In this document: positions 1 to 7,572 of the stretch, piece by piece | How positions within the stretch are numbered: the first letter of the stretch is position 1 | How the letters are laid out: every line of letters starts with the position of its first letter | Source of the DNA: a virus | Lineage: Duplodnaviria > Heunggongvirae > Uroviricota > Caudoviricetes | IMG/VR virus record: IMGVR_UViG_2531839329_000009 | DNA: 7,572 nt | Strand: one strand, 5' to 3' | Notes under the pieces: model-generated | Seen by the model: the letters and a program-made list of their open reading frames with translations, nothing else | What the model was told of the DNA's origin: nothing | Database searches by the model: none | Made by a program: the position numbers and the translations under genes

Positions 1-516
1 CCAGTTGCGCCGTCATGCGTGGCGACATTGCCCAGCCAATAACGGCACGTGACCACAGGTCAATGACCACTGCCAGATACAGCCAGCCTTCATCTGTACT
101 AAGTACGTGATGTCTCCTGCCCACTTCTGGTTCGGGCCACTGGCGTAAAAATCCTGCTCCAACAGATTTTCTGACACAGGCAGGCCGTGTGCGCGGTAGC
201 TGACCGGGCTGAACTTCCGGGAGGCCTTTGCCCTCAGTCCCTGACGGCGCAGGCTTGCCGCCACGGTTTTTACGTTAAAGGGGTAACCCTGAGCACGCAG
301 TTCATCCGTCAGGCGTGGGGCACCGTAACGCTGTTTTGACCGGGTAAAAGCCGCGAGGACAACGCTGTCGCAGTGTTGGCGGAACTGCTGACGCGTGCTT
401 ATCCTTGTCCGCCGCTGACACCACGTATACCAGCCGCTGCGGGCCACCCGGAACACGCGGCACATTGCTTTGATGCTGAACTCAGCCTGATGTTTTTCAA
501 TAAAGACATACTTCAT
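1..516 (-). pseudogene. insF: IS3 transposase OrfB (InsF), frameshifted and cut by the window edge
   Basis: The ATG-initiated frame (516 down to 13) matches InsF up to ...GDITYL, then diverges (VQMKAGCIW...) and stops at 13-15. The DDE-core sequence [31 protein letters not shown] continues in a different frame across 1-93, consistent with a 1-nt deletion near plus-strand 99/100. Confidence 0.7.
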
Positions 517-812
517 TTCAGGCGCTTCGCGAAGTATGTCGCGGCCTTTTGGAGGATAGCCAGCTCTTCATCCCGTTCTGCCAGCTGGCGTTTGAGACGT
601 GCAATCTCGGTAGACATCTCCAGTTCACGTTCAGAAGACGTCTGCTGATTTTGCTGTTTACTGCGCCAGTTGTAGAGTTGTGATTCATACAGGCTGAGTT
701 CACGGGCTGCGGCAGTAACACCGATGCGTTCAGCAAGCTTCAGGGCTTCACTGCGAAATTCAGGCGAATGCTGTTTACGGGGTTTTTTACTGGTTGATAC
801 TGTTTTTGTCAT
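513..812 (-). CDS. insE: IS3 transposase OrfA (InsE), 99 aa
   Basis: ATG at 812-810 preceded by AGGTG. The protein matches IS3 InsE essentially along its whole length from memory. The ORF track extends it to an in-frame GTG at 821. Confidence 0.9.
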
Positions 813-838
813 GTGAGTCACCTCTGACTGAGAGTTTA

Positions 839-877
839 CTCACTTAGCCGCGTGTCCACTATTGCTGGGTAAGATCA
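839..877 (-). repeat. IS3 terminal inverted repeat (IRL); element terminus at 877
   Basis: ...ccactattgctgggtaagatca at 856-877 is the reverse complement of the TGATCTTACCCAGCAATAGTGG terminus. Similarity to known IS3 stops abruptly after 877. IR length is approximate. Confidence 0.6.
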
Positions 878-989
878 TTACCAAAAGACTGCCGAATAAT
901 CTTCTTCCATGGCAAACCGCGACCGCGTGAAGTGTCAGAGGATTGGCTTCCTCTCATTAGCGCGTTTTTTGAGCGAGAATCAGAATAAT

Positions 990-1019
990 ATTGCTCTAAT
1001 AATTCAATATTTTTAAAAC
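990..1019 (+). promoter_or_regulatory. Copy A of a duplicated 30-bp AT-rich element (ATTGCTCTAATAA-N6-ATTTTTAAAAC); promoter-like
   Basis: 26/30 identical to 3131-3160, including exact 13-nt and 11-nt blocks. Contains TTGCTC (991-996) and TAAAAC (1014-1019) separated by 17 bp. Lies 51 bp upstream of the ATG at 1070. Confidence 0.45.
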
Positions 1020-1069
1020 GTGATGTACACTCATAACGTTTTTTATTAGAACAATCTACAAGGTGCACT

Positions 1070-1288
1070 ATGTGGCCATTCCGACGGAAATATCACTACT
1101 GGCTGATCGCCTTTGTTACGCCGACCGGCGGTATCAGGCATGTCATCACCAGGTATCGCAACAAGAGACTCACCTTAGCCAGAATTTTACAGGCTGCCAT
1201 AGGGGAGGGACTGGATACAAATTGCGTAGTCCTTCCTCCTTCATACTTAGGAAAAATGACCGAAGCACAAGCTAATACGGAACTTTGA
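1070..1288 (+). CDS. Hypothetical 72-aa protein; possible upstream ORF coupled to the 1290 gene
   Basis: ATG at 1070 with AGGTG 4-9 nt upstream. Stop TGA 1286-1288 lies 1 nt before the ATG at 1290 (TGAAATG). No recognisable motif. Confidence 0.3.
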   Translation: MWPFRRKYHYWLIAFVTPTGGIRHVITRYRNKRLTLARILQAAIGEGLDTNCVVLPPSYLGKMTEAQANTEL

Positions 1289-1289
1289 A

Positions 1290-2552
1290 ATGAGCACTTC
1301 AGCACAAAACCAATCAATCGAAAATGTATCTATCCCTGACGTCCTGAATGCCGGTATCCCGGCCATTATCCAGAACATCCGGGCCGCGCAACGCCGCGTT
1401 AGTTGTGATGACCTCACAGCGCGTTTTTTTGATAATGCGGTTCAGTCAGCGGAGATGCTTCACGCACAGCTTATTGATGTTTATAACGCAGAAGCTGATA
1501 GCCATAACTCCCTGGTAGATGCAGCTGAAAATATGCAGTTGGATCTCGGTCTGAAGGGTAAAGAAATTGAAGAGCTTCAGCTGCAAATTGAACATTTGAA
1601 ACGCCAGCAACAGGACGCGATCGACGATGCGACGCATGACGCCAACCAGCGTGCTGATAATGCCGAACGTATAAGCATTGAGCTGGAAACAAAACTCAAT
1701 GAAATGACCGCGATGGTTGAACTGCGGAACTCACAGATTTCAACGCTAAAATCTCAATATAAAGAGATCATGAAACTTGATCCTTTTAACCTTGAGAAAC
1801 GCTATAACAAAGCTAAAAGCGAGCGACAGGAACTGCGTAAGCAGGTCGCCGATCTTAACCAACAGCTCAAAAAAACTATTAAAGATGCAAGCGAAGCGCG
1901 CGTGGCATTTGCTAATAAAAAAGCAGAGGTTACCGCGCTGGTTAATGAAAATGCTAAATTTGCGACGCTCAAGAAGGAAATGTATGGCATTACTGAGCGC
2001 CGTTTTCCTGCAAGCAAACTCCATCCGACGTTAGGGCAAATCTCATTCTTCCCGCGCCTCCTGGCTTATGGGATCTCATCGCCTAAAGAGTTCAATAACG
2101 AGCGTCCTTATATCGTTTCTAAGCTGGACTTTGCTTATCAGTTCTGCTGCGACATGGGCTATGCCATTGATATCCGAATCAACGAATGGTTGATGCCAAA
2201 CTTCCAGCCGTTGGCAATTTTCCGCGAGTTCCAGCCGGAAGGTTGGGTAGAGTTCTTCCATGAATTGATCTGTAAAGAGATGGAAAGCCGCCGCCCGGAA
2301 CTGGTCCGTCGAGTTGAGTGGGCGCAAGAGGTTATGTTGGCAGATGCAGAGCTGCCGTTCGAACCGGAATTTATTGATGATCTGGCAGCTAAAGGGCTGC
2401 ATACCCTGTTTGATGTGGTTACCCGCCGTCATGAGCAGTTGGTTGTCGAATTGGGTTTAGAGGAAACAGCGGCAAGAAGACTTCTTGATGTTTGCTATGC
2501 ACTTAGCGATGCATGGGAAAAAGTGAACGGCGGCACTATTTACGTTCGCTGA
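1290..2552 (+). CDS. Hypothetical 420-aa protein: central coiled-coil (~aa 60-230) plus C-terminal globular domain of unknown function
   Basis: Longest ORF in the window. Heptad-like, charge-rich segment (EELQLQIEHLKRQQQ..., ...RQELRKQVADLNQQLKK...). Strong intrinsic terminator directly downstream. No catalytic motif recognised by eye. Confidence 0.75.
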   Translation: MSTSAQNQSIENVSIPDVLNAGIPAIIQNIRAAQRRVSCDDLTARFFDNAVQSAEMLHAQLIDVYNAEADSHNSLVDAAENMQLDLGLKGKEIEELQLQIEHLKRQQQDAIDDATHDANQRADNAERISIELETKLNEMTAMVELRNSQISTLKSQYKEIMKLDPFNLEKRYNKAKSERQELRKQVADLNQQLKKTIKDASEARVAFANKKAEVTALVNENAKFATLKKEMYGITERRFPASKLHPTLGQISFFPRLLAYGISSPKEFNNERPYIVSKLDFAYQFCCDMGYAIDIRINEWLMPNFQPLAIFREFQPEGWVEFFHELICKEMESRRPELVRRVEWAQEVMLADAELPFEPEFIDDLAAKGLHTLFDVVTRRHEQLVVELGLEETAARRLLDVCYALSDAWEKVNGGTIYVR

Positions 2553-2573
2553 TAGTTACAGTGTCACTTTTAA

Positions 2574-2605
2574 TGCTGGTGGAGTGCGCCCACCAGCATT
2601 TTTTT
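2574..2605 (+). terminator. Rho-independent terminator after the 420-aa gene
   Basis: Perfect 9-bp stem TGCTGGTGG (2574-2582) / CCACCAGCA (2590-2598), 7-nt loop, then T7 run 2599-2605. Begins 22 nt after the stop codon at 2550-2552. Confidence 0.7.
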
Positions 2606-2624
2606 CGTCCAATGAGGAGGGCAT

Positions 2625-3131
2625 TTGAGTATTTTCAATAAACACGCACACCAGGAACGTCCGTACATTGTCATAGTAGATATTGATGGAACGATATCGG
2701 AGGCAACGGAAGACAGGCTGCATTTACTTCCACCGCCTGGCAACGGTGCATTAACAGAGCACTGGAACGAGTTTAACCTTGCCTGTGACACTGATGCTTC
2801 CATCACTCCAGTTATTGATATGGTGCGCCAGTTGTCCAGCATTTACACGCTCTGGTTTGTAACCGGGCGCTGTGAGATAGCCAGGGATAAAACACGAGCC
2901 TGGTTGCGTAAGCACGTAACAAATGGGGCAGAGCCTTTGCTATCTATGCGTCCCGCCACCGATGACAGAAATGACGGTCCAGCAAAGATTGATCTCCTTA
3001 AGAAAATTGGTCTAAGCAAAATTGCGTTCGCGCTGGAAGATAAGATTGAAGTGGCGCGTGTTTTCAGGAGGCACGGCGTGCTTACGTTAATGGTCAGGGA
3101 GTATGAAAACGCGCTTCTCCATCAACAATAA
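2625..3131 (+). CDS. HAD-superfamily phosphatase, small capless type (168 aa)
   Basis: TTG start at 2625 preceded by consensus SD GAGGAGG (2614-2620). Motif I DIDGT at aa 19-23 after a hydrophobic strand (YIVIVDIDGT). Motif II-like WFVTGR. Downstream Lys (AKIDLLKK) and acidic motif (ALEDK). Confidence 0.75.
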   Translation: MSIFNKHAHQERPYIVIVDIDGTISEATEDRLHLLPPPGNGALTEHWNEFNLACDTDASITPVIDMVRQLSSIYTLWFVTGRCEIARDKTRAWLRKHVTNGAEPLLSMRPATDDRNDGPAKIDLLKKIGLSKIAFALEDKIEVARVFRRHGVLTLMVREYENALLHQQ

Positions 3132-3160
3132 TTGCTCTAATAAATAATGATTTTTAAAAC
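3131..3160 (+). promoter_or_regulatory. Copy B of the duplicated 30-bp AT-rich element; promoter-like
   Basis: See copy A. Overlaps the HAD stop codon (3129-3131) and lies 70 bp upstream of the ATG at 3230. TTGCTC at 3132-3137 and TAAAAC at 3155-3160 with 17-bp spacing. Confidence 0.45.
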
Positions 3161-3167
3161 AGAGAAA

Positions 3168-3202
3168 GTGAAAATAAAAACATGCCGCAAGGCGCGGCAT
3201 GT
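3168..3202 (-). terminator. Hairpin with flanking A-tract; oriented like a minus-strand intrinsic terminator
   Basis: Perfect 9-bp stem ACATGCCGC (3180-3188) / GCGGCATGT (3194-3202) with 5-nt loop. The plus-strand A-rich run 3168-3180 becomes a U-tract only for minus-strand transcripts. No U-tract on the plus side. Confidence 0.35.
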
Positions 3203-3229
3203 ATCCAATCAATCACAGGAGCTGAAAAT

Positions 3230-3316
3230 ATGAACACGGCATTCAAAATCATTATGGCCGCGATCTATTTCTGGCTGTTCTCTATCACTTTTGGCGGCAT
3301 CGTCGCACATGGGTAA
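3230..3316 (+). CDS. Small hydrophobic peptide (28 aa, MNTAFKIIMAAIYFWLFSITFGGIVAHG); predicted single transmembrane helix
   Basis: ATG at 3230 with AGGAG at 3217-3221 (8-nt spacing). Stop TAA 3314-3316 lies inside the SD of the next gene. Too short for the ORF track. Confidence 0.4.
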   Translation: MNTAFKIIMAAIYFWLFSITFGGIVAHG

Positions 3317-3325
3317 GGGGGATGC

Positions 3326-3904
3326 ATGAAAGGCGAAGTGAAAGAGCGCGGCATGATTTTTAACGATGAGATGGTCCGGGCAATTCTTGGCGGGAATAAA
3401 ACACAGACTCGCAGGATTGTTGAAGAAAAATTCTATGGACGGGCAGTGGCCGCAGAGTTGCTTGCCAAGCATTGTCCATATGGTCAACCGGGCGATCGTA
3501 TTTGGGTTCGCGAAACCTACCGGGTACATGGCAAAGCGACGGACGTCGCAACGCTGGTTTATCGCGCAAGCGTGCGTAACTCCTGGACAGAACAAACGCA
3601 CCGGGTTCCGGTCGAGGTTTGTAATAAACCAGTATCAGAAAAGTGGACGCCATCAATTCACATGCCGCGCTGGGCATCGCGCATTCTTTTGGAAATTACC
3701 GACGTGCGTGTGGAACGGCTGCATGACATGAGCGAGGAAGATGCTAAAGCAGAAGGCGCAACTCCGGCGACGTACAAGATTACGCCATCTGAAGCTGTTT
3801 ATCGCGTTGGTTTTGGTGATATCTGGCGCAGTATTTACGGGCAGGATAACTGGCTATCTAACCAGTTGGTATGGGTAATCGAGTTTAAGCGCATTCAGGA
3901 ATAA
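3326..3904 (+). CDS. ASCH (PUA-like) domain protein, 192 aa
   Basis: SD AAGGGGGA then ATG 3326. N-terminal FNDEMVRAILGGNKTQTRR resembles the ASCH GxKxxExR-type motif (compare E. coli YqfB ...DILAGRKTITIR...). GDRIWVRE and C-terminal VWVIEFK also parallel YqfB (GDVLRV, YVIEFK). Alternative start at ATG 3353. Confidence 0.8.
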   Translation: MKGEVKERGMIFNDEMVRAILGGNKTQTRRIVEEKFYGRAVAAELLAKHCPYGQPGDRIWVRETYRVHGKATDVATLVYRASVRNSWTEQTHRVPVEVCNKPVSEKWTPSIHMPRWASRILLEITDVRVERLHDMSEEDAKAEGATPATYKITPSEAVYRVGFGDIWRSIYGQDNWLSNQLVWVIEFKRIQE

Positions 3905-3907
3905 ACC

Positions 3908-4280
3908 GTGAGTATGCATCAAGTCGTCAGCTTTTCAGGTGGACGAACATCGGCTTATCTCGTTCATCTGATGGAAGCACAGCGAAAAGCTGGCGTTAGC
4001 GTCCATTTCATTTTTATGGATAGCAGAACTGGAAAGCAACGAAGTCCGTGAAGTCGGAAATCAGTTTCTTGTTGTTCGCCATCCTGGGAAAACTCCTGTC
4101 ATCAAGCACTGCACTGGTGACCTGGAAGAGTTTCTGCGGAAGTTAATCGAACAAGACCCGTTAGTAACTATCGACATCATTACGCATCGCTATTACGGGA
4201 TTGGCGGTCAATGGGTTCAGGATGCAGTTGAGTATCTGCATATGATGTCTGACGCTGGCATTCGCATCAAAGGAGAGTGA
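3908..4280 (+). pseudogene. Disrupted ORF with PP-loop-like N-terminus (VVSFSGGRTSAYLVHL); apparent frameshift
   Basis: A frame starting GTG 3908 / ATG 3914 stops at 4049-4051 after 45 codons. A second frame is open 3972-4280 with no start codon and ends 1 nt before the next gene. One indel within 3972-4048, for example in the T5 run 4011-4015, would restore a ~122-codon ORF that exactly fills the gap between flanking genes. Confidence 0.4.
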
Positions 4281-4281
4281 T

Positions 4282-4797
4282 ATGGCGTTAACACACCGCG
4301 AACTCTGTCAGATTGCGTACAAGTTCCTTAAGCGCAACGGGTTCAAGGTTTGTTTTCATGACCGCTTTATAGCTGTAACCAGTACCGGAGAACAGCCAGA
4401 TGCTATGGGATTCAGAAATTCAGCATCATGCCTGATAGAGGCGAAGTGTTCTCGTGCTGACTTGTTGGCAGATAGAAAAAAGCGTTTTCGTAAAAATCCG
4501 TCTCTTGGAATGGGCGACTGGCGATTCTTTATTAGTGAGCCGGGAATTATTTCAATTGAGGATTTACCACCTGGCTGGGGATTACTTCACGTTGTTAACG
4601 GAAGAGTACGGAAAGTACATGGGTGGCCCAAGGGTAATTGCTGTTGGGGTAATCCTGACGATAAGCCATTTACTGGAAATAAGCAGGTTGAATGCGATTA
4701 CATGTTATCTGCATTAAGGCGCATGGAGTTGAGAGGGCACCTTAATGAAATATATGACGGTGTAATTGTTAATAAGAAAGAAGGAAACGCGGCATGA
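4282..4797 (+). CDS. MmcB-like PD-(D/E)xK nuclease-fold protein, 171 aa
   Basis: Strong SD AGGAG (4271-4275) then ATG 4282. Motif ...GEQPDAMGF...CLIEAKCSRADLLADRKKRF gives D40 and E53-x-K55, the PD...(E)xK arrangement followed by the SRADL signature I associate with the MmcB-like family. Stop overlaps the next start (ATGA at 4794-4797). Confidence 0.75.
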   Translation: MALTHRELCQIAYKFLKRNGFKVCFHDRFIAVTSTGEQPDAMGFRNSASCLIEAKCSRADLLADRKKRFRKNPSLGMGDWRFFISEPGIISIEDLPPGWGLLHVVNGRVRKVHGWPKGNCCWGNPDDKPFTGNKQVECDYMLSALRRMELRGHLNEIYDGVIVNKKEGNAA

Positions 4798-5675
4798 CCA
4801 CTATTACCAAAGAGCGACTACTGACAATCAAGCAGTGGCGCGAAACATACGGACCTGGTAGCAACGTTGTACTGCCAGCAGAAGAAGCGGAAGAACTGGC
4901 ACGAATTGCTCTGGCATCACTGGAAGCAAAACCAATAGGTGCATTCCACATTGCAGAACAGCAAGTTGACGGCACAAGTGACTACCTCAAGGATGGAGAA
5001 TGGCCTATTGATAATGGAATTATTGAGGTCTACGCCGCTCCCCCCGTTCCAGTAGTACCGGAAGAAAAACCAATGCCTAACGCTCTAAGCATGCTTGAAA
5101 GAGAGATCACACAACTGATTGGTGATGCGCAGGAAGCCACTGTTACTGGCTATGAGTTAATCGCTGAAGCTTGGCGTTTGATGGATGGACAAGACCCTAA
5201 AACCAGCGATTGGCATAGCAAGGCTTCGAAGTATTTAAATTCCAATATTGTAGAAAAAGTTGATGATGACCGTATTGATGCAATTAAGGCTGTTTTGCGT
5301 AGACTGGCTGGCAACTATCCGGATATTCCGGATAGTTCGGTGCCTACGCCAGGAAAGGGCGTCACCGGTGAACGTATCCGCATTAAGCCGCATGTTTATC
5401 GCGAACTGGTTAACCGTCTCCACGATACAGCGATCAAGTGTGCTGGCACCCAGCAATTACGAGAAAGAATTAGCCGTGTTTTGGGCGACGTTATTACGCC
5501 ATATCATCATAAACAAGCCGAGAAAAGCGGTCTGGAAAGGTGTCATCTTGAGGCAGCATTAAACATTAAGCCGGGGCATACGCTTGGCATTATTGATGCA
5601 CTGTTGGTTCATAAGATGGCCAGGGCTTTATTGTCGTTGGTGGACGCTGGTGATACAAGCGAGGGTGAAGTATGA
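4794..5675 (+). CDS. Hypothetical protein, 293 aa, acidic, no recognisable motif
   Basis: ATG 4794 with AAGGA 8 nt upstream. Translationally coupled on both sides (ATGA overlaps at 4794-4797 and 5672-5675). Composition is protein-like throughout. Confidence 0.75.
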   Translation: MTTITKERLLTIKQWRETYGPGSNVVLPAEEAEELARIALASLEAKPIGAFHIAEQQVDGTSDYLKDGEWPIDNGIIEVYAAPPVPVVPEEKPMPNALSMLEREITQLIGDAQEATVTGYELIAEAWRLMDGQDPKTSDWHSKASKYLNSNIVEKVDDDRIDAIKAVLRRLAGNYPDIPDSSVPTPGKGVTGERIRIKPHVYRELVNRLHDTAIKCAGTQQLRERISRVLGDVITPYHHKQAEKSGLERCHLEAALNIKPGHTLGIIDALLVHKMARALLSLVDAGDTSEGEV

Positions 5676-6034
5676 GAGTTGCAGATCACATCAAACACCT
5701 TGAAAGAATTATCGAAAACGGTGAACTCTTAAGAGATCAGATGAGACGCACGGCAGAAGCCAGGGAGGCGATAATCCGCAGTCAGGCTGGTAAATTAAAG
5801 CAATTGTCAGAGATTAACACGCTATACAAGAACAGACGTAACCGGGCGGTGATGCGGCTTCAGAAAGCACGTAATGAAATTAAATTGGTGGAGGCAAAAC
5901 TGAAAAAACAGATCCAGCGTTACGATCAGCAAGATGCTTTTTATGCCGCCATCAAGGCGGCTGCTAATGAAATAGGCATCTGGAAGTTGCTGGTGGAGAA
6001 AGCAAAGACGAAGTTAAATGCCAACGAAAGCTGA
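5672..6034 (+). CDS. Hypothetical basic coiled-coil protein, 120 aa
   Basis: ATG 5672 overlapping the upstream stop, with GAGGG upstream. Charged heptad-like sequence (LRDQMRRTAEAREAIIRSQAGKLKQL..., EIKLVEAKLKKQIQRYDQQ). Last gene of the coupled operon. Confidence 0.7.
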   Translation: MRVADHIKHLERIIENGELLRDQMRRTAEAREAIIRSQAGKLKQLSEINTLYKNRRNRAVMRLQKARNEIKLVEAKLKKQIQRYDQQDAFYAAIKAAANEIGIWKLLVEKAKTKLNANES

Positions 6035-6093
6035 ACTACAGGTGCCCACCAGCACATACAGAAAATGATTGTTTCCACATCAAGGAGATTTTA

Positions 6094-6110
6094 ATGTTTC
6101 ACTGAAACAT
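6094..6110. promoter_or_regulatory. Perfect 17-bp palindrome ATGTTTCA-c-TGAAACAT
   Basis: Read directly from the sequence. It sits where the plus-strand operon and the minus-strand small ORF converge and overlaps that ORF's stop codon (6110-6112). The same half-site recurs at 6361-6378. Confidence 0.3.
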
Positions 6111-6247
6111 TAAGTAAGCCAGTGCATAATTCCATTTTTTACTGACCTTAAAAGCAAAATCAAAACGATGATGAGGATAATAGCCAGAATCTGGCTAATA
6201 ATAGGCGCATCTAAAAATGCACTCAGGAACTGAAAAAAAGCGTTCAT
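6110..6247 (-). CDS. Small hydrophobic protein, 45 aa (MNAFFQFLSAFLDAPIISQILAIILIIVLILLLRSVKNGIMHWLT); single TM helix then basic tail
   Basis: Minus-strand ATG at 6247-6245 with AAGGA about 9 nt upstream. Below the ORF-track size cutoff. An AT-rich context can produce hydrophobic ORFs by chance, so this is tentative. Confidence 0.35.
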   Translation of the reverse strand: MNAFFQFLSAFLDAPIISQILAIILIIVLILLLRSVKNGIMHWLT

Positions 6248-6360
6248 TCAGGTGGTTCCTTGTCAAATGTAAAGGTGCACTTGCTCACGTTGACGTAGAA
6301 ACCCAACCCCTATATAGTTGGATTCGGTGAATGAAAGTCGTTAACGTGAGCTTACGGCAC

Positions 6361-6378
6361 ATGTTTTCGGAAAAACAT
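6361..6378. promoter_or_regulatory. Inverted repeat ATGTTTT-cgga-AAAACAT, related to the 6094-6110 palindrome
   Basis: 7-bp arms with a 4-nt spacer. Lies ~115 bp upstream of the minus-strand small ORF start, inside the AT-rich region. Confidence 0.3.
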
Positions 6379-6735
6379 CAGGGAACGGCTAATTCCTTGA
6401 TGCGGGTGGGGTCTGTAATGCAGACCCTATCTATTAACGTCATGATTGCATCTCAAATTTTCTCCTTATCTTCAATTAATCTACATTCATTTCATCTGTT
6501 AGCCACCACAATATGTAGAAAATGGCCCTCTTGCAAGTGCATAACTTTGTGGATAACTCAGGAAGGAAAAAGTGGCTTTCGCGCACCTTCGGTCAGACAA
6601 GGTGTCCGGGAAAGTCAACGCAAAGAAAAAAATTGTTAAAAATAACGTTTGTTGGAATTGTATATTTTTATCCCCTTCAAACATCTTTTTTTAGAGACAG
6701 AAAAACATATCGTAACAACATATATACAGTATTAA

Positions 6736-6966
6736 GAGGCGAGTATTATCCTGCGGTGGGAATTCTGGGCGCTGTTAGATTCGACTTTCTCAGCAGGATT
6801 ACATCGTCAACTTGCGACGTTGCCGTATGACTTTCGTGTAATAGGTGACAATGATGCGGCTAGTGAGTTACTTGTGAAGTTTTTCGGAAAAGGTTTTGTG
6901 GCCTCGGATCTTGATGAGCTACAGCAACATGAAGTGTCTAATTTGATTTTTAGCCATAGCCAATAA
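6736..6966 (+). other. Open frame (76 codons) with protein-like composition but no ATG/GTG near its 5' end; possible small protein with unusual start, or gene remnant
   Basis: Frame open from 6736 to stop TAA 6964-6966 (...ILRWEFWALLDSTFSAGLHRQLATLPYDFRVIGDNDAASELLVKFFGKGFVASDLDELQQHEVSNLIFSHSQ). SD-like AAGAGG at 6734-6739 is followed only by ATT/ATC/CTG codons at 6745-6753. Terminator-like hairpin downstream. Confidence 0.3.
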
Positions 6967-6982
6967 GCCTCCCTCCTCCATC

Positions 6983-7003
6983 AAGGCCACAATTTGTGAC
7001 CTT
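6983..7003 (+). terminator. Terminator-like hairpin (AAGGCCACAA / TTGTGACCTT, one mismatch) followed by a T-rich stretch
   Basis: Stem pairs 9 of 10 positions. T-rich run TTTGTTTTCTGCTTTTTCTTATTT at 7011-7034 is separated from the stem by 7 nt, so this is a weak call. Confidence 0.3.
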
Positions 7004-7092
7004 AAACAATTTGTTTTCTGCTTTTTCTTATTTGAGGAAATAACGTTGTTGACAGCTAATAGGCTCGTTGTTGTTATACATGCCTGTATAGA

Positions 7093-7271
7093 TTATGACC
7101 GTAAATTATTAGCGGATTTTAAGCCATATTCACCGTTGTAGAAATTACTCATGTTCCATTCATTAGGAAGTTCTTTTCTGTCCAATGTATAGTGGCGCAC
7201 GATATAACGATCTTCATCTTCTTCGATGGACAGGCGGACATAGCCAATGTGAATCACCGATACGGGCGGTG
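7093..7271 (-). pseudogene. 3' remnant (58 codons) of a minus-strand ORF truncated by the IS1 insertion
   Basis: Minus-strand frame is open from the IS1 junction to stop at 7095-7093 (...VSVIHIGYVRLSIEEDEDRYIVRHYTLDRKELPNEWNMSNFYNGEYGLKSANNLRS). The same frame runs on into IS1 sequence, so the 5' part is missing. No start codon available. Confidence 0.3.
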
Positions 7272-7294
7272 GGTGATGATGCCAACTTACTGAT
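7272..7294 (+). repeat. IS1 left terminal inverted repeat (23 bp)
   Basis: GGTGATGATGCCAACTTACTGAT at 7272-7294. The flanking sequence ...CGGGCGGTG is unrelated to IS1. Confidence 0.8.
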
Positions 7295-7326
7295 TTAGTG
7301 TATGATGGTGTTTTTGAGGTGCTCCA

Positions 7327-7572
7327 GTGGCTTCTGTTTCTATCAGCTGTCCCTCCTGTTCAGCTACTGACGGGGTGGTGCGTAACGGCAAAAGCACTGC
7401 CGGACATCAGCGCTATCTCTGCTCTCACTGCCGTAAAACATGGCAACTGCAGTTCACTTACACCGCTTCTCAACCCGGTACGCACCAGAAAATCATTGAT
7501 ATGGCCATGAATGGCGTTGGATGCCGGGCAACTGCCCGCATTATGGGCGTTGGCCTCAACACGATTTTACGT
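7327..7572 (+). CDS. insA: IS1 InsA, 3'-partial (first 82 of 91 codons)
   Basis: GTG start at 7327 translates to [43 protein letters not shown]...GVGLNTILR. The track ORF 7298-7510 is in a different frame and is not InsA. Confidence 0.85.

Follow-up and report, generated by a model that had tools for sequence, protein, structure and literature searches.

The two AT-rich repeats of about 30 bp that precede genes at two places in the analyzed stretch of tailed-phage DNA (7,572 nucleotides, hereafter the window) are very probably operators of the C1 immunity repressor, orthologous to Op86a (OpmgRa) and Op88 (OpmgT) of phage P1. We give this reading a probability of about 0.93. Both sites are orthologous to curated operators of P1 and P7 and fit both the C1 consensus and a PWM of the operator family. 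The C1 operator consensus is a 17-bp asymmetric sequence, ATTGCTCTAATAAATTT, and P1 carries 22 such operators (PMC8546580). Both sites are already known: they have been on record since the late 1980s and were listed anew in the 2004 annotation of the P1 genome. Sequence identity, orthology to curated operators, and fit to the operator family are established here; the roles of Lxc, Coi, and Ant, the existence of the regulon, and C1 binding are taken from the literature and database annotation, the last, at these particular sites, from the P1 record and from the Op88 deposit and its title.

The window comes from a P1-type (Punavirus) phage-plasmid and has ~97% identity to phage P1. Between positions 876 and 3330, sequence comparison gives 97.3–97.9% identity to P1, P7, RCS47, SJ46, and other Punavirus genomes. 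Insertion sequences border the window, IS3 on its left side, where it interrupts pmgQ, the gene upstream of the first repeat, and IS1 on its right side; the element is a decayed remnant of a P1-type phage-plasmid. In related plasmids, P1 genes flank the locus (e.g., humD, phd/doc, lpa, and pacA). The IS1 junction of the window had no match across complete E. coli genomes; the closest complete relative with the same IS3 junction retains a gene for ‘phage repressor protein C1’. No c1 gene was found within the 7.5-kb window and, c1 being outside it, we infer regulation by C1 in situ. An Rfam search of the window returned no RNA family.

The repeat pair comprises ATTGCTCTAATAATTCAATATTTTTAAAAC at 990–1019 and ATTGCTCTAATAAATAATGATTTTTAAAAC at 3131–3160, which, as the original prediction held, share 26 of 30 positions (87%) and contain two blocks without mismatch, one of 13 nt (ATTGCTCTAATAA) and one of 11 nt (ATTTTTAAAAC). 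According to both direct reading and a repeat finder, this is the longest direct repeat of the window. Of these, the 13-nt block forms the core of the 17-bp C1 consensus, and the 11-nt block lies outside it. The ATG at 1070 follows the end of the first copy by 50 nt, and the ATG at 3230 follows that of the second by 69 nt; in both copies, TTGCTC and TAAAAC are 17 nt apart. Two features had been overlooked in the earlier reading: the stop codons of the upstream genes abut both direct copies (pmgQ TAA at 986–988; pap TAA at 3129–3131), and a third, inverted copy of the core, matching 12 of its 13 positions, lies on the minus strand at 1043–1055. The operators and associated elements, with P1 AF234172 features placed by the mapping window position = L003 position − 625, are as follows.

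990–1006, plus strand: predicted C1 operator, ortholog of OpmgRa (formerly Op86a), ATTGCTCTAATAATTCA; a protein_bind feature in P1 AF234172 (‘phage repressor C1 ... OpmgRa’) and Op(sht[a]) in P7.
991–1019, plus strand: PpmgR, predicted sigma-70 promoter, with −35 TTGCTC at 991–996, a 17-nt spacer, and −10 TAAAAC at 1014–1019 (P1 annotation).
1015–1042, no strand assigned: inverted repeat between the Op86 operators, AAAACGTGATG-TACACT-CATAACGTTTT, read from the sequence.
1039–1055, minus strand: ortholog of the C1 operator OpmgRb (formerly Op86b), degenerate here, ATTGTTCTAATAAAAAA (P1 and P7 annotation).
3131–3147, plus strand: predicted C1 operator, ortholog of OpmgT (formerly Op88), ATTGCTCTAATAAATAA; a protein_bind feature in P1 and Op(hea) in P7.
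Within 3132–3175, plus strand: P2pmgT, predicted sigma-70 promoter, with −35 TTGCTC at 3132–3137 and −10 TAAAAC at 3155–3160 (P1 annotation).
Within 3132–3175, plus strand: P1pmgT, predicted sigma-70 promoter overlapping P2pmgT, with −35 ATGATT at 3147–3152 and −10 GAAAAT at 3170–3175 (P1 annotation).

Both direct copies behave as members of the operator family. They differ from the consensus at three (990–1006) and two (3131–3147) positions, compared with zero to four or more among annotated P1 operators, and the invariant operator positions 3–5 and 7–11 are intact in both. A PWM trained on 15 other P1 operators scores the Op86a ortholog at 20.6 and the Op88 ortholog at 22.9, within the training range of 16.6–27.3 and above the maximum of 18.9 reached over 200 shuffles. 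A search with the 17-mer consensus, allowing up to three mismatches, finds only these two sites where 0.03 would be expected, and none of 200 dinucleotide-preserving shuffles produced two matches, in agreement with the earlier claim that the likeness is beyond chance. The third site fares differently: its PWM score of 14.5 falls under the range of known operators, and operator position 5 carries T (plus-strand A at 1051) in place of the C present in all 16 scored P1 operators and also in Op72a/b, the two excluded from that count. As the Op86b ortholog, it is probably weakened in the window.

Curated records place C1 operators at the corresponding positions in two phages. In P1 (AF234172, 82152–82217), OpmgRa, OpmgRb, and PpmgR likewise lie just after the pmgQ stop, with the operator start 64 nt before pmgR, and share the orientation of the operator pair, the 13-nt core, the TTGCTC-N17-TAAAAC arrangement, and about 97% identity across the surrounding 2.4 kb; the record notes that OpmgRa ‘controls expression of pmgR and pmgS’. 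The window departs from P1 in having A for C at position 17 of Op86a (1006), a single mispaired position (1035) in the 11-bp palindrome, and T for C5 in Op86b (1051). Similarly, the P1 OpmgT/Op88 site (M25414, the GenBank deposit of the Op88 fragment, and X98146), with P2pmgT and P1pmgT, has the same overlap with the pap stop, the same core, and the same 11-nt block, TGATTTTTAAAAC. Its positions 16–17 read CT in P1, AT in a common variant, and AA in the window, which gives P1pmgT a −35 of ATGATT instead of the TTGATT of P1. The downstream genes also differ: pmgT-pmgU-pmgV in P1 versus an ASCH gene, a PAPS-reductase remnant, and others in the window. P7 (AF503408) has all three sites at equal offsets, as Op(sht[a]), Op(sht[b]), and Op(hea), to which its record assigns control of the sht (pmgR/pmgS) and hea operons; it differs in names and labels (‘sheath’ versus ‘putative morphogenetic’) and lists no promoter features there. 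A full-text literature search for Op86, Op88, and Op72 returned unrelated papers only.

The genes and other features around these sites are listed below.

1070–1288, plus strand: pmgR, 72 aa, the first gene under predicted Op86 control, with coordinates as in P1 pmgR.
1290–2552, plus strand: pmgS, 420 aa, coiled-coil (ORF and P1 annotation).
2572–2607, plus strand: intrinsic terminator-like hairpin and T-run after pmgS, with an 11-pair stem (six GC pairs) followed by TTTTTCGTCC.
2625–3131, plus strand: pap, 168 aa, with a HAD-type polynucleotide 3'-phosphatase domain (Pfam PF25109 HAD_PNKP, E = 3.5e-11).
3180–3202, no strand assigned: GC-rich hairpin with a 10-pair stem in the pmgT-unit leader, resembling a terminator on the minus strand only, where it is followed by TTTTATTTTC.
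3230–3316, plus strand: small hydrophobic ORF, taken earlier as the first ORF of the second unit; 28 aa from ATG 3230, or 44 aa from ATG 3182.
3326–3904, plus strand: gene at the pmgT position, 192 aa, ASCH-like, the first annotated gene past Op88, where the variable accessory region begins.

The 44-aa form of the small ORF is annotated as a ‘membrane protein’ in phage SJ46 and is unannotated in P1. The last base of the pap stop codon (3131) is the first base of Op88. The proposed division into two units, 1070–3131 and 3230 onward, proves too simple, as the terminator at 2572–2607 parts pap from pmgR-pmgS. In P1, pmgR is essential, and its deletion leaves unjoined heads and tails (PMC9024508), while pmgS is non-essential (PMC10695390). 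P1-like phage-plasmids have eight highly variable regions, of which region 8 runs from pmgT to humD (PMC9603915).

The hexamers TTGCTC and TAAAAC picked out in the original prediction are exactly the elements assigned by the curators to PpmgR and P2pmgT. The hexamers match 7 of 12 positions of the sigma-70 consensus, and TAAAAC is without the conserved final T. A generic sigma-70 promoter scan calls neither PpmgR nor P2pmgT. Both are predicted promoters in the P1 record as well, and TTGCTC and TAAAAC may be the hexamers in use. A literature search for transcription starts at these sites found none, and the text of a P1vir RNA-seq paper is silent on pmgR, pmgS, and pmgT.

Could the repeats be plain sigma-70 promoters, constitutive or host-regulated, or AT-rich UP/−35 elements, alike by duplication and with no repressor involved? 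The TTGCTC-N17-TAAAAC geometry before a gene start in both copies is what such promoters would display. However, the conserved core is that of the published C1 operator and not of a promoter consensus, the hexamers are poor, and curated records of two phages give C1 binding at all three sites. The core of Op86b is, moreover, inverted and cannot be a promoter, since the −10 position on that strand reads AGTGTA. We consider this explanation very improbable. The earlier suggestion of a duplicated promoter or operator giving coordinated control is supported insofar as curated C1 operators and predicted promoters occupy the same positions, but the pair is not private: it is one part of a regulon of about 22 operators spread over the phage, and the same 17-bp motif stands at about 20 further places in P1, before unrelated genes.

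The other half of that suggestion, direct repeats at the borders of a mobile or recombining pmgR-pmgS-pap cassette (left, for instance, by a duplication, or acting as att-like sites or as the ends of a deletion), draws on the position of the longest direct repeat of the window at both ends of a three-gene block, each copy abutting a stop codon. It is contradicted by the many other occurrences of the motif in P1 and by its distribution among relatives. The 30-nt pattern occurs in at least 120 viral contigs, always in one of these two contexts: 164 matches across 120 viral stretches include 93 at pmgQ|pmgR and 65 at pap|pmgT junctions, and none with a hybrid pmgQ|pmgT or pap|pmgR junction. Both copies occur on one stretch in 44 relatives, 2138–2143 bp apart in 43 (2141 bp in 35) and 7021 bp apart in the single exception. 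The 21 P1 genes with the strongest conservation include both pmgR and pmgS (PMC9603915). Homologous recombination would also have very little to act on in exact matches as short as 13 and 11 nt. Given the constant spacing and the missing recombinant junctions, we reject the cassette, whose probability is smaller still.

Late promoters dependent on Lpa would be in line with the morphogenetic role of pmgR, which is needed for virion completion, P1 morphogenetic genes usually being late. Eleven annotated P1 late promoters share a 9-bp −22 box, AAGTGACTT, separated by 4 nt in all but one of them from a −10 that is mostly TAnnnT. No Lpa −22 box was found in 985–1075 or 3125–3230, a span that takes in both copies and the palindrome at 1015–1042, which leaves this reading a negligible chance. 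Equally negligible is a chance likeness of intergenic filler, for although both copies are AT-rich and intergenic, it is refuted by the shuffles and PWM scores given above and by the orthology of the positions to curated sites.

Returning to the C1 operators, we compared the window with 81 relatives, retrieved by protein rather than by motif, for the Op86 region and with 78 relatives, aligned on sequence anchors and with indels in a few loci, for the Op88 region. The 13-nt core of Op86a is unchanged in 81 of 81, although these relatives are 97–100% identical, so that conservation within the clade is weak evidence of constraint. PmgS itself is 99–100% identical in 80 retained viral contigs, and a search of species-representative genomes for PmgS found just two near-identical loci and no diverged relatives. 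The full 70-nt stretch of the Op86 region is identical in 45 of the 81, with a right arm of CATCACG, and the inverted repeat has perfect 11-bp arms in the relatives. Against this background, the window carries three private or near-private substitutions that are absent or nearly so in the 81 relatives: A1006, private to the window; A1035, which breaks one pair of the inverted repeat; and A1051, at an invariant Op86b position where all 81 have G. C1 control at this decayed copy may therefore be weakened. The AA at Op88 positions 16–17 is a rare variant (1 of 78).

The operator family also sheds light on the second conserved block. A T-run at operator positions 21–25, beyond the 17-bp consensus, and a TAA or TAT after it are present in 14 of 16 P1 operators. 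T makes up 78% of these positions, compared with 29% of the sequence flanking the same operators, and the run carries ~1 bit per position, which equals the content of several consensus positions. This family-wide T-run explains most of the 11-nt block. It is missing in Op55 and Op86b, and the P1 record places no C1-repressed promoter right at either site. If the T-run were contacted by C1 or the C1-Lxc ternary complex, or set DNA bending, the functional operator would be longer than 17 bp, at ~28 bp including the 11-nt block; this extension strikes us as rather unlikely, if conceivable. Alternatively, the T-run may serve solely as a promoter −35/−10 element.

A mechanism consistent with these observations can be rationalized as follows. 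Each 17-bp asymmetric site (the 13-nt core plus 4 nt) would contain the −35-like TTGCTC of a weak sigma-70 promoter, whose spacer and −10-like TAAAAC would come from the downstream block. In the prophage, C1, aided by its co-repressor Lxc, would sit on the operator and exclude RNA polymerase, and the inverted Op86b just past the first promoter would probably strengthen repression. In lysogens, the operators would thereby prevent expression of pmgR-pmgS and of the variable pmgT region. Upon inactivation of C1 by Coi or Ant1/Ant2, both promoters would open at the same time as the other members of the regulon of roughly 22 operators, the first driving pmgR-pmgS and the second the variable accessory region from the pmgT position onward. 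By analogy, the repressors of L1/L5-type mycobacteriophages (PMC1934351) also appear to pair one repressor with many dispersed asymmetric sites, not a few symmetric ones at a single switch; their repressor and sequence are unrelated to those of C1, and they do not belong to the family.

In summary, the finding is real but ordinary and adds nothing new for phage biology, because both sites had been catalogued earlier. Small residual points are the T-run shared across the operator family and the private mutations in the Op86 region of this copy. For annotation, the window becomes a piece of a decayed P1-type phage-plasmid in which pmgR-pmgS and the variable region past pap are predicted members of the C1 immunity regulon. 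In P1-like plasmids, foreign DNA is known to enter preferentially after Op88, and cargo genes inserted there are then predicted to be silent in lysogens and switched on upon induction.

The top direct repeat of the window consists of two similar AT-rich elements of ~30 bp, ATTGCTCTAATAATTCAATATTTTTAAAAC at 990–1019 (copy 1) and ATTGCTCTAATAAATAATGATTTTTAAAAC at 3131–3160 (copy 2), confirmed both by reading the sequence and by a repeat finder (87% identity, 2141-nt spacing). The copies agree at every base over two blocks, ATTGCTCTAATAA (13 nt) and ATTTTTAAAAC (11 nt), and the gaps to the ATG codons at 1070 (50 nt from copy 1) and 3230 (69 nt from copy 2) are those of the original prediction. 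Its proposal of a duplicated promoter or operator was essentially right: the P1 and P7 records annotate operators of C1, the P1 immunity repressor, at these sites. Judged by sequence and curated annotation, copies 1 and 2 are the P1 operators Op86a and Op88, and the feature is already known. Both direct copies are real, but an inverted third copy of the 13-nt core (1043–1055, one mismatch), corresponding to a third operator, Op86b, had been overlooked.

The annotation of the curated P1 record, AF234172, was placed on the window as follows (window position = L003 position − 625).

Operators and predicted promoters of the P1 record on the window
990–1006: OpmgRa (former Op86a), a ‘phage repressor C1’ site that ‘controls expression of pmgR and pmgS’
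991–996 (−35) and 1014–1019 (−10): PpmgR, predicted sigma-70 promoter
1039–1055, minus strand: OpmgRb (former Op86b)
3131–3147: OpmgT (former Op88)
3132–3137 (−35) and 3155–3160 (−10): P2pmgT, predicted promoter
3147–3152 and 3170–3175: P1pmgT, predicted promoter

The P7 record carries the same three operators and assigns them control of the sht and hea operons. The boxes of PpmgR and P2pmgT coincide with TTGCTC and TAAAAC, so the hexamers singled out from the sequence alone are those that the P1 curators chose for their predicted sigma-70 promoters. Both predicted promoters match 7 of 12 consensus positions, a generic promoter scan reports neither, and a literature search found no transcript mapping for them. 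Op88 was reportedly named by Citron, Velleman and Schuster in 1989 (J Biol Chem 264:3611), and its fragment has separate deposits (M25414 and X98146).

In P1, C1 binds 22 dispersed operators with the asymmetric 17-bp consensus ATTGCTCTAATAAATTT (PMC8546580). Copy 1 departs from it at three positions and copy 2 at two; the chance expectation for the window is 0.03 such matches, and none of the shuffles contained two. With a weight matrix built from 15 annotated P1 operators, leaving out Op86a, Op86b and Op88, the sites at 3131 and 990 score 22.9 and 20.6, respectively (training range 16.6–27.3), against a maximum of 18.9 in 200 shuffles. The inverted site Op86b scores only 14.5; in the window it has T at operator position 5, where every P1 operator examined has C.

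The stretch 850–7250 matches E. coli plasmids, mostly of ~90–100 kb, with humD, phd/doc, lpa and terminase genes, and 876–3330 is 96.8–97.9% identical to P1, P7, RCS47, SJ46 and other Punavirus.

Other features of the window
1–877, minus strand: IS3, inserted in pmgQ, of which the last ~110 nt remain
1070–1288: pmgR, between the repeats
1290–2552: pmgS, between the repeats
2572–2607: strong intrinsic terminator between pmgS and pap
2625–3131: pap, between the repeats, TTG start at 2625; HAD-type polynucleotide phosphatase domain (Pfam, E = 3.5e-11)
3180–3202: GC-rich hairpin with a 10-bp stem, in the leader 3′ of Op88
3182–3316, plus strand: small hydrophobic ORF; ATG 3182 gives 44 aa, ATG 3230 gives 28 aa
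3326–3904: gene at the pmgT position, after copy 2
6110–6247, minus strand: very hydrophobic 45-aa ORF in an AT-rich, otherwise ORF-poor stretch (6040–7090)
~7256–7572: IS1, cutting a minus-strand ORF (7093–7257)

The IS3 junction also occurs in plasmid pMTY9803_untypable1, and a search of 5,426 complete E. coli genomes did not find the IS1 junction. The closest complete relative, NZ_CP135674.1, shares this IS3 junction and is a decayed plasmid of 61 kb derived from P1. Most of its virion genes are gone; cre, ref, repA, parAB, phd/doc and c1 (a gene absent from the window) remain. Also present are chromosomal cellulose-synthase (bcs) genes, a transposon of the Tn3 family and several IS elements. 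The hairpin at 3180–3202 is terminator-like on the minus strand only (stem, then TTTTATTTTC), and no minus-strand gene runs into it. An AGGAG ribosome-binding site precedes ATG 3230 of the small hydrophobic ORF, which is called a ‘membrane protein’ in phage SJ46 and lacks annotation in P1. Further downstream, the remnant of a PAPS-reductase-like gene (3908–4051; 47 N-terminal aa) is followed by an ead/Ea22-like remnant (together 3908–4280), pointing to a deletion or fusion within the variable region 3′ of Op88. No Rfam family matches anywhere in the window.

At least 120 stretches of viral contigs contain the pattern ATTGCTCTAATAA-N6-ATTTTTAAAAC. All 164 matches listed fall in the same two contexts, 93 in pmgQ/pmgR and 65 in pap/pmgT, the rest being four at contig edges and two in the pmgQ context with a one-base indel downstream. 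The other reading offered at the outset, direct repeats bracketing the 1070–3131 module, is rejected on these two contexts, the spacing of 2138–2143 bp in 43 of the 44 listed cases with both copies, and the lack of hybrid junctions among the 164 matches listed. Among 81 relatives that were collected by their PmgS protein, which involves no selection for the motif, the core of Op86a is invariant, that of Op86b is invariant save in one locus, and about nine in ten have an intact Op88 core; variation in the −10-like TAAAAC falls mostly on bases four and five. Since these relatives are 97–100% identical overall, such conservation is weak evidence for constraint.

The 11-nt block occupies operator positions 20–30, outside the 17-bp consensus. 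When the AF234172 operators were aligned with their flanks, 14 of 16 had a T-run at positions 21–25 (e.g., Op51, gtATTTTTAAGt; Op68, tgTTTTTTATGt; Op83, attATTTTAAGc; Op2b, attATTTTTAATg; and an Op99 site, tgATTTTTATGc). T accounts for 78% of these positions vs. 29% of the operators’ own flanks, and each holds ~1 bit of information, like several positions inside the consensus. The excess persists without Op86a and Op88 (52 observed vs. 18.5 expected; 0 of 20,000 random draws reach 52). Op55 and Op86b lack the T-run, and neither has a C1-repressed promoter right at the site in the P1 record: the nearest predicted promoter starts ~95 bp downstream of Op55, and Op86b lies inside the predicted pmgR leader. 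In the simplest reading, operator and promoter move as one unit, a ~30-bp module. In some operators (Op86a, Op88 P2 and Op72a) the T-run would then supply the spacer and the −10 to a promoter with TTGCTC as −35; in others it would be the −35 region of a promoter starting at the operator 3′ end (Pdmt, P2c4, Plpa and P1pmgT). This family-wide T-run is only a mildly new point and may simply reflect promoter elements.

Three changes in the Op86 region of this copy are absent from the 81 relatives, or present in only one locus.

Changes in the Op86 region
1006, A: operator position 17 of Op86a
1035, A: breaks an 11-bp palindrome
1051, A: turns the invariant C5 of Op86b into T

The palindrome is an inverted repeat at 1015–1042 (11-bp arms AAAACGTGATG and CATCACGTTTT, 6-nt loop), perfect in relatives. 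Lying between the two Op86 operators, it overlaps both the −10 and the transcription start predicted for PpmgR; the P1 record does not annotate it, and it does not match the Lpa box, the −22 box of P1 late promoters. The three changes fit relaxed selection and suggest that regulation is decaying in this IS-ridden remnant; control by the Op86 region may be weakened in this copy.

In P1, C1 represses lytic genes at its dispersed operators, the co-repressor Lxc strengthens its binding by forming a ternary complex, and Coi and Ant1/Ant2 inactivate it (PMC8546580; P1 record). At this locus, C1 bound to Op86a and Op88 would cover the −35 hexamers, and Op86b, from ~13 nt 3′ of the predicted start, would place a second repressor on the leader. 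Upon loss of C1, both promoters would open at once. The first unit would stop at the intrinsic terminator at 2572–2607, so pap, for which the P1 record annotates no separate promoter, may need read-through. At the start of the second unit would be the GC-rich leader hairpin and the small hydrophobic ORF. In P1, pmgR is essential for head-tail joining (PMC9024508), and pmgS, pap and pmgT are dispensable (PMC10695390, PMC9024508). The 21 most conserved genes of P1-like phage-plasmids include pmgR and pmgS, whereas the pmgT-to-humD region is one of their eight highly variable regions (PMC9603915), so Op88 stands at the head of an exchangeable cargo region.

Follow-up and report, generated by a model that had tools for sequence, protein, structure and literature searches.

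The pmgT–pmgV operon of a P1/P7-like phage-plasmid is probably a mosaic accessory operon rather than a dedicated two-part defense system

A gene for a probable ASCH-type protein and a gene for a PD-(D/E)xK nuclease lie in one tightly packed unit at positions 3230–6034 of the window analyzed here, a 7,572-nucleotide stretch of viral DNA (IMGVR_UViG_2531839329_000009). This arrangement raises the question of whether the locus encodes a new modification-dependent defense system, as a first-pass annotation proposed, in which the ASCH protein would sense modified DNA and direct the separate nuclease, with proteins of 293 and 120 residues as accessories. We consider this reading highly improbable and posit that the region is, in all likelihood, an ordinary mosaic phage accessory operon that is repressor-controlled, non-essential, and highly variable.

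P1/P7-type phage-plasmid DNA spans the window from 876 to approximately 7272, with about 98% identity to P7 and P1-like plasmids. The left edge of this segment is an IS3 element on the minus strand (1–875; insE/insF reading frames), read from minus-strand ORFs at 13–516 and 513–821 and from its terminal repeat; PGAP places an IS3 family transposase at the corresponding position of plasmid NZ_CP135674, and the match to P1/P7 begins at 876. The right edge is the left end (insA) of a plus-strand element at 7273–7572 that we take to be IS1 because of its terminal repeat, GGTGATGATGCCAACTTACTGATTTAGTG, and because an insA frame starts there. Matches to P7 and plasmids end at 7271; a query of 6900–7572 hits more than 5,000 plasmid records and, among the matches listed, none covers DNA beyond 7271. 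The earlier description of the locus as IS-flanked accessory DNA holds for the flanks, IS3 ending at 875 and IS1 starting at 7273, but the DNA between them is the backbone of a P1/P7 prophage-plasmid and not anonymous accessory DNA.

Within this backbone, 3230–6034 is the pmgT–pmgV operon of a P1/P7-like phage-plasmid. The region lies between pap and pmgV/the humD–phd–doc region, with conserved gene order and 98% DNA identity, and BLASTP identifies homologs of PmgT (43% identity), PmgU (93%), and PmgV (97%). Gene by gene, it matches upf86.8, upf89.0, upf89.5, and upf90.8 of P7 and pmgT, pmgU, and pmgV of P1. The gene combination, first taken to be undescribed, is known as the P1/P7 pmgT operon (P7 upf86.8 to upf90.8) behind the operator Op88; what we propose here for the activities of its proteins is drawn from family resemblance alone.

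A C1 operator at 990–1006 on the plus strand (ATTGCTCTAATAATTCA, three mismatches to the C1 consensus) is placed as the annotated operator is in P1 and P7 (P1 OpmgRa) and lies 5' of pmgR and pmgS. The pmgR homolog (1070–1288, plus strand, 72 residues; phrog_3177, E 4e-47, full length) has the position of P1 pmgR, and is followed by pmgS, the shtB of P7 (1290–2552, plus strand, 420 residues; phrog_1660 PmgS-like, E 1e-194; 99% identical to P1 and P7). The final gene of the upstream operon is pap (2625–3131, plus strand), which is annotated in the P1 and P7 records and encodes a HAD-type polynucleotide 3'-phosphatase of 168 residues (Pfam HAD_PNKP, E 3.5e-11; phrog_415). Directly after the pap stop codon lies the C1 repressor operator Op88 (P1 OpmgT, P7 Op(hea); 3131–3147, plus strand; ATTGCTCTAATAAATAA, two mismatches to the consensus), which matches the operators annotated in P1 and P7 in every alignment column position. 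In a scan for C1 sites, none of 200 shuffled sequences gave two or more sites. Op88 overlaps the predicted sigma-70 promoters P2pmgT and P1pmgT (3132–3175, plus strand), transferred from the P1 annotation by an alignment with 98% column identity. Because Op88 is conserved, repression of the operon in the lysogen is predicted; the promoters overlapping it would be silent in lysogens and become active soon after the phage infects or is induced. The operon is thus expected to be off in the very state in which a defense system would have to work, although constitutive expression could follow if the IS-bracketed fragment sits in an element that lacks C1.

The leader downstream of the promoters contains a 10-bp G+C-rich hairpin (3180–3202) that reads as a terminator on the minus strand only; P1 and P7 have the same stem, and one flanking base differs in P1. 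A putative 28-residue hydrophobic peptide ORF follows (MNTAFKIIMAAIYFWLFSITFGGIVAHG; 3230–3316, plus strand), preceded at a distance of 8 nt by an AGGAG ribosome-binding site. The ORF is identical to P7 at 87 of 87 bases and to P1 at 86 of 87, the one difference being silent; it has no match in a PHROG search, and PGAP annotates a longer, 44-residue version.

The first-pass annotation read the region as six co-translated frames, and the close junctions on which this rested were all recovered when we re-read the five of them: a TAA stop at 3314–3316 followed by ATG at 3326, a TAA stop at 3902–3904 followed by GTG at 3908 or ATG at 3914, a TGA stop at 4278–4280 followed by ATG at 4282, and ATGA overlaps at 4794–4797 and 5672–5675. 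One operon is a sound reading, but six intact genes are not, given that the 47-residue frame and the frame ending at 4280 are pseudogene fragments. Tight gene packing is moreover normal in phage operons and is no evidence of a functional system.

The interval between the ASCH and nuclease genes (3908–4280) consists of pseudogene remnants from a 2.1-kb deletion. Its first part (3908–4022, plus strand) is the N-terminus of a PAPS-reductase-family protein with a PP-loop (SFSGGRTS; phrog_424, E 1e-8), in a frame that stays open to a stop at 4051 (3908–4051, 47 residues); this stub is 95% identical to residues 1–37 of an intact 290-residue gene product of plasmid pEcoUTI1e. The second part (4020–4280, plus strand), identified by frame analysis, holds the last 75 codons of an Ead/Ea22-like gene, has no start codon, and is 100% identical to residues 112–186 of the pEcoUTI1e Ead/Ea22-like protein. 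The two are fused out of frame at 4020–4022 through a 2,134-bp deletion relative to pEcoUTI1e, and PGAP marks both fragments as pseudogenes in the near-identical plasmid NZ_CP135674. The adjacency of the ASCH and nuclease genes is accordingly recent and accidental, which argues against a linked pair.

The nuclease gene (4282–4797, plus strand) encodes a 171-residue protein identical (100%) to P7 Upf89.0. The PD...ExK core and SRADL signature reported earlier are present: D40, E53, and K55, together with S57-R58-x-D60...D64, are nearly all invariant in 32 homologs, with S57 conserved in about 90%. The protein has the restriction-endonuclease-like alpha-beta-beta-beta-alpha-beta core with D...(D/E)xK of the PD-(D/E)xK superfamily, its closest structural relative is an MmcB-like family member with which it shares an IExKxSRxDF core motif, and phage proteins named MmcB-like are among its best BFVD matches. 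The Pfam MmcB-like model (PF06319) itself did not match the protein in a search to E 1, nor any of the 32 family members in a search to E 10, and the Pfam search of the family returned weak Hjc matches in 15 of the 32 (E at least 0.018). We are confident that the protein is a PD-(D/E)xK nuclease, and the MmcB-like assignment stands on the shared motif and the structural relative. MmcB-like proteins (PF06319; structure 3dnx, SPO1766; Caulobacter MmcB) share the motif D...(I/L)IExKxSRxD(F/L)xxD; however, the 171-residue proteins form a narrow family of their own, with approximately 324 sequences, the named ones all from Enterobacterales, and additional conserved blocks (GMGDWRF, GWGLL, and KPF..NKQ.EC), and they are carried on mobile elements, whereas the MmcB-like gene is chromosomal and SOS-regulated. 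MmcB is a PD-(D/E)xK endonuclease with a proposed role in crosslink repair (PMC9578287). By family resemblance, and modeled on the role proposed for Caulobacter MmcB, the nuclease may act alone, cutting DNA at particular structures or lesions and so aiding repair or recombination of replicating phage DNA.

The distribution of this gene is that of an autonomous single-gene cassette. It occurs, 96–100% identical, in P1-like phage-plasmids, lambdoid/Stx prophages, and IncI2 conjugative plasmids, and it behaves as a precise indel between the stop codon of an Ead gene and the start codon that follows. In phage POCJ13 it adjoins Ead/Ea22, DUF4752, DUF551, and antirepressor genes; an IncI2 plasmid carries the nuclease alone, and in IncI2 plasmids the gene lies approximately 3 kb from mobC and the relaxase gene. 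In the closest relative plasmid the nuclease gene is inactivated by an ISVsa5 insertion, a further point against a defense system.

The 192-residue product of the first gene (3326–3904, plus strand) belongs to the PmgT family (84% identical to P7 Upf86.8 and 43% to P1 PmgT). Both sequence features attributed to it, the N-terminal GxK..R and the C-terminal VIEFK, are present and conserved. The former is part of the ASCH octapeptide, GxKxx[T/E/S]xR as defined in bioRxiv 10.64898/2026.02.27.708502 and PMC6972931, which occurs here near the N-terminus as GxKxxTxR with G23, K25, T28, and R30 invariant in 48 homologs of 44–95% identity; the latter is the C-terminal VWVIEFKR, conserved across the same 48 diverse homologs. 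The protein falls below the gathering threshold of the Pfam ASCH model (PF04266; it scores 17.8 bits, E 0.0058, where 21.2 bits are required), and among 53 diverse members ASCH is the only family matched, weakly, in 12 (best E 3e-4). Because the octapeptide is invariant, the sole Pfam match is ASCH, and PGAP names the protein ASCH, the assignment is probably right.

The best ASCH match to the model is YqfB, the E. coli N4-acetylcytidine amidohydrolase, which shares the Thr variant of the octapeptide and the C-terminal (V/I)IEFK strand. Amidohydrolases of the YqfB type act on N4-acylcytosines through a Lys-Thr-Glu triad and an Arg oxyanion hole. K21, T24, and R26 of YqfB are needed for catalysis (PMC6972931), and the corresponding Lys, Thr, and Arg are invariant in the PmgT family. 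In contrast to YqfB, the 192-residue protein is twice as long, its conserved blocks are set apart by large insertions that vary, and the invariant PmgT-family blocks CPYGxPGDRLWVRE and PSIHMPRWASR are missing from YqfB; the profile-to-sequence alignment with YqfB covers the first 26 residues only, too short a span for an equivalent of YqfB Glu74 to be assigned. Given that the octapeptide is of the catalytic Thr type found in YqfB, and so not obviously that of a passive reader, the protein is more likely to be a small hydrolase or binder whose target is RNA or modified cytosine, and less likely to be a sensor licensing the nuclease.

What can be said for a defense system is chiefly precedent. 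A probable ASCH protein and a confidently assigned nuclease are encoded in one operon, and P1-like prophages carry other defense genes. The transcription unit combines a PUA-superfamily-type domain with a nuclease, as do PUA reader–nuclease restriction enzymes (EVE-HNH VcaM4I and SRA/YTH/ASCH-REase fusions); fusions of PUA-superfamily sensors to nucleases are established restriction enzymes (PMC7897488), and REase-ASCH fusions occur in predicted defense neighborhoods (PMC10853773). Since readers and nucleases of these kinds cooperate in known restriction enzymes, a chance functional interaction between the two proteins is possible despite the genomic evidence. In contrast to those enzymes, however, the genes here are separate, have a scar between them, are predicted to be repressed, and are not co-inherited. 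We surveyed 57 loci of the nuclease for which 5 kb or more of DNA upstream was available: 38 contain no ASCH homolog, and 18 of the 19 that do are P1 backbones. Across these loci the nuclease is neither fused to a sensor nor consistently co-inherited with one, as it would be in type IV-like restriction. Conversely, P1 itself and pEcoUTI1e carry a PmgT-family gene without the nuclease, and the PmgT family at large (more than 42,000 cluster representatives) has no constant nuclease partner, its distant members adjoining RecT/YqaJ, SNF2 helicase and methyltransferase, HNH, or MazG-like genes. The full arrangement was found in 1 of 5,426 complete E. coli genomes, at odds with genes conserved together. 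In a search of PADLOC-DB, neither the ASCH protein nor the nuclease nor PmgV had a match, and two weak matches, SspD to the stub of the PAPS reductase (14 bits) and PglZ to the 293-residue protein (15.6 bits), with E of at least 0.001, look like chance. The proposal of a new defense module is largely refuted by this distribution, and it finds no more support in the scar, the PADLOC search, or the predicted C1 repression.

Two further proteins complete the operon. The 293-residue protein (4794–5675, plus strand), mildly acidic as noted before (pI 5.4), is a chimera of an N-terminal module of approximately 100 residues of lambdoid DUF551/EaA type (70% identical to POCJ13 gp74 over residues 1–100; PHROGs 3323/660) and a C-terminal PmgU-type domain of 111–122 residues (93% identical to PmgU and 99% to the Upf89.5 C-terminus; PHROG 21459); a Pfam search gave no match. 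The 120-residue protein (5672–6034, plus strand), at first considered a coiled-coil protein that could not be placed, is PmgV (97% identical to P1 PmgV and 99% to P7 Upf90.8; phrog_4403, full length); it is basic (pI 10.2), and its sole family matches, weak ones to proteins with coiled coils, suggest a coiled coil. The early-left "ea" or exo–xis regions of lambdoid and Stx phages contain modules of the same source type (Ead/Ea22, DUF4752, DUF551, and EaA genes). Shigella phage POCJ13 has the same order of Ead/Ea22 tail, nuclease, and DUF551/EaA-type N-terminal module, and Stx phages match this stretch at 4253–5093 of the window; in contrast to the lambdoid regions, the cassettes here sit inside a P1-type operon under C1 control.

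Comparison with P1 and P7, in which the operon (P1 pmgT–pmgU–pmgV, P7 upf86.8–upf90.8, the "hea" operon) likewise lies between pap and the humD/phd–doc region, separates its fixed ends from its variable middle. The operator, promoter region, leader hairpin, and peptide ORF are common to all three at 98% identity, as are a homologous first gene of the PmgT family, the PmgU-type C-terminal domain, and the last gene, pmgV (97–99%). Of the P7 genes, upf87.4 and upf87.6 are absent here and the Ead-like upf88.3 is mostly gone, whereas the PAPS-reductase stub is present here and not in P7, and the gene 3' of the nuclease is shorter (293 against 432 residues). What sets this copy apart from P1 is the nuclease cassette and a PmgT allele that is intact, shorter, and 43% identical. 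The middle section also differs among four other annotated relatives (P7, pJIE250_3, pEcoUTI1e, and pQ502), and pmgT–humD is one of eight hypervariable regions in P1-like phage-plasmids (PMC9603915). We therefore favor a mosaic accessory operon with a fixed left end (operator, leader, small peptide ORF, and start of pmgT), a fixed right end (PmgU-type domain and pmgV), and a middle for which lambdoid phages and their early "ea" regions would be free exchange partners. This copy comprises a PmgT-family ASCH gene, a dead scar, an MmcB-like nuclease cassette, an EaA/DUF551-type::PmgU chimera, and pmgV, genes that probably adjoin through recombination history rather than as parts of one machine, all with presumably dispensable accessory functions.

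Dispensability also bears on the historical name pmg (putative morphogenetic genes). A role in virion assembly would agree with the names and notes of the P1 and P7 records and with database entries, some of which label the 192-residue protein "morphogenetic protein"; it is nonetheless extremely improbable, as a CRISPRi screen (PMC10695390) finds that P1 forms plaques without needing pmgT, pmgU, or pmgV, the proteins are predicted to include a nuclease and a probable ASCH-type protein rather than structural proteins, and related phages are viable with the whole region exchanged for other DNA.

Dispensability in a defense-poor laboratory host would also fit a counter-defense or establishment factor, most plausibly the nuclease cassette, expressed upon entry into a new cell, where it would, for example, destroy a host defense nucleic acid or repair host-nuclease damage to incoming DNA. 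The presence of the nuclease in three kinds of mobile element, two with expected early expression, is consistent with this idea. We nevertheless judge it quite unlikely: the argument is contextual, with no homology to characterized anti-defense proteins found, the IncI2 position may lie outside the leading region, early accessory regions also hold recombination, lysogeny-control, and exclusion genes, and an intact nuclease motif is just as compatible with ordinary DNA repair or recombination. A broader conjecture, unlikely in our estimation, is that the nuclease is an autonomous early-entry factor passed among all three element kinds, serving counter-defense or damage repair, and that the PmgT-family ASCH proteins are modification-erasing enzymes. 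If this were true, the nuclease would act within the first minutes after DNA entry, countering host defense or repairing the damage it inflicts, and the PmgT family would erase a modification such as N4-acyl-cytosine in tRNA or DNA to the benefit of the phage.

The stretch at 3230–6034 is the known pmgT operon of the phage-plasmids P1 and P7, here in a variant that is new but trivial, a product of deletion and mosaicism; the gene combination, which the first-pass annotation did not recognize as a described system, is therefore not new. In Megablast searches of phage and plasmid collections, window positions 876–7271 match phage P7, as well as many P1-like phage-plasmids from E. coli, Salmonella, and Shigella, at ~98% identity; P7 (AF503408) and hundreds of plasmids already contain annotated near-identical copies of every intact gene. 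By BLASTP, the 192-amino acid (aa) protein (3326–3904, plus strand) matches P7 Upf86.8 at 84% and the first 239 residues of P1 PmgT at 43%, the 171-aa protein (4282–4797, plus strand) matches P7 Upf89.0 at 100%, and the 120-aa protein (5672–6034, plus strand) matches P1 PmgV at 97%; PmgV also has weak coiled-coil-type matches, which have no bearing on function. The 293-aa protein (p293; 4794–5675, plus strand) is a chimera, with the last 111–122 residues matching P1 PmgU (93%) and the end of P7 Upf89.5 (99%) and the first 100 residues matching gp74, a DUF551-type protein of Shigella phage POCJ13 (70%). Upstream of the operon lie the prophage backbone genes pmgR (1070–1288), pmgS (1290–2552), and, directly before it, pap (2625–3131). 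IS3 occupies the left 875 bases, and we take the sequence from 7273 onwards to be the left end of IS1, recognized by its terminal repeat and insA frame, with no listed database match behind it. The earlier description of the locus as IS-flanked accessory DNA is thus accurate for the flanks, but the DNA between the two elements is P1/P7 prophage backbone.

The regulatory region of the operon is also that of P1 and P7. The sequence ATTGCTCTAATAAATAA at 3131–3147, directly after the pap stop codon, has two mismatches relative to the 17-bp C1 operator consensus, and the window contains two C1-type sites, a number reached in 0 of 200 shuffled sequences. Because the 260-bp leader aligns with P1 and P7 at 98% identity, the 3131–3147 site can be placed exactly on the annotated operator, which is OpmgT (Op88) in P1 and Op(hea) in P7. 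The operator overlaps the predicted promoters P2pmgT and P1pmgT, and we infer from this arrangement that C1 would keep the operon silent in the lysogen, with expression starting early after infection or induction. The leader also contains a G+C-rich hairpin of 10 bp (3180–3202) that is kept in P1 and P7. Given that an A-run precedes this hairpin, it can be an intrinsic terminator only for minus-strand transcription, and it may stabilize the 5' end of the mRNA or block antisense read-through. The first reading frame (3230–3316, 28 codons) has a good Shine–Dalgarno sequence and encodes a hydrophobic, single-helix-like peptide, MNTAFKIIMAAIYFWLFSITFGGIVAHG, that is identical in P1 and P7, with one silent base difference in the P1 DNA. 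This frame is not annotated in the P1 record, is given by PGAP as a 44-aa version, and has no PHROG match; it may encode a leader peptide or a small protein of the membrane.

The frames had been read as six consecutive, translationally coupled genes. All of the junctions quoted in support of this reading are present (TAA 3314–3316/ATG 3326; TAA 3902–3904/GTG 3908 or ATG 3914; TGA 4278–4280/ATG 4282; ATGA at 4794 and 5672), but two of the six frames are gene fragments. The 47-codon frame at 3908–4051 matches only residues 1–37 of an intact 290-aa PAPS-reductase-family gene found in the same place in the related plasmid pEcoUTI1e, and the frame ending at 4280 lacks a start codon and encodes the C-terminal 75 residues of the pEcoUTI1e Ead/Ea22-like protein at 100% identity. 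A BLASTN comparison with pEcoUTI1e places a 2,134-bp deletion between the two fragments, with its junction at 4020–4022, and PGAP designates both as pseudogenes in the near-identical plasmid NZ_CP135674. The proximity of the ASCH gene, which encodes the 192-aa protein, and the nuclease gene, which encodes the 171-aa protein, is due solely to this deletion. The locus is known to vary: pmgT–humD is one of eight hypervariable regions in P1-like phage-plasmids (PMC9603915), and among four other annotated relatives, P7, pJIE250_3, pEcoUTI1e, and pQ502, the middle section differs in each, with the 5' end and pmgV constant on either side. The reference P1 pmgT itself (NC_005856 6451–7520, compared with window 3326–5675) looks like a deletion product. 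Its first 239 residues are of the PmgT/ASCH family and end just before the final conserved VWVIEFKR strand, after which it continues, in a different frame, into the central part of a p293-type gene; P1 PmgU corresponds to the last 111 residues of the latter gene.

Several small features were observed in the backbone to the right of the operon. The low-G+C spacer after pmgV contains a minus-strand ORF (6110–6247, 45 codons) encoding a very hydrophobic peptide, MNAFFQFLSAFLDAPIISQILAIILIIVLILLLRSVKNGIMHWLT, that has no PHROG match and is reminiscent of a holin-like peptide or a small toxin of the membrane. The ORF at 6820–6966 (48 codons) matches the C-terminal two thirds of phrog_17952 (E 2e-26) and probably represents either part of a gene or a short ORF conserved in P1/P7, the "DNA primase" label of this family being doubtful. 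A homolog of P7 upf93.6 (7093–7257, minus strand) is cut by the IS1 insertion at 7273, leaving only the C-terminal 54 residues, which match positions 65–118 of the 118 positions of phrog_5797. An Rfam scan of the window identified no structured RNA.

The distribution of the two genes establishes that they are not a unit. Of 80 viral contigs in which a 99–100% identical nuclease gene is present, 57 extend at least 5 kb upstream of it; any homolog of the ASCH protein is present in 19 of these 57 loci, 18 of which are simply P1-like backbones. The remainder are other prophage contigs, probably lambdoid. In POCJ13 the gene order is DUF4752, Ead/Ea22, nuclease, and DUF551 protein, a stretch of the window that Stx phages match as well. 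The nuclease gene is an indel of exactly one gene: the downstream gene comes immediately after the Ead stop codon in pEcoUTI1e, and in the IncI2 conjugative plasmid pA31-12 (6983–7516) only window positions 4269–4808 are present, as an intact ORF that is 96% identical and located ~3 kb from mobC and the relaxase gene. The small ORFs flanking the nuclease gene in pA31-12 carry the "ALASLEA" N-terminal module of p293. Of the plasmids searched, 297 carry the nuclease gene, including 108 typed as conjugative, and only 25 carry the full-length 192-aa allele. Conversely, P1 and pEcoUTI1e have a PmgT-family gene without the nuclease, and distant PmgT-family genes are found in early regions of unrelated phages beside RecT/YqaJ, SNF2 helicase and methyltransferase, HNH, or MazG-like genes, and no nuclease recurs as their partner. 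Pieces of 3230–6034 are present in 2,339 of 5,426 complete E. coli genomes, and the whole arrangement is present in one, in which the nuclease gene is broken by a copy of ISVsa5. In pMTY9803_untypable1 (NZ_CP135674.1 45642–47495; 99.9% identical), the closest database relative, ISVsa5 lies inside this gene; given that the gene is intact in the window, the window derives from a different or earlier form of the element. A pairing more recurrent than that of ASCH and nuclease is that of a PmgT-family gene directly followed by an intact PAPS-reductase-family gene with a PP-loop, which we observed in several relatives (L005 2951–4411, L027, L029, and L061) and which is possibly a nucleic acid modification pair.

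The 192-aa protein is a probable ASCH protein. It scores 17.8 bits against the Pfam ASCH model, below the 21.2-bit cutoff, so the assignment does not stand by the gathering threshold; it is carried by the octapeptide G23-x-K25-x-x-T28-x-R30, the threonine form of the ASCH-specific octapeptide, and by a C-terminal VWV(I/V)EF(K/R) strand, the former invariant and the latter conserved in 48 homologs of 44–95% identity. The first homolog search returned only sequences at least 95% identical, and diverse homologs were obtained by a representative-library search followed by a profile search. The family comprises 42,327 cluster representatives (50% identity clusters, E ≤ 0.001); ASCH is the only Pfam family matched among 53 diverse members, in 12 of them, and PGAP now names the 192-aa protein "ASCH domain-containing protein". 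The equivalent residues of E. coli YqfB, Lys21, Thr24, and Arg26, are essential for N4-acetylcytidine amidohydrolase activity (PMC6972931; bioRxiv 10.64898/2026.02.27.708502). The motif of the 192-aa protein suggests an enzyme-type member and not a passive reader, and we propose that it would hydrolyze or bind modified cytosine or RNA. Single-sequence and profile searches of the PDB gave no match for this protein, hhalign aligned the family profile with YqfB over only the N-terminal 26 residues (probability 17%), which we do not take as evidence for the assignment, and the AlphaFold2 model is poor even with diverse homologs.

The assignment of the 171-aa protein as an MmcB-like PD-(D/E)xK nuclease holds for the fold and for the nearest family, although by sequence criteria the protein belongs to a separate small family. 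The former is supported by a confident AlphaFold2 model (pLDDT 87.1, pTM 0.81), by the core of 3dnx, a 35-residue fragment of which matches Pfam PF06319 ("DNA repair protein MmcB-like") with E 5e-10, by the motif IExKxSRxDFxxD common to the family and 3dnx in a profile-to-sequence alignment, and by the named matches to the model in the viral structure library BFVD, which are phage "MmcB-like DNA repair proteins". By sequence, the Pfam MmcB model does not detect the protein and Pfam gives only weak Hjc hits, a single-sequence PDB search returned only chance-level matches, and a PDB profile search returned 3dnx with an E of no better than 0.2. There are ~324 detectable homologs, all of those named being Enterobacterales, and 32 of these (59–88% identical to the window protein), when aligned, share D40, E53, K55, R58, D60, and D64 without exception. 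MmcB is a PD-(D/E)xK endonuclease with a proposed role in crosslink repair (PMC9578287). By analogy with MmcB, and with the weaker resemblance to the Hjc and VRR-NUC resolvases, the nuclease would act autonomously, as an endonuclease specific for certain structures or lesions, during the repair or recombination of phage DNA.

We reject the interpretation of the operon as a defense module based on these distribution data, in which the genes are not conserved together, and on a PADLOC run that gave no meaningful match in the operon. The likeness to restriction enzymes that combine a PUA reader with a nuclease is in domain inventory only; unlike those enzymes, the operon shows neither co-inheritance nor agreement with defense models. 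A DNA-modification function of the PAPS-reductase stub alongside the ASCH protein is likewise rejected, since a remnant of 37–47 codons can make no contribution. A "morphogenetic" role is contradicted by a genome-wide CRISPRi screen in which pmgT, pmgU, and pmgV are non-essential (PMC10695390). Our searches of the literature on MmcB, ASCH in defense, and pmgT/pmgV found no study of these particular proteins. The main alternative is that one or more of the cassettes may be counter-defense or establishment factors. The evidence for this reading is contextual: in two kinds of phage, and possibly in the leading regions of plasmids, the nuclease recurs in DNA that is the first to be expressed in a newly entered cell. 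We consider a counter-defense or modification-erasing activity of either the stand-alone nuclease or the PmgT ASCH family unlikely but worth testing.

Discarding the defense candidate spares cloning and phage-panel work on two genes that do not form a unit. The small MmcB-like nuclease is present in many E. coli prophages and, among plasmids, extends to IncI2, a group that includes mcr-1 carriers; its occurrence in early-expressed phage regions and near an IncI2 transfer origin makes it a reasonable single-gene target for counter-defense or DNA repair assays. The PmgT-type ASCH family is widespread in phages. The longer layout of the window and P7 is presumably ancestral, and P1 pmgT and pmgU would be deletion derivatives of this longer operon, which is better kept in the window and P7.

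Follow-up and report, generated by a model that had tools for sequence, protein, structure and literature searches.

The window, a 7,572-nt stretch of DNA, is by its sequence a P1/P7-type phage-plasmid and carries an accessory cassette of ~600 bp (about 6046-6650), within which a 45-aa ORF lies on the minus strand (Table 1). The cassette is found in three lineages, the P7-type, to which the window belongs, the P1-type and a group termed here the 79% lineage, and its flanks vary from lineage to lineage. It is absent from D6 and RCS47, and when two additional conserved words were searched in IMG/VR and a further one in metagenomes, only the same three lineages came back. No description of the cassette was found in a literature search. 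The P1 record NC_005856.1 (Lobocka et al. 2004) lists upfM, PupfN, upfN and upfO and already notes a homology to the Escherichia coli DnaA box. This record places three ORFs on the plus strand of the locus and none on the minus strand, where the 45-aa ORF would be complement(85992..86129) by coordinate arithmetic. Indels in the 79% lineage disrupt the frames of upfM and upfN, and the P1upfM and P2upfM promoters are not conserved there either; upfO is the ypaB-like part of a captured host fragment. As coding candidates, the plus-strand ORFs upfM, upfN and MQTLS... were rejected, being frame-broken or lacking a coding signal. The I6 repeat (6075-6086 / 6394-6405) was considered as the terminal inverted repeats of a mobile element and rejected because homology runs past both of its arms.

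Table 1. Features of the cassette, with positions in the window and the strand on which each is read.
Feature	Position	Strand	Remark
Predicted cassette mRNA, ~455 nt (254-nt leader, 45-aa ORF, about 60-nt 3' UTR)	6046..6501	-	
Extreme 3' segment of the module	6053..6068	-	pairs with predicted 5' end; compensatory A-U to G-C change at 6487:6068
3' UTR anti-SD element UCUCCUUGAUGUGG	6075..6088	-	can pair with 6405-6394 or with leader SD 6468-6461
Plus-strand AAGGAG and mini-ORF	6082..6105	+	present here, unconserved
Palindrome 1, stem-loop overlapping the stop codon in the predicted minus-strand RNA	6091..6113	-	shuffles, folds
45-aa ORF, peptide MNAFFQFLSAFLDAPIISQILAIILIIVLILLLRSVKNGIMHWLT	6110..6247	-	one hydrophobic segment and a basic C-terminal tail
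Shine-Dalgarno (SD) of the 45-aa ORF, AAGGAA (GAGGA in the 79% lineage)	6256..6261	-	9 nt upstream of start
Most conserved block of the locus	6283..6372	both	fixed differences between clades
Antisense promoter TTGACG-17-TATAGT (P1 'PupfN')	6290..6318	+	inside leader of the predicted minus-strand mRNA
Predicted ~110-nt antisense RNA, three hairpins	6325..6432	+	z = -4.6
Hairpins hp1, hp2 and hp3	6338-6370, 6376-6402, 6404-6432	+	predicted folds
Palindrome 2, ATGTTTT-cgga-AAAACAT	6361..6378	both	chance-level inverted repeat
hp3, GC-rich (core 6409-6415/6421-6427), then UAUCUAUU	6404..6432	+	candidate non-canonical terminator
Invariant leader element, SD AAGGAG (6467-6462), 10 nt, AUG (6451-6449)	6449..6467	-	
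Extreme 5' segment of the predicted mRNA	6487..6501	-	pairs with 6053-6068
nrdA-type core promoter, -35 TTGCAA (6536-6531), 17-nt spacer, -10 TATTGT (6513-6508)	6508..6536	-	predicted start about 6501
Host-derived segment, overlapping ypaB	6511..6649	both	alignment to E. coli nrdA upstream region
Consensus DnaA box TTATCCACA	6548..6556	-	identical to E. coli nrdA promoter; upstream of the -35

An earlier note on this DNA had described a small hydrophobic minus-strand ORF in a toxin-like setting, bracketed by two palindromes, and all of the sequences that it listed are present as given there. The ORF is probably real: it is open at identical length in both deep clades, where its SD and ATG are kept, and the frame is intact in 71/72 loci of related sequences. 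Additionally, PGAP annotates it on the minus strand as a hypothetical protein in P1-type (WP_000123562.1) and 79%-lineage plasmids. It has accumulated no indels between lineages, though the flanks carry several. Neutral simulation left the ORF undisrupted in 7.7% of runs; 2.9% preserved both the frame and an equal hydrophobicity, and 1.5% combined an undisrupted frame with substitutions no less conservative than those observed (joint P about 0.015). A dN/dS of 0.41, which is not clearly below that of other frames, counts against coding, and the ORF has diverged about as fast as its flanks. Taken at the joint probability, the evidence for coding is moderate. Between the SD and the AUG lies a 1-nt indel, in keeping with a non-coding character of the sequence ahead of the start; on the opposite strand this indel disrupts upfM. 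The hydrophobic segment spans residues 15-33 with a mean Kyte-Doolittle value of 3.1 and is followed by a C-side charge of +2 to +3. As in type I toxin genes, a small (<60 aa) hydrophobic peptide is encoded with its own SD and start, and the ORF is maintained in relatives, the latter point being of moderate strength.

Database searches placed the peptide in no known family. Three variants of it gave no match in Pfam at E<=10, including Hok/Gef (PF01848), and the HMMs of toxin families, among them Ldr, Fst and TisB, did not match the peptide either. Across Pfam, PHROGs, NCBIfam and PADLOC, only weak matches that are generic to transmembrane segments appeared; a match to phrog_31823 was discarded as merely upfM. 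A word-indexed search complemented with exhaustive phmmer for distant homologues retrieved P1-family variants with damaged C-termini only, so that no relatives were found outside P1-like elements, and a peptide-pattern scan of GTDB genomes returned nothing. The single match of a 19-mer scan of genome contigs (L064) lies in unrelated sequence and was set aside as chance. The stretch 'DAPI' bears a loose resemblance to AP[IL], a motif of the Ldr and Fst toxins, which the HMMs do not support. For the RNA, an Rfam scan of region 6000-6700 at E<=1 found no family, including no Sok or hok RNA.

Upstream of the ORF, about 140 bp of the cassette share about 93% identity with the region upstream of E. 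coli nrdA, a segment that matches all 5,426 E. coli genomes. The homology is oriented such that nrdA would read on the minus strand of the window, toward the ORF. The DnaA box is invariant across the three lineages, and the -35 and the spacing match the E. coli TTGCAA-17-TATCTT, at positions that are conserved in every lineage. [quoted passage not shown] The -10 of the cassette, which scores only 4/6 and reads TACTGT in the 79% lineage, counts against the promoter. In E. coli, NrdR 'box 0' contains both the -10 and the start of nrdA (PMC13584703, PMC12176259), and the functional NrdR boxes 1 and 2 are located downstream of the start (PMC12176259). Boxes 1 and 2 are absent from the cassette. 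The 'box 0' of the phage (TTTCTACATATTGTGG) agrees with NrdR sites at the consensus positions. Inspection of the sequence by eye found no partner NrdR box at 15-16 or 26-27 bp, the box-pair spacings of PMC13584703, and NrdR control is therefore not predicted. A candidate LexA box near 6714-6729 was likewise rejected by eye, having no CTG at the required spacing, and a second minus-strand promoter (TTGAGA-17-TAGATA, 6456-6428), conserved but weak and without the final T, was retained as an alternative start only.

Transcription from the nrdA-type promoter would yield the mRNA listed in Table 1, with its 5' end set by that promoter and its 3' end by the left edge of inter-lineage homology together with pairing between the two ends. 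Minus-strand folding of 6440-6070 gives z = -5.9. The end pairing is the best among about 73 alternative sites in all three lineages, and the paired ends coincide with the independently predicted start site and the homology boundary of the cassette. It reaches 17 bp and -23.5 kcal/mol in the 79% lineage (P<0.0005), -12.2 kcal/mol in the window (P=0.03) and a weak -7.5 kcal/mol in P1 (P=0.1). Duplexes also form between the 5' end of one lineage and the 3' end of another, the 3' element being similar across lineages. A tac/fbi-like fold-back of the full-length mRNA, a feature of hok/sok, is therefore present at the level of prediction. The winning long-range helices differ among lineages and fold settings, which counts against the fold-back. 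Both the long-range contacts and palindrome 1 speak for the minus strand. Within the leader, the invariant SD element can pair with the 3' anti-SD. It precedes a mini-ORF at 6451 that reads MQS* in P1/P7 and M* in the 79% lineage. No mok-like frame overlapping the 45-aa ORF is found: both leader ORFs (6451-6440, 6443-6378) stop 130 nt or more before its AUG, and they show no coding constraint (6 non-synonymous vs 1 synonymous change).

On the opposite strand, the leader contains the best sigma-70 match of the region (10/12, score 12.6), the antisense promoter, which is intact in 72/72 loci. The three hairpins predicted downstream of it recur in each of the three lineages folded separately as well as in the consensus fold, and in all lineages they are more stable as plus strand. 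For hp3 the difference is about -20 kcal/mol as plus-strand RNA vs -12 to -14 as minus-strand RNA, and a compensatory U-A to C-G change is seen at 6412:6424. A terminator scan did not call hp3, which has no canonical U-tract, and this counts against the proposed end of the antisense RNA. Covariation is thin (one or two compensatory pairs per RNA, with weak shuffle controls) because only two deep lineages are available for comparison. The antisense promoter, the captured nrdA promoter (6508-6556) and the 5'-3' end pairing appear to be regulatory elements, all of them outside the model of the earlier note.

Assembled in this way, the cassette anatomy looks like a type I toxin-antitoxin (hok/sok-like) architecture built with an unrelated peptide and RNA. 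The preferred reading, to which we give an even chance, is that the cassette is a type I toxin-antitoxin-like module, an antisense-controlled membrane peptide in a plasmid-addiction architecture. The captured nrdA promoter would fire on the minus strand and produce an mRNA with a structured leader that encodes the single-helix membrane peptide and ends near 6046. In the full-length mRNA, the extreme 5' and 3' ends would pair, the anti-SD 6088-6075 would pair with SD-like sequences of the leader, and palindrome 1 would form a stem-loop at the stop codon. Such a folded-back mRNA would be a compact, translationally quiet form, as in hok mRNA. The opposite-strand promoter would make an antisense RNA fully complementary to the leader from about +70 to +177, and the resulting duplex would block ribosome access or trigger cleavage, thereby keeping the peptide off. 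The likeliest role of the peptide would be that of a membrane-active toxin in plasmid addiction or stress-triggered growth arrest, its output being coupled to DnaA and the state of replication by way of the nrdA-type promoter. Both the toxicity of the peptide and the direction of regulation are drawn by analogy with known systems.

The closest of these is hok/sok of plasmid R1, which likewise resides on a low-copy plasmid and combines, as predicted for the cassette, a small single-helix membrane peptide, an mRNA of ~400-450 nt with a long leader and an antisense promoter embedded in that leader in the opposite direction. The predicted tac/fbi-like end pairing and 3' elements complementary to SD-like sequences are further shared traits. 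In contrast to hok/sok, the cassette encodes a peptide without Hok/Gef homology, has no Sok/hok Rfam match and no mok-like overlapping frame, and would use a captured host nrdA promoter for its toxin-like gene. In ldrD/rdlD, tisB/istR-1, dinQ/agrB and zorO/orzO, the antisense RNA acts on the 5' UTR, far ahead of the toxin SD, as predicted here. These chromosomal E. coli type I systems also resemble the cassette in encoding peptides of <50 aa whose C-terminus is basic or aromatic, and the stress-responsive (LexA) toxin promoters of tisB and dinQ have a counterpart in its DnaA/nrdA-type promoter. They differ from it in that the predicted antisense RNA of the cassette is cis-encoded and fully complementary over about 105 nt, on a phage-plasmid. 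A stronger version of the preferred reading, which we put forward tentatively and regard as rather doubtful, is that P1-type phage-plasmids carry a second RNA-controlled killer module, with an independently evolved hok-like fold-back and a promoter copied from host nrdA, so that peptide production would report on DnaA and the state of replication.

P1 is both a classical model among phages and a workhorse of cloning and transduction, and P1-like phage-plasmids are increasingly recognised as carriers of resistance genes. If the type I reading is correct, P1 has an unrecognised RNA-regulated membrane peptide adjoining humD and phd/doc, and the curated annotation of upfM, upfN and upfO needs replacing. 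A toxin-like gene on a mobile element would then be driven by a promoter captured from the host and linked to replication (that of nrdA, including its DnaA box), and hok-like 5'-3' fold-back control would have arisen with an unrelated peptide. As a killer module, the locus would hold a membrane toxin triggered by replication stress or plasmid loss, concealed beneath three mis-stranded 'upf' ORFs. The model makes specific predictions, namely two transcripts whose ends are defined, a single start codon and a single -10 box for the antisense RNA.

The same RNA architecture might instead serve a benign small membrane protein with a part in the modulation of a membrane transporter or sensor, in exclusion or in lysis timing, and the antisense RNA together with the nrdA-type promoter would then adjust its expression. 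This alternative, which we regard as unlikely yet the first to be weighed, agrees with the lack of a match to any toxin family, with constraint that acts on length and hydrophobicity and not on sequence, and with the presence of phd/doc in P1, which already provides for addiction; moreover, many enterobacterial small membrane proteins are non-toxic. However, an antisense promoter that is invariant, looks constitutive and sits within a long fold-back leader is a hallmark of type I toxin control and would be unusual for such a protein. Natural copies in which IS1 or frameshifts break the 3' end of the ORF also recur, as they do for toxin genes, although this evidence is anecdotal.

A further alternative dispenses with the peptide and keeps only RNA and promoter: the plus-strand promoter would drive a leader or attenuator for the upfO/ypaB-like frame and hot, the convergent nrdA-type promoter would interfere with it, and the ORF would be untranslated. 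Conservation does peak on the promoter and hairpins and not on the ORF (fixed differences between clades amount to 4% in block 6283-6372 vs 22% for the ORF and 24-31% for the flanks), the frames are not told apart by dN/dS, and in P1 and the 79% lineage the plus strand carries hot 300-400 nt downstream. Since hp3 is a weak terminator, read-through is plausible. The P7-type lineage, including the window, nevertheless has no hot, yet keeps promoter and hairpins unchanged, and upfM and upfN are frame-broken between lineages. Furthermore, the ORF retains its SD, ATG, stop and length free of indels, and homology, 5'-3' pairing and the minus-strand-specific hairpin at the stop codon reach about 200 nt farther left than a plus-strand leader would require. 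On this balance, an RNA-only function is judged quite improbable.

That the locus is a non-functional mosaic of recombination joints and a captured host fragment, in which the conserved block reflects recent exchange, is considered very improbable. It would suit a locus that belongs to the hypervariable regions of P1-like plasmids (PMC9603915), has IS elements on its flanks in the window and contains genes dispensable for lytic growth (PMC10695390). Conservation is patchy, however, tracking promoter hexamers and stems versus loops instead of forming one contiguous identical tract, both strands of the cassette fold far better than shuffled sequence, and the complementarity of the 5' and 3' ends reappears from lineage to lineage in differing sequences.

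The palindromes themselves behave differently from each other. As the earlier note described, palindrome 1 is perfect (ATGTTTCA-c-TGAAACAT at 6094-6110), and its arms extend to 11 nt (6091-6101/6103-6113). An inverted repeat with 11-nt arms occurred in 0/200 dinucleotide shuffles of the window, which places this perfect 23-bp palindrome above chance in the lineage of the window. In five P1-type haplotypes (16 loci) it carries a 1-nt deletion, and in the 79% lineage, where the ORF is still open, it has degenerated to TTAATATCTCAGCGCGACATTAA. There, the hairpin survives in minus-strand RNA only (-5.6 vs -0.4 kcal/mol), kept via a single G.U pair and a single compensatory change from U-A to C-G, and pairing restricted to one RNA strand argues against a DNA operator at palindrome 1. 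As an intrinsic terminator it fails, its stem being AU-rich (-8 kcal/mol) with a U-tract on neither strand. A Cra- or CRP-type site was also rejected, as the sequence is not conserved; the order of the half-sites presumably does not fit either regulator. Repeats of the palindrome 2 type (7-nt arms, loop <=4) arise in 87% of shuffles, at a mean of 2.65 per window. The left arm of palindrome 2 lies inside the invariant block and the right arm inside a variable linker; the latter is altered already in P1 (AACAACAT) and is unrecognisable in the 79% lineage. The fallback offered in the earlier note, RNA hairpins, holds for palindrome 1 as a minus-strand stem-loop; palindrome 2 forms no helix in the predicted RNA folds. 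The two had been described as related through a common half-site; only ATGTTT is shared, so this relatedness is not supported, and ATGTTTCA with <=1 mismatch occurs 10 times vs 9.3 expected. Despite the exceptional palindrome 1, it is hardly credible that the two are operators of one dimeric regulator controlling the small ORF, with palindrome 2 at chance level and broken in P1, the half-site unenriched, neither half-site kept in the 79% lineage, and a deletion tolerated in palindrome 1. On the plus strand, AAGGAG (6082-6087) followed after 6 nt by ATG TTT CAC TGA is present as the earlier note had it and is not conserved, the ATG reading ATA and the SD AAGGGAA in the 79% lineage. Its complement CUCCUU (6087-6082) reads better as the 3' UTR anti-SD of the predicted minus-strand mRNA.

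The sequence places the window in a phage-plasmid of the P7/P1 type. In a sequence search, several E. coli plasmids (61-143 kb) match positions 5600-6800 with 100% identity; in one of them humD, phd/doc, lpa, pacA/pacB and c1 are the neighbouring genes. Over the region the identity is 98.7% with phage P7 and ~94% with P1. The curated P1 record lists genes and predicted promoters here and no feature on the minus strand, and the P7 annotation matches it. Relatives were sought in PLSDB, IMG/VR, metagenomes and GTDB representative genomes. The first three sources yield three lineages: P7-type (at least 99% identity to the window), P1-type (~97% over 6035-6400) and a divergent group of ~30 plasmids (~79%, the 79% lineage). 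The search of the GTDB representative genomes found no relative, their sole DNA match (locus L064) being rejected as a chance match, and the stretch is wholly absent from D6 and RCS47. Since the 79% lineage has other left neighbours, namely a 71-aa ORF and hsdM/hsdS, and homology between the lineages starts at ~6046, the stretch is a discrete accessory cassette of ~600 bp. In loci L088-L095 of the 79% lineage, it lies between hot and the type I restriction-modification operon hsdM/hsdS, which stands in place of the pmgT-pmgV genes, consistent with remarks on EcoDXXI hsd homology in the P1 record.

Positions of annotated and predicted features in the window
Feature	Position	Strand	Remark
IS3-family transposase genes	13-821	minus	orfA (HTH_Tnp_1), beginning of orfB (HTH_21)
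GcvB-like match	3174-3257	minus	Rfam
293-aa ORF	4794-5675
Palindrome in 293-aa ORF	5313-5337		11-nt arms
pmgV	5672-6034		P1 curated record
P2upfM, P1upfM (predicted promoters)	between pmgV and upfM		P1 curated record
3' element	6088-6075	minus	UCUCCUUGAUGUGG
Palindrome 1	6091-6101/6103-6113		11-nt arms
45-aa ORF	6110-6247	minus
Inverted repeat in 45-aa ORF	6178-6200		near-perfect
upfM	6217-6330	plus	P1 curated record
Conserved block	6283-6372
PupfN (predicted promoter)	6290-6318		P1 curated record
upfN, upfO, then (in P1) hot	after PupfN		P1 curated record
hp1 / hp2 / hp3	6338-6370 / 6376-6402 / 6404-6432	plus	predicted antisense RNA
Palindrome 2	6361-6378		7-nt arms, 4-nt loop
Leader element	6378-6467	minus	SD, AUG, 21-aa ORF
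Partner of 3' element	6405-6394	minus	CCGCAUCAAGGA
Leader SD	6468-6461	minus	invariant
Phage box 0	6505-6520	minus	TTTCTACATATTGTGG
nrdA upstream region	6511-6649		captured
ypaB homologue	6522-6830	plus
54-aa ORF	7093-7257	minus	remnant of gene at 7093-7449 in a related plasmid
IS1, left end	7272-7572		right window end

The strongest constraint of the locus falls not on the 45-aa ORF but on the conserved block (4% fixed differences), which holds on its plus strand the region's best sigma-70 match, TTGACG-17-TATAGT (the antisense promoter, at P1's PupfN), intact in 72 of 72 loci. The plus-strand RNA predicted to start at ~6325 folds with z = -4.6, and the same three hairpins (hp1-hp3) are found in every lineage folded separately and in the consensus fold, with sequence variation located in loops and linkers and each hairpin markedly more stable in its plus-strand than its minus-strand form. 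One compensatory U-A to C-G change occurs in hp3; the deep lineages are effectively two, so that covariation statistics are weak. Directly after hp3 stands UAUCUAUU, and the two together plausibly form a non-canonical terminator.

The captured nrdA upstream region has a ~93% match in every E. coli chromosome, and because the window's orientation puts nrdA on the minus strand, the captured promoter is directed at the small ORF. This promoter shares with E. coli, unchanged, the DnaA box TTATCCACA, the -35 element TTGCAA and the 17-nt spacer; its -10 position reads TATTGT where E. coli has TATCTT, and the promoter core is kept in all three lineages. These elements predict a minus-strand start at ~6501 and a leader of 254 nt, within which the antisense promoter lies. 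In E. coli, the nrdA -10 and start fall inside NrdR 'box 0' (PMC13584703; PMC12176259) and the functional NrdR boxes lie downstream of the start (PMC12176259). The latter are not part of the captured segment and, read against the published criteria, the sequence therefore does not predict NrdR control. The phage box 0 agrees with the NrdR box at each of its six conserved positions, A6 among them, where the non-functional box 0 of E. coli has C6; no partner box at the required spacing was seen by eye. The plus-strand ORF beginning in the promoter spacer is homologous to E. coli ypaB, so that P1 'UpfO' represents a captured YpaB copy and no phage invention. The leader also carries an invariant strong SD, AAGGAG, followed after 10 nt by an AUG that opens MQS-stop in P1/P7 and, in the 79% lineage, is followed at once by a stop (AUG UAA), and this pair may act as a ribosome-loading or standby element. 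An AUGA overlap links the mini-ORF to the beginning of a 21-aa ORF, MTLIDRVCITDPTRIKELAVP, which is open in both clades and without sign of coding constraint.

The hydrophobic 45-aa ORF, proposed in the earlier note as a possible toxin-like gene, is probably translated. Its frame is open in the P1-type and 79% lineages and intact in 71 of the 72 loci having the full region; both deep clades have 45 codons with conserved ATG, stop and SD (AAGGAA or GAGGA). No indel falls within the ORF and one of 1 nt lies between SD and ATG; this same indel breaks upfM on the opposite strand, and a different one breaks upfN. When the observed 33 substitutions were scattered randomly over the ORF in a neutral simulation, it stayed intact in 7.7% of runs; the intact frame also had a BLOSUM score no worse than the observed one in 1.5%, and equal hydrophobicity in 2.9%. 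Against coding count a dN/dS of 0.41, no better than some other frames, and a divergence of 22% fixed differences, near the level of the flanks. In plasmids of the P1 type (WP_000123562.1) and of the 79% lineage, PGAP calls the ORF a hypothetical protein, which is neutral to supportive. Protein homology searches return homologues only among P1-like elements, and family-library searches no match to toxin or other families. The 3' end is repeatedly disrupted in natural copies: locus L085 (metagenome contig OGIW01000442.1; P1 clade) has a confirmed IS1 terminus at codon 39, giving the tail VMTPTY-stop, and protein P0003 (79% clade) has the identical tail at codon 36, from which alone IS1 is presumed. 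The further variants among proteins P0001-P0004 are two frameshifts and, in P0002, a replaced tail. Such recurrence could reflect loss of a harmful gene or merely an AT-rich IS1 target. Of the inverted repeat within the ORF, TAATAGCCAGA-a-TCTGGCTAATA, the divergent lineage retains just a 4-bp core (GCCA/UGGC).

All elements listed in the earlier note are found where it placed them; its proposal of two related operator palindromes is not supported. Palindrome 1, with perfect arms, is beyond chance (200 dinucleotide-shuffled versions of the window contain no comparable repeat). Palindrome 2 is at chance level (at least one such repeat in 87% of shuffles), shares just ATGTTT with it, has a mismatched right arm already in the P1-type lineage and is gone from the 79% lineage; the supposed common half-site is not enriched (10 matches vs 9.3 expected). 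The plus-strand SD and mini-ORF reported there are present in the window and the P1-type lineage, and read AAGGGAA and ATA (for ATG) in the 79% lineage. Palindrome 1 itself has a 1-nt deletion in five P1-type haplotypes (16 loci) and becomes TTAATATCTCAGCGCGACATTAA in the 79% lineage, where folding as RNA leaves only the minus strand with a hairpin, of 8 bp (-5.6 vs -0.4 kcal/mol), preserved by a single G.U pair and a single compensatory change from U-A to C-G. Because the hairpin survives only in minus-strand RNA, the folds argue against a DNA operator and point to an RNA stem-loop across the stop codon of the predicted minus-strand transcript. Another perfect palindrome, AACTATCCGGA-tat-TCCGGATAGTT, with a chance probability as low, lies within the 293-aa ORF.

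When the predicted mRNA (6501 to 6050) is folded per lineage, its extreme 5' end is predicted to pair with the extreme 3' end of the cassette in all three: ACAGA/AAAUGA with UCUGU/UCAUUU in the window (-12.2 kcal/mol, P 0.03 vs shuffles), CACA/AAAUGA with UGUG/UCAUUU in P1 (-7.5 kcal/mol, P 0.1, hence marginal in P1 itself), and ACACACAG/AAUGG with UUGUGUGU/CCAUU in the 79% lineage (-23.5 kcal/mol, 17 bp, P <0.0005). In each lineage this pairing is the best among ~73 alternative target windows of the mRNA, a compensatory A-U to G-C change occurs at 6487:6068, and the paired segments fall on the start deduced from the promoter and on the boundary of homology, two landmarks obtained independently. 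The 3' element, complement of the earlier note's plus-strand 'SD', is able to pair with its partner in the table or the invariant leader SD, the winning long-range helix varying with lineage and fold settings. Among the predicted mRNA contacts, only the 5'-3' interaction is treated as supported; for long-range contacts, the minus strand is equal to or better than the plus strand.

The kept-open hydrophobic ORF, the invariant antisense promoter in a conserved block, the ORF-facing nrdA-type promoter and, for each of the two strands, RNA-structure signals specific to it are read directly from the sequences. From these features we infer two transcripts and their ends; that the antisense RNA would repress the peptide, and that the peptide would be toxic, is suggested by analogy only. 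The closest architecture is that of hok/sok, and ldr/rdl is close in geometry, but in peptide, RNA and mok the cassette belongs to neither, and it is therefore classed under the general type I toxin-antitoxin kind. In the literature library searched, no paper ties a type I system to P1-like elements. Surveys by CRISPRi and deletion find that plaques form without the upf genes (PMC10695390), a result that does not separate the models. Of the two main rivals, one keeps the RNA control as described and makes the peptide a harmless small membrane protein. The other, an RNA-only convergent-promoter element acting as leader for hot, is disfavoured, since the P7-type lineage, where hot is missing, still conserves everything and cassette features continue leftward for ~200 nt beyond the ORF start.

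Insertion sequences at both window ends bracket the P1-type segment; the IS1 terminal sequence has one mismatch, and this element cuts off a minus-strand gene, leaving the 54-aa ORF. The GcvB-like match is weak (E=0.39, far under the gathering cut-off) and mainly due to a clean terminator-like hairpin, CAUGCCGCGCCUUGCGGCAUG then UUUUUAU, located between a pap-like gene and the gene at pmgT's place, near the position at which P1 carries the C1 operator Op88.
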